A DNA stretch of 64,000 nucleotides from an uncultured Candidatus Bathyarchaeia archaeon (GCA_964508155.1 CAZDRE010000004.1:58989-122988), one strand, 5' to 3'. Shown: positions 1-64,000, numbered from the stretch's first letter. Notes: generated from the letters alone by a model not told the origin. Program-made: numbers and translations.

Positions 1-1
1 T

Positions 2-199
2 CTTAGGGAGCTACGTGGAATCTGGGATAGAGCTAAGCCTAAACCTTCCAAAATCGCCATGGAGATGGCGGAGATGCTTGGATTGGAGAAGATCGAGCCG
101 TACGAGTCTGCTCTTGTGCGGTTAAGACTAGAATATTGCAAGAAGAAAAGATGCGTGGAATGTCCAGTGGGGAAATATTGCAGATCATTCAGAAAGTAG
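2..199 (+). CDS. 3' end of a probable HhH-GPD DNA glycosylase-like protein with C-terminal Fe-S Cys cluster (partial, runs off window start)
   Basis: Manual translation of frame 2: LRELRGIW...ESALVRLRLEYCKKKRCVECPVGKYCRSFRK*; the C-x4-C-x2-C-x5-C cluster resembles the EndoIII-family FCL motif. Confidence 0.6.
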   Translation, partial: LRELRGIWDRAKPKPSKIAMEMAEMLGLEKIEPYESALVRLRLEYCKKKRCVECPVGKYCRSFRK

Positions 200-219
200 G
201 ATCTTCAATAATTTGATCT

Positions 220-1491
220 CTAGGAATGTTTCTTTCTGTGATCTTCAAGGATCGCCTTTAATTGCTGATAAGCCGTTAATGCGTTTTTCTCTTCAGCTCT
301 CCTTACTGCCTCCCTTAAATCTTCTGGATTAACGTATGGTAACCCCTCGATCCATTCAACTTCTATATCACTATAAGAGACTACTGGTATCATGCATCTC
401 TCAAAGACTTCTAACGCATTATGAGACATCTGCCCCTTCGTTACGACGATCTTTATTCCCCTTCTTGCTAATTCCTCGGCGGTTGCCGCTCCTCCGCCGC
501 TTGGATCTAAGAGTAGAACGGAGTCTCCAGCTCTAATTCCATAGAGACGAAATGCCTTACGTAGTCCCCTATTGGTAAATGCCTCTATTGGCTTTAGCAG
601 TATTAAGTGTCCCTTACTCTCAAGTTTACGAAGCCTCTGCATCTCATCGAAGCGACGCTTATACTCCTCAAGCTTTATGGAATACTCTCTAATTTTAGCT
701 CTGGCCTCTTCGAGCTCGTCTAGAAGGAGAGCGTATTCCCTCTCACGTCTTATCTCAATTAATTGTCTACTTTGCATCTCCTTAACCATCTCCTTAAGAG
801 ATTCGACCTCAGCCTCTAACGCCCTTATCTTGGCTCTTAACTTCCGATTTGCCTCCTGCATGGCCTTCAATCTCTTACGTTCCCTAGCAAGCCTCCTCTG
901 CAACTCTTCTATGAGATCCTTCAGTCTCTCCTCTCTGGGAACGGGCCTCTTTGATATTACCGACGGCTTATATCTATCCGTTCCCTGTAGGTATTGAATT
1001 GCCCGCTTAAGGGAATAGCCCCTAACGATCAAGTCCTTAATGTCTTCAGCCGAGACATTAAGCGGCAAATCCTTTACGCGAGACTTAATATTCTCGAATT
1101 TCCTCTCATAATGTTTGTATGCCTTTACGGCAGCTGCTAACGCATCAATTTCATGGTTGTTCTTTAATTTCAGCCCATACGTGGCAGCGTATTCCTTCGC
1201 TATCTGCCTCTTCTCATCCGCTCCCATGGAGATAAGAGGCTCATAGAGAACCGCATTTAATTTATGTGAGAGTTGCTCAAGAAATTCCGATGCGGGTGAG
1301 ACGTCACTTGAGATCAGCGTCGGCTCACCTAACTCTGAGATTCTTCTAACTATATCTGATAAACTCCATCCCCTTTTACTCTCAATATGAAGCGGATGAC
1401 CATCCAATGATAGAACTGCCAACCCAACTGTTACGCCAGGATCAACCCCAACTATAAGTCTTCTCATACAACCTAAATCTTCTGGAATCAT
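220..1491 (-). CDS. DUF460-family protein (RNase H-like N-terminus plus long coiled coil)
   Basis: IVGVDPGVTVGLAVLSLDG N-terminus, HEIDALAAA motif, long coiled coil; conserved archaeal architecture. Confidence 0.8.
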   Translation of the reverse strand: MIPEDLGCMRRLIVGVDPGVTVGLAVLSLDGHPLHIESKRGWSLSDIVRRISELGEPTLISSDVSPASEFLEQLSHKLNAVLYEPLISMGADEKRQIAKEYAATYGLKLKNNHEIDALAAAVKAYKHYERKFENIKSRVKDLPLNVSAEDIKDLIVRGYSLKRAIQYLQGTDRYKPSVISKRPVPREERLKDLIEELQRRLARERKRLKAMQEANRKLRAKIRALEAEVESLKEMVKEMQSRQLIEIRREREYALLLDELEEARAKIREYSIKLEEYKRRFDEMQRLRKLESKGHLILLKPIEAFTNRGLRKAFRLYGIRAGDSVLLLDPSGGGAATAEELARRGIKIVVTKGQMSHNALEVFERCMIPVVSYSDIEVEWIEGLPYVNPEDLREAVRRAEEKNALTAYQQLKAILEDHRKKHS

Positions 1492-1592
1492 AATATATAG
1501 AGGTTTAGTTTACCAATGATGATCTAGCTGCCTATTTATCTTACTGATTTTAAACATAATCCTCAGAGGCTTCGTGGCTACAGGATTTACGG

Positions 1593-2498
1593 TTAATTAT
1601 GTTCTTCCCCTATCTCTTTGAACGTCACCCTCAATCCGACATGCCCATCTCCATATGCCTCTGGATATTTTTCTCTGAGAAGCCTTCTGAATGCTTCGCC
1701 GCTACAATGCATCGGATAAATCTTTTCCAATCCAATCTTTAGGAGATTCTTAGCGATATTTTTCATATTCTCCTCACCTGCTCCGATTAGGTGGAAGCCT
1801 CCAATAACGGCATATGGTTTTGAATCTAAATCCTCTTTGGCTTTGGCAACTATCTTGTCAACCCCCGGATGGCTACATCCAACGAACACTATTAATCCCA
1901 AATCCTTCACGTTTACGGCTAGAGCCTGCTCATAGGGCGGCCCATAAAGTTCTCCGATGACCGCTACTCCACTTGATATTACAGTTGTATCCTCAACCTC
2001 AGATATATTAAAGCCTAAACTTCTAATCCAAGCCTTACCTGATCCGCTCATATGCCTTGGAACGTAAACAGTTAGGTTCTTGTTCAATTCAGCAATATAG
2101 CTAAGACCCAATATGTGGTCTGCATGTTCATGGCTGATTACGACCATATTCAGGCTCGCCAGGTCTATGCTAAGCTTTTCAGAATTCGCTTTTAATGCTT
2201 CTGGACTGGGACCTGCATCAAAGAGTATCGTTAAGTTCTCAGTTTCAATGTAAAGGCTTATTCCCCACGGAGAACTTAGATTTCCATATGGATTATTATC
2301 GATTAGAACTGTTACGTTTACGAATTTAACGTTGCCGATCTTGCGGGTTTCATAGCTTAGAGGACGTGGCTTCTCCCATCCTGGAAGAGATATGACGTAA
2401 ATGAGCGATAATGCTATAAAGAGAGAAAATAATGCCACCAATAGTTTATTGGCATTCCTCATGTATATTAACCAAGATGAATAGCATATTGCATGCAT
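1593..2498 (-). CDS. MBL-fold metallo-hydrolase (MJ0301-like) with N-terminal membrane anchor/signal
   Basis: ILFDAG, SHEHADH, GCSHPG, GGFH, HCSG motifs; hydrophobic N-terminal segment. Confidence 0.8.
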   Translation of the reverse strand: MHAICYSSWLIYMRNANKLLVALFSLFIALSLIYVISLPGWEKPRPLSYETRKIGNVKFVNVTVLIDNNPYGNLSSPWGISLYIETENLTILFDAGPSPEALKANSEKLSIDLASLNMVVISHEHADHILGLSYIAELNKNLTVYVPRHMSGSGKAWIRSLGFNISEVEDTTVISSGVAVIGELYGPPYEQALAVNVKDLGLIVFVGCSHPGVDKIVAKAKEDLDSKPYAVIGGFHLIGAGEENMKNIAKNLLKIGLEKIYPMHCSGEAFRRLLREKYPEAYGDGHVGLRVTFKEIGEEHN

Positions 2499-2531
2499 AA
2501 AAACCTTTATTGCCGATTTGACTAAGACATA

Positions 2532-2798
2532 TTGGGTGAAACCTTGAGCGTTATCCTAGAGGATGAAGAAGGAGTCATCAAGGGCGTCCATCATTATCTT
2601 TATAAACGCTATCCTCTCGAGAGATTGGAAAGGGAGATCCTTAACCTCCTCAAGGAAAAGGGCTCGTTGCCGCTTTCAGCCATCTGGAGAAGGTTTGACT
2701 GTCATTTATGGGAAGTATGCGCCGTTCTTAATAGATTAAAGAAAAGAGGGCTTCTTGTAGAGCTCGATTCCAAGTCCGCCGACTATCAGAGCCTCTAG
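2532..2798 (+). CDS. small winged-helix protein
   Basis: EREILNLLKEKGSLPLSAIWRR...VCAVLNRLKKRGLL wHTH pattern. Confidence 0.55.
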   Translation: MGETLSVILEDEEGVIKGVHHYLYKRYPLERLEREILNLLKEKGSLPLSAIWRRFDCHLWEVCAVLNRLKKRGLLVELDSKSADYQSL

Positions 2799-2801
2799 TC
2801 T

Positions 2802-4142
2802 CTATAATCTCCGTAATGCAAGCTCAGCTGCTAGAACCATTGGTTCCCATGTCTCATTTACTGGTGGAGCGTAGCATGTATCCGCCTTAGCTAATTCGCG
2901 CACTGTCATTTGCTTCTGTATAGCGAATGAGAGAGCATTTATCCGCTGAGTTACCTCCTCTCCCCCAACTATTTGCCCGCCGATTATCCTCTCCGTATCC
3001 TTATCAACTATTATCTTAACCCTGATCGATTTTCCACCTGGATAGTAATCTGCCCTTGTCTTCGAGGTTATTGTTCCAGAAACAGTCTCTATTCCAAATC
3101 TGTTTGCCATGAACTCCGTTAGTCCCGTTGCTCCCACCTCTAAATCGAAGAACCTCGTTACGCATGAGCCGAGAGAACCCGTGAAGATCGCGTATCCGCC
3201 AGCCGCGTTTATCCCGGCAACTTTAGCTTGTCTTACAGCCGTTGTGCCAAGCTGACTGAGCATAGGCCTTCCAGTTATCAGATTTATGGATTCAACGCAG
3301 TCTCCTGCGGCATATACATCTTTCACGCTCGTCTCCATTCTCATGTTCGTTTTTATCCCGCCTGTCTCACCAATTTTTATGCCTGCATCCTTAGCTAATT
3401 GAACGTTAGGCCTTACGCCTGTTGCCACGATCACTAAGTCGGCGGGAATTTCCTCTCCAGCGACTGATACCGCATTTACGTGGTCATCTCCGAGGATCTC
3501 GTCTACACCCTTTCCAGTTATGATCTTAAGCCCCTTTTTCTCCAAGTTCTTTTGGACAAGATTAGCCGTGTCCTTATCAAGCATGGCTGGGCAGATCTGA
3601 GGAAGAAGCTCCACAACTGTCGTATTTACTCCGCGTTCAACGAATGCCACAGCTGTTTCTAGGCCTATTAGTCCGGCGCCTATCACAACAGCGGACTTCG
3701 CCTTCTCCAAGGCCTGATCGATCTTCCTTCCATCCTCGATCGTTCTTAGGGTGAAAACTCCATCTTTATCTCTTCCCTTTATTGGGGGGACAAATGGATA
3801 TGCGCCTGTTGCAATAATTAGGCTGTCATATTGCAGAGTTTCGCTTTTACCGCTCTTATCCTCGATCTCAACGATCTTTTCTTCAGTGTTTATCTTTTTC
3901 GCCTTTGTCTCTAACCTAAGATCGATCTTCATCATGCGATAGTACGAGGGAGGGAAGACTATTAGATCATCGAATCTCTTTATGTGTCTTCCGATGACAA
4001 ATGGTATTCCGCATGGAGAGTACCCCGCAACCTTTTGGTCAGTGATCATCGTGATCTCAGCTGTTCTGTCGGTCTTTCTGGCGGCTGAAGCAGCATCTGT
4101 CCCAGCGGCATGTGCTCCTATAATCACGATCTTCCGAGCCAT
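2802..4142 (-). CDS. FAD-dependent pyridine nucleotide-disulfide oxidoreductase (NADH oxidase/CoA-disulfide reductase family)
   Basis: YSPCG redox Cys, GAGLIG NAD motif, TSVKDVYAAGD, C-terminal YAPP. Confidence 0.9.
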   Translation of the reverse strand: MARKIVIIGAHAAGTDAASAARKTDRTAEITMITDQKVAGYSPCGIPFVIGRHIKRFDDLIVFPPSYYRMMKIDLRLETKAKKINTEEKIVEIEDKSGKSETLQYDSLIIATGAYPFVPPIKGRDKDGVFTLRTIEDGRKIDQALEKAKSAVVIGAGLIGLETAVAFVERGVNTTVVELLPQICPAMLDKDTANLVQKNLEKKGLKIITGKGVDEILGDDHVNAVSVAGEEIPADLVIVATGVRPNVQLAKDAGIKIGETGGIKTNMRMETSVKDVYAAGDCVESINLITGRPMLSQLGTTAVRQAKVAGINAAGGYAIFTGSLGSCVTRFFDLEVGATGLTEFMANRFGIETVSGTITSKTRADYYPGGKSIRVKIIVDKDTERIIGGQIVGGEEVTQRINALSFAIQKQMTVRELAKADTCYAPPVNETWEPMVLAAELALRRL

Positions 4143-4233
4143 ATAGATCCTCCAGTAATATAGTGAACATATACTGAATCATAAAAACTACCTTAAAATA
4201 TTTAATATAATCCTTCTAGAGACCCTTAAATAT

Positions 4234-4737
4234 TTATTCTTGAAGTTTCTTGATCATCACATAGGCGTTTTCTCCATCAGCATAGTATCCCCTAATTACT
4301 GTATGAACCTCGAATCCTACCTTCTTATATAGTCTGATCGCAGGCTCATTGCTCACGCGCACTTCTAAGTAGCAACTCTTAGCATTATAGAACTTCACCA
4401 TGTTCTCTAGGGCCTTCTCAATTAACGCTTGACCTAAACCCTTTCTTTGATGCTCGGGGAGAACCGCAATTGAGATTATATGTCCCTTCTTTGAGATGCT
4501 AAGTGGCGTGAAGCTAATATTTGAGAGCCCGCTTTCTATTCTGCACATTATGTAGCCTACTACAACTCCATCCTTCTCGGCGACTATGAAGGTTTCGGGA
4601 AAGTTTCTATAGAGACCGATGAAAAAGCCTTCAGAATAATTTTCGGGTAGGCATCTTCGATTGATACTTATGACTTGATACAGATCTTTTAAATCGAATT
4701 TTCTAATGTTATATGTGGAAGCAGTCTTTCCTTCCAT
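4234..4737 (-). CDS. ard1: N-terminal protein acetyltransferase (archaeal Ard1/RimI GNAT)
   Basis: LPENY, GHIISIAVLPEHQRKGLG, YLEVRVSN, YYADGENA. Confidence 0.85.
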   Translation of the reverse strand: MEGKTASTYNIRKFDLKDLYQVISINRRCLPENYSEGFFIGLYRNFPETFIVAEKDGVVVGYIMCRIESGLSNISFTPLSISKKGHIISIAVLPEHQRKGLGQALIEKALENMVKFYNAKSCYLEVRVSNEPAIRLYKKVGFEVHTVIRGYYADGENAYVMIKKLQE

Positions 4738-4812
4738 GAAGGATCGCTTCCAAATTTATCTTAAGGATGAAATGTATAAAAATAGAATTTATTTCTTTCC
4801 CGAAAAGAAAAA

Positions 4813-6066
4813 TTATGATTTTACGGATGGGATTGTGAGGTTGCCATATGGAATGAAGGATATTTTCCCTTTGTCTCTGGAGGACTCGATTAGCATTCGA
4901 TAAGCCTCATTAGCTGTTCTGGCAACCTTCAAATTAGGGATCTTAGAGATATAATAGTTCGGCATTGCCGTGACTATTGATAGATTGATCCGTTGAAGAA
5001 CATTCATTAGCCGATAAGCCATAAGTTTTGGTATGCTGAAGCTCCTCTCTAAATCTTTTCTTAGAAGCCTCAAATTCGAGTATTTAAGTATGGTTTCTAG
5101 GAATTCCTTGTCTCCAAAACCATGCGAACACTCAGCGACTAAGACAAGATCCTTCTTTTTCCCCAGAACATCTAAGGCCGTGTCTAGGCATAGTGTAGAC
5201 TCTTGAAAAGTCGCATCAAAAAATGAGCCTCCGGGACTTATAAAGACTACGTCAGCTCTATCCTCCACCGAAATCCTATAGATGCTGTCTGCAAATTTAA
5301 CGGCTTCCAAAAAGGACTTATTGACTTCTCCCGCAAATGCCTTTACAACTTTGAATTCCCCATTCATCACAATGTGCAGGGCCAGATCAACATGAATCTT
5401 CTCAGCTGCCCCGCTAATCTCTTCATAGACAGGATTATCCTTGAGTCTTCCCCTCCTAGTTATCTCGTCTAATCCGAGCTTGAAGATCTCATTACTCGAA
5501 TATATATCAGCGATGCCTGGGATAATCAATTCCCATCCGCCACCGTAACCGATGATCGGGTGCGGCTGAACCGTTCCCACGAGGATCTTCACATCAGCCT
5601 CTAGGAAGTTCCTATTTAGGTAAAACTTGATTCCGCCTGGAGAACTACCGAAATATAAATTTTCACCGACTCTGTGGCTATGCCGTATAATCCTTAATCT
5701 TTCGGATAGACAGGTATCGGGAGGGAGATCATGCTCAGATGATAACCTGAATGGATCATGGGCTATTATCAACGTAACATCTTCATCTCTTACACCTGCC
5801 GATCTGAGCTCATCAATTAATGTGCATATAATCATCCGATTTATTTGGAGAAATGATTCTTTAAGAACAATTGACACTTTTGTTTCTGATTTGGCGATAT
5901 CCTCTATGCTCCTGCCTCCGACTGGATTTTTCAGTGCGCTTCTTATTTCTTCCTGTGGATCCGGTGGAACATCGACATCTTTAGGCTTGATCACATCGAG
6001 CAAGCTGGCCGTGGGAATTCTGACGCAGACTTCAGAATCTCCGTAGGGAAGCCAGACCTCAACCAT
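4813..6066 (-). CDS. LarA (lactate racemase, DUF2088)-fold protein with degenerate active site
   Basis: WLPYG start, ALKNPVG, PH..GYGGG...IPG, SPGG...D, AECSHGFG, IPYG end match the LarA scaffold. Confidence 0.75.
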   Translation of the reverse strand: MVEVWLPYGDSEVCVRIPTASLLDVIKPKDVDVPPDPQEEIRSALKNPVGGRSIEDIAKSETKVSIVLKESFLQINRMIICTLIDELRSAGVRDEDVTLIIAHDPFRLSSEHDLPPDTCLSERLRIIRHSHRVGENLYFGSSPGGIKFYLNRNFLEADVKILVGTVQPHPIIGYGGGWELIIPGIADIYSSNEIFKLGLDEITRRGRLKDNPVYEEISGAAEKIHVDLALHIVMNGEFKVVKAFAGEVNKSFLEAVKFADSIYRISVEDRADVVFISPGGSFFDATFQESTLCLDTALDVLGKKKDLVLVAECSHGFGDKEFLETILKYSNLRLLRKDLERSFSIPKLMAYRLMNVLQRINLSIVTAMPNYYISKIPNLKVARTANEAYRMLIESSRDKGKISFIPYGNLTIPSVKS

Positions 6067-6090
6067 TAATAAGCCTCATCTCCACATTGA

Positions 6091-7011
6091 CTATCGAGCT
6101 TGGTTATTAAAGAATTGAATTATCTTTTCAGCAATCGCTTTTGATGTTTCTTTTTGAGCCTCAACTGTCTGGGCTCCAATATGAGGAGTGCATATTACGT
6201 TTGGCTGTTTTATCAATTCTAATCTCTTAGGAGGCTCTATTGAATATACGTCTAAGGCTGCTCCGCCTAGCTTTCCAGAGCGCAATGCCTCTAATAGAGC
6301 CTCCTCATCAACCACCCCTCCCCTCGAAGTATTGATTAAGTAGGCCCCATCCTTCATCAAGCCAATCTTTTCAGCATTTATCATATTCCTAGTCTCTTCT
6401 GTCAATGGAACATGGATGGATACTATATCGCTCTGCCTTAGCAATTCATCCAACGGAAGAAATTTCGCCTCGAGACTCTTCATTAATTCTGGCGGTGGAG
6501 GAGTTCTTTTTGTCACTAAGATCTCCATTCCCATGGCTTTTGCAATGCGAGCGACTCTGGAGCCTATTCTTCCTAACCCGATTAATCCCAGTTTTTTACC
6601 CTTTAATAGGAAGCCCGTCAATTCCTTTTTAAGCCATTCCCCACGCTTCATTGAATAGTCCGCACGTGGGATCTCCCTTGCCAATGAGACCATAAGGCCG
6701 ATCGTTAACTCAGCCACCGAATCAGCCGAGGCTTCAGGCGTGTTTATAACTGCTATTCCCTTTTCCCCTGCGGCCTTTAGATCTATATTGTCAAGTCCTG
6801 ACCCAGCTCTGGCTATCAGCTTGAGATTCTTTCCGTTATTAATAATCTCACGTGTGACTTTAGTTCTGCCCCTAACAATTATGGCGTCGTAATCTTTAAT
6901 TCTCTCTTTGAGCGTTTCTTTATATTCCAAGAATTCAATCGTGAAACCTGCACTTTTAAGTTTTTCAGTTCCGATGGGATCTATAGGGTCACAAATCAAA
7001 ATCTTTGGCAC
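6091..7011 (-). CDS. serA: D-3-phosphoglycerate dehydrogenase (short type, no ACT domain) / D-2-hydroxyacid dehydrogenase
   Basis: RAGSGLDNID, GLGRIG, INTSRG, TPHIGAQT. Confidence 0.8.
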   Translation of the reverse strand: MPKILICDPIDPIGTEKLKSAGFTIEFLEYKETLKERIKDYDAIIVRGRTKVTREIINNGKNLKLIARAGSGLDNIDLKAAGEKGIAVINTPEASADSVAELTIGLMVSLAREIPRADYSMKRGEWLKKELTGFLLKGKKLGLIGLGRIGSRVARIAKAMGMEILVTKRTPPPPELMKSLEAKFLPLDELLRQSDIVSIHVPLTEETRNMINAEKIGLMKDGAYLINTSRGGVVDEEALLEALRSGKLGGAALDVYSIEPPKRLELIKQPNVICTPHIGAQTVEAQKETSKAIAEKIIQFFNNQAR

Positions 7012-7034
7012 TCTAATCAGCCTGCCTCTCGTAT

Positions 7035-8495
7035 TTATTCTTTCATCTCTTTTCTCGTCTTAAATTTAGGTTTTCTCCTCATACAGCTGTAGTCTCCAGT
7101 TGTACATGACAAGCATATCTCTGATATAGGCAATCCTATGCCTCGGCTGAGACCTTCAACGCTGTTGTATCCCAAAAAGGATACGCCTATATGCTTAGCC
7201 ACTCTCCTGTTAATCTCTTCCAGATCTTTTATGCCCCTGCAGACTCTATATGCTAGAAGCTCCTTCTGCGTTGGAAAGTCTATTCCTGCATAGCATGGAT
7301 ACATAACTGGCGGGAATGTCACAAGAAACGATACTTCTTTTGCTGATTTGAGTTTATTCTTAATGATTATCCTTGAGCTCGTCCCTCTTATAATGCTATC
7401 ATCTATTAAGATTACTTTCTTTCCCTTGACCACATCCTCTATCGCTAATATATTTGAGATTACCTCCTCCCTCTTTTTAGGCTCGATGAAGCTCCTCCAG
7501 CTTCCCTTCCTACGGTAGCGATCCTTCATCAATCCCTCCTCAAATGGTATCCCAGACTTCTCAGAGTAACCGAGGGCGGCTGGTCTAGCGGAGTCAGGAA
7601 CTGGAACGACTACATCTCCATCGAGCGGATAGATTTCGGCCAACACTCTCCCGATATTCTTTCTGGCTGAATATACATTGATTCCTTCTATTCGTGAGCT
7701 TGGATTCGCAAAGTATGTGTATTCGAAGGGACAATGTGCATGTCTATTCTGCTCCGAGAATCTTTCCGAGATCAGTCCATTCTTATTTATCCTTATTATC
7801 TCGCCCGGCTCGATATCTCTGATGAGCTTTGCGCCTAAAACGTCTAGGGCGCAACTCTCAGAGGCAACGATGTATGATGATGTTTCTTCATGCCATCCAA
7901 GACATAATGGTCTAAATCCCCTCTCATCCCTAGCAGCTATTAATTCTTTTTTATCGGTTAGAATGACAACTGAGAATGAGCCATTCAGGTACGGATTTAA
8001 TTCCTTAAAGGATTCAGCCCATCCTCTGCCATTCTTTATGTTCTTATAGAGGGCTAAGCCCATCAGCTCCGTATCCGTTTTACCCTTGAAGGAGGAGAAG
8101 CCCTCCTCTGAGAGATATTCGGCTAGGAGCTCTCTTTCAAGCGTTCCATTATGTGCTATGCAAAATCCGTATTCATGCGGAGGGAAGCCTATCCTTATTG
8201 GATGGGCATTCCTTAACGTTGATCTGGCAGTTGTCGAGTATCTTACATGCCCTATCCCGACGGCTCCCTCAAGCCTACTGATATTTTTTGCTTCTTTCTC
8301 GATTGACTGTGAGATTATTCCTGCTCTTTTAAAGGGTTGAACTTCAGGAATGGAGATCCCCCAGGACTCTTGCCCTCTATGTTGGAGGGCCTCTAAACCG
8401 ATAATGAGCATGGAAACTATATTTTGCTCATTAAAGGAGAATATTCCTATTACTCCGCAATGTTCCTGAATCCTACCTTCTATCATGAGACTCAT
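7035..8495 (-). CDS. purF: amidophosphoribosyltransferase (propeptide and Fe-S type)
   Basis: EH|CG Ntn nucleophile, QHRGQE, GHVRYST, IDDSIIRG PRPP loop, Cys ligands CPFE/PCYAGID/CLSC. Confidence 0.95.
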   Translation of the reverse strand: MSLMIEGRIQEHCGVIGIFSFNEQNIVSMLIIGLEALQHRGQESWGISIPEVQPFKRAGIISQSIEKEAKNISRLEGAVGIGHVRYSTTARSTLRNAHPIRIGFPPHEYGFCIAHNGTLERELLAEYLSEEGFSSFKGKTDTELMGLALYKNIKNGRGWAESFKELNPYLNGSFSVVILTDKKELIAARDERGFRPLCLGWHEETSSYIVASESCALDVLGAKLIRDIEPGEIIRINKNGLISERFSEQNRHAHCPFEYTYFANPSSRIEGINVYSARKNIGRVLAEIYPLDGDVVVPVPDSARPAALGYSEKSGIPFEEGLMKDRYRRKGSWRSFIEPKKREEVISNILAIEDVVKGKKVILIDDSIIRGTSSRIIIKNKLKSAKEVSFLVTFPPVMYPCYAGIDFPTQKELLAYRVCRGIKDLEEINRRVAKHIGVSFLGYNSVEGLSRGIGLPISEICLSCTTGDYSCMRRKPKFKTRKEMKE

Positions 8496-8655
8496 AGAGA
8501 ATTTAATATCTCATGTTTAAAATTTATCTTTTCATTGAAGAAAAAACTCCGGTGGTCTTATCAGAATAGAACTAAAACCAATTGTGTGTTGCTTCTTTAG
8601 GATACAGAATGGTTTTGGAAATTAGATGCGTCGTGAACCTTGCTTCTCTGCCGGG

Positions 8656-10530
8656 TTATTCCCATATTGGCTTTAGGGCCTCTGTTAGTTCAAGCTCAAT
8701 TAGCTTCTTGACGGTTGGTTTTCCATCCATATTCCATCCTCTTATCTTATAATATTCATTTAATGCTTTATCGAATGGGACTGGAATTTTTCCTGAACTT
8801 TTTCCGGACTTTAGCGCTTCAAACATTCTTGGCGGAGCAGAATCGTCTTTTCTGCTGATTCCAAGGCGAACATTGATTATCCGCTGGAGGGTAAATATTC
8901 TCTCTGCGACCTTAAGCATGTAAGCCGCATCGATATTCCATCCGGTAATATGATTAAGGAATGCTATCTGATCGGATAGTGTTAGTCCTCCCCAAACCAT
9001 AAATTCGCATTGAACTAGAGAGTTGAAGAGGACTGACCAGTCCTGATATCTGGCCGCGATCTCGGCGGCTCCATCCATGCTATGAGGCTTATTCAACTTT
9101 TCTATTCCCCATTCTGGAATCGGCAGGGACGGGGCCCAGGGGACGAATCCTCTCTGATGACATGCTCCACGCGCACCTGTAGCATAATTTATTATCAGCG
9201 GGAATATTGCTCGGGGATCATGGGCTGGATACTCCAATCCTTTCGTATGAACTACTATCTTTTGGGCTTCTGGATGTATGTGTTCCGCGGCCTTCACTGT
9301 TCCCTCAGCAAGAATATTCCCTAATCCTTCCCTCTTGACAGTTTTATGTATGAGTTCTATGGCCGGGTCGGCCTCTCCCCATCTCGGCTCTATCCCGTCG
9401 AGATCCTCCGGCGTCAGCCATCCTCTCTCCACACACTCCGTTACAAAGCCTATTATGGAGCCCATAGATATCGTGTCAACTCCATACTCATTGCATATAT
9501 GGCCCAAGTATCCTATTGCCTTTACATCCACTATCTTATTGAGCCAGCCAATCATACCTATGGTCTCGTATTCTGGCCCATGACCGTCATATGCATATTT
9601 CTTAGGCTCATCAACTCGTGTATGTCTGTGACATCCTATTGGACACATGATACATGCCTCACCGCTTACAGTTATCTCTTTGAAGTGATCGCCATCGATT
9701 AGTTCTATTCCCTCGAGGCTTCCCTCCCTCCAATTTCCAGCCAAGCCATAGCCCCTTTCATCATGAAAAGCCTTTGCAGCGGACGTCGTTCCATACTCAC
9801 GTAGAGAAACAGCCTTCTCATGTATCTGTTTAGATAACTGCTGCGCTAGTTCCTGAAGCCTATCTGGTTCGGCGATGTCCACGTTTAATGTTCCCTTCGT
9901 GGCTATTGCCTTAAGATTCTTTGATCCCATAACTGCCCCCAATCCGCATCTACCGGCGAATCCATGATCGTTTGTTATGCATGCGAACTTGACCAGATTC
10001 TCTCCGCCGGGCCCGATGCATAGAACACTCGCAGTTCTTTCGCCGAGATCCCTCTTTATCATGTTTTGAGTTTCAGATGTAGGCTTTCCCCATACATCTG
10101 AGGCGTCCCGAAACTCTACTTCTCCATCGCATATCCACAAGTAGGTTGGCTTCTCGGCCATGCCCCTAATCGCTAGGGCATCGAATCCAGAACGTTTAAA
10201 GTGATATCCCCAGCTTCCTCCAGCGCAGCTCTCGCCCCAAATATTTGTTAAGGGCGACTTTGCGGCTACGATCCATCTTCCAGATCCGGGAACAGCTGTT
10301 CCCTGGAAGGGTCCAACTGAGAAGACGATTATATTGTCTGGGCTCAGCGGATCAACTTTTGGATCAACTTCCTCAAAGACCAGTTTAGCGGCGACTCCTA
10401 CTCCTCCGAGATACTTCTTAAAGAACTCCTCTTTGACCATTCTAATGGAACAGTGCTTGGCGGATAAATCTACAATGAGAATCCTGCCCCAAAAACCATC
10501 CATCAAATTTACCTCCAAATTCTTATCCAA
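8656..10530 (-). CDS. tungsten aldehyde:ferredoxin oxidoreductase family protein
   Basis: KSPLT, AGRCGLGAVMGSKNLKAI, CxxCPIGC, GPEYET, DPR; true start probably MDGFWGR near 10503. Confidence 0.9.
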   Translation of the reverse strand: MDKNLEVNLMDGFWGRILIVDLSAKHCSIRMVKEEFFKKYLGGVGVAAKLVFEEVDPKVDPLSPDNIIVFSVGPFQGTAVPGSGRWIVAAKSPLTNIWGESCAGGSWGYHFKRSGFDALAIRGMAEKPTYLWICDGEVEFRDASDVWGKPTSETQNMIKRDLGERTASVLCIGPGGENLVKFACITNDHGFAGRCGLGAVMGSKNLKAIATKGTLNVDIAEPDRLQELAQQLSKQIHEKAVSLREYGTTSAAKAFHDERGYGLAGNWREGSLEGIELIDGDHFKEITVSGEACIMCPIGCHRHTRVDEPKKYAYDGHGPEYETIGMIGWLNKIVDVKAIGYLGHICNEYGVDTISMGSIIGFVTECVERGWLTPEDLDGIEPRWGEADPAIELIHKTVKREGLGNILAEGTVKAAEHIHPEAQKIVVHTKGLEYPAHDPRAIFPLIINYATGARGACHQRGFVPWAPSLPIPEWGIEKLNKPHSMDGAAEIAARYQDWSVLFNSLVQCEFMVWGGLTLSDQIAFLNHITGWNIDAAYMLKVAERIFTLQRIINVRLGISRKDDSAPPRMFEALKSGKSSGKIPVPFDKALNEYYKIRGWNMDGKPTVKKLIELELTEALKPIWE

Positions 10531-10618
10531 ACGTTATGAACAAAATTTTTATGCTTTATGGTGAATTCCGCATGTAAATTTGCGCCGCGGAAAATTCATT
10601 AATAAAAACACTCATTTT

Positions 10619-10696
10619 TGGAGCCCCGGGCGGGATTTGAACCCGCGACCTGCGGCTTACGAGGCCGCTGCTATAACCGGGCTTAGCTACCGGGGC
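10619..10696 (-). tRNA. tRNA-Thr(CGT), intronless, CCA encoded
   Basis: Reverse complement GCCCCGG TA GCTA AGCCCGGTTA TAGC A GCGGC CTCGTAA GCCGC AGGTC GCGGG TTCAAAT CCCGC CCGGGGC T CCA folds as a full cloverleaf. Confidence 0.95.
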
Positions 10697-10806
10697 TGAG
10701 TCCTCCAAATTAGGCTAATTGCAGAGGACCCTTTTATTTTTATCACTTTGGGGTTAAAAGGTATTTTGGACGGGTAAGCTTTACTTATCCTTTCTGCTAT
10801 TTTTGG

Positions 10807-11820
10807 TTGAGGGCATCGTTGTTGCGCGACTTGGAGGCTTTGGGGGAGAGAAAGATAATCCGACTGATCTGGAAGTATCTGGATCGTATGCCTGATCTAG
10901 CCTTGGATCTCGGAGATGACGTCTCAGCCGTTAAAATTGGCGGTGGCAGGGTTGCCGTTTTGAAGACCGATATGCTCGTCGGCGAGACTGACGTGCCTCC
11001 AGGCATGAGTCTTAGGCAAGCTGCGAGAAAAGCCGTTGTGATGAATATAAGCGACTTTGCAGCTAAGGGAGTTAAGCCCTTAGCTATGCTCGTTTCCTTG
11101 GGTTTACCTCGAAGCCTTAGTGAGGATGATATTAGAGATATTGGAGCTGGATTGGGCGATGCTGCCCGGGAATACTCCACCTACATTATCGGCGGAGATA
11201 CAAATGAGGCTTCAGACTTGATAATCAGTTGCTCACTGCTCGGATTCAGCAAAGAAAGAAAAGTGATTAGTCGCGGCGGCGCTAGGCCGGGTGACATAGT
11301 AGCCGTTACCGGAGAGTTTGGAAAGACATCTGCTGGTCTTAAGATTCTACTTGAGGGACTATCAGCCCCAAAGGAGGCCGCGGAGAAATTAAAGGAGGCT
11401 GTGTTCATTCCGAGAGCAAGGCTGAGGGAGGGACTGGCTCTCTCAGAAGCCGGGGTTCTCTCAGCCTCAATAGATTCAAGCGACGGCTTAGCCATGAGCC
11501 TATATGAACTTTCAGATGCAAGCGACGTTGGCTTCATAATTGATCATGTGCCTATAGCCAAGGAGGCTGTTAGATTCGCTGATATCCACGGTCTCGACCC
11601 CTACGATTTAAGTCTTTATGGAGGAGAGGAGTACGAGCTCATAGTTACGGTTAGGCCTCAACTTTGGGAGGCTGCTGAGAGGGCAATCGCTGATGTGGGC
11701 GGCACTCTCATAAGGATAGGGAGGGTTATTAGAGAGAAAAGAATAGAGCTCAGAATTAATGGGGAGATAAGAAATATAGAACGTAGAGGCTGGGAACACT
11801 TTAAAATGGAAAGGCCGTGA
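10807..11820 (+). CDS. thiL: thiamine-monophosphate kinase
   Basis: GERKII, GDD, KTDML, NISDFAAKG, GGDT, DSSDGL, GGEEYEL, GWEHF. Confidence 0.93.
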   Translation: MRASLLRDLEALGERKIIRLIWKYLDRMPDLALDLGDDVSAVKIGGGRVAVLKTDMLVGETDVPPGMSLRQAARKAVVMNISDFAAKGVKPLAMLVSLGLPRSLSEDDIRDIGAGLGDAAREYSTYIIGGDTNEASDLIISCSLLGFSKERKVISRGGARPGDIVAVTGEFGKTSAGLKILLEGLSAPKEAAEKLKEAVFIPRARLREGLALSEAGVLSASIDSSDGLAMSLYELSDASDVGFIIDHVPIAKEAVRFADIHGLDPYDLSLYGGEEYELIVTVRPQLWEAAERAIADVGGTLIRIGRVIREKRIELRINGEIRNIERRGWEHFKMERP

Positions 11821-12090
11821 CTTGAGACTGAGCCCATCAATCAGTAAACGAATATATGAGCCCACAGTGTCCCTGCCAACTTAAACAAATTCTTTGTTTT
11901 ATATGTGTTCATCTTCTAATCCCATCTTTATGGCTGAGTCTAGTTCCGATGCGTCGCTCACTCTTCCTTACAATCCTTGTATGAACAGCTCGGAAGTATT
12001 GGTTATAGATGTGGCATAGTAGTGTTCTATGCCTAGAGCCTATAGTTTTCAGATAGTTTAGAACAGCAATACGAGCAGCTAAGAGAAGAT

Positions 12091-12945
12091 TTATAGTTCT
12101 AGCGTGTCACCAGTCCTTAGCGGAATACAATCCTCCTCGAATGCGCTCTTAAACATCTCCGTTGCCTCTTTACCTGTGCAGTGACATGGACAGATCATCT
12201 CTGGATTTAACGCCGCTAGATCATCTATAGTCCACCTTATCCTTTTCTCATCTGCATTTATCATGTGGAATCCTCCGATTACGGCGTATATCTTCTCGAC
12301 CTTCATTAACCTCTTTGAGTGCGTAACTGTGTTTATTATTCCTGAATGTGCACATCCGGATATTATGACAAGCCCCCTCCCATCAATCTTAAAGATTACA
12401 GACTGGTCATCCAAGAGGATATCGGGAAGGAAGCGCTCTCTACTCACCGTCCATAAGCCCTCAATCTTCTCGTATGAGGTAACTCGCTCTATCTCTCCGG
12501 TCGTTGATACTCCATCCATGAGTTGAACAGGGCTTCTGGAGAGAAGAAGGGAAGCTCCGAGGCTCTCGATCTCCGCTCTTGTGAATGGCACTCCAATATA
12601 AGTTAAAGTGGGCTTAAAGCTGAATTTAGGCTCAAAAGCCGATGGATGGGCGATTATCGGGATTCTTCTATCGATATGTTTTAGGACTTCAGGTAATCCT
12701 CCGGTATGATCGTAATGTCCATGAGTAAGGATTACTCCCTTAACTTCAGAGAGGTCTATTCCTAACGCGTTGACATTTCTTTTGAGAGTCTCGGATGATG
12801 GACCTGTATCGATGAGGAAGGCAAATATCCCATCCTTGGTTTTCGCTTCTGCAAATATGCATAAGCCATGCTTCGCTTGTAAATCTGGCATTTTGGGATT
12901 TCGCTGATCCTCAACTACAACCGTTAATTTAAGGCTCTTAACCAT
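12091..12945 (-). CDS. MBL-fold metallo-hydrolase (MJ0301/dihydropteroate-synthase-like family)
   Basis: HGLC, DTG, THGHYDHTGG, DDQS, GCAHSG, GGFH, CHCTG. Confidence 0.85.
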   Translation of the reverse strand: MVKSLKLTVVVEDQRNPKMPDLQAKHGLCIFAEAKTKDGIFAFLIDTGPSSETLKRNVNALGIDLSEVKGVILTHGHYDHTGGLPEVLKHIDRRIPIIAHPSAFEPKFSFKPTLTYIGVPFTRAEIESLGASLLLSRSPVQLMDGVSTTGEIERVTSYEKIEGLWTVSRERFLPDILLDDQSVIFKIDGRGLVIISGCAHSGIINTVTHSKRLMKVEKIYAVIGGFHMINADEKRIRWTIDDLAALNPEMICPCHCTGKEATEMFKSAFEEDCIPLRTGDTLEL

Positions 12946-13283
12946 CTAGTTCTCACCTTAATTTTTCACCACATCCTCATTTATCATTTATTAAAAATCA
13001 TGTGGAACTTAGCCGTTTTCGGTTTAAGTAACTTTTAGAAGCGCCATGCAAAGCAATTCCGAGAAGCGCTGATTTTAGCTCATTTATGTTTAACCTGTTT
13101 TTTCAGCTTCACTTTGAAGATGGTTAAAGATGGAGATTTAAATCTCGCAAAGCCGAAATTGAGGAAGCCCATTCGTAGAGTACCCAACCACTGCCAGAAA
13201 GCCGCACAATTCCATGCTAAATCATATAGCAGGAAAGAGACAAATGTTTTTGAGATGAGTTCATAGTTAGGAGAGGTTAATCA

Positions 13284-14197
13284 ATGGGTATTGCCGACCT
13301 TCATATACACATGGGATATGCTGATCACCTTAAATATATCAGCGTAGAAGACGTTGTGAAAGCCGCTATTAGACATGATGTTAATCTTATCGGCATAGTA
13401 GATCATTACGAAGGACATGAACATGATGTGATAGTTAACAAGATCAAAGGGCAAGTTGAACAAGTTAGGAGGAAATTTCCAGAAGTTGAAATCCTTTTCG
13501 GCATGGAAACTAGCGTTCTTACAGTGGATGGAGAGATTAATATTAAACCTAAAATTGCCCGCAAACTCGATTTCCTAATAGTAGGGATGCATCATATACC
13601 TGCTGGAGGAAAGTGTCTTCCTTACGAGATGAAAGGAAAAATTTCTATTGGAGAGGTCAGGAATAATCCAGAATTTCAATCTTTCCTTCAGAAATTCAGT
13701 TTTGAGGATCTGATTGATGACTGGCAAAAGACTACTCTTTCCCTCATGCATAATCCTCTCATCAGCATCTATGCACATCCAGTTCAATGGCCATTTGTAG
13801 TGATGAGGAAGTTCTTGCCGAGAAGGAAATGGCTAATAAGCAAAATTGAAGACATTATTCCGCCACAGGTCGCTCAGGATATCTTCTCTGCTGCAAAAGA
13901 AGCAGCGTAGCGTGGGAGGTGAATAACGAATATCTTCCTCCAAAATATAGAGTCGATAACAGGTATGTATGCTGTGTAAACGGAAGAAATAGCTGGTCGG
14001 GGATGATCGACCTCTTTAGAATGATAGGTAAATTTGGTGTAAAGGTATCTTTGGGTACCGATGCGCATTGCCCTGATGAATTGGAAAGGGTAGGTAGATT
14101 AGAAAATGCCAGAGAGTTACTCAGACTTGCAAAAGTCAACAAAGAAAACGTCATCTTAAGAAGAGAGCATCTTCGATGTTGCAGCGCTTCCAAATAA
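13284..14197 (+). pseudogene. PHP-family phosphoesterase interrupted by a 1-nt frameshift
   Basis: ORF 13284-13910 has DLHIH, DH, GME, HP; the adjacent frame continues VAWEVNN...GTDAH (ORF 13919-14197), completing one PHP domain. Confidence 0.75.
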
Positions 14198-14396
14198 CCG
14201 GTTTAGGCCTTAACCCTCTCTTTAAGTTTCGATGTGACATTTAATCCCTCGAACGTTAACTACTGAAGTCTAATCAAACCACAGGAGACGAGGGAACTGC
14301 TTCATCCAGCCAAATATTCAAAAAATTTGTGCTTTTGATATGTTTAGGCTGCGAAAATCCTATTAGGGTTTTAAGGAAAGTTATGGTGGATGATCG

Positions 14397-15053
14397 ATGG
14401 GACGAACAATAACGAGAATATACCGGATCTTAGAGTTGGAAGAGCCCGTTGCGATTGCTGGTTTTCCCGGGGTTGGAGATGTAGGAAGCCTTGTCACAAA
14501 GATGCTAGTAAACTTTTTAAGGGCTGATCTCATCGGAGAATTGTATTCGTCCAACTTTCAAGATTTCGTCTTCATCAATAAAAGTGGGATTTGCCACCCG
14601 CCACGCTACGAATTTTATGTGGTAAGGGAAAGACAAGATCTTTTGATAGTTACTGGCGATGGTTATCCAGCCTTTGAGGATATTCCGGGACACTATGAAG
14701 TCTGCGACGACATCCTCGATTTCATAAGTAAATTTGGATGTAAATTTATAGTGGTGATTGACGGCGTTCCTGCAGTAACGCCGCAAAATGGAATATTTGT
14801 GGCCGCGACATCTAAGCGGATACTCCCGCAGATAACTGAGAGAGGAGCATCTCTATACAGGAACAGAAAGATCGTTGGGCTTTCTGGATTAATTTTAGGC
14901 TTAGCGGAGAGGCGCGGATTAGAAGGCTTATGTATCCTTGCATCGGCTTCAAGATATGATAAAGATGAGAAGGTAGCGTTTAGAGCATATAAATTCTTGA
15001 TGGATCTTCTTAAGAGCGATCTCTTGCATGGAGATTCTAGTCTACTCGATTAA
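14397..15053 (+). CDS. PAC2-family proteasome assembly chaperone-like protein
   Basis: AGFPGVGDVG, IVGLSGLILG, GLCIL, D..A motifs. Confidence 0.8.
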   Translation: MGRTITRIYRILELEEPVAIAGFPGVGDVGSLVTKMLVNFLRADLIGELYSSNFQDFVFINKSGICHPPRYEFYVVRERQDLLIVTGDGYPAFEDIPGHYEVCDDILDFISKFGCKFIVVIDGVPAVTPQNGIFVAATSKRILPQITERGASLYRNRKIVGLSGLILGLAERRGLEGLCILASASRYDKDEKVAFRAYKFLMDLLKSDLLHGDSSLLD

Positions 15054-15713
15054 TCTCATAGTCCATAAGATGCCGTTGAGCAGATGCTTCTGGAACCACT
15101 CCTGATGCCAGATTTCCTTGTAATGGCCGAAACCCGTATAGAATACTCTTGCCTTCCCATAGTTGTGGCACCAACATAGGGCATAATCATTATCTTCTCT
15201 TGTTCCCTTGCTGAGATCCACTGAACTGTTGTCCAGACTGATCAATACATGCGTCCTATCTCTACTCCAATCCTTAAATGTATAAATCTCCTCCTTCACC
15301 TTAAATGATCTCGGCAGGTGCCTTGTTGATGGATGCGTTGGATCCTCAACCTTAACTGTTACTACTTGATTCCATGGATGCCCCATGAAATATCCCCCTA
15401 TCATCCTTCCATATTCTGGGAATGTATAGAATGTATCCGTTGCGTTATGGACTCCAATAAATGCCTTTCCATTCCTTATCGATTCGATGAAATCTTGTCT
15501 CTGCTCCTCCGATATTGGCAATTCTCCAGTTGTAGCGAAGAGAATTGCGTCGAATCGCTTCAGATCCTCCTTATTTAGGAGGTCACATTCATCGGTTGCG
15601 ACAACCTCAAAGAGTCCTGATCTCCTTCCTAGCATGGTAACGACTTCTCTCGCTGTTGGGAGATAATCATGCTTATATCCTGCGGAGTGTGTCACCATTA
15701 GAAGCCTCTTCAC
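15042..15713 (-). CDS. ThuA-like (class I glutamine amidotransferase fold) protein
   Basis: GYKH, GVHNATD, GGYF.GHP, EEIY, YGKARVFYTGFGH. Confidence 0.85.
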   Translation of the reverse strand: MKRLLMVTHSAGYKHDYLPTAREVVTMLGRRSGLFEVVATDECDLLNKEDLKRFDAILFATTGELPISEEQRQDFIESIRNGKAFIGVHNATDTFYTFPEYGRMIGGYFMGHPWNQVVTVKVEDPTHPSTRHLPRSFKVKEEIYTFKDWSRDRTHVLISLDNSSVDLSKGTREDNDYALCWCHNYGKARVFYTGFGHYKEIWHQEWFQKHLLNGILWTMRLIE

Positions 15714-15778
15714 ATCCTTAACCTCCTAAACAGTTATAGAATTCCGGGATATTTAAGGTCACCTTTACATGAAATTGC

Positions 15779-16864
15779 TCATCCGAGGCTTCCTATGGCC
15801 TTTCCTCTCACGTTCTTTCTGAATTCACTACTCTCATGAGCCAGGCGATCCATATTTTCAGGTTTGATCCTTTCTATTTTTGGAGCCTCATCCTCTGGAA
15901 GAGCCTTCAGCTTTGCAACTAAAGAGGGCTCGCATATTTCTTTTAATGATGATGTTGGCCACTCCTCTATGATACGAAGTATTCCTTCCTTGCCGATCTT
16001 TCTGAAGAGATCAGCCAGAATGGAAATTATCACCGTATTATGCGACATAACTGCTATCTCAGCTTCCCTTATGGCATACTGGTTTCCATTGAATGAGACC
16101 GTCAATCCGCCTCCTTCTCGAACCAGCCGGAATGGATCAACGTCAGTTATGCTATCGCCAAAGTATATTACATCCGAGAGATTAGATTCCATCTTCTCAG
16201 TTATCTCCTTAATGGCATTTGCCTTCTCGAATCCGCCTACTGGATTCACTTCTCTAAGCATTCTTCCGGCCTCCATTTCTGAGAACTCAAGCCAGAAGAT
16301 CTCATCAAGTCTTCTTACGGCACTTTGAACCTCTTCGGGTAGATCCTCCAATCTTCTCGCTCCTTCAGGTATCCTTAACGTTGGCATCCGTAAAATCTCA
16401 TCTCTGAACTTCTTTATTCGCTCGGTTTCTTCTTCGCTTAGAACATACTTATCAATATCGACTCTTGTGCAGTAGGCATTTTCCTTTGGGAACCCTATGA
16501 TGTCGCATAGAGCCTTAATATAATGTTCATAGCTTGTGCTCACAATGAATGAAGGCATAATCCCATATACAAATTTTAATGTTTCATCGGCTCCGGGAAC
16601 TAGGAGTATATTCTTTGACGAGTAATCCCTCATTTTCTCGTTTGTGACGCCATAAGCCTTTAGGAATGGAAGTATTAGTTTCAACGTGTCTCCGGCCTTA
16701 TAGCCCGGTCTCTTAACTATATCAGCCTCTATATCGTCGTATCGGCTGATTATCGTGAAGAGCTTATCTCCATCTGGTATAAAGTGACTTGCCAATTCAA
16801 ATGCATTATCATTCTTTGATATAGGTCCTTCACAGTCGGTTATGAATATTGCCTTGCGGCTCAT
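15779..16864 (-). CDS. HAD-superfamily protein (COG4030/EhaR-like)
   Basis: TDCEGPISKNDNA, STSY, GDSITD, SFNGN; ATGA overlap with purD stop. Confidence 0.8.
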   Translation of the reverse strand: MSRKAIFITDCEGPISKNDNAFELASHFIPDGDKLFTIISRYDDIEADIVKRPGYKAGDTLKLILPFLKAYGVTNEKMRDYSSKNILLVPGADETLKFVYGIMPSFIVSTSYEHYIKALCDIIGFPKENAYCTRVDIDKYVLSEEETERIKKFRDEILRMPTLRIPEGARRLEDLPEEVQSAVRRLDEIFWLEFSEMEAGRMLREVNPVGGFEKANAIKEITEKMESNLSDVIYFGDSITDVDPFRLVREGGGLTVSFNGNQYAIREAEIAVMSHNTVIISILADLFRKIGKEGILRIIEEWPTSSLKEICEPSLVAKLKALPEDEAPKIERIKPENMDRLAHESSEFRKNVRGKAIGSLG

Positions 16865-18279
16865 CGGCTTCTCTTCAGCTCCTTCATGTGCCTTATACTC
16901 CTAGATATATGCTCCTCAGATGCTATGTCCGTTCTATACCATAATGCCCCGCCCTTTATTGCCTTTAAACCCTCCAGAGATATATTTCTGGCCTCTTGGA
17001 TCGTTTCTCCGATACCGACCGTGCAGATCGTTCTGGATTTAAGCGCATAGAACCTTCCATCCTCCCTAAGCTCCATCGAGCCTGGATATATTCTCATCTT
17101 ATCCCCATACTTCGATCTTATCTTCTCAGCTTCTTCTAGAATTATGGGCGTTCCAATCTCGTCTCGCTTAACCTTCTCCGGGAAGAACTTATCGTATTCG
17201 CCGTAGCTTGGTGGAACCTTGTATGTGACGACTGTTGCCTTTTCTTCGACTTCGACGCGCGTTAGTGAACCCTCGATCATCTTTAAACATACCTCAACGA
17301 AGTCATCCTTCAGTATTGGAAGGATATTCATTATCTCGGGATCTCCAGGCCGACTGTTATTTTCGAGGATCATCGGGCCCTTAGCCGTATGAATGAATGC
17401 GACATAGAATGGTATGCCTCGGATTTCAGGATTCGATTCATTTCCCCTTAGTCTATTGAATATTCTCTCCACTATTGCCTTTTCCTTTTCCCAGTCACTT
17501 CTATCCATGAATGGCAAATAAGAGCCCGTATCTTTATAGGAGCCCATGCCCCCAGTGTTTGGGCCTTTATCGCCGTCAAAGGCTCTCTTATAATCGCGCG
17601 TTTCAGGAAGTGGGACGAGATGCCTCCCGTCACAGAACGCTTGAAAACTAGACTCCTCGCCTTCTATCTTCTCCTCAACTATAACGGGGCCTTCCTTAAA
17701 GTTCGCCATGAAGTGCTCATATATCTCCTCGCGTGTATTGAAGTGATCTCCCCAGACTCCAACTCCCTTTCCGGCGGCCGGCCGGTCTGGCTTAACGGCT
17801 ACCCTATTCTCCAGTTCATCCAACCATTTAAAAAGCTCCTTCCTCACATCACCTGTGCTCTTAAAATCCTTTGGATCGAAGATCTTGAATCTAGGATTAA
17901 CTTCAGGAGCGACCTCTTGAAAGAGTAGTCTTTGAGACACCTTACTCTTTTCGATAGCATATTTCTCAGTCGGACAGATAGATGGGATTCCAAGTTTTTC
18001 CTCTAAAAGATCTCTTAGTCCCCCTATTATCGGCTTTTCCGGCCCGACCACCGCAAAATCTATTTTGTCCTTGTGCATCGAGGCAAACTTATAGATCTCT
18101 TTTGGGTCAAGCGTGGGAATCACGACATGCTCCTTTGCAAATTTAATATTGAAGGGGTTTCTTTGCCTATCAGCGACGTAGGCTTCTACGTCATATTCCC
18201 CGCTTCTAAGCAGTGAATCAAGGATTGCAACCCCTCTGGAGCCATAGGAGACTACGAGCACTCCTATCTTCTCCACCAA
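16861..18279 (-). CDS. purD: phosphoribosylamine--glycine ligase
   Basis: VGPE, KP...GKGV, DYKRAFDGDKGPNTGGMG, ENNSRPGDPE, YRTDI. Confidence 0.92.
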   Translation of the reverse strand: MVEKIGVLVVSYGSRGVAILDSLLRSGEYDVEAYVADRQRNPFNIKFAKEHVVIPTLDPKEIYKFASMHKDKIDFAVVGPEKPIIGGLRDLLEEKLGIPSICPTEKYAIEKSKVSQRLLFQEVAPEVNPRFKIFDPKDFKSTGDVRKELFKWLDELENRVAVKPDRPAAGKGVGVWGDHFNTREEIYEHFMANFKEGPVIVEEKIEGEESSFQAFCDGRHLVPLPETRDYKRAFDGDKGPNTGGMGSYKDTGSYLPFMDRSDWEKEKAIVERIFNRLRGNESNPEIRGIPFYVAFIHTAKGPMILENNSRPGDPEIMNILPILKDDFVEVCLKMIEGSLTRVEVEEKATVVTYKVPPSYGEYDKFFPEKVKRDEIGTPIILEEAEKIRSKYGDKMRIYPGSMELREDGRFYALKSRTICTVGIGETIQEARNISLEGLKAIKGGALWYRTDIASEEHISRSIRHMKELKRSR

Positions 18280-18342
18280 ATCCGGTCACCTTCACTCAAA
18301 CTTTATTATTCACCTAAAAATAATTTAGATACTGTTAAGGGA

Positions 18343-19155
18343 TTATCTTGTGAGCTCTCTGAAGAGCGCGTGATAATATTTCATCAGTCTTTTAGGTTCA
18401 CGGCTCTCCGGAATCTCAGCTAAGCAATATCGATTATATCCTGAAGCTTTTAGTAGATTGAATAGTTCACGCCATGGATAAGTCTCATCGTAAAGCTCAC
18501 GAATATGAACTGAGCGTATCCAATCTTTAACTAGATTGAATGTATCTCTTATTGTGCCATTAATCACATCTGTGGGATTCGAGTTCCAGCAGACACCTAC
18601 ACTTTTATGATCGGCGATCTCCATTATTCTCCTAATGTAGCGAAGGTCGCTCGTTCCTCTACCATGAACCTCTAACCAAACTTCAACCCCAAACTTCTCG
18701 GCATACTCTCCGCATTCACGAAGCGACTCTCCAATCTGCCTCAAAGTATACTCTACGGGAATTCCCTTTTCAATTTGAAGCCCGTTAGGCCTGACCTTAA
18801 CTCCTAAAGCTCCAACATCATATGCAAGCTCGATAAATCTCTTAGTCAACTCTATATTTTGATATACTTCTTCCTTCTCAACTGCATGATACTCGCATGT
18901 TGTTCCGAGACTAAGCAGTCTGATGGGGGATTTCTCAAAGGTGTTCCTTACGGCTCTCCTCTGTTCCTTACTTAACGACGGCTCAACACCATGAGCGTGT
19001 GTTGTTCTCAATTCAACGGCCTCAAAGCCGGTCTCAGAGCACATCTTAATTATTGTGGGTATATCCCAGCTCCTCGCAAGATTATATGTTACTAAACCCA
19101 ATTTGAGCATAATTAATCCCTTCATAATAATTCGCTGATCTACCCTTATCTTCAT
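18343..19155 (-). CDS. sugar phosphate isomerase/epimerase (xylose isomerase-like TIM barrel)
   Basis: GFEAVELR, LEVHG, VHI; true start probably MLKLGLV. Confidence 0.8.
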   Translation of the reverse strand: MKIRVDQRIIMKGLIMLKLGLVTYNLARSWDIPTIIKMCSETGFEAVELRTTHAHGVEPSLSKEQRRAVRNTFEKSPIRLLSLGTTCEYHAVEKEEVYQNIELTKRFIELAYDVGALGVKVRPNGLQIEKGIPVEYTLRQIGESLRECGEYAEKFGVEVWLEVHGRGTSDLRYIRRIMEIADHKSVGVCWNSNPTDVINGTIRDTFNLVKDWIRSVHIRELYDETYPWRELFNLLKASGYNRYCLAEIPESREPKRLMKYYHALFRELTR

Positions 19156-19240
19156 TAGATGGTAGCATGCTTAAAATATTAAGGCTTCCCATCCGAGCCT
19201 GAAACGATAACCTTATATTTAACCTATCTCATTCAAGATT

Positions 19241-19307
19241 GCTAACATCCAAGGGGAAACCGCGGTCGGATCTGCCGGCCAAAACTGGTTTTTCTGAGGA
19301 TGTTAGT
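19241..19307 (+). ncRNA. putative structured RNA (extended three-stem hairpin): sRNA or 5' leader of ssb-TRAM
   Basis: GCTAACATCC/GGATGTTAGT, GGGAAACC/GGTTTTTC and GGTCGG/CCGGCC nested stems with G-U pairs; TATA-like TTATATTT at 19213-19220. Confidence 0.5.
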
Positions 19308-19477
19308 TCCGCGACGTGGGACGAAAGATTAGATGGCTAAGAAATACTTAAACGCTGAAGGTTCAAGTTTAGACTTTCTAATTATTTCTGGAAAGAAACC
19401 TTCTACAACCGCTGGATCGAACCAACAGTTTTTTTATAATGTTCAAAATGGTCGCGGATAATGGCTGAAAAGGAGGG

Positions 19478-19774
19478 GTGAAATTGAGAATTGGAGATTT
19501 GAGACAAGGAATGAGAAAAGTGGACGTGCAGGGAAAGGTGTTAGAGGTATCTGAGCCTAGGGAGGTTCGGTCAAGATATACTGGACAGACGTTCAGAGTG
19601 GCCGAGGCGACAATAACTGATGGAACTGGAACGATAAAGCTCGTTTTATGGAATGATCAGATCGACAAAGTGAATGTAGATGATACCGTAAAGATCGAAA
19701 ATGGTTACATCAAGACTTTCCGAGGAGAAATCCAGCTTAACGTTGGCAAATATGGTAGATTAACGGTGCTTTAA
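19478..19774 (+). CDS. ssb: single OB-fold single-stranded DNA-binding protein (crenarchaeal SSB/RPA-like)
   Basis: IGDL..GM..V, VAEATITDGTGTIKLVLWN, IENGY, LNVGKYG; GGAGG upstream. Confidence 0.85.
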   Translation: MKLRIGDLRQGMRKVDVQGKVLEVSEPREVRSRYTGQTFRVAEATITDGTGTIKLVLWNDQIDKVNVDDTVKIENGYIKTFRGEIQLNVGKYGRLTVL

Positions 19775-19805
19775 GAGCAGGTTTCTTTTCATGTTTAAAA
19801 TATAA

Positions 19806-20084
19806 GTGGAGGTGAGTATGCTGGAGCATAGAAAGGAGAACAGAAGAGGGAGACTTGGAAGAGAACGCAACAGGCGGCTTTTACCTAAGCCAGTAGAGGT
19901 TGGGGAAGAATACGATGTGGACATCAGGGAACTCAGTAGAAGAGGAGATGGTGTGGCGAGAATTAAGGGCTTAGTAACATTCGTTCCGAATACAAAGCCA
20001 GGGGATCATTTGAAAGTAAGGATAACACGGGTAGGCCGAAGATTCGCGGAGGCTAAAGTTGTCGCAGAGACTACTAGTGAATAA
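19806..20084 (+). CDS. single TRAM-domain RNA chaperone
   Basis: PKPVEVGEEYDVDI...RGDGVARIKG..TFVPNTKPGD. Confidence 0.88.
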   Translation: MEVSMLEHRKENRRGRLGRERNRRLLPKPVEVGEEYDVDIRELSRRGDGVARIKGLVTFVPNTKPGDHLKVRITRVGRRFAEAKVVAETTSE

Positions 20085-20133
20085 TACTGGGCCCGGTGTT
20101 AACTCTCATGCGATTGTATTAGGACTTTAGCTT

Positions 20134-21183
20134 TCATACATGTCCTTTTTTCATCCAGGCCTCCAAACCCGGCTGATTCATCAGTCTTTGGGCAGACTTC
20201 AACCTCTGAATTGCCCTTTTAACGCGGAGTTTTGAGAATCCCTTTTCATCACATAGGAATTCATAGAGTTCATCCTCCAAGATTGGGCCATATTCTACAT
20301 GATACTCGTCTGTAACGTTAGGTTCTAAGAAGATCCTTCTGATCTCCTCATACTCCGGAGTTACCCTTTCTCTTAGATCGCAGGGAAGATTCTCAATTCT
20401 TCCGTATTTTCTGATTAGTTTTAAGGCAGTCTTCGGCCCAACTCCCTTAACTCCATCATTAAAGTCTGTTCCTACAAGAACTGCTAAATCTACGAGCTGT
20501 TCATGCGTTATTTTTATCTTTGATAGAAATTCTCTGAGGATTATCAATTCTGGCTTTAAAGGCCGAGAGATGCCTTTACTTGGGAGAAATTCCCTTCCAG
20601 TTACCGTTAAGTATCTTACGAGCCTCGGGGTTCCAAAGAGGAGAGAATCGTAATCTCGACTGCTTGAGGCCCATACAACTCCCTTCTTCGCCATGTACGC
20701 TGCTTGAGCCTCAGCCTCAGATGGAGCTTGAACCCACGGTATCCCCAGGAGGCTAAGGAGCCTTTTGGCGTCATCGATCATCTCTGAAGTTAAGATTCCA
20801 GTCATTACGGCTTTAGAGAAGGCCTTCGCATAATCGCCTCTCGTCAGGGCTTCACGCCATTCCCTCAGCGCCTTTTCTCTGGCTTTACGTCTCTTCTCGA
20901 TCTCTTTCATCTTAAGCGCTGGAGGTTTCCCATCAAATATGAAAACCAACGATAAATGATAATTTGAGATTAAATGGATGGTTCTATATAGAAGACCGAC
21001 AAGATGAGACGTCACTGTTCCGTCTGGGCTCATTAACGGAGAAGTAGTCCTCGTCCGGATGAGGGCTAGAAATTGATATAGGAAGTTATTCGCATCTACA
21101 GCGAGGGATTTACCTCTCAAATCGCTTAGCCGAATATCATTCTTCACAACTATCGGTGTTAGGTTGACTCCCAAATTTCCCAC
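20134..21183 (-). CDS. fen: flap endonuclease 1
   Basis: DANNFLYQFL, FDGKPP, APSEAEAQ, DYDSLLFG, GTDFN.GVKGVGPK, PIP box QPGLEAW. Confidence 0.95.
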   Translation of the reverse strand: MGNLGVNLTPIVVKNDIRLSDLRGKSLAVDANNFLYQFLALIRTRTTSPLMSPDGTVTSHLVGLLYRTIHLISNYHLSLVFIFDGKPPALKMKEIEKRRKAREKALREWREALTRGDYAKAFSKAVMTGILTSEMIDDAKRLLSLLGIPWVQAPSEAEAQAAYMAKKGVVWASSSRDYDSLLFGTPRLVRYLTVTGREFLPSKGISRPLKPELIILREFLSKIKITHEQLVDLAVLVGTDFNDGVKGVGPKTALKLIRKYGRIENLPCDLRERVTPEYEEIRRIFLEPNVTDEYHVEYGPILEDELYEFLCDEKGFSKLRVKRAIQRLKSAQRLMNQPGLEAWMKKGHV

Positions 21184-21189
21184 ACATAC

Positions 21190-21780
21190 CTAGCAGTCTT
21201 CGAGATCATTGAGAGAAGCCCTTTTTGCTCCCCCCTTGATCATCTCTTCTATTGCCCTCTCACTATCTCCCGGATTTACATCGACGCCTTTAATTGCATC
21301 CATGAGAAGAATTGTTTCAAATCCTAGACGTAAAGCATCTAGCACCGTGCTTTTAACACAGTAGTCTGTCGCCAATCCTCCGACGAAGACCCTTTTAATA
21401 CCTGCATCCTTCAATTCCCTTTCCAGATTTGTTCCGTCAAATCCGGAATATGCCTCTTTATCGGCTGAAGTAGCCTTTGACACGACCTTAACTTCTCTTG
21501 GAAGCCTAAGGTCGGGATGAAATTCAGCTCCTAAGGTTCCTTGAACACAATGTGAAGGCCAAATCCCTCCGTAATCCTTAAATGACATATGATTTGGAGG
21601 ATGCCAATCTCTAGTTGCAACGATAAGCGCTCCAGCCTTAGAGAACTTCTCTATATACTTATTTAGTGTGGGAATGATCTTTTCGCCATCAGGAACGGGC
21701 AGGGCTCCTCCACTGCAAAAATCTCTTTGAACGTCAACTATAATTAATGCGTCTTTATACTTATCAATGCGATACTTCAT
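21190..21780 (-). CDS. pncA: nicotinamidase/pyrazinamidase
   Basis: VDVQRDF, DWHP, WPSHCV, YSGF, GLATDYCV. Confidence 0.92.
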   Translation of the reverse strand: MKYRIDKYKDALIIVDVQRDFCSGGALPVPDGEKIIPTLNKYIEKFSKAGALIVATRDWHPPNHMSFKDYGGIWPSHCVQGTLGAEFHPDLRLPREVKVVSKATSADKEAYSGFDGTNLERELKDAGIKRVFVGGLATDYCVKSTVLDALRLGFETILLMDAIKGVDVNPGDSERAIEEMIKGGAKRASLNDLEDC

Positions 21781-22048
21781 TAATTCCCCTCTAAGATCTT
21801 ACTTGAATACGCTTCTTATTCTTTATCATGCAATAATCTTCGAACTTACATTTTCTGTTAAAAATAAGCTACTTAAAAAATTGATTTTTATATTTTTCGG
21901 TTTAAGAAATTCATCAATACATATTTTAAGCGCCATAACAAATTTAAGGGGGAATACTAAAAAAATTTATAGTTAGCCTCATAATCAAACATGAGGAGCA
22001 AATGGACGAGGTTATGTATCGACCACATATATTCTATCTCTCCGGGTT

Positions 22049-22345
22049 GTGTCAGAATTGAATGGTCCGAGAAAATGTTCTCCACGTTGTCCAAAATTTA
22101 GATGCGCAAGGAACTTCCTTGAGTTTCGAAGCAGAATTGCTTGGTGCCGATGGACAAATGAGCCCTGCAATCCAGGAAATTGTAGTTATGCAATATGCAT
22201 TAGTAGACGGCTGTTACCTAATGGTATCTGCGGAGAATCGCTGAAGCGAAGAACCTCCGAGAAGAGACCTGAAGATGAACCTCTACAGACAATTAAGGTT
22301 CGTGGAAAAGTTTATAGGAAGATCGGCGAGAGAGAGATATTTTAA
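22049..22345 (+). CDS. Cys-rich small hypothetical protein
   Basis: CSPRCPKFRC...WCRW...C...CSYAIC...GIC; 8 Cys, probably metal-binding. Confidence 0.65.
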   Translation: MSELNGPRKCSPRCPKFRCARNFLEFRSRIAWCRWTNEPCNPGNCSYAICISRRLLPNGICGESLKRRTSEKRPEDEPLQTIKVRGKVYRKIGEREIF

Positions 22346-22365
22346 AGCGGATTTTCAATATTTTT

Positions 22366-23370
22366 TTATTCGCGCCTTGAAGGAAAACTCTTTTCGATTT
22401 TGGGAATTGTTAAATCAGATATATCTACGCTATGATCATAGATATTGCTAATTAATGAGATTATCGAGATCATCCTTTGATATGCTTCAGTGGGTAGCTC
22501 TGCACATGCTGATTCTGCAAATTCACATAGCCTCATAACTTCTTCTTTTTTCTCACGGACAGACTCTGCTGTTAAGATGCTATGTGATAGAAACGCGGTA
22601 ACAGCATCTTGATAGGACTCGTAAACGCGTCCATGAAGAGCCTTTAGAGCCTCAATAGTTTTTCCAGGCATCTCTATCCCCTTCAGTCTGATAGCATGTT
22701 CAGCAATCATCGATGCTTGATCCCCTACAGCCTCAACAAGACTAGCAGTTAGGCGATAATCCAAACAGTCTATCGGATAAACTTCGAGTTTCTCACTTAA
22801 ACGTGGATTCTGAATAACTGTTCTTAAGATTCTGACAAGAAGAAAATATAGTCGATCCACTTCATTATCTCTTGCGATTACGCTTCTTGCAAGTTGAATA
22901 TCCCTTTGAAGAACGGCCGTTACAGAGTCTCTAAGCATTCCTGCTGAAATTAAATATTCACGTCGAAGTATCTTTTCAGGCGGGAGAGCAGCTGGTTGCA
23001 ACAGACACTGTATAACTATATTCGCGTGATCCTCCTCTATGATCTCTAGGCCTATAAGCTTATTCACCGTTTCCTTTATTACCTCCCTATCTTCCATCAT
23101 TATTCTATCCTTAGCGCTTATGTGAATCACATCATAGCCTAGAAGATATTTGCTCACTATTTCTCTTCTCAAATACCGATTCGGCTCTAAGGTCGCTTTC
23201 AGAGGATAACGCTCTAATTTATATCGTGGATCAATAATCAGCCTTCCATCAGGCGTCACAAGAGTATAAACAACCGACCCTCTAGTAAGACCATTCTTTA
23301 ATGCCCAATCTTTAGGGAGAGTTACAAAGAAGGTTCCGCTTCTCGTCATTTGGATCCTACGTAGCTCCAT
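22366..23370 (-). CDS. phoU: phosphate uptake regulator (AbrB-PhoU-PhoU)
   Basis: RRIQ..SGTFFVTLPKDW AbrB domain, YLLGYD, DNEVDRLY, EAVGD. Confidence 0.85.
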   Translation of the reverse strand: MELRRIQMTRSGTFFVTLPKDWALKNGLTRGSVVYTLVTPDGRLIIDPRYKLERYPLKATLEPNRYLRREIVSKYLLGYDVIHISAKDRIMMEDREVIKETVNKLIGLEIIEEDHANIVIQCLLQPAALPPEKILRREYLISAGMLRDSVTAVLQRDIQLARSVIARDNEVDRLYFLLVRILRTVIQNPRLSEKLEVYPIDCLDYRLTASLVEAVGDQASMIAEHAIRLKGIEMPGKTIEALKALHGRVYESYQDAVTAFLSHSILTAESVREKKEEVMRLCEFAESACAELPTEAYQRMISIISLISNIYDHSVDISDLTIPKIEKSFPSRRE

Positions 23371-23531
23371 TGTGCCACGCCCAAAATATCTCCGTTACAA
23401 AAGAATAAAAGTATATTGGAAAGTTTAAACATGTCCATACCGATTTTTTGATTGATCATACATGTTTCTATGAGCAGATCTTAAAGCTAAAATAATGATA
23501 GAGTAAGATAAACGAAGCTGAAGGATGGCCG

Positions 23532-25058
23532 TTGGAGCAAAATGCTAAGTTAAGACGGGCGATCTCCCTGATAATTGAATCCGGTTATCAAATTGATAGT
23601 GATACATTTCAGATCTTAAAGGAAGCATCAGAAAGAGTAGACATAGAACGCCTCGTAAGGAGCATAATCGAAGACGCTAAGAATCTTCGGGAGAAATCTC
23701 TTTTTCTAAGCCGAAAACTTATAGAAAAGAAGATCTCGGAGTTGGGGGGACAAGAACAAACTATAGAGGAAACCGTTACAACTGGAAAGGGCAGATATAG
23801 GCCTTATGCAAAAGAAGTAGAATCTGAAGTTAAGATCTTAAAAAATCCAGCTGAAAATATCAGCGCAAAAGGATCACTAGAGAACTACATCAAGTATTTT
23901 CAGGATCGATTTCGCAGAATTCAAAAGATATTGAGAAGAAGGATGAACTCTGTAAGTTCAGGAAGCATTATACAGGCATTGAAGGCTCCACCAAACTCTA
24001 AAGTCGGATTCACTTGTATGTTAATAGAAAAGCGAGAGACGCCCAGCGGCATATTTCTGCATGTTGAAGACCTAGAGACGGATGCAACAGTCTTTGTGCC
24101 ATCACAAAACCCAGAACTTTATAGGAAGGCTCAGAAGCTAATGCTTGATCAGGTAATCTTTATATCTGCAGTTAAGGGCAGAGGAGATCTATTAATCGCC
24201 GATGATATAGTGTATCCAGATTTGCCGTTAAGAAAGCCGAATAGGGCAGAACTACCAGTATATGCTGCGCTTTTATCTGATATGCACGTTGGAAGTAAAA
24301 TGTTCATGGAGAAAGCATTTAAACGCTTTCTTTCATGGCTGAAAGGAGATGTTGGAAACCGGCGGCTCAGAGAGATCGCTTCTCACATAAAGTATCTGAT
24401 TATAGCAGGAGACATAGTCGACGGCGTTGGAATCTATCCGAGACAGATTGAGGAATTAGAAATAATAGATATTTATGAGCAGTACAGGTATGCTACTAAG
24501 TTATTCGAAAAGATTCCCGAATATATAGATGTTACATTGATACCTGGAAATCATGACGCTTGCAGGAGATCTTTGCCTCAGCCAGCAATATTAAAAGACT
24601 ATGCCGAGCCGCTCTATGAGGCTGGAAGATTCAGACTTCTGGGAAATCCATGCGTGCTTAGTCTTCACGGAGTTAAAATCCTAGTTATGCATGGACGGAG
24701 CTTAGATGATGTTATATCAACTGTTCCGGGAATGAGCTTCGAAAGACCTGATGAAGCTATGAAGTTTCTTCTACAGTGCAGGCACTTAGCACCTACATAT
24801 GGGTCAAGAACTCTAATAGCCTCAGAGCCAATCGATCATTTAGTTATTGAGGATGAACCTGACATATTTCATGCAGGGCACGTTCACATGATGAGTTACA
24901 GCAATTATAGAGGAACTTTAATTGTTAATTCCGGGGCTTGGCAGGAGCAGACAGAGTATCAGAGGGAGATGGGTCATACACCAAATCCTGGCATAATACC
25001 CATAGTTAACCTACAGAGCCTCGAAGTCTTCCCTATAAATTTCACTTCGAATGTATAA
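23532..25058 (+). CDS. polB: DNA polymerase D small (proofreading exonuclease) subunit DP1
   Basis: SDMHVGS, AGDIVDGVGIYP, PGNHD, HGRS, RHLAP, GHVH, NSGAWQEQT. Confidence 0.95.
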   Translation: MEQNAKLRRAISLIIESGYQIDSDTFQILKEASERVDIERLVRSIIEDAKNLREKSLFLSRKLIEKKISELGGQEQTIEETVTTGKGRYRPYAKEVESEVKILKNPAENISAKGSLENYIKYFQDRFRRIQKILRRRMNSVSSGSIIQALKAPPNSKVGFTCMLIEKRETPSGIFLHVEDLETDATVFVPSQNPELYRKAQKLMLDQVIFISAVKGRGDLLIADDIVYPDLPLRKPNRAELPVYAALLSDMHVGSKMFMEKAFKRFLSWLKGDVGNRRLREIASHIKYLIIAGDIVDGVGIYPRQIEELEIIDIYEQYRYATKLFEKIPEYIDVTLIPGNHDACRRSLPQPAILKDYAEPLYEAGRFRLLGNPCVLSLHGVKILVMHGRSLDDVISTVPGMSFERPDEAMKFLLQCRHLAPTYGSRTLIASEPIDHLVIEDEPDIFHAGHVHMMSYSNYRGTLIVNSGAWQEQTEYQREMGHTPNPGIIPIVNLQSLEVFPINFTSNV

Positions 25059-25061
25059 ATG

Positions 25062-26303
25062 TCAGCGAAGGGTGTTCAAATACTTGGGAATATAACTTAT
25101 CATGTTTCTGATTCTTTCATCCTCCAAGAATGCCTCTTTTATAACTCTGAATGGAACTCCAAGTGTTGTCTTTTTTGATCTTCCATACCTACCAAGACTT
25201 ACAACTCTCGAGTTTACTAACCCGATAATATCAAGTTCATTTATTAGTCCGCTTACCCTTCTCTGTGTGAGCGGATTAATGCCCATCTCCTCACATAGCT
25301 CGCAATATACATTGTAAATATCTCCGGTCATGAGAGCCTTAGCCTTGGACTTTGAAAGAAGGAACAAACTCAAAAGCACGACTTTTGAGTGCATTGGGAG
25401 AGATCTCAAAGTTTCGATTATGTGATCATGCTCGATTCTTTTCTGAGCTTTATACACATATTCCTCTGAGATCTCATTTTTTCCATCTCTCTCAGCAAGT
25501 TCAGCGGCTACTCGGAGAAGATCAAGTGCTCTTCTAGCATCACCATGCTCAGCCGCAGCAATAGCCGAACATAATTTTATTGCAGCATCAACCGATACTT
25601 CCTCCCTAAAGGCTATCTTTGCACGTTGTCTAAGAATATCTTGAAGCTCTTCAGCATTGTATGGCTTAAATACGATCTCCTCTTCACTTAATGTACTTAA
25701 AACTCTTGGATCAAGCATGTCCTTGAAGCGAAGATCATTCGATATTCCAAGAATTGAAACTTTACTTTGACTAAGAGTTTCATTTATTCTGGTTAGCTCA
25801 TAAAGGAGAGTATCTCCTCTTTCCTTTATGAGGGCATCTATCTCGTCAAGAGCAACTACAAGAACTATCTTTTTGGAGTCTAGAGCCGATTTGAATCTAT
25901 CAAAGACTTCTCCTAATGCAAGACCAGTAAATGGAACCTTAACATCTATGCTGGAGCATAGTGCCGAAAGAACTCTATACTCAGTTCCTACAAGCCTACA
26001 ATTTACAAATGACACCTTGAGCGGCGCTTTAATCTCCATAGCTTTCTTGGCTAAATGATTAATAACAAACTTTGTTACAGCCGTTTTTCCTGTTCCTGTT
26101 TTTCCATAGATTAAAACATTTGAGCAAAGCATTCCTCTTAGTGAAGGACCCAAAATTTGCCCTAACAATCGTATTTCTTCTTCCCTATGAGGAAGGTAGT
26201 TAGGAATGTAATCATGCCTGAGAGCCTCTCGATTCTTAAAGATCCTAGACTCTCCCAGGAAGTTGCTAAAGACATTGTCTAATATCTCGCTCTGTCTCTC
26301 CAT
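25062..26303 (-). CDS. cdc6: Orc1/Cdc6 replication initiator
   Basis: LPHREE, Walker A GKTGTGKT, Walker B LDEID, GDARRALDLLR, C-terminal wHTH SLGRYGR. Confidence 0.96.
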   Translation of the reverse strand: MERQSEILDNVFSNFLGESRIFKNREALRHDYIPNYLPHREEEIRLLGQILGPSLRGMLCSNVLIYGKTGTGKTAVTKFVINHLAKKAMEIKAPLKVSFVNCRLVGTEYRVLSALCSSIDVKVPFTGLALGEVFDRFKSALDSKKIVLVVALDEIDALIKERGDTLLYELTRINETLSQSKVSILGISNDLRFKDMLDPRVLSTLSEEEIVFKPYNAEELQDILRQRAKIAFREEVSVDAAIKLCSAIAAAEHGDARRALDLLRVAAELAERDGKNEISEEYVYKAQKRIEHDHIIETLRSLPMHSKVVLLSLFLLSKSKAKALMTGDIYNVYCELCEEMGINPLTQRRVSGLINELDIIGLVNSRVVSLGRYGRSKKTTLGVPFRVIKEAFLEDERIRNMISYIPKYLNTLR

Positions 26304-26421
26304 AGTGATCCTCTAGCCGTAAAGTCGCTTTCTAGGAATAGATGATATTCGCGGTAATGATAGATAAGGTATGCTCTACAAAAAAATTGATAATGTAACA
26401 AAACATCTTGACATTCTCCCA

Positions 26422-26444
26422 CACCCCTAAATTTCTACTGGAAC
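26422..26444 (-). repeat. ORB element 1
   Basis: Minus strand GTTCCAGTAGAAATTTAGGGGTG matches the ORB core TTCCAGTGGAAA plus G-string. Confidence 0.88.
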
Positions 26445-26534
26445 CTATCAATCTTACCGTTTCAATTTTTGAAAAATATAAAAAATAGGATAATATTAGA
26501 TTAGTTCTAAGAAATTGGGAAATAGGAAAAAGAG

Positions 26535-26557
26535 TTTCCAGTAGAAATAGAAGGGTG
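26535..26557 (+). repeat. ORB element 2
   Basis: TTTCCAGTAGAAATAGAAGGGTG, inverted relative to ORB1 across an AT-rich tract. Confidence 0.88.
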
Positions 26558-26659
26558 CGGCTCTTCTTATCTTTGTGTAAAGAAAAATATGTGATCTGGA
26601 AAGTTTCTTCCTTTTCCTCTTTCTTCTCCGTATTTTTTCTTCATTTTTCTGTGAATTGG

Positions 26660-26682
26660 CACCCCTCCATTTCCACTGGAAA
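26660..26682 (-). repeat. ORB element 3
   Basis: Minus strand TTTCCAGTGGAAATGGAGGGGTG, perfect ORB core. Confidence 0.9.
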
Positions 26683-26854
26683 TCTGAACAGAATTACTTT
26701 TTATTTTCGTTTTCTTTTAGAACATAGCATTATCTTTTCTTCACAGAAATATTTGAATATTTTGTCTCTTTTTGCCTTTTAGGGATATTTTGTATTTATT
26801 TTCTTCACTGATTAACCGATGATCTTATTAACTTGCGAAATGTATAAAGAAATA

Positions 26855-26870
26855 TTGTGAAGCGTCACAA
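26855..26870. promoter_or_regulatory. palindromic operator-like site TTGTGA-N4-TCACAA
   Basis: Perfect 6-bp arms between TATA-like TGTATAAA (26841-26848) and the start at 26873. Confidence 0.5.
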
Positions 26871-26872
26871 CG

Positions 26873-27262
26873 GTGATACGACTATTGCCAGCCAATAAGA
26901 TTCGCGTTGAGGTATATGACAGGTCGGGCAACCGTTATACAATAACGTTAGAGGGTTCAATCTCTAGAGAAAATGTTATAAAGCTCTTAGATATAGTTGA
27001 ACTTCTTGGCGGAATGCATGGCTCACCTTCTAATTCAAGTTTCTCAACTAAATTCGAGAAGATTCAATCAATAATCGAGAATTGTTTTTCGTCTTCTTGG
27101 TTCTCAGCTAAAGATGTACAAATAGAATATAGAAATATCACAGGCGAGCATATAGGCTTAAGCACAGTTTCCACTTATCTTTCGCGGTTAAGTGAACGCG
27201 GACTATTGATTAAGCAGAGAATATCCAATAGGACTCGTTATCGTCTCATTACCGTTAAATGA
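26873..27262 (+). CDS. origin-adjacent winged-helix protein
   Basis: Small N-terminal alpha/beta domain, then FSAKDV...LSTVSTYLSRLSERGLL...RYRL wHTH. Confidence 0.75.
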   Translation: MIRLLPANKIRVEVYDRSGNRYTITLEGSISRENVIKLLDIVELLGGMHGSPSNSSFSTKFEKIQSIIENCFSSSWFSAKDVQIEYRNITGEHIGLSTVSTYLSRLSERGLLIKQRISNRTRYRLITVK

Positions 27263-27266
27263 TTCA

Positions 27267-27950
27267 TTAACTCTCTCTGCTCAGTATTCTTCTCATCTCT
27301 TCCTTTATCCTATATACATACGGAATTCTATCAGTTCTTCTCTCGACATATCCTTTATCATAAAGATTTTTCATTAAACGTCCCGTATGCTCTCTTGTCA
27401 ATCCGATCCTACTTCTTATTTCACGAACAGTCTTATCTCCTTCAGTACATAGAATCTCAAGGACCCTAAGTTCTGTTGGTGTAAGTGAAGTTATTGCCCT
27501 CTCTTTTTCTAAAGGAAATGCAGGCTCAAGATGCATCGGCTGTCCTCTTTCTCTCTTGAGCCTCTCATCCTGAACCTTCTCTTTCGAAGTTCTATTCATA
27601 TTTACTTTTATTTCCTCAATTTTATTATTTAGTTCTAAATATGACTCTTGTAACCTACTTACTTTAGAAGAAATGGTCTCCAAATCGATTTTAATTTGCT
27701 TCAAATCAGGTAATTCCAAATGAGAAAATCTTCTTTCAAGATCTTTAATTCCCTTTCTTAATTCTTCAATTTCTTTCCTGAAGCTAAAAATTACCTCTTC
27801 AATTATACCCTTAGCTTGAGCGTACTCTCTGCTGACGTTCAGTGATTTTATTACATAAATTATAAGGATTATCGACATAATAGAGAGAAGCAATAAATTG
27901 GCAATAAAGATCATCGAATCGCCCAATTCGATCTCCTCTCGTGACCTCAC
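27267..27950 (-). CDS. membrane-anchored coiled-coil protein with C-terminal winged HTH
   Basis: Hydrophobic IFIANLLLLSIMSIILIIYVI, heptad coiled coil, then LTPTELRVLEIL...TREHTGRLMKNLYDKGYVER...PYVY; start may be at 27914 or 27926. Confidence 0.8.
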   Translation of the reverse strand: MRSREEIELGDSMIFIANLLLLSIMSIILIIYVIKSLNVSREYAQAKGIIEEVIFSFRKEIEELRKGIKDLERRFSHLELPDLKQIKIDLETISSKVSRLQESYLELNNKIEEIKVNMNRTSKEKVQDERLKRERGQPMHLEPAFPLEKERAITSLTPTELRVLEILCTEGDKTVREIRSRIGLTREHTGRLMKNLYDKGYVERRTDRIPYVYRIKEEMRRILSRES

Positions 27951-27991
27951 ACGATATCACATATCACAAATAAATCATATATGATGTCACA
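27941..27991. repeat. TGTGAT/ATCACA repeat cluster A
   Basis: GTGACCTCACA, GATATCACATATCACA, ATGATGTCACA lying between the TATA box (minus-strand TTTATTTAAT, 27991-28000) and the gene start. Confidence 0.7.
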
Positions 27992-28063
27992 TTAAATAAA
28001 GCTTTTTGAGGCAATTATCCAATTAAAGGAGTGAAATAATCTTCTTTTATTGGCCCAATCTTT

Positions 28064-28103
28064 TGTGATTTGTGATTTGTAATGCGTGATGTGTGATATC
28101 ACA
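28064..28103. repeat. tandem heptad array B ending in palindrome TGTGATATCACA
   Basis: TGTGATT TGTGATT TGTAATG CGTGATG TGTGATA TCACA, exact 7-bp period. Confidence 0.8.
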
Positions 28104-28587
28104 TTTTCATTGCTCTCGGTTTTGAAAGATTAATTAATTCATTTTTTATTTCATCTTGGAACATTTGTAGAAATCTTAGAGTTTCCTTTGATTTTCTATT
28201 TTCTTGCCAAAAATTCCTGTATGCTTCCATATAATCCTTAATTTTGTTTGCAATTTCTATATAAGGCTCAAGATTTGGAGTATCGAGTATGCCTAGATAT
28301 CCTAAAAGAATTATCGTATAAATTGATCTTATCGCATTAATTCTGGCCTGTGCTAGTGTTCGGTTGAATGATCCTCTACTTACGCCCGATCTTATAAGTC
28401 TCATCTTGGCTTTATCTTCATAAACTATCCTCTTTCCTGAAATTTTTTCCGCTAAAATGTCAATTAAAAGAGTTTCTAATTGTGTTTTTGTTAACTGACT
28501 GTTTTTTAGAAGTGTTTCAACAATTGGGTCTCGAAAAATTCCTAAAAGCCATCTTCTAACATCATTCCTCAAACTCTCAATTGACAC
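28099..28587 (-). CDS. conserved archaeal hypothetical protein with HTH-like core
   Basis: SQLTKTQLETLL...VSRGSFNRTLAQARINAIRSIYT resembles a sigma-70 region 4/HTH-type helix pair. Confidence 0.7.
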   Translation of the reverse strand: MSIESLRNDVRRWLLGIFRDPIVETLLKNSQLTKTQLETLLIDILAEKISGKRIVYEDKAKMRLIRSGVSRGSFNRTLAQARINAIRSIYTIILLGYLGILDTPNLEPYIEIANKIKDYMEAYRNFWQENRKSKETLRFLQMFQDEIKNELINLSKPRAMKM

Positions 28588-28699
28588 GCTATAATCGCCC
28601 CTGTTTTGGATACAATTTAATATACGCCTATATGACTGATTCTTTATAAATCTTGTTTAATAATCAACTAAAATAAAAGTCTATTTCAATATGCTACTT

Positions 28700-28749
28700 T
28701 ATCACAGAACTTCTATCACGTATCGTGTGATGTAACATGTGATATCATG
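28700..28749. repeat. TGTGAT/ATCACA repeat cluster C
   Basis: TATCACA, TATCACG, then tandem TGTGATGTAACA and TGTGATATCATG in the divergent promoter region. Confidence 0.7.
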
Positions 28750-28811
28750 ATCAGAATTTTAAACGGCAAACCTTAAGAGCAAATTTAGCATTTTATCTTT
28801 CGGAGAGAAGG

Positions 28812-29039
28812 ATGGGTAGAAGAAGACGAAAGATTATTAGAATGCCCAAGAAGAAGCTTCCGAGGGTCTTTCTTTGTCCGAAGTGCGGGAAAGAGGCTAT
28901 AAGGGTTGAGATAAAAGATTCAAAGAGTGCCTTAGTGAAGTGCGGGAGTTGCGGATTATCTGTTGAAATGCCAAAGAAGGAGATTCACAAAGAAATCGAT
29001 GTATACTGCAATTTTATCGACAATTATTATAGTGTTTAA
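28812..29039 (+). CDS. elf1: transcription elongation factor Elf1
   Basis: MGRRRRK...LP..FLCPKC...CGSCG...IDVYCNFID. Confidence 0.92.
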
Positions 29040-29086
29040 ATCTTTTAAGAGTTAAAAAGCAAGAAAAAGGAAAGGGAGAGGACTGT

Positions 29087-29875
29087 ATGCTAGGTAAGAT
29101 CGAAAAGTATCTGCTCACGAATATTCAGGAAAAAGGCTCAATATTCATTCCCTTAATCGATCCTGAAGAGGTTACTGCCTCATCGGCTTCGCTCATTGCG
29201 GTCGAAGGGGAGGAAGCAGGAGCGTCAGCTATTATGGTAGGAGGTTCCACGCTCGTATCCTCTGAGATCCTCGATGATATTGTTAAGGCCATCAAGGAGA
29301 GTGTCAACATTCCCGTAATACTCTTCCCAAATAACATTACTGGCATAAGCAGATATGCAGATGCAATATGGTTTATGTCTCTTCTCAATTCGGCTGATCC
29401 ATACTTCATTATTGGAGCTCAAGTGCTTGCCGCTCCCTTAATAAGAAAGTTTCGTATAGAACCCATCCCACTTGGTTACTTAATTCTAGGGGAAGGCGGA
29501 GCTGCAGGCGTCATCGGGAAGGCATGCCCAATACCATATAATAAGCCTGAATTGGCAGTTGCCCATGCTTTAGCCGCTCAATTCTTAGGTATGAGATTTA
29601 TATATTTGGAAGGGGGATCTGGAGCCAGCGAGCCTATTCCATCTAAGACTGTCAGGATAGTAAAGAATAGTGTTGATCTGCCCCTTATTGTTGGAGGTGG
29701 AATACGAACGGGGACTCAGGTAAAGAGGATCGTGCATGCAGGAGCTGATATCATAGTAACAAGCACGATCCTAGAAAAGAGCGATACTAGATCATTAAGG
29801 AATAAGATGAAGGAGATAATGGAAGGCATAAAAGAGGGAGTTACAAATAGAAATATAACAAGTTCAGATGATTAA
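29087..29875 (+). CDS. geranylgeranylglyceryl phosphate synthase
   Basis: LIDPE, MVGGS, FMSLLNS, YLEGGSGA, VGGGIR. Confidence 0.92.
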   Translation: MLGKIEKYLLTNIQEKGSIFIPLIDPEEVTASSASLIAVEGEEAGASAIMVGGSTLVSSEILDDIVKAIKESVNIPVILFPNNITGISRYADAIWFMSLLNSADPYFIIGAQVLAAPLIRKFRIEPIPLGYLILGEGGAAGVIGKACPIPYNKPELAVAHALAAQFLGMRFIYLEGGSGASEPIPSKTVRIVKNSVDLPLIVGGGIRTGTQVKRIVHAGADIIVTSTILEKSDTRSLRNKMKEIMEGIKEGVTNRNITSSDD

Positions 29876-29888
29876 GGAGGGCTAAAAT

Positions 29889-30200
29889 TTGACATCATTC
29901 GAGAATTACTTTGCATCTTTAAAGAAGATCTTGGGAAGGGAAGATTTATACGATATATGGCCTGACTTCGAACCAGAATACGATGAACGGGAATTCGCTT
30001 GGACAAATCTCAAAGGATTAGGAGAAACTCTACTTCTCAATTGTGGCCAATGCGACGGTCCGTCAGATATGAGACATAAACGATGTAGAGAATGCGTAAA
30101 TCGTAGGGCTAAAATTGCAAGAGAAGTCTATCGTCAAGTTGTTGGTCACCCAATAGAGAAATGGCCTACAATAATACTCTGCAGAATCCATACTGAATAG
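29889..30200 (+). CDS. small Cys-containing hypothetical protein
   Basis: LLNCGQCDGPSDMRHKRCREC; GGAGG upstream; 7 nt before polC. Confidence 0.7.
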   Translation: MTSFENYFASLKKILGREDLYDIWPDFEPEYDEREFAWTNLKGLGETLLLNCGQCDGPSDMRHKRCRECVNRRAKIAREVYRQVVGHPIEKWPTIILCRIHTE

Positions 30201-30207
30201 AATTCAA

Positions 30208-33200
30208 GTGAAGAAGTTGATTCAAAACCTAACTAAAGAATATCAAGAATACTTCTCGAGTCTCAAAGATTCCCTAGATAGGATTCTTGAGATCTCAAGA
30301 ATCGCTAGAGGATTGATGCTTGACCCAAAACCATATCCTGAGATCAGAATTGCTGAAGATCTCGCTGGGCTAGTTGAGGGCTTCATAGGAATAAGAGGGC
30401 TTGCAAAGAGGATCCGTTCTCTCTCAGAGAGTATGTCTCGTGAGAAAGTAGCATTTAAGATCGCGGAGGAAATAGCAAAAGGAAAGTTCGGCCAGCATGA
30501 TGAGGAAACCTTGGCCACACAGGCTATAAGGGCGGCACTCGCTATCTTAACTGAAGGAGTAACGGCTGCGGTATATTCAGAGGGCATATCTAAAGTATTA
30601 ATTAAGTCTAATATGGACGGCTCACGCTATCTAGCCATTTACTTTGCTGGTCCAATACGCTCAGCTGGCGGAACAGAGACGGCTCTCACCCCAGTTATAG
30701 CAGATTTCGTTCGTCGTATCCTCGGTTTAGATCGGTATAAGCCGACAAAGGATGAAATCAACCGTTTCATTGAGGAGCTTAGGCTCTATGAGAGAGAAGT
30801 AGGCCGCTTCCAATATCACGTCTCCGATGAAGAGATCAAGAAGGCGCTTGCAAATATCCCGGTTGAGATAACCGGGATACCATCAGATAACATTGAGGTC
30901 TCATCCTACCGTAATCTCCCTCGTATTGAGACTAATTGCTTACGTGGAGGAGCCTTGCGCGTAGTTAATGATGGCATAATTGGACGTGCAGCAAAGGTAT
31001 TAGCAGTCGTAGAGGATCTCGGAATTGAAGGATGGGAATGGCTCAAAGAGATCAGGGAGATCTCAAAAAAGAAGAAGTCTGGATTTATGGAGGACGTTCC
31101 GGCAGGACGGCCAATTTTAAGTTTTCCATCAAGAAAGGGTGGATTTAGACTTCGCTATGGAAGATCTAGAAATACAGGACTTGCAGCCGTCGCTGTTCAT
31201 CCATTAACGATGAAAATTCTTGAGGGTTTCTTAGCAGGCGGAACGCAACTGAAAATTGAGACTCCAGGGAAATCCGGAATTGTCCTCTCCGTAGATTCGA
31301 TAGAACCGCCAATAGTCCGATTAAATGACGGCTCTGTAGTTAGAGTATCCAATGAAAATTTTGATGAGATCAAAGATAAAGTGGAAAAGATCCTCTTCAT
31401 AGGAGACCTGCTCGTAAGCTTCGGAGACTTCTTATACAATAATAAGGATCTGCCACCAGCCGGATATGTTGAGGAGTGGTGGGCTGAGGACCTAAGAGAA
31501 GCAATAAATAAAAAGTTTAATGGAGATCTAAGAGAAGCATCTCTAAGAGTCGCGATTTCACAAAATTCTCTAAAAAGATATATTAATCATCCATTTGAAA
31601 ACAGGCCGAGCATCAAAGAGGCCATTATAATAAGTCAGGTTCTCAAAATTCCACTCCACCCAGCCTATACATATTTTTGGACATGCATCAGCTCAAGCGA
31701 TATTCGGAGATTGCGTAATTGGCTACTTTCCTCAGAGATAGATAGACTCAACGGCGAAGTCGCAAAGATAATTGGTAGACTAGATCAGAGGATAAAATGG
31801 ATACTCGAGGAGATCTGCCTGCCCCATAAAGTGCTAGATGATAAGATTCTAATATACGGAGACGATGCATACTCGCTTTCATTCACATTAGGAATTGATT
31901 ATCCCGAAAAGAGAGTAGAAGAGGAATTATCAACCCTTGAAAATTTAAAGAGGTTATGCGGAGTTGAGATTCGAGATAAAGCTCCCACGTTTATTGGGGC
32001 GCGTGTTGGCCGTCCAGAAAAGGCAAGCAGAAGAGAAATGGCTCCACCAGTTCATGTATTATTTCCCGTCGGCCTTAATGGAGGCTCCCAAAGAGACGTA
32101 ATGAAGGCATCCGAGAAAAAGATCATTAAAGTCGATCTTGTTAAGCGTAGATGCCCGAAATGTAGGACTGTAACTTTCATGTTGAAATGTCCAAGATGCG
32201 GCTCAGAAACCGTTTTAGAGTTTGTATGCCCAAGATGTGGTGTTGAACTGAAGAATAGGATATGCCCAATCTGTAAAGTTGAGGCTGTAAATCATGAGGA
32301 GCAACTGATACACCTAAAGAGTATGGTTGAGGATGCTTGCAGAAACGTTGGATTCAGACCTAAACAAGTCAAGGGAGTGAAGGGCCTAACGAATAAGACT
32401 AGGACTCCTGAGATTTTAGAAAAGGGTATCTTAAGAGCTAAGTATGACTTATCCGTATATAAAGATGGAACGGTTAGATTTGACATGACAAATGCCCCTC
32501 TAACACATTTCAAGCCTAGAGAGATCGGGGTTTCAATCGAGAAACTCAGAGAGTTAGGCTATAAGCATGATTACGAAGGCAGAGCCCTTGTAGATCCGGA
32601 TCAAATTTGTGAGCTAAAGGTTCAAGACATAATAATACCCAAGAAGAGCGTGGATTATCTGATTCGCATAGCCAAATTCGTAGATGAGCTCCTACAGAAA
32701 GTCTATCATTTACCTCCATTCTACAAGATTGATCGACCTGAGGATCTCATTGGGAGGATCGTGATTGGACTTGCTCCTCATACATGCGCTGGTGTTCTCG
32801 GAAGGATAATAGGCTTTACTGATCTAAATGTATGCTTTGCTCATCCATTCTGGCACTCAGCTAAACGTAGAGATTGTGATGGAGACGAAGACAGCATAAT
32901 GTTAGCGTTGGATGCGTTTCTCAACTTTTCGAGGGAGTACCTGCCAGATCGTATTGGAGGAATAATGGACTCTCCATTATTTATCATCAGCATTATCAAT
33001 CCGCAAGAGATCCAGAGGCAAGCCCACGAATTTGACGTAGCCCAAAGATATCCGCTTACGTTCTACAGGGAAACATTAAAAGGCACTAATGCTAGGGCTC
33101 TTAGCGGAATGATAGATATCGTCAGGAATAGGTTTGGAAGCGAATGGGAGATTCAAGGATTCAGATTTACGGCTCCAACATCCAATATAAACAAGGCAAA

Positions 33201-33630
33201 TCGCGAAAGCAAATATAAGAAATTGAAGAAGATGAGGGATAAGTTAAGGGCTCAGCTACAGCTCGCCGAGAAGATAAAAGCTGTAGATGTTAAGCGAGTT
33301 GCGGAAGTTGTGCTCACGACACATTTTCTAAGAGATATATCCGGAAACCTACGTGCATATACATCTCAGAGCTTTAGATGTAAGAGATGCAATAAACGTT
33401 TCCGTAGAATCCCATTAAGGGGTAGATGCACTGAATGTGGAGGCGAGCTTACACTTACGGTCTATCGCGGCGGAATAGAAAAGTATCTTAAGGAGGCCAA
33501 GAACCTTATAGAAACGTATGGCATCTCGGACTATTATGCTCAGAGAATAAGCCTCATCGAAGATGAGATAAGATCGATCTTTGAAGGCGGAGAGGAGACA
33601 AAACAGACAAGTCTATCCAAGTTTATATAA
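30208..33630 (+). CDS. polC: DNA polymerase D large catalytic subunit DP2 (no intein)
   Basis: AGPIRSAGGT, GFRLRYGRSRN, KRRDCDGDED catalytic motif, Zn fingers, PIP box QTSLSKF. Confidence 0.97.
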   Translation: MKKLIQNLTKEYQEYFSSLKDSLDRILEISRIARGLMLDPKPYPEIRIAEDLAGLVEGFIGIRGLAKRIRSLSESMSREKVAFKIAEEIAKGKFGQHDEETLATQAIRAALAILTEGVTAAVYSEGISKVLIKSNMDGSRYLAIYFAGPIRSAGGTETALTPVIADFVRRILGLDRYKPTKDEINRFIEELRLYEREVGRFQYHVSDEEIKKALANIPVEITGIPSDNIEVSSYRNLPRIETNCLRGGALRVVNDGIIGRAAKVLAVVEDLGIEGWEWLKEIREISKKKKSGFMEDVPAGRPILSFPSRKGGFRLRYGRSRNTGLAAVAVHPLTMKILEGFLAGGTQLKIETPGKSGIVLSVDSIEPPIVRLNDGSVVRVSNENFDEIKDKVEKILFIGDLLVSFGDFLYNNKDLPPAGYVEEWWAEDLREAINKKFNGDLREASLRVAISQNSLKRYINHPFENRPSIKEAIIISQVLKIPLHPAYTYFWTCISSSDIRRLRNWLLSSEIDRLNGEVAKIIGRLDQRIKWILEEICLPHKVLDDKILIYGDDAYSLSFTLGIDYPEKRVEEELSTLENLKRLCGVEIRDKAPTFIGARVGRPEKASRREMAPPVHVLFPVGLNGGSQRDVMKASEKKIIKVDLVKRRCPKCRTVTFMLKCPRCGSETVLEFVCPRCGVELKNRICPICKVEAVNHEEQLIHLKSMVEDACRNVGFRPKQVKGVKGLTNKTRTPEILEKGILRAKYDLSVYKDGTVRFDMTNAPLTHFKPREIGVSIEKLRELGYKHDYEGRALVDPDQICELKVQDIIIPKKSVDYLIRIAKFVDELLQKVYHLPPFYKIDRPEDLIGRIVIGLAPHTCAGVLGRIIGFTDLNVCFAHPFWHSAKRRDCDGDEDSIMLALDAFLNFSREYLPDRIGGIMDSPLFIISIINPQEIQRQAHEFDVAQRYPLTFYRETLKGTNARALSGMIDIVRNRFGSEWEIQGFRFTAPTSNINKANRESKYKKLKKMRDKLRAQLQLAEKIKAVDVKRVAEVVLTTHFLRDISGNLRAYTSQSFRCKRCNKRFRRIPLRGRCTECGGELTLTVYRGGIEKYLKEAKNLIETYGISDYYAQRISLIEDEIRSIFEGGEETKQTSLSKFI

Positions 33631-33679
33631 AGTTGAAAAGAAAAATTTTTGATATATTAGAGCCAAATTTTATATTGAA

Positions 33680-33958
33680 ATGTCCAAGTGGAATTTTCAT
33701 CCAAAAGCATTTTTGCTACGCATAAAGAATGTGAATGCTGGATTAACGGCTAGAACTAGGATAGCGACGTTACTGGAGAAGGAGGCAATGAATGCTTCCG
33801 AGATTAGCGAGAAGTCAGGTCTCAGCTACTCATCTGTTTTACATCATCTGCACCTAATGGAGAAGGAGCATATAGTTGCCAGAAGCGATAAGAGACCATA
33901 CAAATGGAGATTAACGGGTGCAGGCCAGAAGAGATTAATCGAGGTCTTTAAGGAGTAA
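33680..33958 (+). CDS. ArsR-like winged-helix protein
   Basis: RTRIATLL...ASEISEKSGLSYSSVLHHLHLMEKEHIV...PYKW. Confidence 0.8.
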   Translation: MSKWNFHPKAFLLRIKNVNAGLTARTRIATLLEKEAMNASEISEKSGLSYSSVLHHLHLMEKEHIVARSDKRPYKWRLTGAGQKRLIEVFKE

Positions 33959-34000
33959 GGCATTAAGAAGTAATCTGGCCAGACGCCGATTATTTAGGTC

Positions 34001-34921
34001 TTAGGACGTCGATTTCAATGCTAATTTAATCTCCCATAATCTTTCAGCAAGCTTTTCTATATATTCCCGTCTTTCGAGATCTCTCTTCCAATCTTCAGGT
34101 ATGGTCTCAATTCCATGGTATGCCCCGCTGATTGCCCCCGTCATCGCCCCTATAGTATCAGTATCTCCGCCGAGACTAACAGCATATAGAACAGAATTTT
34201 TAAAATTATCTGAGTTCTTAAGGAAGGAATAGATCGCCGTTGGAACTGAATTATGCGCCTCAACCCCATTTCCAAGATCTTTAATAATTGTGAGCTTGTC
34301 AGCTTTTACGGATAGAAGTTCCCCTATCTTCTTAAGTTTCATTCGGTACGTATCGTTATCCGTGAAGTTCATTAGTTCCTCAAGAAAATCCTGCAGGTTA
34401 AGACTTCGAGATGGATCAGATTTTACGGCCAATGCAACTGCATATGCCTGAATCGCGGCTCCCTCCATTCCAAGGGGATGAGCATGAGTTATTCTACTCT
34501 GCTCATACGCTACCGATCTAAGGATTTCAGGATTATCATAATAGAGCAGTCCTACTGGAGCAACTCTCATCGCAGCTCCATTACCATAAGAGCCCATTCC
34601 ACCAAACAGATGCTTTGATGCCTCCCTCCAAGACAAGCCAGATCTTATAAGCCTAAAAACCCTTGGCGGTCCTCTCGCATATCCACGCCAAGGCTCCGCT
34701 TCATAATTCCTTATGAAAGTGTATGCCATATGCTCCCCATTAAAGCCCCTATTAATAATCAGAGATTCAGCCACACCTATCATCATATGCGTATCATCTG
34801 TCCATCTTTCTAGACGAATCTTCACCTTCGCCTTTTCGGATACAAATTTTCCAGCAGAAACGCCGATGGAATCTCCCACCGCGCTTCCTATCATGCACCC
34901 TAAAAACTTTGACCTTAACAT
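34001..34921 (-). CDS. ADP-ribosylglycohydrolase (DraG family)
   Basis: AVGDS, WTDDT, GNGAAMR, ITH, GGDTDT. Confidence 0.9.
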   Translation of the reverse strand: MLRSKFLGCMIGSAVGDSIGVSAGKFVSEKAKVKIRLERWTDDTHMMIGVAESLIINRGFNGEHMAYTFIRNYEAEPWRGYARGPPRVFRLIRSGLSWREASKHLFGGMGSYGNGAAMRVAPVGLLYYDNPEILRSVAYEQSRITHAHPLGMEGAAIQAYAVALAVKSDPSRSLNLQDFLEELMNFTDNDTYRMKLKKIGELLSVKADKLTIIKDLGNGVEAHNSVPTAIYSFLKNSDNFKNSVLYAVSLGGDTDTIGAMTGAISGAYHGIETIPEDWKRDLERREYIEKLAERLWEIKLALKSTS

Positions 34922-34945
34922 ATCAGAACCAAAAAATTCAAGATT

Positions 34946-35623
34946 TCAAAAATATTTCTTTCTGAAGATCTTGTATGCTATGAATGGAATCGTGCCTATT
35001 GCAACCCTAACTTTAAATGAGAGGGCTGAAGGTCTTCCTCCAATACTAGTCTTTCCATTCTTTATGGCCCTTAAAATCTCAGGTACGTTTCTACCTTTAC
35101 AATGAACTATGGTATATGCATCTCCAACAGTCTCCCTAAAGTGCGAGTCGCTTCCGGCCGTGATAGGTAGCCCCAAACTACGGGCTAATCTCAGATTTTT
35201 CCTTAAAAAATATCCGGGTAGAGGAGTTATAGCCGAGAAGACTTCTATTCCATCTATAGGCAATCTCTTAATCTCATTCTCATTTAAACCTTTAAAGAAG
35301 GGAATTGTCGGATGAGGAAGAACCGCTAATCCTCCCTGAGCGTGAATTTTATTTAAGGCCTCCCTTATTGGTAGATCCTCCTCTACCCTTCTTCTTATGC
35401 CTAAGGCTAGAATCTCGCCTCGCCTAGTCTTAACTTCCTGTCCCGGTATTATGATAAGCCTACTTTGCATCTTCATAGCCTCCAATGCTCCTTTGACGGT
35501 TTTATGATCCGTTATCGCTAATCCATCGAGGCCCTTGCGTTGAGCCTCCTCTAATACTTCATTAAGAGATGCCCTCGAATCGGAATATCTTGTATGAACA
35601 TGCAGATCTATCCTTAGCATCAA
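34946..35623 (-). CDS. PHP-domain phosphoesterase
   Basis: DLHVHT, AITDH, PGQEV, PHP, GSDSH. Confidence 0.85.
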   Translation of the reverse strand: MMLRIDLHVHTRYSDSRASLNEVLEEAQRKGLDGLAITDHKTVKGALEAMKMQSRLIIIPGQEVKTRRGEILALGIRRRVEEDLPIREALNKIHAQGGLAVLPHPTIPFFKGLNENEIKRLPIDGIEVFSAITPLPGYFLRKNLRLARSLGLPITAGSDSHFRETVGDAYTIVHCKGRNVPEILRAIKNGKTSIGGRPSALSFKVRVAIGTIPFIAYKIFRKKYF

Positions 35624-35669
35624 AGAGTCTTAGCCCTTCCAGTCGGTTTCAAATAAGACTAAAGGACAT

Positions 35670-36200
35670 CTATGATCTCTCTAAAATTAAATCTTCGTCA
35701 GCACTAACAGAGACTATCTCCCCAAAGAATAGCGTATGATAGTCTCCGCTTGGATACCATAATGAGATCATCTCGGATGGCAGATTCTCTCCGGAGACAC
35801 TGACCTTATAAACGACTTTGCACTCGTAGTGAATGATACATTCACTTATTATGGGAGACTTCACTCTCTCACTTGGAAGAAGAGTTAATCCCCTTTCCCT
35901 AATCTTATCGTGATATCTTCCAGAAACCGTTCCGCAGTAATTAACGGTATCCTCCATCCCACTCCCCGGAACATTAACTGTGAATTCGCCGGTTTTCTCT
36001 ATAAATTGATGGGTGTATCTGGACGGTCTAACAGCCACGATGAAGAACGGTCTGCCCCAAAGTATTCCAGGTAGCCCCCATCCAATGGTCATGACGTTAG
36101 CCTTCTCTAAGGTTCCGGAAAGTAATAGGAGACCAGTTTGGCTCATTCGTTTAATAGTTTCCTCGAGGAATCTAAATGTTGAAACCTTAACTTTTCCCAT
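35670..36200 (-). CDS. flavin reductase family protein
   Basis: NVMTIGW, VRPSRYT, CGTVSGR, HTLFFGEI. Confidence 0.85.
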   Translation of the reverse strand: MGKVKVSTFRFLEETIKRMSQTGLLLLSGTLEKANVMTIGWGLPGILWGRPFFIVAVRPSRYTHQFIEKTGEFTVNVPGSGMEDTVNYCGTVSGRYHDKIRERGLTLLPSERVKSPIISECIIHYECKVVYKVSVSGENLPSEMISLWYPSGDYHTLFFGEIVSVSADEDLILERS

Positions 36201-36202
36201 GA

Positions 36203-37135
36203 TTACTCCCCAGTCTCCCTCTTTAGTGCCTTCACGATTATTGGTGCAACTGAAACTTTAGCATAATCATTCATGACGCTGTCAGTTCCAACGATCTCCT
36301 CGGCGTGTGCCTCATTAAGGATCTTGACGGCATCCCCTAAGAGTAGAGCGTGAGAGGCTCCAACGAACACTCTCCTAGCGCCCTGCTTCTTTAGGATCCT
36401 TACGGCATTTGCTGCGGTCTTGCCCGTGCTGATTATATCATCAATTACAATGGCATCTCTGCCTTCAACATTCATCCTCTTCTCATACGTTACAATCTCG
36501 CCGGTATGGCGATCTCTCTTCTTTTCTAAGAAGTCATAGTCGGCATTGATCGTCTCCGCAGCGCATTTCGCCCTTTCAATAGCGATCTCCTCATCGTCCG
36601 GAGATATAACTATTGGATTTTTTAGACCTTTAGCGGCGAAGTATCTTGCAATTTCTCTCGAAGCCGTCAAATTATATGTTGGTATCCGATATCTCTCGAG
36701 GACTTTCCTGTTATGTACATCAACCGTATATAATGCGTTTGCTCCAAGAGTTTCTAAGATCTCGGTGATCATTCCGGAGCTTAAACATTCACCCTCCAGA
36801 TATCTCCTGTCTTGGCGGCTGTAAGCCAAGTATGGAACGAATACCCTTATGGATTTAGCTCCAAGATCCCTTGCCGTATGCAAGATCAGAAAGAGTTCCA
36901 TGATGTGCTGATCCTGAGGGGGATATAGGCTCTGAACGACTAGAAGATCCTCCCCAGATATTTCCTCCTCAAATTTAAAGTAGAACTCTCCATCAGGGAA
37001 TCTTTTTGTTCTCGTCGGTATTAATGGAGCGCCTAGCAACTTGCTGATCTTCTTGGCAAGATCTACAGATCCAGGTCCTCCCACAACCTTCAAGAGATTC
37101 TCCTCCAAGCGAATGGAGATTTTAACGGGAGTCAA
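36203..37135 (-). CDS. prs: ribose-phosphate pyrophosphokinase
   Basis: FPDGE, PYLAYSRQD, DVH, SPD, IDDIISTGKT. Confidence 0.92.
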   Translation of the reverse strand: MTPVKISIRLEENLLKVVGGPGSVDLAKKISKLLGAPLIPTRTKRFPDGEFYFKFEEEISGEDLLVVQSLYPPQDQHIMELFLILHTARDLGAKSIRVFVPYLAYSRQDRRYLEGECLSSGMITEILETLGANALYTVDVHNRKVLERYRIPTYNLTASREIARYFAAKGLKNPIVISPDDEEIAIERAKCAAETINADYDFLEKKRDRHTGEIVTYEKRMNVEGRDAIVIDDIISTGKTAANAVRILKKQGARRVFVGASHALLLGDAVKILNEAHAEEIVGTDSVMNDYAKVSVAPIIVKALKRETGE

Positions 37136-37250
37136 AAATAAATTTTCGCTTTACATTTAAGCATATCATCTCATCGCGTAGATATGAAATTTCATGCTTG
37201 AACAGAGATCTTAAATATTCTTAAAGCATCTTAAAGAACGGTGATTAAAA

Positions 37251-38039
37251 ATGAAACTTGCAATTCAGGATAATCTTCTGCCAGGGAAAGACATTTCAGA
37301 GAAAGTATGTAATGCCGAAAAGTTCGGATTTGACGGGCTGGAAGTATGGGGCCGTAGGCTCCCAGAAAGATTCAAAGAGATAAAGCAAGCTCTCGAGTCA
37401 TCAAAGATAAAATTTTCCACGGTATGTGCAGGATATCCGGGAGATCTCTTAGGAGCAGACAGGCAGACAAGAGAGGCCGCAATTGAAGGAATAAAGAGCC
37501 TACTTAAAATCTGCTCTGATCTAGGCGGGGTTGGAGTTATAACTGTTCCAACATTCGGTAAGCCGAAGATCCCAGATCTGTATCCTTGGATCCCAGATGT
37601 CTGGGAGGCTGAAAGGAGAATTCTCATCGAGGAATGTAAGATCCTCGGGAGATACGCCGATGATGTAGGTAGCTACGTGATTCTAGAGCCTATAAACAGG
37701 TATGAAACGCATTTCATGAACACGCTTAAGCAAGGAGTGGAGATCTGCAAGGAAGTCGGTATAGAGCATGTTAAGATAATGGCTGACTTCTTCCACATGA
37801 ATATAGAGGAGGCTAGTATTCCATCGAGCCTAGAAGAGGCGGCGGATTACATAGTGCATATTCACCTAGCAGACAGTAATAGGGTTCTTCCGGGATATGG
37901 ACATACGGACTTTAAAGAACCATTCAGGGTCCTTAAGAGAAAGGGCTACAGAAACTTCATGGCCTTTGAATGCAGGGTTCCGGGAGATCCATTTGAAGTT
38001 CTGCCCAAATCAGTTCAGTATCTCAGAGAATTGATGTAA
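37251..38039 (+). CDS. sugar phosphate isomerase/epimerase (D-tagatose 3-epimerase-like)
   Basis: LEPINRYE, DFFHMNIEE, HIHLADSNR, PGYGH, FEC. Confidence 0.85.
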   Translation: MKLAIQDNLLPGKDISEKVCNAEKFGFDGLEVWGRRLPERFKEIKQALESSKIKFSTVCAGYPGDLLGADRQTREAAIEGIKSLLKICSDLGGVGVITVPTFGKPKIPDLYPWIPDVWEAERRILIEECKILGRYADDVGSYVILEPINRYETHFMNTLKQGVEICKEVGIEHVKIMADFFHMNIEEASIPSSLEEAADYIVHIHLADSNRVLPGYGHTDFKEPFRVLKRKGYRNFMAFECRVPGDPFEVLPKSVQYLRELM

Positions 38040-38135
38040 TAAACACCTATCGCCACAATTTTTATTGAAACCAAATAAATGAGGAGAAATAAAGGATAAA
38101 TTCCATTCCATTTCTTTTCCTCATAGTGATACGGC

Positions 38136-39233
38136 TTGAACGGCTCTACTCAGAGGATCGATCTGATCATCAAGACCCCCATGAGAATGGAGAATATCGT
38201 AGCCTCACGAATAGAAGAGTTAGGCTTTAAATGCGTTGTTCATCCGAAGCCCTATGGATACCCGGGGATAGTAACTGTCGAGATGCATGACGAAAATGAA
38301 AAGTTCATGATTGCAGAGAGAATAAAGAACGAGATACCTGAGGCCGAGAGGGTTCTAGTTTCAGAGGCATATACAAGGGCTGTAATGGAGGATATTATCA
38401 ATGCAGCCGTCAACGTAGCATCAAAGCTTTTAGATTCAGGAGTAACATTTGCTGTTAGAACCGTAAGGCGGGGTCGACATCCCTACACTAGTGTTGATGT
38501 GAATTATAGGGTTGGCTCAGCTATTCTTGAAAAGGTTGATGCAACAGTCGATCTTGATTGTCCGGAGAAGATCGTGTGGATCGAAATATTGGGCAATGAG
38601 GCCGCGATCGGAGTTATTAATGGCGCAAGTGTATGGAAGAAGATGAAGCCTGGAAAGCATGAAGTAAGAACTTTCTTCTCCAAGGCATCGGTTATACAGA
38701 TGCCTTATCTAGGAGACATGAGATCTGCCAAGAGTATGGGATCAAGGATCGGAAGGGCTGTTCAGATGTTTGAGGTTGGCGAGCTAATCGTAGGCATTAT
38801 AGGGGCATGCGATGCGAAGCAGCTAAGCTGGTTCATCAGCGGCATCTTTGAAGGGATAGATTCAAGATATCAAATTCAACGCAGAACGTATGCGCATAAG
38901 CCTAGACGAGTAAACGTTCTAATAGAGGATCTTTATCAGCTCGTGAGGGATAGGAGGTCCCAGCCGAAGATAGTCTTTGAGCCTGAAGGAGAAGTCTTCT
39001 CGAAGGTATCAGAGAAGATAGCTGACTTCTTCCTTAAATGTGATGAGCAAGTGAATCTTCTATTCGGGTCAAGAGAGGGAATTCCGAAGGGGATCTTCAG
39101 ATTCGCCGATCTCATAGTGGATCTATGTCCTGGAATAACTCTCTCAACGGAATATGCAGCTTCATCCGCCCTGATAGGAATATCCTTTGCACTGCAAAGT
39201 CTATTAGAGAAAGAACACTCCTCAGCAACTTAA
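38136..39233 (+). CDS. THUMP + SPOUT predicted RNA methyltransferase
   Basis: TFAVRTVRRG...VDLDCPEK THUMP domain; QMPY, GRAVQ.FE, EPEG, GSREGIP..IFR SPOUT domain. Confidence 0.8.
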   Translation: MNGSTQRIDLIIKTPMRMENIVASRIEELGFKCVVHPKPYGYPGIVTVEMHDENEKFMIAERIKNEIPEAERVLVSEAYTRAVMEDIINAAVNVASKLLDSGVTFAVRTVRRGRHPYTSVDVNYRVGSAILEKVDATVDLDCPEKIVWIEILGNEAAIGVINGASVWKKMKPGKHEVRTFFSKASVIQMPYLGDMRSAKSMGSRIGRAVQMFEVGELIVGIIGACDAKQLSWFISGIFEGIDSRYQIQRRTYAHKPRRVNVLIEDLYQLVRDRRSQPKIVFEPEGEVFSKVSEKIADFFLKCDEQVNLLFGSREGIPKGIFRFADLIVDLCPGITLSTEYAASSALIGISFALQSLLEKEHSSAT

Positions 39234-39590
39234 TACTCTTGTTGATGTAATCTTCTGATCGGCAAAAATCCTCGTGAGTAGCGGATACATATAAACTATC
39301 GTATAGGCTGTAGAAACCGCTACGGATGTTATCTTCCTGAATAGGAGCGTGTCCCCAACTCCAAATCCGATTATGGTTGTCAATACGACTGAGTAGAGCC
39401 TCAAAATTTACTTCATTAGAGCACCTAATAACCCAGCGGTGAGTGATGCTAGAACATTACGATTGATGCTGAGAGGCTTTTAATGGCATTTGTTCTTAGT
39501 GGCTCAACTCTTCTAAGGATCTTGGCGGAAAGCGCCGCTGAGCTAGTGTAAGATAGCGCAGTTAATAGCACGAAAGCCTATCCAATTATT
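39222..39590 (-). pseudogene. EamA/DMT transporter relic
   Basis: Minus strand reads IG*AFVLLTALSYTSSAALSAKILRRVEPLRTNAIKS...MF*, then IGFGVGDTLLF...AYTIVYMYPLLT; contains stops and a truncation. Confidence 0.6.
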
Positions 39591-39729
39591 CCAACATCAA
39601 CTGTTACCCTATTACTTATGAATAAAAATGGAACATGATGGAGATATATCCCTCCAATAAATCTTCACATTTCAGTCAGATTGTAATAAAGTAATGTAGA
39701 GAGCTGAAAGGTAACTGCCTAAAAAGCGA

Positions 39730-40143
39730 CTAGGATTTGTAAAATTCATTTATGAATTTAGACGCTACTTTATATGTCCTCTTAGCCTTCTCCAAGGCAT
39801 CTTTGGCCTCATCAAATCCGAATAGATCAGATGCGGTTTTACCTAGTGCTTCCAATCCATACATGCTTGGGGCTCTCTTCTCAGCTAGGTCTCTTGATGC
39901 TTCAGCTAGGCTTCCAATCTGATCTTGCATCCATTCGGGAAATTTGTGCGTGTAGAATCTGAGTATCCCTCCTACATCATGGACCTTCGGATATTCTATT
40001 CCCACCGTTCTCAAGCATGCCTTAAGTGAGAGCTCAACGCACTCTTGGGAATACCTTACGGTTTCAGGGTAGTCTCCCCTCTTTAGGGCGGCTTCAGCGT
40101 CGATGAGCCTTGCTCTTGCCCTTTTAAGAAAGTCTTTTGCCAT
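39730..40143 (-). CDS. HEPN domain protein
   Basis: SQECVELSLKA, PKVHDV, R..SMYG. Confidence 0.85.
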   Translation of the reverse strand: MAKDFLKRARARLIDAEAALKRGDYPETVRYSQECVELSLKACLRTVGIEYPKVHDVGGILRFYTHKFPEWMQDQIGSLAEASRDLAEKRAPSMYGLEALGKTASDLFGFDEAKDALEKAKRTYKVASKFINEFYKS

Positions 40144-40153
40144 AGCCTCTGTT

Positions 40154-40873
40154 CTAAAGGTCTATCACCTCCCCCGGCTTTATTGATGGTTTAAGTTCCC
40201 AAAGCCATGTTCCATCGGGAAGCACGATCCTCCTCGCTCCGAGCTGACTGAGTCTTCCTCTGAGATCCTCAAGCTTTTTCCTCATAAACCCATTTCTATC
40301 CAGTATGATCACTGATGTTTCTATCATGTCCAAGTAGAATGGTTGCGTCTTCTCAGCCTCCTCTGGAGTTAAAATAACTGGACTTACCAGAGGATATATT
40401 CTATATTTTCTCCAGAGATCAAGTGTGATCTTCTCTATGCCCTCTGTTGCCTTCCTAAAAATTTTAAGTCTCTCAGAGTAGTTTTCTGGCAGATCCTCGA
40501 TAACAATTAAAAGGTCTATGTCACTTTCAGGTCTGGCCTTTCCCGCCGCAACTGAGCCGAACAGAACAATCGACGTCACTCTCGTCCAGAAGTTCTGAAT
40601 TAAACCAACAACTATATGCTCGAGGATTGGTAGATATAGCTTCTGAACTATCCTTTCACGCCATCTAAATCCAGCCCACTCAAGAGCCAATATTACAGGA
40701 TGGGTTGCCCTGTAAACGCCTCTTGAGACTCTCGCCAAGTAACCAGTAACACATAGCCTATGCAAGGTCAATGCAACATTATTTATTTTAAGCTTCTCTA
40801 TCAGGCCTTTCGCGGTGAATTCGTTTAGTCCGAACTCTGATAGAATAAGCCCATAGACTTCTCTAATCTTCAT
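40154..40873 (-). CDS. minimal nucleotidyltransferase (MNT) with N-terminal wHTH
   Basis: LFGSVAAG...SDIDLL; N-terminal LHRLCVTGYLARVSRGVY; C-terminal W.WELKP..KPGEV. Confidence 0.85.
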   Translation of the reverse strand: MKIREVYGLILSEFGLNEFTAKGLIEKLKINNVALTLHRLCVTGYLARVSRGVYRATHPVILALEWAGFRWRERIVQKLYLPILEHIVVGLIQNFWTRVTSIVLFGSVAAGKARPESDIDLLIVIEDLPENYSERLKIFRKATEGIEKITLDLWRKYRIYPLVSPVILTPEEAEKTQPFYLDMIETSVIILDRNGFMRKKLEDLRGRLSQLGARRIVLPDGTWLWELKPSIKPGEVIDL

Positions 40874-41103
40874 TTCTAATTTCTATATATTTCATTTTTT
40901 GATATTTATCGATTATTGATAACTGACCTAACATAATTTTTGGTAAACATCGATTTAAATAGGTTAAATGCTGATCTGAGTGACGTTTATTTCGTCTTGA
41001 TTGGCAACTAAGCCAAGGAAATCTCCAGAGACACTTTAATGCAAGCGAGGCGTTCAATACTGCGAGAATAAAATATAAAGAAAATGTGACAAGGATGGAA
41101 TAA

Positions 41104-41486
41104 AATTCATTATTATATGCATGCAACTGCATAGTAAAGCCGAAGGGGAAGGACTGGTACTTCATATCTCCATTTTTCAAGACTTCTCATGGACCATTCC
41201 AGAATTCGATTGATGTTTCAAGGGGATTCAACATTAGAATAAGATGGGTGAACATCAGAGGGGAGATCATTAATATTGGAGGCTTCCCACGCAGATCCGA
41301 AAACATAGATGGAGATGGATACTTAACATAATCGAGATATTTCATTATAGCTGACCTAGTTAGGGTCTTAAGGATGGCCTCGGGCTCGAAGAAGCAATCG
41401 CCACCGCAGACATGAACGATGACGGAGTAATCGACAATATAGACGTCAGCCTCCTTATCGAGGAGATTATGAAACTGGATCATTGA
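41104..41486 (+). pseudogene. C-terminal relic of a dockerin type I domain-containing protein
   Basis: Manual translation NIDGDGYLT*...IADLVRVLRMA / (frameshift) ATADMNDDGVIDNIDVSLLIEEIMK; paired Ca-binding dockerin repeats. Confidence 0.6.
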
Positions 41487-41537
41487 AGTTCATTCTTTAT
41501 TCGCTCAATCGGCCAGTCTAAGCCTTTGGAGTCAGCC

Positions 41538-41804
41538 TTAGGGAGGATGAAAGATCGAGATAAGGGTCTCAGTATGCAGTACGTTTGGGTGCTGTTCAAT
41601 CATCTCGTAGATTATCTTTCTAAGCTCCTCTAGGCTTTCAGCCTCGATGACGACGACCGCATCGAATCTTCCGAGGACGGAGTTAGCCATCTTCACGCCC
41701 TTTATCCTCCTTGACCTCACGATCTCTTCAGATGTCCCCGGCTTCACAGTGACCAAAACGAAGGCTCTAATGGCTTTCCGACGTAAATCCTTTGAAGAGG
41801 GCAT
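41538..41804 (-). CDS. stand-alone Lrp/AsnC ligand-binding (RAM) domain protein
   Basis: AFVLVTVKPG, GRFDAVV, TETLI; no HTH. Confidence 0.85.
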   Translation of the reverse strand: MPSSKDLRRKAIRAFVLVTVKPGTSEEIVRSRRIKGVKMANSVLGRFDAVVVIEAESLEELRKIIYEMIEQHPNVLHTETLISIFHPP

Positions 41805-41821
41805 TTTGATTATTCCACCTT

Positions 41822-42055
41822 TTAACTCGATAATACGAGGGATGTCTCTGTATGAATTATGTTCGGGTCTTTCTCAATGACCTTATAGAGGATTTTGTTT
41901 ATGCTGTCCAGGTCGGGAGCTTCGATTATTATGACGGCATCGAATCTCCCGTATATTGCGTCCGCTTGAACGACCTCTTTGACTTTTCTCTTTATTCTAT
42001 CAACCACCTGAAGGGAAGTCGCTGGCTTTGTCTTCACAAATATGTATGCTCTCAT
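41822..42055 (-). CDS. stand-alone Lrp/AsnC ligand-binding (RAM) domain protein
   Basis: AYIFVKTKP, YGRFDAVI, TETSLV; no HTH. Confidence 0.85.
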   Translation of the reverse strand: MRAYIFVKTKPATSLQVVDRIKRKVKEVVQADAIYGRFDAVIIIEAPDLDSINKILYKVIEKDPNIIHTETSLVLSS

Positions 42056-42092
42056 CTACTTCACCTACCATATTATGCTCATTCTCCAATTC

Positions 42093-43559
42093 TTAATAAT
42101 CGAGATATTTCATTATTTCCCATGGTGTCACGTAGAGGCAATACTGGTTCCAGTCGCTCATCTTGTACTCGATGAACGCGTCGAAGATGTGGCTTCCAAG
42201 AGTCTGATGGATCACCTCATCGCTCTTCATCTCTTCCAAAGCGTCCCTCAGCGTCGTCGGGAGCTCCCCAATCCCCAAAGCCCTCCTCCTCTCCGGAGAT
42301 AACTTATAGACGTCCTCGTCGACGGGATCTCCGGGATCAATCTTCTTCTTAACTCCATCAAGTCCAGCCATCAAGATGCAGGAGAACGCAAGGTAAGAGT
42401 TACAAGACGGATCAGCAGATCTAAATTCGATTCTCTTTTGTGAAGCATATTTCGGACCCTTAAAGTATACTGGAACCCTAACGAGAGCTGATCTGTTACG
42501 TCTAGACCACATGATGTATATGGGAGCCTCAAATCCTGGGACAAGCCTCTTATATGAATTCACGGTGGGGCAGCATACAGCCGTGAGCGCCTTTGCATGC
42601 TCTAGTAGACCTCCGATGAAGTATCTTCCGGTCTGGCTTAGCTCGGCGTATTCGTCGTTCTCATCATACATTGCGTTTTTTCCATTTCTCCAGAGAGATG
42701 TGTGGACATGCATCCCACTGGCATTGTCAAGATAAACGGGCTTAGGCATGAATGTTGCGATCATCCCATACTTTTTAGCCACGTTCTTAGCGACAAACTT
42801 ATAATAGACTGTCCTATCGGCAGTCTCAACCAAGCCTCCAAAGCGAAAGTCGATCTCGATCTGCCCGGCTGTTGCCACTTCATGATGATGCATCTCAACT
42901 CTGAAGCCAAAGTAATCCTCAAGTATCGATGCAACCTCATTGCGGTACTCAACTGTTGTATCCTCAGGCGGAGGCCTAAAATAAGCCTCCTTCGGCCTCA
43001 AGGTGAATCTCCCAGCGGAGATCTCAGGCGACTCCGGCACTACCCTTGGGGCTCCCCAAGAGTCTCCCCTCCCTCCATTTGGGCTGACCCACAAGTCCCA
43101 CACAAGCTTTGTTGGATCAATTGAAGTGAAGATAAAATACTCCAACTCAGGTCCGAAGTAGGCCGTGTAACCCATCTCCGCCGCCTCCTTTACCGCTCTC
43201 TTTGCAACGTAACCTCTGGAGCAGACCTCGGAAGGTTCTTCGCCGCCGTAAGCCTCATAAACATCTCCGATGACTATTGCGCTCTTCTGTTTTTCATCGC
43301 TTGTCCAAGGTATCACAGCCAGCGTCTCTGGATCGGGCTTCAGGATCATATCTGACTCTTCGATGGGCTTGAAACCCCTTATCGAGGAGCCGTCGAATCC
43401 TATGCCGGATAAGAAGGCATCACCCTCTATATATTTCCTGGCCGGTACAACCACGTCCTGCATGAGTCCGCGGAGATCCACGAATGTGGAGTGAACCCAT
43501 CGGATCTTATTCCTCTTTAGGATCTCAACGGCCGTCTTAACGGCCTCTAATCCATCCAT
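42093..43559 (-). CDS. glnA: glutamine synthetase type I
   Basis: FDGSSI, GPELE, HHEVATAGQ, FMPKP..DNASGMH, NSYKRLVPGFEAP, NRSA, RIEFR. Confidence 0.96.
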   Translation of the reverse strand: MDGLEAVKTAVEILKRNKIRWVHSTFVDLRGLMQDVVVPARKYIEGDAFLSGIGFDGSSIRGFKPIEESDMILKPDPETLAVIPWTSDEKQKSAIVIGDVYEAYGGEEPSEVCSRGYVAKRAVKEAAEMGYTAYFGPELEYFIFTSIDPTKLVWDLWVSPNGGRGDSWGAPRVVPESPEISAGRFTLRPKEAYFRPPPEDTTVEYRNEVASILEDYFGFRVEMHHHEVATAGQIEIDFRFGGLVETADRTVYYKFVAKNVAKKYGMIATFMPKPVYLDNASGMHVHTSLWRNGKNAMYDENDEYAELSQTGRYFIGGLLEHAKALTAVCCPTVNSYKRLVPGFEAPIYIMWSRRNRSALVRVPVYFKGPKYASQKRIEFRSADPSCNSYLAFSCILMAGLDGVKKKIDPGDPVDEDVYKLSPERRRALGIGELPTTLRDALEEMKSDEVIHQTLGSHIFDAFIEYKMSDWNQYCLYVTPWEIMKYLDY

Positions 43560-43779
43560 TATTGTGACACCTTTTTATTCAATAATATTGACTATAAATT
43601 GAAAGAATTATATATAAAAGTTTCGCTTATTGGAAAAACATTTATGTAGTATCAGAAAAATTGAACAAGCGTATCAGATGCAGGACGATTACTAGGATAA
43701 CGCTAAGAAGAAATCCTTTAACTAGTCTGGAAGCGACGGCAATAGGAACTTCTATATTATGGACGCTTAAGAATTTTAG

Positions 43780-45474
43780 ATGAATTCAGGAGGGCGTCTC
43801 ATGAGAATCGCAATGGCCCAGATAAACTCGACAGTCGGCGACTTGAAGGGAAATATCCAAAAGATAAGAAAATATTTGGAAGAGGCTGAGAGGCTCGGAG
43901 CCGAACTGGTGGCTTTTCCAGAAATGGCCGTAACCGGCTATCCTCCTCAAGACTTATTATATGAAAAGGCATTTGTGAAGGAGAATAAGAAGGCGCTTGA
44001 GGGCCTGATTAGATCTAATGATGCTGAAATTATTGGGATTGTAGGTTTCGTTGACTTTGACTATGCAGGAAACCTTTACGATGCAGCCGCGATCTTCAAG
44101 AAAGACGAGATGATCGGGATGGTGTATAAGACTCTTCTGCACACCTGCGATATGTTCGACAAGTACAAATATTTCAAGTCAGCGAAGGAGGAGAGCATCA
44201 GACCCGTGAAGGTGGAGATGGGTGGAAAAGAGGTTAATTTAGGCGTCGAGATCTGCGAGGACCTGTGGGACTATGAATATGAGATTAAGGTGACCGATCT
44301 TCTAGCTGAGAGGGGAGCCGACCTCATTGTTAATATCTCCGCCTCACCATTCTATGTTGGGAAAAGATTGGAAAGGGAGAGGTTGCTGAAAAAGAAGGCC
44401 GCCAAAAATAAGGTTCCGATATTCTATGTGAACTTAGTGGGAGGCCAGGATGAGTTCGTCTTTGACGGGCGGAGCTTAGCCGTAGATGCATCAGGTAATC
44501 TCATAGCGTTTGCCAAGCAGTTCGAGGAGGACCTCGTGATCGTCGATATTGACCTAGAAAAGGGAGTAGCCCCAAAGGTTAATCCTCCTCCCTATAATAG
44601 GGAGGAGGAGATGTTTAATGCTCTAGTGCTGGGGGTCCGCGATTACTTTAGGAAGACGGGATTCAGGAAGGCTGTTGTCGGAATGAGCGGTGGGATCGAC
44701 TCCTCGCTTGCGGCATGCATTGCGGTTGAGGCATTGGGCAGAGAAAATGTCATAGGAGTCTTCATGCCCTCCAGATTCACGAGTGAACATAGTAGGGCTG
44801 ATGCTGAGAGGCTTGCTAAGAACCTTGGGATATGCTTCGTCCAGTTTTCTATAGAGGAGATCATTGAGAGTTACAGAAGAACACTAGAAGAGCCCCTAGA
44901 GATGATAAGAAGGTATTTCGGAATAAGCAAGGATAGGGATGATCCAGTTGCTGATGAGAATATTCAGCCCAGAATAAGAGGGAACTGTCTCATGGACATC
45001 TCTAATCGACTTAAGGACCTCAAGATACTTGTGCTAAATACGGGAAACAAGACTGAGCTTGCACTCGGCTACTGCACGCTCTACGGAGATATGACTGGAG
45101 GGATCGGGGTGCTTGGAGATGTAAGCAAGATTGACGTCTACAGGCTGGCAGAATACGTAAATAGGAAGGCCGGCAGGGAGATAATACCGGAAAACGTATT
45201 CAAGAAGAGACCCTCAGCTGAACTTAGAGAGAATCAATATGATCCCTTCGATTATAGCATAGTCAGCCCCCTAGTCGATGAGATCGTTGAGAATCGAAGG
45301 AGCAAGGAGGAGCTAATAAGAATGGGATACCCAAGGGAGGTAGTCGAAGATGTCTACAGGAGGATTAGAAGGGCTGAGTATAAGAGGCGGCAGGCCCCTC
45401 CATGCATAAAGATCACCAAGAAGGCCTTCGGCATCGAATGGAAGATGCCGATAGTCAATAAGTATGAAGGCTAA
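43780..45474 (+). CDS. nadE: glutamine-dependent NAD+ synthetase (nitrilase domain + synthetase)
   Basis: FPEM/K/ICED triad, SGGIDS, ENIQPR, TGNKTE, GYCTLYGD, AEYKRRQ; start probably 43801. Confidence 0.93.
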   Translation: MNSGGRLMRIAMAQINSTVGDLKGNIQKIRKYLEEAERLGAELVAFPEMAVTGYPPQDLLYEKAFVKENKKALEGLIRSNDAEIIGIVGFVDFDYAGNLYDAAAIFKKDEMIGMVYKTLLHTCDMFDKYKYFKSAKEESIRPVKVEMGGKEVNLGVEICEDLWDYEYEIKVTDLLAERGADLIVNISASPFYVGKRLERERLLKKKAAKNKVPIFYVNLVGGQDEFVFDGRSLAVDASGNLIAFAKQFEEDLVIVDIDLEKGVAPKVNPPPYNREEEMFNALVLGVRDYFRKTGFRKAVVGMSGGIDSSLAACIAVEALGRENVIGVFMPSRFTSEHSRADAERLAKNLGICFVQFSIEEIIESYRRTLEEPLEMIRRYFGISKDRDDPVADENIQPRIRGNCLMDISNRLKDLKILVLNTGNKTELALGYCTLYGDMTGGIGVLGDVSKIDVYRLAEYVNRKAGREIIPENVFKKRPSAELRENQYDPFDYSIVSPLVDEIVENRRSKEELIRMGYPREVVEDVYRRIRRAEYKRRQAPPCIKITKKAFGIEWKMPIVNKYEG

Positions 45475-45612
45475 AAAAAATTATCCTCACAATACCATAA
45501 TTATTGGCGTATTATACATTCGGTTATAGTTGATATGTTAGATCATCTGGTTTAAAAGGCATGTTTAAGTTTCTCCAGAAATAATTATCGTTTTCGGAGG
45601 CTTCATAAGAGT

Positions 45613-46608
45613 ATGTATAGGTTCATATATGATTTGAAAAGAAAGAGGATTATTCTAGGTAATCTGCCCTTCCTGGGCATTAGCTATCAGGGCCGCGAGA
45701 AAGATCTAAGGTATAGGGAGAGGTTCTCCGATAAGTCCGAAATAAAGAGAGTTATGAGGGTAGCCCTAAAATATGATGTAAATTTCTTCGCCGCTTCATC
45801 GCGAGAATTCAGTGATCTCTCCGCGCTTCACCTCGAGGCTGTAAAGGAGCTTGAAGAGGAGGAGGAAACAGATATCAGATTGATAGTCTGCATTAGCATA
45901 CCACTCTGGATCGGAGGTTCAAAAGTTAATGACTATAAAAGATGGAAGACCCATATACTCTATGAGTCTAAAGGGTTCGGAGAATCTGTTCTACAGAAGG
46001 CACTGGATGATCCCATACTAAATTTCCGTCCGAGATGGAAGGAACTGATCCTTAGCGTTAAAGCCTACCCATTGAGCCAGCTCAGAAGCAGACTCAAGAT
46101 CGATTGGAGAAAATGGGAGAGTAGCATTGATTACTTTTCAAACTGGAATGTCGCATGGATAGAACCCGGATCAGAAATCGACTTTATAGCCCTTGCAAGA
46201 ACCGATCTCATAGGCGACATTATAGATAGCATTCGTGACGCTGGATATAGAAGCCTATTGGGTTCACACCATCTAGGCGTAACGGCTCAGCTCATAAAAG
46301 AGAATGAAATAGGAGGGTTTGATGGCTACGTCACGCCGATCAACAGGCTCGGCGTAATGATGTTTCCCTCCAAAAAGGAGGTCGAGAATGCTAGTAAGAG
46401 GATTCGAAGCGAAGGAAAGATGCTTATAGCCATTAAGCCTTTTGCCGGAGGCAGAATACCGCCAAGGGAAGCCCTAACCTACGTCTATAGGAATGTTGAA
46501 GCCGATGCATGCATGATTGGAGTTGCATCCGTTGAGGAGGCAGAGGAAGACTTTAGAATTGCAAAGCAGATCATATCAGGAGAGTCCGCTAAATCCAGTT
46601 ATGAATGA
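45613..46608 (+). CDS. hypothetical TIM-barrel protein, distantly aldo/keto-reductase-like
   Basis: ILGNLPFLG, PIN.LG.MM, IAIKPFAGGRI, IGVAS..E. Confidence 0.55.
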   Translation: MYRFIYDLKRKRIILGNLPFLGISYQGREKDLRYRERFSDKSEIKRVMRVALKYDVNFFAASSREFSDLSALHLEAVKELEEEEETDIRLIVCISIPLWIGGSKVNDYKRWKTHILYESKGFGESVLQKALDDPILNFRPRWKELILSVKAYPLSQLRSRLKIDWRKWESSIDYFSNWNVAWIEPGSEIDFIALARTDLIGDIIDSIRDAGYRSLLGSHHLGVTAQLIKENEIGGFDGYVTPINRLGVMMFPSKKEVENASKRIRSEGKMLIAIKPFAGGRIPPREALTYVYRNVEADACMIGVASVEEAEEDFRIAKQIISGESAKSSYE

Positions 46609-48482
46609 GGAAGATACTCGGCAACCCAGCCTATTCCTAGCTCCTCAAGTTTTCCCCTACATGGCACACCGGTCTCTTCATCCCAGCACATCATCCTATA
46701 ATAGATGCGCCTTGCATTCTTCAGTTCATCTGGGTTCACCGCAACTTCAGAGAGCGGCCCCACAGTCTGCGGATGGAAGAATCTATCGGGAAGCCAATCG
46801 TCATCGGATGTTATGCCCTCTCTAATGTTGAAGACCCTCGCCATATTCAATACGCGCTCACCCAGCTTCATCAGCTCCCACATAGTCGAGTTCCAGTCCG
46901 TAACTGCTCTGAGTATCTCCAATTTTTGATCGTAACTCCACGGCACAGAACTGCACATTAAAAGGCAATTATCTAGGATCGCTGTGAACGTGCAGTATAT
47001 GAGGAGGCGAACCTTGTTTGGACCTAGATCTTCAAGGGGCGCCTGATCTAATATTCCAAGCGCCTTAACGTTTTCCCATGCTGACTCTTGGATGAAACCT
47101 GTGTCGTGGATGTTATGGACATGATCCGCTCCAGTCGGCGAGACTGCGTATCCTAGACCTAAAGCCCTCTTCAGTCTAGGCTCATGCATCGGAACCTCCT
47201 GCCCCTTCACATGCACCGCATATTGCTCAGCTCCCCTACCTATCCTCTCAGCCGCCCTCCTCGTTCCCTCAGCCAATAAGTCCCCAATACCCTCCCTCCT
47301 ACCTATCATCTCAACAAGCTTAACCATAGCCTCAGCATTCCCAAATCTTAAATCTAAGCCTCCAGTATCCTCCCTAGTTAATATGCCATTCTCATAGCAT
47401 TCCATGGCGAAGGCTATAGTCGCGCCTGTTCCAATAGTGTCAATCGTATATTTCTGGCATAGCTCATTTGCCTTGCATATAGCCTTTAAATCGTCTATTC
47501 CACAATTTGATCCCAAAGCTGCGAGGGTTTCGTATTCTGGCCCTCCATACTCCGGATCAACCTTCCATGGCTCATCAACTTTAACGACTTTCTTACATCT
47601 TAATGGGCAGGCATAGCAGCTGTCCATTCTGATGAGTATCGTATCCCTAATTGTTTGGGCTGATATTGCCTCGGGATTCGGGAAGAGTCCATCCCTAAAG
47701 TTTCTCGTCGGCAAGTTTCCAGATAGCACATGAGCGGTCATCCATGCTCCCGTCCCTAAGCCCCAATCTACTCCGCCAGCGCCTCTCGGCTTAGCTGATG
47801 CCCAATCAACCATCACCTCAGTGAGCTTCCTCACCTTATCTGGATCGGCAACCTTAACTTCTCCATGCCCCCTAACCGCTATTGCTTTAAGCCTCTTAGA
47901 GCCCATAACGGCGCCCATTCCCGTCCTACCAGCAGCATGCTTCAAATCGTTTATTACGCATGCATACCGAACGAGATTCTCTCCTCCCGGCCCAATCTGC
48001 ATAGTCCTTATAAGGTTATTCTTAAGCTCCTCCCTGATGACCCTTTGAGAATCGGCAATATACATCCCCCAGATATGCTTTGCATCTCTGATCTCGGCCT
48101 CTCCATCATGAATCCATAGGTAGACGGGCTTTTCAGCTCTGCCTTCTATTATGATACAGTCGAATCCCGCCTTCTTCAGCTCCGCCCCAAAGAATCCCCC
48201 TCCCTCAGATGCTCCAAACCCTCCTGTCAGCGGAGATTTTCCTCCAACAGCGTTTCTCCCGCTCCCTGCTATAGGAACACCCGTTATCGGACCGAGGGCA
48301 ACGATCAGCTTATTCGCAGGCGAGAGAGGCTCAGCTCCACTCTCAAGTTCCCTCAGCAGATAATATGCTATGAATCCCCATCCGCCCATATACCGCCTAT
48401 AAAAGTTTTCGTCTGGACTTTCAATTCTAATCTTATCGTCTGTCAGATTAACGCGTAGAATTCTTCCAGCATATCCAAACAT
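46599..48482 (-). CDS. tungsten aldehyde:ferredoxin oxidoreductase family protein
   Basis: GYAGRILRVNL, KSPLTG, AAGRTGMGAVMGSK, CYACPLRC, GPEYET, HEPR. Confidence 0.92.
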   Translation of the reverse strand: MFGYAGRILRVNLTDDKIRIESPDENFYRRYMGGWGFIAYYLLRELESGAEPLSPANKLIVALGPITGVPIAGSGRNAVGGKSPLTGGFGASEGGGFFGAELKKAGFDCIIIEGRAEKPVYLWIHDGEAEIRDAKHIWGMYIADSQRVIREELKNNLIRTMQIGPGGENLVRYACVINDLKHAAGRTGMGAVMGSKRLKAIAVRGHGEVKVADPDKVRKLTEVMVDWASAKPRGAGGVDWGLGTGAWMTAHVLSGNLPTRNFRDGLFPNPEAISAQTIRDTILIRMDSCYACPLRCKKVVKVDEPWKVDPEYGGPEYETLAALGSNCGIDDLKAICKANELCQKYTIDTIGTGATIAFAMECYENGILTREDTGGLDLRFGNAEAMVKLVEMIGRREGIGDLLAEGTRRAAERIGRGAEQYAVHVKGQEVPMHEPRLKRALGLGYAVSPTGADHVHNIHDTGFIQESAWENVKALGILDQAPLEDLGPNKVRLLIYCTFTAILDNCLLMCSSVPWSYDQKLEILRAVTDWNSTMWELMKLGERVLNMARVFNIREGITSDDDWLPDRFFHPQTVGPLSEVAVNPDELKNARRIYYRMMCWDEETGVPCRGKLEELGIGWVAEYLPHS

Positions 48483-48688
48483 CAGTCAGTCCTCCTTAAA
48501 TAGTAGTATTCTATGGGGGTGATCTTTCCCTTCCCATACAGTCTAACTATGGCCTTTCCAGCCGAAATTCTGTCAATATTGTATCTCTGCTTTAGAATCC
48601 TGTAGATATCCTCTATTGCTATCTTTCCAGTCTCATCGCTGAACTCATCGATCACTGAAAGAATCACTTCTTCCACGTCCTTATTCAC
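48482..48688 (-). CDS. small winged-helix-like hypothetical protein overlapping the AOR start
   Basis: IEDIY..LK..YNID...AIVRL..KGKI; stop/start overlap at 48482. Confidence 0.55.
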   Translation of the reverse strand: MNKDVEEVILSVIDEFSDETGKIAIEDIYRILKQRYNIDRISAGKAIVRLYGKGKITPIEYYYLRRTD

Positions 48689-48819
48689 CTGAACAGGCCC
48701 TCCAGATATTCCCCTTCATTAATTGGACGAAGAGAGATTTATCATTGTTGCCTTAAAGTGGAGCACCGACCTAACGCTTTTAATCATAAGCGATAAATGT
48801 TCCTTGGAGGTCGGCTGAT

Positions 48820-49926
48820 ATGCTAGAAGCCGTAATAGAGAGAATGCCATACACTATCGTTGACGTAAGCGGATCCCCCTATGAACGCGGATTTGCCTAC
48901 GGTTCTCTAATGAAAGATTCGCTGAAGCGTTTTCTACAAAGGGAATTCTATGAGCGCTGGAATGATATGAAGGAGGATATGCGGCTCTTCGGCGGGAAAT
49001 GCCTAGATGAGATGAGGGACTGCCTACCAAAGGCAACAGAGTTCCTCCGGGGATTATCAGATGGAAGCGAATTGTCAATGGAGGAGACAGTTATGATGCA
49101 ATGCCACGAAGAGTTCGTTCACGGCATGGAGATGACTGGTCACTGCAGCGCCATCGCCGTAGCCCCCGCGGAGACCGCTGATGGAAGAACGTATGTGGGA
49201 CAGAACTGGGACTGGATAACCTCGATGAACGAGTATAAGCTGCTTCTACGTCAAAGAACCGATGATGGACTCCGCATCTTAACGTATGCCTTCGGAGGCT
49301 TGTGGTGTGGGGCTGGAATGAACTCAGCCGGCATAGCCTTAACGTGGACGAGCGCCTACAAACCCAAGAGACCTGGGGAAAAGAAGGATCCCGGAAAGGC
49401 CGAGTTTGGGGTTCCAACATATGCTTTAATCGCCGAGGTCTTAGAGCAGAAGGATCTAAGCTCCGCAGTTGATCTAATCATGAAGGTTAAGAATGCCGGG
49501 TGGTTCATATTTGTGCTTGCATCCGCTGATGGAAGAATAGTCGAGATTGAGGCATGCCCAAACTTTAAGGTTAAGGTTCATTCAAGGTCATTTATTGTAG
49601 CGGCTCATGGAGTTTATCAGACCGATAAGATGAGGTCGCATTTCGGATTCGACCCAGAAAGGGAGCTTCCGCCATTCGACGCTGGGATCTCCCGTCTCTC
49701 CCAGCTCCTAATGATATATTCAGGTCAGATCACGCCTGAGCTCTTAATGCGCTTCCTCGCCTCGCATCTCCCATCGGAGAAGATGCCCAACGTGAATGCT
49801 GTGATATGCGAGCATGGAATTGAGCATGCCACGTTAGACTCTATGCTCTTCTGTCCATCGAGCGGCGAATGCTGGTTTACTCCAGGTCCACCATGCCAGC
49901 ATAAGCCAATAAAACTGAAGGTATGA
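48820..49926 (+). CDS. C45-family autoproteolytic acyltransferase/peptidase (Ntn hydrolase)
   Basis: GSPYERG..YG, H|CSAIA nucleophile, GQNWD, GMNSAG, GPPC. Confidence 0.85.
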   Translation: MLEAVIERMPYTIVDVSGSPYERGFAYGSLMKDSLKRFLQREFYERWNDMKEDMRLFGGKCLDEMRDCLPKATEFLRGLSDGSELSMEETVMMQCHEEFVHGMEMTGHCSAIAVAPAETADGRTYVGQNWDWITSMNEYKLLLRQRTDDGLRILTYAFGGLWCGAGMNSAGIALTWTSAYKPKRPGEKKDPGKAEFGVPTYALIAEVLEQKDLSSAVDLIMKVKNAGWFIFVLASADGRIVEIEACPNFKVKVHSRSFIVAAHGVYQTDKMRSHFGFDPERELPPFDAGISRLSQLLMIYSGQITPELLMRFLASHLPSEKMPNVNAVICEHGIEHATLDSMLFCPSSGECWFTPGPPCQHKPIKLKV

Positions 49927-49950
49927 TATGATCATATGTGGTGAAATATC

Positions 49951-50973
49951 TTGCCGAAGGTGTTTTATCTTATAGTTGATCAACTTGCGGGGCACTGGGT
50001 TGATGATGTGAGGATCGAAGGAACGGATCTTCCGCCAGTTAATGTTAAGGGCTATCACGAGAAGGGCCTCATACCGAACATTTCTTATTTGATCAGAAAT
50101 GGTCTTTGGGTTAAGAGGGCGTGGAATAGGGGGATCTGCGATACTAGGCATGGGATAAGATACTTGGCTACTGGAAGATATGCGCGTCCCCTATATCATA
50201 GGGAATATTGGAGCAGAAGGGAAGAGTATGCAGACGAGGATCTTGAGGGCTTCTTTGAATATGCCAAGAATTATTATGGTAATGAGATTAAGAGCGCCGT
50301 CTTCTCCGGATGGTATCAGAGAGGATACTTCTATACGCCTGATGTCCTCGTGAATCCAGCGTGGCGGACATCCCACGTTGTGATCAGCGGAGTATTCGAG
50401 TGGTCTGACGTGCTGATCTGGAGGAACTTCGTCCAGCCATACTTGAATACAAATCCAGACTTCAATCTTGTCCACGTTTACTTCCCAACCTTCGATCATA
50501 TAAATCAGTGTCCATCATACGGCGCTGAGAGCCTCTACGCCTCCTCAAAGCATGCCTATATGCTCTTCCTTGACAGCCTTATAGGAGAGATGATCAACCT
50601 ATTCCATGCAAAGGGAATATGGGATGACTTATACTTCATCATCGCTTCGGATCACGGATATCATCTCGGATGTTCAGTCGCGAGAAGCATGGGCGTAAAG
50701 ACGAATAACTGGTGCAGCGATCATGGGGAGCCATTCGACTGTGAAGTCTGGGACTTCAAGGAGGATAGGTCCACTGGCATATATTCTGGAGGACCCAGAA
50801 GAATAACATTCATAGTTTCAGGAGGGGGATTAGGAGAGGAGTATAGGGGGAAGTGCATCGAAGAAGCCGAGATAATAGATGTCATTCCGACGATTGCTGA
50901 TATACTCAATGTTCCATACAAGTGTGAAGGAAGGAGCATCCTAAAGATGAAGCCTAAAGATCAGGATGCTTAA
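49951..50973 (+). CDS. alkaline phosphatase superfamily (nucleotide pyrophosphatase/phosphodiesterase-like) protein
   Basis: LIVDQ, LATG, FDH, IASDHG, H, IDVIPTIA, EGRSI. Confidence 0.75.
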   Translation: MPKVFYLIVDQLAGHWVDDVRIEGTDLPPVNVKGYHEKGLIPNISYLIRNGLWVKRAWNRGICDTRHGIRYLATGRYARPLYHREYWSRREEYADEDLEGFFEYAKNYYGNEIKSAVFSGWYQRGYFYTPDVLVNPAWRTSHVVISGVFEWSDVLIWRNFVQPYLNTNPDFNLVHVYFPTFDHINQCPSYGAESLYASSKHAYMLFLDSLIGEMINLFHAKGIWDDLYFIIASDHGYHLGCSVARSMGVKTNNWCSDHGEPFDCEVWDFKEDRSTGIYSGGPRRITFIVSGGGLGEEYRGKCIEEAEIIDVIPTIADILNVPYKCEGRSILKMKPKDQDA

Positions 50974-50980
50974 GTAATAT

Positions 50981-51688
50981 TCATCCTCTATAGGTTATGT
51001 TAACGAATCTTCTCCCTGCCTCTAAGATCTCTTTTATTTCTTTCTCCTTGAATGGCGTTAATTCCTTTCCACCAACATATAATCCTGTTCTCCTAAAGTT
51101 CTGCAGATAATACCTCCTGGCTCCTTCTATGCTTCTACAGATCTCCAATATATCTTCTTTCGTGTGGAGCTCCTTAACCAGAGTTGTTCGAAACTCATAA
51201 TCGATGCTTGATGCAAGCAGCATCTCCATGGATTCCCTGATGTTTTTGAAGGTTTCTTCAGTTAAGACTCCGCCCACAGCCCTATTATACTTATTGAATT
51301 TAAGTGGGGCCTTCAAGTCCATCTCGACGTAATCTACAAGTCCATCAGATATGAGCTGGCGGAGCATCTTACTGTTGCTTCCATTAGTCTCGAGGGCCAC
51401 TAGGTAGCCCATAGATTTTATTTGCTTAAGAAAGTCGGGCAGGTCGGAGTGTATTGTTGCCTCCCCGCCTGAGACGACTACGGCATCAAGAAACCTTCTC
51501 CTCTTCTTCAGATACGCAAGAACATACTCTACTGGTATCTCCTTTATTTTCTTCATCATCTCTGGTAGAACGAGATGTGGAACATAGCAGAATGGACATC
51601 TGAAGTTGCATCCGAGAGTGAAGATTATCGCTGAGAGCTTACCTGGATAGTCTAGGAGGCTTAATTTTTGGAATCCACCAATCCTCAT
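50981..51688 (-). CDS. nrdG: anaerobic ribonucleotide reductase activating enzyme (radical SAM)
   Basis: SLLDYPG, GCNFRCPFC, SGGE, ETNG, YEFRTT; adjacent to nrdD. Confidence 0.9.
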   Translation of the reverse strand: MRIGGFQKLSLLDYPGKLSAIIFTLGCNFRCPFCYVPHLVLPEMMKKIKEIPVEYVLAYLKKRRRFLDAVVVSGGEATIHSDLPDFLKQIKSMGYLVALETNGSNSKMLRQLISDGLVDYVEMDLKAPLKFNKYNRAVGGVLTEETFKNIRESMEMLLASSIDYEFRTTLVKELHTKEDILEICRSIEGARRYYLQNFRRTGLYVGGKELTPFKEKEIKEILEAGRRFVNITYRG

Positions 51689-51707
51689 GATCCCTCAGCA
51701 CTTAACC

Positions 51708-53813
51708 TTAATGGAGAGGCATGATCGCCTTGTCGAATTTTAATCTCTGCTTGAACTCCTCCTGTTTTCCCTCATTCCATTGCTCGACTGGTCTAAGGTA
51801 GCCTACAGCACGGGAATAGACCTCGCATTGAGTCTTCTTTCCCTCAGCTAGGCATTTCGGACAAAAGTAGTGCTCGCCTGGAATATATCCATGAGTTGGG
51901 CATATACTGAATGTTGGGGTCAAAGTGAAGTATGGAAGCCTGAAGTTCTCACATATCCTCCTAACAAGTGCTATTACAGAATCGACTGGAATATTGCTCT
52001 CCCCAAGCCATATATGGAAGACGGTTCCCCCAGTATATCTGATCTGAAGGGGATCCTGTAGGGTTAGAGCCTCCCATAAGTCATCGGTATAGTAGACTGG
52101 GAGCTGAGTTGAGTTTGTATAGTATGGAGCCGCTCCCTTCTTAACCTCCTCATTATTTGCAACTATTATGTCTGGATACTTCTCCTTGTCTATCTTGGCA
52201 AGCCTATATGAGGATCCCTCGGCTGGAGTGGCCTCAAGATTATATATGTTCCCAGTCTCCTCTTGGAAGTCTTGAAGCCTCTCCCTCATAAAGTCCAGAA
52301 CTCTGATTGCAAAGTCAAGTCCATCCTTATCTCCTATTGTACACCCGAGAAAGTTTAGGCATGCCTCATTCATGCCGACTAGGCCTATCGTGTTGAAGTG
52401 GTTCTTCCAGTATTCTCCGAAGCTCTCCTTTATTCTGCGCAGATAAAACCTCGAGTATGGATACAACCCCATCTCAGTATACTTCTCGAGCCATCTCCTC
52501 TTTGTCTCTAAGGCTTCCTTAGCGAGCTCCATTAGTCCGCCAAGTCTCTCAAAGAATTCATCATCATCCTTCGATAAGTAGCCTATTCGAGGCATATTTA
52601 TCGTTACGACGCCTATGCTGCCAGTTAATGGGTTTGCCCCGAATAGTCCGCCGCCTCTCCTCTTGAGCTCCCTCTTGTCGAGGCGGAGATGACAGCACAT
52701 GCTCCTAACATCTTCAGGTTTCATATCGCTGTTTATGAAGTTCGCGAAGTATGGAACTCCATATTTCGCTGCAGTCGAGAATATCTTCTTGTGAACTGGA
52801 TTATCCCAGTCAAAGTCCTTAGTTATATTTATGGTTGGTATTGGAAATGTGAAGACTCTGCCCAGGGCGTCTCCTTCAAGCATGACCTCCGCAAGTGCCA
52901 TATTGAATATATTCATCTCCTCCTGAAAGTCTCCGTATGTCTCATCTAGAACCTTACCGCCCACAATGACGGGCTCATCCTTCATGAAGTTTGGAACCTG
53001 AAGGTCAAGCGTGATGTTTGTGAACGGAGTCTGAAATCCAACTCGGGTTGGAACGTTCATGTTGAACATGAATTCCTGCAGTGCCTGCTTAGTGGTTCTA
53101 TAGTCTAATCTGTCATAACGTATAAATGGCGCTAGGTAAGTGTCAAAGTTCGAGAATGCCTCGGCTCCGGCAGCTTCTCCCTGAAGCGTAAAGAAGAAAT
53201 TTACCACTTGACCCAGAGCGGTTCTGAAGTGCTTCGCTGGCCTGCTTGTGATCTTGCCTCTAACACCCTTAAACCCCGTTAGGAGTAGATCCTGTAGGTC
53301 CCATCCTACGCAGTATGGACCTAAAACCGCAAGGTTATGTATGTGGAAGTCTCCGTTTACGTGGGCCTTCCTAATCTCTGGGGTTCTCTTGAAGATTCTG
53401 TGAAGCCAATACTGAGAGATGACCTGTGATGATATGTGAAAATTCAATGCCTGTAGCGAATATGTCATGTTTGAATTTTCCCTTACAAGCCAAGTCTTTC
53501 TTTGGAGATACTCATCTACGAGCTCCCTTATTTGCGCATGTAGCGCCCTATAGAGTATGTATGCCTTTGCAGTCTTGTAATGTCCATTCTCAACTAGAAC
53601 CTTCTCAACTGTATCTTGAACCTGCTCAACCGTTGGGATTTCTCCGGGTTTCAATTGCTTCTCTAATAATTGAACAACTTGATCCGCAAGTTTCTCAGCT
53701 CTTTTTCTATCTTTTCCCCCGACCTCTTGAGCAGCCTTCCAGATAGCCTCAGCTATCTTACTCTTATCGAAATCTACTATTCTCCCATCCCGCTTCCTAA
53801 TCTTCTCTATCAT
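51708..53813 (-). CDS. nrdD: class III anaerobic ribonucleoside-triphosphate reductase with ATP cone
   Basis: KRDGRIVDFD ATP cone, PYC, SMCC, EATPAE, C-terminal Zn site, glycyl-radical loop YSRAVGYLRP. Confidence 0.95.
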   Translation of the reverse strand: MIEKIRKRDGRIVDFDKSKIAEAIWKAAQEVGGKDRKRAEKLADQVVQLLEKQLKPGEIPTVEQVQDTVEKVLVENGHYKTAKAYILYRALHAQIRELVDEYLQRKTWLVRENSNMTYSLQALNFHISSQVISQYWLHRIFKRTPEIRKAHVNGDFHIHNLAVLGPYCVGWDLQDLLLTGFKGVRGKITSRPAKHFRTALGQVVNFFFTLQGEAAGAEAFSNFDTYLAPFIRYDRLDYRTTKQALQEFMFNMNVPTRVGFQTPFTNITLDLQVPNFMKDEPVIVGGKVLDETYGDFQEEMNIFNMALAEVMLEGDALGRVFTFPIPTINITKDFDWDNPVHKKIFSTAAKYGVPYFANFINSDMKPEDVRSMCCHLRLDKRELKRRGGGLFGANPLTGSIGVVTINMPRIGYLSKDDDEFFERLGGLMELAKEALETKRRWLEKYTEMGLYPYSRFYLRRIKESFGEYWKNHFNTIGLVGMNEACLNFLGCTIGDKDGLDFAIRVLDFMRERLQDFQEETGNIYNLEATPAEGSSYRLAKIDKEKYPDIIVANNEEVKKGAAPYYTNSTQLPVYYTDDLWEALTLQDPLQIRYTGGTVFHIWLGESNIPVDSVIALVRRICENFRLPYFTLTPTFSICPTHGYIPGEHYFCPKCLAEGKKTQCEVYSRAVGYLRPVEQWNEGKQEEFKQRLKFDKAIMPLH

Positions 53814-53951
53814 ATTAAACCTCTTCTTATCTCCCTCAGATTCTTCTCAAAATATATGAACATAGAATTATGTAAATCTGATCTTTATGGTTGATTTTCG
53901 GCTTCTTGCAGAGTTATTAGCCTTTAGCTCGGTGGAAACGTCTTTCATGCA

Positions 53952-54554
53952 TCATTCTTCTGGTGTAACCTTAAATTCGCAGAATTCATCTCCGGTGGCG
54001 ATACATCTCGTCTCGACAACATTAACGTTTAAGTTAAAAAGTCTCAGGATGATCTCTTCTATGAATCCGGATAGAAAGTAGCAGCAGGGCTTATTCGACT
54101 TTATGCCTCTACACTCAGGGCAATTGTAAATTCTGGCTATATATCCGCCATTTATGAGTTCCTGCTCCATCTTAGAGTCTGCGGGAGCCAGAAGCCTATT
54201 GGATAAATCAGCCATTATCTTTCTCCAATCTGCGATCTTGGATGATAGTTTTATGATGCTTTCAACTCCGCGGGGAAGCTTCATCTTCCTCGCGGCTATC
54301 GTTCCTGCCCTTCGGGAGAATACTACGTGGGCATCTCCAAAGATCTTCATGTTGATTCTTCTAAGCCTCGTCACGTTCTCTAAGGGTATAACTTCATCGG
54401 GATCCGGCGGCTCATCCAGCTCTAGTAGATCTAGCATTCCAGCCTCTCTTAACACAACTTTCGTGGCATTCTCGCCGATTATATCGGCCATGGCCCTAAC
54501 AACAAAGTATAAGATTATCTTGTTCACGAGGGGCTGCGAAGATTTAACGCTCAT
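53952..54554 (-). CDS. stand-alone V4R (4-vinyl reductase) domain protein
   Basis: NCPEC...PCC...G...VETRCIATGDEFCEF. Confidence 0.85.
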   Translation of the reverse strand: MSVKSSQPLVNKIILYFVVRAMADIIGENATKVVLREAGMLDLLELDEPPDPDEVIPLENVTRLRRINMKIFGDAHVVFSRRAGTIAARKMKLPRGVESIIKLSSKIADWRKIMADLSNRLLAPADSKMEQELINGGYIARIYNCPECRGIKSNKPCCYFLSGFIEEIILRLFNLNVNVVETRCIATGDEFCEFKVTPEE

Positions 54555-54651
54555 ATTCGCTCACAGAATCCCTTTAACGCTTTAATTAATATAGCTTAGC
54601 CCCTAATCCTTAAAATCTTTAATTTCTACCGACTGATGAGATGTTGTAACT

Positions 54652-56454
54652 TTAATCGGCAAGCCCCCTAAGAAATCTTAGTAACGTTGGAAGATTCATT
54701 GACGCTGGAGCTCCAAGCCTGAAGGATTGTATTAGATTATATTTTCTGTTGGCCTTGCATAGTGGAAGACCGCCAATCCTATACGTCGAGACTATATCGG
54801 CCATCATATCTCCAATATGGAACAGCGAAGCCGCATTGGTCTTCCTTAGGCATATCTCCAGCTGCCCTCTCCTCGTGATCTCCTCCTCTCTGCTCACCAT
54901 GAGATCAAATAGATCCTTTAATCTAAGATTCTCCAGCGCCAACTCTGCAGCTCTCCTCGACTGCTTCGTAACTAGGCAGACCTTCATTCCCAACTCCTTA
55001 AGCTCACGAATTAAACTCTCAACTTGCACTGTGAGGTCGTTTGGCCTAAGTTTCTCAGCAGCCTCAATCTCAAACTTCTCTATCAGCTTCGACGCTTCCC
55101 AATAGCCCTTCTGATCCTCGGATCTAAGCCTGTATAGGCTCATCATGATGCCGCTCCATCCATGCATAAGTCCATGCTGGATGAGTAGACGCTTAACCAT
55201 TATCCAATCAACCCCGAGATCCACTAATGTTCCATCTAAATCTAGGCTTAGCGTAAGATTTCCCTCTCTGATCCTCTTCCTTGCTTCTCGTAGCCACCAG
55301 TAGATTTTGGGCAGATCTTTAGCCCATAATCTCAAGGCTCTAATCCTCTCAACCCTGAGTCTTCCTAGGGCAACGAGTAAATGCACAAGCAGTCTGGATG
55401 GATCCGCTAGGTCAACGTCCGTCATGCGCGAGTTTTTAATGGTATACTTGAGCATGAAAAGCCATGTCTGCGGATCCTTAACAAGATATCTCATGGAGTC
55501 TAGAAACCATGCGTAGCATCCCTCCCTCCTCGTGTTCAGTGTTCTGGAGAATCTCTCCGCGGCTTCCTCTCCCTCAAGGTAGTATTTGGCTAAGGCTGCT
55601 GGAAAATGGTATCCCAATGATATCGGTAGGTCTATGCTTCCCCAAAATTTTGGGTTTATCTCCATCACGTAATAGTTTCCGCTCTCGCTTTCCCTCCTAA
55701 ACTCAACCATTATAGGACCCGTCCACTTCAAATGCTCTACTACCCTTCTGCCTAACGATGCAAGCTCGGGATCATAGAACTTGCATGCCATCATACTCGG
55801 CCCGCCGATTGGATCCAGCTCTACAGCTCTCCTATGCATGAACTCCATGCATGGCCATCCATTTACGGCTACAGCGTAATATCCATGCCCATCGCCTGTA
55901 ATGAATTCCTGAATTATGCATGGAACTCGCTCTTTAACTATCTGTAGGGCTAGGTCGCGTGATGGAATATACTCCGGCTTAGATGCGTCGCCGATTCCCT
56001 TAATCACGAATGGCGTTTCCAGCAGGCTGATCCCGTCTATATCATTCTCATCCTCTATCTTGACGGTTCTCGGGTATGTCAGGCCGAGCTTTGATATGAT
56101 ATTCGCTAACCTCGCTTTATCCGAGACTTCAGCTACGGCCTCATATGGAGGTGAGGCTACCTTCGCGACTCCGTCGAAGAGATCGAGATGCCTCGAGACA
56201 GCCACAACATCTAAGAAATCCACCGGAATGAGCAGATCCGCCTTCGCCATCAGAACCGAGCGGAAAATATAATCTGCATACTCCTCGCTTTCTCTATCGA
56301 CATCTACAAATATCGCTTTGTCGAAGAGCCTCGAATACATGAATGGATGCTTTCGGTGGAAGAACGCTACAACCCTATACCCGGCTGTTCTGAGGGATCT
56401 AGCTATCGCCAAAGATTTACGTGAAGCCCCGCTGGCTAAGAGAATTGTATGCAT
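54652..56454 (-). CDS. ATP-grasp ligase fused to a C-terminal HAD hydrolase
   Basis: DK, P.VIK, QEFI.G, VEF, MEINPKFWGS; then DLDGTL, VTK, IGD...D. Confidence 0.8.
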   Translation of the reverse strand: MHTILLASGASRKSLAIARSLRTAGYRVVAFFHRKHPFMYSRLFDKAIFVDVDRESEEYADYIFRSVLMAKADLLIPVDFLDVVAVSRHLDLFDGVAKVASPPYEAVAEVSDKARLANIISKLGLTYPRTVKIEDENDIDGISLLETPFVIKGIGDASKPEYIPSRDLALQIVKERVPCIIQEFITGDGHGYYAVAVNGWPCMEFMHRRAVELDPIGGPSMMACKFYDPELASLGRRVVEHLKWTGPIMVEFRRESESGNYYVMEINPKFWGSIDLPISLGYHFPAALAKYYLEGEEAAERFSRTLNTRREGCYAWFLDSMRYLVKDPQTWLFMLKYTIKNSRMTDVDLADPSRLLVHLLVALGRLRVERIRALRLWAKDLPKIYWWLREARKRIREGNLTLSLDLDGTLVDLGVDWIMVKRLLIQHGLMHGWSGIMMSLYRLRSEDQKGYWEASKLIEKFEIEAAEKLRPNDLTVQVESLIRELKELGMKVCLVTKQSRRAAELALENLRLKDLFDLMVSREEEITRRGQLEICLRKTNAASLFHIGDMMADIVSTYRIGGLPLCKANRKYNLIQSFRLGAPASMNLPTLLRFLRGLAD

Positions 56455-56509
56455 GCCTATTCATAACCTCAAGTGTTCGGCCTCTCGAGATAGGAGATAA
56501 AATCTCTGA

Positions 56510-57553
56510 TTAAATATTAATTTCGGCCAGATGAAATTTTGAGAGGGCAACTCTCCAGATTCCCTCATCTCTATCCATCACGGAATAGTAGAGGCATACC
56601 TCTCCATCGTCATTCAATATTGGACTTGGAGTATCAAGTGCCAATTGGCTCCTGGCGGATGGCATGATCCGGGCTCTCTCCTTCTCTCCATCTATCAGAA
56701 TCCTTTTTAGTGCCGTCTTAAAGTATGGCGATTCAGACTTCATAAGTCCGATATACTGTCTATAGGGGAAGCCTATCGAGTAATTTGAGGCCGCTGGAAA
56801 TAGATAGTAATGCTCCCTGGTCCTTAGGCATCCTGGGCAGAAGAGAGACTCGTTCCATTCTCCTAGGGAGCCATTTAAATGTATGAGGGGATTCCCCTCG
56901 TATCTATAGACCTCAATCGACCATTTAGATAATCCTCTAATTCTGATTTTGGCTATCCCTATTCTGCGGCGAACATACCTGTATCGATCCTTCCTTGAGA
57001 TCGCCCTTATTCCCCTCTTGATCGCTAATTGCATCATATTCAGATATTGTTCCCTTCTGCTGATCGAGTGGTTGCTATAATAGAATAAGAACTCATCCTC
57101 GGAGATGTCGAGGACGTTTGGGCCTAAATCTATGCCTCCACCCTCCCATTGGAGCTCGGGCTTTAAGATATCCCCTATAGTCTTGAATGGGCCTTCGGGA
57201 TCATCAGCCCACGCTATTCCTATTCTGCCTCCGATGCCCCTACGTGGTGATCCAGCGAAGATCATGAAGAATCTATTTTTGAAGCGGAATACCGCTGGCG
57301 TCCATGCTCTGAAGGAGCAGAATGATGAATGCTCAAGGATCGGCTCAGAAACCTTATTGAAGGATAATCCATCTTTAGATTTTGCTAGGCCGATCGACCA
57401 TTCCGTTCCATGCCTTTCCTCTCCAAACCCGCTATAATAGAGGTATAATGTTCCATCGTCGCCTTTATATGCGCAGCACCAGCTCGCACCCCTACAATCC
57501 CACGATCCGCTATTGCCCTCGCGGAGAATCACGCCTACATGCTGAAGATTCAC
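56510..57553 (-). CDS. five-bladed beta-propeller glycosidase-like protein (GH32/43/117/130 clan-like)
   Basis: Repeated LYYSG...IGLAKSKDG, P.V, IGIAWADDPEGPF, W.. blade motifs. Confidence 0.65.
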   Translation of the reverse strand: MNLQHVGVILREGNSGSWDCRGASWCCAYKGDDGTLYLYYSGFGEERHGTEWSIGLAKSKDGLSFNKVSEPILEHSSFCSFRAWTPAVFRFKNRFFMIFAGSPRRGIGGRIGIAWADDPEGPFKTIGDILKPELQWEGGGIDLGPNVLDISEDEFLFYYSNHSISRREQYLNMMQLAIKRGIRAISRKDRYRYVRRRIGIAKIRIRGLSKWSIEVYRYEGNPLIHLNGSLGEWNESLFCPGCLRTREHYYLFPAASNYSIGFPYRQYIGLMKSESPYFKTALKRILIDGEKERARIMPSARSQLALDTPSPILNDDGEVCLYYSVMDRDEGIWRVALSKFHLAEINI

Positions 57554-57598
57554 TATTAACTCTCACCACACTGATCATCAAAACATCGAGGCACGATC

Positions 57599-57748
57599 CT
57601 AATTCTCCTCTAATGCCTCATATAAGACTGCCCCCTCAGCCTGTCTCGGAGGCGGAATATCCATTGGATAAGCGATCGTTGGCGCTACATCCGCAAGTCA
57701 CACCGTCCTTTTCAGTTCACAGTTCCTTTTCAATCATGGACCCGCCAT
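57599..57748 (-). pseudogene. C-terminal relic of a type I phosphodiesterase/AlkP-family gene
   Basis: MAGP*LKRNCELKRTV*LADVAPTIAYPMDIPPPRQAEGAVLYEALEEN*; two internal TGA codons. Confidence 0.7.
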
Positions 57749-57813
57749 TAACTTTATGGAAAATCGGAACTAAAATCCAAAGGCAAACCGAGATAATTAT
57801 ACCGGGGGTCGGC

Positions 57814-58887
57814 ATGGGGAAGCTTAGAGTTGGGCATGTTGGAGGCAGACTGGTCTATGCGCACCTATTTAAGAGCCACCCAAAAACCGAGGTAGTCGCG
57901 TTATGTGACATAAATCCTGAGGCCTTAAAGAGGTCTAGGCAGACTATTGGCTTAAGTAGGTCGCAGTGCTTCCGAGACTACGATGAATTCTTGAGAAAGA
58001 CTGATTTAGACATAGTCTTCATTGGGACTCCGATACCCTTCCATGCTGAGCAGGCGGTTAAGGCGATGGAGCATGGAAGACACGTCCTCTCAGAGGTCAC
58101 GGCGGCAAATACCGTCGAGGATTGTGAGAGGCTTGTTCGAACGGTGAAGAAGACTGGAATGAAGTATATGCTGGCTGAGAATGTATGCTACTTCCATTAT
58201 ATTCGCGAATGGGCAAAGATCATCCACGAGGGGAGGCTTGGCAGGATCTTCTATGCAGAGGCGGAGTATATCCATCGTCTTTTACGCTTAATAAGGGATC
58301 CTGAGACTGGAGAGTTGAAGTGGAGGGCTTATAGGCCTCCGATACAATACATCACTCATAGCCTCGGCCCGCTGCTTATGATGTTCGATGATAGGGTTGT
58401 GAAGGCAACTGGTATGGGTAAGGATAGATATACGATGCCGGATCTCCAGGTTGATGGAGTCATAGACATGCAGGTGGCTCTATTCAAGACTTTAAAGGGC
58501 ATAACGATAAAGATACTGAAGAGTCACATCGCCGCTAGATGGCCTCCATTCCACTTCTATACGATCTATGGAACGAAGGGATGCATAGAGAATACTGGAT
58601 TCAGGATTGGAGAGCGGTGGGGCGTAATTTACATTGAAGGGGAGGATGAATCCGTAAGGAGAATCGAATGTCCAATAGCTGACCCTAATGTTCCAGAGGA
58701 GGAGAGGAAAGGTGGACATGGCACAAGCGAATACTACATAGTTCAGGACTTCGTTGAGGCAATAGAGAAGGATGAAAAGCCTCCAATAGATGTTGTAAAG
58801 GGTGTTGACATGACCGTTCCAGGCTTGATCGCGCATGAAGCAGCAATAAAAGGCGAGGTGTGGCTTGACGTTCCACACTTTGAATAG
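57814..58887 (+). CDS. Gfo/Idh/MocA NAD(P)-dependent oxidoreductase
   Basis: MGKLRVGHVG start, ALCD, TP..FH, HVLSEV, AEN, GGHG; the ORF track's 144-aa upstream extension looks spurious. Confidence 0.85.
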   Translation: MGKLRVGHVGGRLVYAHLFKSHPKTEVVALCDINPEALKRSRQTIGLSRSQCFRDYDEFLRKTDLDIVFIGTPIPFHAEQAVKAMEHGRHVLSEVTAANTVEDCERLVRTVKKTGMKYMLAENVCYFHYIREWAKIIHEGRLGRIFYAEAEYIHRLLRLIRDPETGELKWRAYRPPIQYITHSLGPLLMMFDDRVVKATGMGKDRYTMPDLQVDGVIDMQVALFKTLKGITIKILKSHIAARWPPFHFYTIYGTKGCIENTGFRIGERWGVIYIEGEDESVRRIECPIADPNVPEEERKGGHGTSEYYIVQDFVEAIEKDEKPPIDVVKGVDMTVPGLIAHEAAIKGEVWLDVPHFE

Positions 58888-60171
58888 TTAGAGTATTGCT
58901 CCCTGCGATCTAAGCGTCTCTCTGAGAAGCGATGGATCAATCTCTCTTGGGGAGGTCTCGTGTCTTATGCATAGGGCTGCGGCTGTCCCAGCCGCTTGCC
59001 CAACGCCCATTATTATAGGGATTATCCTTATGGCCGCGTGCGCCTCATGAGTGGCTGAGATGCATCTGCATCCTATCAGGAGATTCTCTACCCTAAGCGG
59101 GATCAGGCATCTATACGGTATCTCATAGTAATCTCCTGGAGGCGGAGGTATTATTACGGTTCCCTCACCTGCTGGATTGTGAATATCTATCGGATATGAG
59201 CCCCTGCAGATACCGTCTGGAAATTTATGTGCCTGCACTATATCCTCAGCCGTCATTACATACTCGCCAATTATCCTCCTAGTCTCTCTGACGCCTACTT
59301 GAACTCCAGACCTAATTATGTAGGCGTCCCTGAATGCTGGAAATGTCTTCTTCAACCAATCTACTATCTCAAACATCTGTCTTCTACCTTCAATCTCAGC
59401 CTTCGTTAGATCCTCAGCCTCAGTTCCATCAACCCTTATTATCCTCGTAGTATTGAAGTGTATGATCCCCCTATGGACTGTATGGAACCACAGGACATTC
59501 TCACGTGGACAGGCTATCATGCCCTTGTCCTTCGCTTCACGATAGGCCCTATTAATCTCTCCCCTCGGAGGCATCTCATCCTGTCTGACTCCGGCCAAAT
59601 CAAAGTTTAGGGTCATAGGCTGCATCAATCCATCCTTAGGTCTTCCCTTTTCGTATGGGGCTCCAGCGCTGACCGCTACGTCTCCGTCTCCCGTTCCATC
59701 AATTATGATATCGGCTGATACGGAGTGGAATCCCGACTTATTATGTAAGACGATGCCATCCACGCGGCTTCCCTTCCTCGAGACTCCGACGAATACTGTA
59801 TGTAATAGAAGGTCTACCCCGGCTTCCAAGACGATCCTGTCAAGTATGTACTTCATTATTTCAGGGTCGAATGCTCTGGTTTTAGCGTCGTATCCTCCCA
59901 TCCCCTCGAGTTTATCGATCACCTCCTGGAATATGCCTCCGATGATCTGCTGTTTTCCAGCGTGGAATGGCATGAATGGATTTACAAGTCCGGCTGTTAT
60001 AGTCCCGCCTAGAAAGCCATATTTCTCTACGAGTAGAACCTTAACGCCTAGGCGGGCGGCGGATACGGCTGCTGAGAAGCCTCCAGTTCCCCCTCCAACA
60101 ACTATAACATCATATTTCTTCGATGTATTCAAGTCTATAACCCGATTCCGAAAGTAAGGAGCGACCAGCAT
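58888..60171 (-). CDS. FAD-dependent oxidoreductase (FAD_oxidored family)
   Basis: YDVIVVGGG.GG, IDGTGDGD, RETRRI.G, IPYRCLIP, GQAAG. Confidence 0.85.
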   Translation of the reverse strand: MLVAPYFRNRVIDLNTSKKYDVIVVGGGTGGFSAAVSAARLGVKVLLVEKYGFLGGTITAGLVNPFMPFHAGKQQIIGGIFQEVIDKLEGMGGYDAKTRAFDPEIMKYILDRIVLEAGVDLLLHTVFVGVSRKGSRVDGIVLHNKSGFHSVSADIIIDGTGDGDVAVSAGAPYEKGRPKDGLMQPMTLNFDLAGVRQDEMPPRGEINRAYREAKDKGMIACPRENVLWFHTVHRGIIHFNTTRIIRVDGTEAEDLTKAEIEGRRQMFEIVDWLKKTFPAFRDAYIIRSGVQVGVRETRRIIGEYVMTAEDIVQAHKFPDGICRGSYPIDIHNPAGEGTVIIPPPPGDYYEIPYRCLIPLRVENLLIGCRCISATHEAHAAIRIIPIIMGVGQAAGTAAALCIRHETSPREIDPSLLRETLRSQGAIL

Positions 60172-60244
60172 ATAAAGTATTATCTTGGGGTGGACGCTTC
60201 ATCTCTGATTATAGCTCGCTCCATCACTTCATGCTGTTCCTGTA

Positions 60245-60716
60245 TGGGCTTAGATCCTCATCTTCTATTAGGTTTCTGGCATCTCCGGGGAACATCTTTA
60301 TTATCGGCTCTGGAAAGCCTTGATCTAATGGGTATAATCAAAGTTCAGCCTATCCAAAGTAGCATTGATACAGTCATAATTTATGTCGACTCCGATGTCT
60401 CTTCTTCCGAGGATCTTACATTCTTTGAGGGCTGTCCCGGATCCACATATCTGATCGAGGATCCGCTCTTCAGGCTTAGAATATCTCAGGATGAGATTTC
60501 TTACCATCTGCGAGGCCAGTTTCCCCTGAAGTCGCTTTGGTGATTTCCCGCCTCCCTCAGGGAAGGACCATACATTCGTCCTTTCAAGCTCGAATTTCCT
60601 GGGCTGATATTCCCCTATGCTTCCCTTCCGGCCTATTTTCACAGTTGTATCTCCAATACGGATCTCCCTATGCGTCCTTACGAGGTTCTTATAATCCTTA
60701 GTGTGATCTTTCTCAT
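60245..60716 (-). pseudogene. degraded N4/N6 DNA methylase (TRM11-like) gene
   Basis: MRKIT... frameshifted into QPRKFELERTNVWSFP...RNLILRYS...ILDQICGSGT...GVDIN, then ...GDARNL in another frame, then truncated. Confidence 0.7.
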
Positions 60717-60871
60717 TGAGATATATCCCTGCCTCATCTCCCCATCACGATCAGCATCAATCTTAATTTAACTAAGAATTATAATGAATAATCTCTTCAG
60801 TTGCGTATTGGCTGCGTGGAAATAAATCTAATCTTTAAATGCGGATCATGATTAAGGGGGGCTAGGGCGCA

Positions 60872-62305
60872 TTGCCGTTATTTATGGGCATAGATATGGG
60901 AACGACGAATATAGCGGCTCTCATAGTTGAGATTCCCTCAGGCGATGTCAGGGCCGTCAGCGTTGTGCCGAATGATTCGGAGATAACGGGAGAGGAGGAT
61001 AGGCTGAGGGGGAGGAGCGAATGGGATGCTGAAAGGGCATCTGAGCTCGCCTTTAAGGCTGCGGCTGAGGCTGTTGCGAGAGTAGATCCGCAGATGATCA
61101 GGGGGATCGGCGTAACAGGTCAAATGCATGGGGTAGTCCTCGTCTCCGAGGACGGCCGGCCTCTTACGCCATTTATAGGATGGCAGGATAAGAGATGCGA
61201 TGAGAAGATGCCTGGAAGCGATAGAACCTACATTGACTACATGATCGAGTTGGCTGGAAGGGATGGATTCAGGCGTGAGGGGTGCCGTCCCGCTACTGGC
61301 TATATGGGATCAACGCTCTTCTGGCTGAAGGAGAATGATGCATTGCCGGATGAGCCTGCCACGCCATGCTTTCTACCCGACTACATAGTGATGAGGATGA
61401 CGGGTCATAAGCCCATAACTGACCCGACGAACGCTGGTAGCTCCGGAATCTTTGATGTTGTCTCAAGGAGATGGGATTCCAGCCTTATTGGGAGGCTTGG
61501 CCTTCAGAGAGTGCATCTGCCGGAGGTGAGGAGGTCAGGGGAGGTCATCGGCGGGCTTACCGCTGAAGCCTCAAAGAAGATGGGGCTGCCCTGTGGAGTT
61601 CCAGTCTCGGTTGCATGTGGAGATAATCAGGCGAGCTTCCTTGGAAGCGTATCGGATAGGCGTGGTTCCCTCCTAGTTAATATCGGAACTGGCGGGCAGG
61701 TCTCCCTTTGGGTTCCCGAGTACATTGAGATCAGAGATGTCGAGACGAGATGCTATCTGGATGAGAGCTACTTGCTTGTTGGAGCTGATACGTGCGGAGG
61801 CGGCTCCTACGCTCTGTTGCATAGATTCTTCCTAAATGTCGGGCGGGTATTCTTTGGGGCTAAAGGAGACGAGATACTATACGAGAGGATGATGTCATGC
61901 GCATCCAAAGTTCCGCCTGGAGCGGATGGGCTTCGATGCGAACCCTTCTTTTCCGGCTCAAGACTTGATCCCCACCGTCGAGCCGCGTGGTTTGGGATGA
62001 GCGAATCAAACTTTACAGCGGCTCACATGATACGTGCATTACTCGAAGGCATAGCCGATCACTTTAGGTCTTTATATGAGGTTATGATTAAGAGCGGCGT
62101 TTCACCTCGAAGATGCCTTGTCGGTTCAGGTAATGGAATTCGTAGAAATGCTTTGTTGGCTGAGATATTATCCGCTGTCTTCAACATGCCTATTAAGATT
62201 CCGCTGAATCGGGAGGAGGCTGCTTTAGGCGCGGCTCTACTGGCCGCGGTTGGATGCGGGGAGCTAAGCCTCGAAGAAGCATCAAAACTAATCAAGTATG
62301 AATAA
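60872..62305 (+). CDS. FGGY-family carbohydrate kinase (sedoheptulokinase/xylulokinase-like)
   Basis: GIDMGTT, TGQMHG, WQD.R, GDNQAS, NIGTGGQ, GNG, EAALGAA. Confidence 0.88.
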   Translation: MPLFMGIDMGTTNIAALIVEIPSGDVRAVSVVPNDSEITGEEDRLRGRSEWDAERASELAFKAAAEAVARVDPQMIRGIGVTGQMHGVVLVSEDGRPLTPFIGWQDKRCDEKMPGSDRTYIDYMIELAGRDGFRREGCRPATGYMGSTLFWLKENDALPDEPATPCFLPDYIVMRMTGHKPITDPTNAGSSGIFDVVSRRWDSSLIGRLGLQRVHLPEVRRSGEVIGGLTAEASKKMGLPCGVPVSVACGDNQASFLGSVSDRRGSLLVNIGTGGQVSLWVPEYIEIRDVETRCYLDESYLLVGADTCGGGSYALLHRFFLNVGRVFFGAKGDEILYERMMSCASKVPPGADGLRCEPFFSGSRLDPHRRAAWFGMSESNFTAAHMIRALLEGIADHFRSLYEVMIKSGVSPRRCLVGSGNGIRRNALLAEILSAVFNMPIKIPLNREEAALGAALLAAVGCGELSLEEASKLIKYE

Positions 62306-62400
62306 GCCATCTGCATCTCGGCTCACTATAGGATCACGTTATGTGCTCGTCTCTACAAAGTCTTATAAATGGAATCTTTTGATTAGATTGGAGGAAAGAT

Positions 62401-62480
62401 TGGAGTTTCCGGAGAAACTGATTTTTATAGGAGTTGACGGCGCAATACCGGATTTCAAGATGGTGGAAGGAGGCGGGGCG
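62401..62480 (+). pseudogene. N-terminal stub of a type I phosphodiesterase/AlkP-family gene
   Basis: TTG start after GGAGG; PEKLIFIGVDGAIPDF.KMVEGG matches the AlkP N-terminal metal-binding DG strand. Confidence 0.5.
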
Positions 62481-62481
62481 A

Positions 62482-63618
62482 CTACTCTTTCCCGGCTCTT
62501 TTGAGTAGGGGTTTAACGTATTCCGGTGGGTATCTGGTTGCCCTATAGATCCCATAGGTTCCCTTTTTCTTGTAGGGGCTTCTATACTCCCATACTATCT
62601 CTTTGTCTCGGGTTACCTCGAAGATGCGACATGGCCCACCTTCGCAGATGAGTATGTTCCCGTTTGGCAGAGGCTGAGCGCCTGAGATGAATGCGCTGAA
62701 GAAGCTCTCCTTTGGCGTTCCAGTATACTCCCATACTATCTCCTCTTCGATCGGGTTTAATTCTATGACGCGGGAGTATCTTCTGCGGGTTCCATTATCG
62801 AATATGAGTATGTTCCCATTCGGTAGCATGGTTGGCTGATGCTGGCCGTCGAGCTCTCCTGGACCCCAAGCCCAAACTATCTCGCCCGTCTCTCTATCTA
62901 TCACTCCGATGACGTCTAGGCTTCTATAGCTGAAAAGTATGTTTCCAGCCTTGAATCTTGAGTCTTTCCTCCCCGATTGGTTGTCCGGCAGAACCTCGCA
63001 TGTATTATTGTGAGCCCAGTCGAAGAGTAGATGCGGGATCATGTATTCTGGGTATCCTCTGAATTGGGAGGCTTTAAGGGGGAATCTTATTCCACAGAGA
63101 TCCTCAAGCTCTCTTATATGTTTCTCTCCGAACCATTCCCAGATTAGCTCCTTATCGCGTGTAACCTCTATTATGTATGGGCAGCGTTTAAGTTCAGGTC
63201 CAATATCAGGAGCCATCTTATCCATTATGCAATGTATCATTATGTGATCGTTCTCCATTATGTGGAAGTCGTGGTCGATCCTGCAGTGGAATGACCAGAC
63301 TATATTGCCTTCCGGATCTATCTCCCTTAAACCAGCTTGATTAATATCGGATCTATCTCTTGTCGTGTAGTATAGGTTGCCGTTTGGTAGGAGCTCGGTG
63401 AGCTGAAGCGCCGTCTTGACATTCCATTCGTGAACCACGTTTCCCTCCATGTCGATCAGGTAGATGCTTGCTGATTCTCCGGCGGCGATGTTCGGCGGGT
63501 CATAGCTGTGACAGAATAATGTATAGCCCTCATAGTATTCGTCTGGAACTGATATTGTAACTCCCTTCCCCCTCCAATCTCCCCCCATATAATCACCAAC
63601 TACTAGTAGTCCCATCAA
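62482..63618 (-). CDS. arylsulfotransferase (ASST)-like beta-propeller protein
   Basis: HD, DWAHNN, LFSYR, QH.P, IFDNG, YRATRY. Confidence 0.8.
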   Translation of the reverse strand: MMGLLVVGDYMGGDWRGKGVTISVPDEYYEGYTLFCHSYDPPNIAAGESASIYLIDMEGNVVHEWNVKTALQLTELLPNGNLYYTTRDRSDINQAGLREIDPEGNIVWSFHCRIDHDFHIMENDHIMIHCIMDKMAPDIGPELKRCPYIIEVTRDKELIWEWFGEKHIRELEDLCGIRFPLKASQFRGYPEYMIPHLLFDWAHNNTCEVLPDNQSGRKDSRFKAGNILFSYRSLDVIGVIDRETGEIVWAWGPGELDGQHQPTMLPNGNILIFDNGTRRRYSRVIELNPIEEEIVWEYTGTPKESFFSAFISGAQPLPNGNILICEGGPCRIFEVTRDKEIVWEYRSPYKKKGTYGIYRATRYPPEYVKPLLKRAGKE

Positions 63619-63704
63619 GCATATCTGTTTTTGCCAGTCTCCAAATTGAGCAAATGCGATATATCCCGCTTAAGCGTAAAGGGGGATTATGCGTGGTGAT
63701 GTAG

Positions 63705-64000
63705 GTGTCGGCTAAGAGGGTCTTTGTGCTCGGCTTGGATGCCTTATCTCCGAGGCTCCTGAAGAGATTCGTTGAGGAAGGCTTCCTGCCGAACTTTAAG
63801 AGGCTCATGGAGATTGGAGGCTTCTCTAAGGCTCTTCCGATCCTCCCGGCTCAGACACCTGAGAATTGAACGTCGATCGCGACCGGCTCCTATCCCGGGG
63901 CTCATGGGATAGCCGTTTGGGGAAGGCATGATGAGGGTCAGCCTGTGACTCAGCATTTCCCGGATGAGGCTATACTACAGGCAGCCCATAACGATCAAGG
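63705..64000 (+). pseudogene. type I phosphodiesterase/AlkP-family gene with an in-frame TGA (partial, runs off window end)
   Basis: MSAKRVFVLGLDAL...LPNFKRLME.G...AQTPEN*TSIATGSYPGAHGI; TGA at 63867-63869 at a normally conserved Trp. Confidence 0.7.

Follow-up and report, generated by a model that had tools for sequence, protein, structure and literature searches.

Attachment of the replication origin to the cell membrane was found described only for bacteria in the literature searched. RicO of Staphylococcus aureus (with its ricS sites), RocS of Streptococcus pneumoniae and RacA of Bacillus subtilis (with its ram sites) are proteins in which a small N-terminal DNA-binding helix-turn-helix (HTH) is followed by a coiled coil, and RicO and RocS also have a membrane-binding end (10.64898/2026.03.06.710092, in the part of that text available). 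According to the same partial source, all three have specific, origin-proximal sites and no ParA in the unit, and ricS comprises nine sites spread over ~700 kb. Among archaea, the SegAB and AspA-ParBA systems of the Sulfolobales have a protein that binds DNA at specific sites, with centromere-like sites beside its own gene, and in SegAB a ParA-type ATPase, SegA, is encoded together with that protein; the available sections of the review (PMC5120986) voice doubt over whether such sites are centromeres or operators. An HTH and a membrane helix also occur in one archaeal protein in ArnR and ArnR1. ArnR is promoter-bound; its HTH is N-terminal, HAMP and sensor domains follow, and the C-terminus has two helices (PMC6396743, from the sections available).

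The locus described here, from an uncultured Candidatus Bathyarchaeia archaeon, encodes three proteins, A, B and C, beside a predicted origin. Protein B resembles the bacterial proteins in combining an HTH with a coiled coil and, as in RicO and RocS, a predicted membrane-binding end, and in having presumed origin-proximal sites and no ParA in the unit. It differs from them in being archaeal, in its reversed order (N-terminal transmembrane helix, C-terminal winged HTH, wHTH), and in having its sites packed into ~2 kb beside its own gene. No match of the RicO, RocS or RacA type was found for B in searches of the Pfam, NCBIfam and PDB sequence libraries. Sites beside the gene of their presumed binding protein are shared with the Sulfolobales systems, whereas the locus encodes no ParA-type ATPase and B is, by prediction, membrane-anchored. 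None of A, B and C gave a SegB-named match in libraries that may hold no SegB model, and the aspA-parB-parA cassette was not found at the locus, which has neither ParA nor ParB. Unlike ArnR, B carries no external sensor domain, and the sites presumed for it do not depend on promoters. No account of the A-B-C module was found in the literature searched (subscription papers and supplements, such as arCOG and neighbourhood tables, lay outside the search), a term search of the available text of PMC12139799 gave no mention of these lineages, and the part of PMC10269533 available does not mention them either. The cdc6-ORB-A-B-C module with its array is apparently undescribed so far.

Gene order and the predicted origin

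The window, i.e. the whole stretch of 64,000 nt that was analysed, carries in order polD-small, cdc6, three ORBs, A, B, C, elf1, GGGP synthase (GGGPS), X103 (a 103-aa gene between GGGPS and polD-large) and polD-large. The cdc6/orc1 initiator gene (nt 25062–26303, minus strand) matches NF001625 at 519 bits, above the cut-off. Next to it is a predicted oriC (nt 26419–26682), which consists of three ORB-type repeats with G-strings (nt 26419–26446, 26533–26560 and 26659–26682) around AT-rich DNA and was recovered in the repeat search as inverted and direct repeats I1, I3 and D10. By the known consensus, we take these repeats to be ORBs. GC skew shows no clean switch across the window and was left out of the origin call, and a sigma-70 promoter scan of the window found 10 sites against 10.2 expected, the sigma-70 model being uninformative for archaea. 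The ORB layout used for the prediction is described in the available part of PMC4010727, which also reports a single mapped origin in Nitrosopumilus maritimus. On the far side of the module, elf1 (nt 28812–29039, plus strand; PF05129 above the cut-off, and synteny) is the first gene of the flanking elf1-GGGPS-X103-polD-large run.

The first-pass annotation had placed a soluble wHTH protein, a transmembrane-coiled coil-wHTH protein and a third gene beside the ORBs, and A, B and C do follow cdc6 and the three ORBs. It had also seen no ParA ATPase at the locus, and this is borne out: there is no ParA/SegA or ParB gene there, and the five AAA_31 matches elsewhere in the genome are Mrp/ApbC-like or fall below the ParA/MinD cut-offs. 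SMC is encoded in the genome (above the cut-off). In one metatranscriptome 8% of the words were recovered; its contigs of 90–99% identity overlap portions of each of A, B, C and elf1, a coverage that cannot show starts or levels.

The module is real and conserved. A single query found B in 24 of 40 relatives, many of the misses being fragmented genomes, and C (23), A (23) and cdc6 (21) were seen in nearly all of these 24 loci, a contig end accounting for each gap. At least five half-sites of the motif described below lie between B and C in 23 of 23 relatives. Within the class, a profile detected B in 105 of 121 genomes, and within the phylum in 89 of 151. The same profile found none in whole families of Bathyarchaeia (f14, 0/2; f46, 0/2; f48, 0/4; f49, 0/2), which indicates that B is dispensable, nor in other families of the phylum (f22, 0/13, and f28, 0/7, among others). 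For the Nitrosopumilaceae, 582 stretches were confirmed and the best 80, all named loci, were compared: C is present in 80, A in 74 and cdc6 in 70, B has its membrane helix in 80, and the arrays are enriched more than 2-fold in 80 of 80 (median 9.6-fold). Both the gene order and the arrays therefore hold across Bathyarchaeia and these best 80 of 582 stretches. Methanomethylicaceae and their kin keep the convergent A-B pair, with a B that has no helix.

Three proteins and three motifs

Gene B (minus strand) spans nt 27267–27914 if read from an ATG; an in-frame TTG lies at 27926, and the span may extend up to 27950. The product carries a DNA-binding domain and a predicted transmembrane helix in one chain. 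Its N-terminus has a hydrophobic 19-mer (KD 2.83), the middle ~100 aa are coiled-coil-like, and the C-terminal wHTH scores above three Pfam cut-offs, MarR_2 (PF12802, 37.9 bits, cut-off 27), TrmB (PF01978, 36.1, cut-off 25.6) and MarR (PF01047, 35.4, cut-off 24.6). The positively charged flank of a membrane helix faces the cytoplasm (the positive-inside rule). In all 123 membrane-type B proteins the count of K+R is higher after the helix than before it, and the N-terminus is acidic, so that B is predicted to be an N-out/C-in anchor with a cytoplasmic wHTH and without a signal-peptide n-region, rather than a protein with a cleaved signal or an outward-facing wHTH, the outcomes that the first-pass annotation had named as contrary to its proposal. 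The helix is missing in 16 of the 65 B loci scored, of which nine are Methanomethylicia-type loci, several with moderate arrays (7–18 half-sites within 1.5 kb), suggesting that DNA binding can persist without the anchor. An amphipathic, membrane-targeting N-terminus on these helix-less proteins was considered and is not supported, the hydrophobic moments being low and mixed.

Gene A (nt 26873–27262, plus strand) encodes a soluble protein with a small N-terminal beta-beta-alpha domain and a C-terminal wHTH. The wHTH matches are below Pfam cut-offs at the sequence level, and the topology comes from the predicted model (pLDDT 81). A fold search returned generic wHTH matches, none with E ≤ 0.001, amid which AspA (4rs8) ranked 28th (E 0.019). 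Upstream of A, between the last ORB and the gene, are TGT[TGC]AA boxes (nt 26825–26862, plus strand), a motif distinct from the array word. Over 62 A loci, 163 such boxes were observed against 26.9 expected, and the five loci whose A is no longer at the origin (L252–L256) have 0–1. The palindrome at nt 26855, which had been counted with the arrays, was rejected as a member: it is conserved in 0 of 23 relatives and belongs to the TGT[TGC]AA motif. A is likely a separate regulator at the origin flank and not the reader of the array.

Gene C (nt 28099–28587, minus strand) encodes an all-helical protein (predicted model, pLDDT 90.5), for which no Pfam or NCBIfam match was found. Among 24 C homologues, one matches Tfx (TIGR00721, E 1.2e-6) and two match Sigma70_r4, in agreement with the 0.80 Atlas lead; this N-terminal, sigma70-r4-like HTH signal, which the Tfx family has in common with C homologues, is confined to divergent ones, and C of the window has no Tfx match. 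Foldseek gave no match for C at E ≤ 0.001, and VIA-align matched the C-terminal hairpin only, at Z<8. C is probably a divergent HTH protein of the sigma70-r4/Tfx type. A degenerate ATACA-N4-TGTAT palindrome (nt 28608–28625) is located just upstream of C, and a motif scan of relatives found it in this position in 42 of 62 C loci against 2.5 expected, with a pattern that was loosened after inspection and that excludes the window's own copy. It is likely the operator of C, which would make C a second separate regulator, with its own palindrome, and likely no reader of the array. The locus has three distinct motifs, TGT[TGC]AA, ATACA-N4-TGTAT and YGTGAY, and from the placing of the first two A and C look self-regulated.

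The YGTGAY arrays and their probable reader

The third motif forms three arrays in the window: array 1 (nt 27940–27991), with four half-sites between the TATA-like box and the start of B; array 2 (nt 28064–28103), with five, including the palindrome TGTGATATCACA on the stop codon of C; and array 3 (nt 28701–28749), with four, between C and elf1. The first-pass annotation had reported more than a dozen half-sites in less than 2 kb, and 14 TGTGA/TCACA half-sites were indeed counted in nt 26855–28750. Its word, TGTGAT or TGTGA-N2-TCACA, needed revision: the sites are real, and the word is better given as YGTGAY with several direct and inverted spacings. Similarly, the statement that every promoter-side space carries the motif needs correcting: the array at nt 28064–28103 occupies the 3' end of C and no promoter, and the site at 26855 is of another motif.

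The arrays are unique to this locus. TGTGAT occurs 11 times in nt 26300–28812, compared with 1.09 expected from the genome rate. The 1.85-Mb genome holds 2226 YGTGAY half-sites and three clusters of at least four, all at the A-B-C locus, which are the three densest of the genome, so that the check for enrichment near the origin proposed in the first-pass annotation has a positive outcome; random placement gave 0.08 clusters on average and at most one (200 trials). By 2-kb bins (904), the A-B-C bin has 14 half-sites and the next best nine. Likewise in G040, a genome in a single contig, 12 of 60 paired sites fall within 1.4 kb at this locus. Over 344 half-sites the preferred spacings are 7 and 11 bp (direct) and 6 and 13 bp (inverted), a pattern that would be expected of cooperative protein loading. 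The suggested cell-cycle regulon over the replication cluster is not supported by these data, since no other cluster of at least four half-sites exists genome-wide, the promoters of cdc6 and A lack one, and none follows elf1; isolated palindromes elsewhere occur at the level of control words.

Co-occurrence was scored in 72 loci (L030, cut by a contig end, was dropped), with a dense array defined as at least four half-sites per 100 bp. Where B is of the membrane type and has the recognition helix REH[TS], 40 of 42 loci have a dense array and two do not. The proportion is 1 of 7 for membrane-type B with other helix residues and 3 of 13 for helix-less B that keeps the Arg of the recognition helix. 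No dense array occurs in the three loci, all of one family, that have lost this conserved Arg (0 of 3), or in loci without B (0 of 7), and the reversed control word gave none in 72. G103 and G073 (100% and 98% complete) have cdc6-A-C-elf1, no B genome-wide by profile, and no array. The absence of arrays from B-less families was predicted beforehand, and C was found in 9 of 10 such genomes searched: no more than two half-sites per 100 bp are present in 8 of the 9 new B-less loci, against at least four in every one of the 11 new B-bearing loci. The exception, L272, has a dense array without a detected B, and its contig ends inside hypF on the side of B.

The arrays persist where A is missing from the locus (L082, L083, L085), and weaker ones are present in Methanomethylicia, for which the C profile gave no match in 5 of 5 genomes. 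Because the arrays track B yet remain without A and, weakly, without C, B is the simplest reader, and very probably is the protein that reads the YGTGAY array. The genomes are related, loss of B involves about six families, and any one gene insertion may have happened once only, so the counts overstate the number of independent cases.

Alternatively, the reader might be C or an unlinked protein, with the arrays serving, for instance, in SMC loading or as a replication barrier, and B would be no more than a co-inherited partner. The half-sites do peak at the stop codon of C in 39 of 41 B-bearing Bathyarchaeia loci, and they stay with C when hypF separates it from B; C has a probable HTH, and SMC is present. 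Set against this, none of the nine B-less loci has the peak although C is there, arrays occur in the five Methanomethylicia genomes lacking a detectable C, and in one family they fade where the helix Arg of B is lost. A reader other than B is considered quite improbable.

Position of the site and its possible role

In most Bathyarchaeia, array 1 overlaps the start region of B, between its TATA-like box and start, exactly the place expected for an autorepressor; array 3, as in the window, adjoins the promoter of elf1. Both placements favour an operator, and B could accordingly be a membrane-bound transcription regulator of the ArnR/ToxR kind that represses itself and controls either elf1-GGGPS-polD or C, the arrays being operators and auxiliary sites. 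The domain of B is of the MarR/TrmB type, single-pass regulators are the commonest type (PMC10269533, in the part available), and A and C seem to regulate themselves. Loci with altered gene order argue against this explanation. Where elf1 adjoins C, at least two half-sites lie upstream of elf1 in 12 of 13 loci with membrane-type B, but where elf1 is more than 1 kb from C there is at most one (9 of 9), so no array follows elf1. Where hypF is upstream of B (four loci have it between B and C; in a fifth, C is outside the fetched stretch), the upstream 200 nt of B contain no half-sites in 5 of 5, and the clusters are found at the stop codon of C and inside hypF. The idea that array 3 marks the promoter of any gene found beyond C was also rejected, since in L110, L111 and L112 it is at the 3' end of a nitrilase gene.

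Half-sites are also encoded, through synonymous codons, inside unrelated genes inserted at the locus. In hypF beside the locus they exceed what synonymous shuffling of the whole gene yields (5 of 5, p ≤ 0.038), compared with p 0.97 for the distant hypF of the window genome. Clusters are present in nadE adjoining C in 4 of 4 loci (p ≤ 0.002, synonymous shuffle), and five more distant nadE copies have 0–2 half-sites. An aminotransferase gene adjoining C has clusters in 20 of 21 loci, and seven paralogues elsewhere have 0–2; these loci are one clade, the segment was picked after the clusters had been seen, the controls are paralogues of 42–48%, and one control, in L220, gave p 0.028. In Nitrosopumilaceae the wHTH exon of B itself has 4.0 half-sites against 0.5 in 78 of 78 loci, two having been dropped for want of a control sequence or motif match, and with the segment again picked after the clusters were seen. 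Averaged over the 41 B-bearing loci, half-sites spread from about -1.25 to +1 kb of the stop codon of C. After such insertions the sites are no longer tied to promoters, as those of a transmembrane regulator would be, although the overlap with the start of B remains in most Bathyarchaeia. Arrays coded inside hypF, nadE, the aminotransferase and B, together with the lack of any target cluster elsewhere in the genome and of a sensor domain in B, make a transcription regulator an unlikely explanation, and the array is probably a structural, non-promoter site.

As to what such a site is for, positioning or segregation is slightly favoured as its purpose, and B is predicted, with somewhat better than even confidence, to tether the origin region to the membrane through a centromere-like array. 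In this scheme B would be anchored by its N-terminal helix, with the wHTH domains projected on a coiled-coil stalk; it would oligomerise through the coiled coil and load cooperatively on half-sites spaced by 6, 7, 11 and 13 bp, forming with the array a centromere-like complex, the nearest ORB being 1.3–2.1 kb away. Once initiation has taken place, every daughter origin would have its own membrane anchor, acting alongside SMC and without ParA. Where array 1 lies over the transcription start of B, autorepression probably occurs as well. The tethering proposed in the first-pass annotation is strengthened by arrays that are unique to the locus, co-occur with B and not with A or C, and are defined by position. 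It also draws on a link to the origin: in G046, G053 and G113 the best genome-wide ORB match is upstream of A, beside A-B, and cdc6 is 116–193 kb away (G046 and G053 have one ORB only, and the origin there is putative), and in G062 B stays ~16 kb from the ORB with A far off. It is weakened by lineages in which B is helix-less or missing, by a site far more compact than ricS, and by the autorepressor-like placing of array 1.

Co-occurrence and position fit equally well with a role in initiation control, whereby B at the membrane would sequester or insulate a fired origin, or gate loading of Cdc6/MCM, with A at the ORB flank. The site takes up little DNA and no more than ~2 kb separates it from the ORBs; the boxes of A are placed between this gene and the last ORB and are gone when A leaves the origin, and soluble variants of B retain arrays. 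Against initiation control, no cluster of half-sites overlaps the ORBs or the unwinding region, insertions of 2.6 kb between origin and arrays are tolerated in relatives, and in G062 the C-B pair is ~16 kb from the ORB and cdc6, with A 490 kb off. This explanation is considered fairly unlikely.

A wider proposal, held with a little less than even confidence, is that tethering by B represents a ParA-free, membrane-anchored centromere shared by Bathyarchaeia and the ammonia-oxidising Nitrosopumilaceae, which would have evolved independently of RocS, RicO and RacA and have a site so firmly kept in position as to be recoded into any adjoining gene. How chromosomes are segregated in archaea outside the Sulfolobales is an open question (PMC5120986 and PMC7617429, in the parts available), and with a named protein, a word of 6 bp and a site of 2 kb the module is workable in cultured Nitrosopumilaceae. 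Even if its purpose proves to be initiation control, it would be a new element associated with the origin and conserved in several archaeal classes, and it provides a clean case of a cis-site rewritten into coding sequence. Members of the Nitrosopumilaceae are among the most abundant marine microbes.

Boxes and small genes around the predicted origin

Upstream of A, the soluble winged-helix (wHTH) gene of the trio beside the predicted oriC, and past the last of the origin repeats (ORBs), TGT[TGC]AA / TGTTAACA boxes occur at nt 26825–26862 of the window and in loci L119–L198 of relatives. Nitrosopumilaceae carry 3–6 of these per locus between A and the last ORB, and the TGT[TGC]AA boxes are absent (0–1 per locus) where A sits away from the origin. 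Rather than forming a promoter operator, they may belong to the origin and be recognised by A.

A recurring gene of 100–108 aa with an HTH-like stretch was also seen 5' of A, near the ORBs (L227, nt 8179–8505; L230, nt 8745–9050; L231, nt 8195–8497; L282, nt 4475–4795); the one copy searched had no NCBIfam match. Between GGGP synthase and polD-large lies a Cys-rich gene of 103 aa (window nt 29889–30200), conserved in relatives (65–86% identity) and without a family match. The window's replication cluster is flanked by a Cys-rich gene of 98 aa (nt 22049–22345), again with no family match, and a wHTH gene of 92 aa (nt 33680–33958), a synteny kept in relatives.

Variation in B and the arrays

In several families of Bathyarchaeia, two extra genes are inserted directly beside the origin, between A and B, the proposed membrane tether (L043, nt 3427–5959; L039, nt 3418–5995; L038, nt 6708–9228; L110, nt 8239–10777). 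One encodes a protein of 330–340 aa without a match in NCBIfam, which we take to be NurA-like; the other resembles a HerA/CedD ATPase, with a score far below cut-off. In L099, L100, L101, L108 and L238, B lacks its membrane helix and begins with a short hydrophobic-basic stretch, and cdc6 still adjoins; L099, L100 and L108 lack both the conserved recognition-helix Arg of B and the YGTGAY half-site arrays.

In L282 (nt 9870–12192), the end of the inserted gene hypF and the DNA 3' of it contain stretches that nearly repeat each other and carry array clusters, which suggests local duplication or misassembly. YGTGAY clusters also lie within the coding regions of housekeeping genes near the module, in fen1 (L036, L041) and GGGPS (L104, nt 6201–6250), all picked after the fact and with the window's fen1 as the only orthologue compared.

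Possible origins distant from cdc6

In three genomes of Methanomethylicia type, the A–B pair is where ORB matches are best (contig C1 of each: G046, nt 796303; G053, nt 1430967; G113, nt 341469–343263), with the main cdc6 116–193 kb off. The predicted origin may here be uncoupled from its initiator gene.
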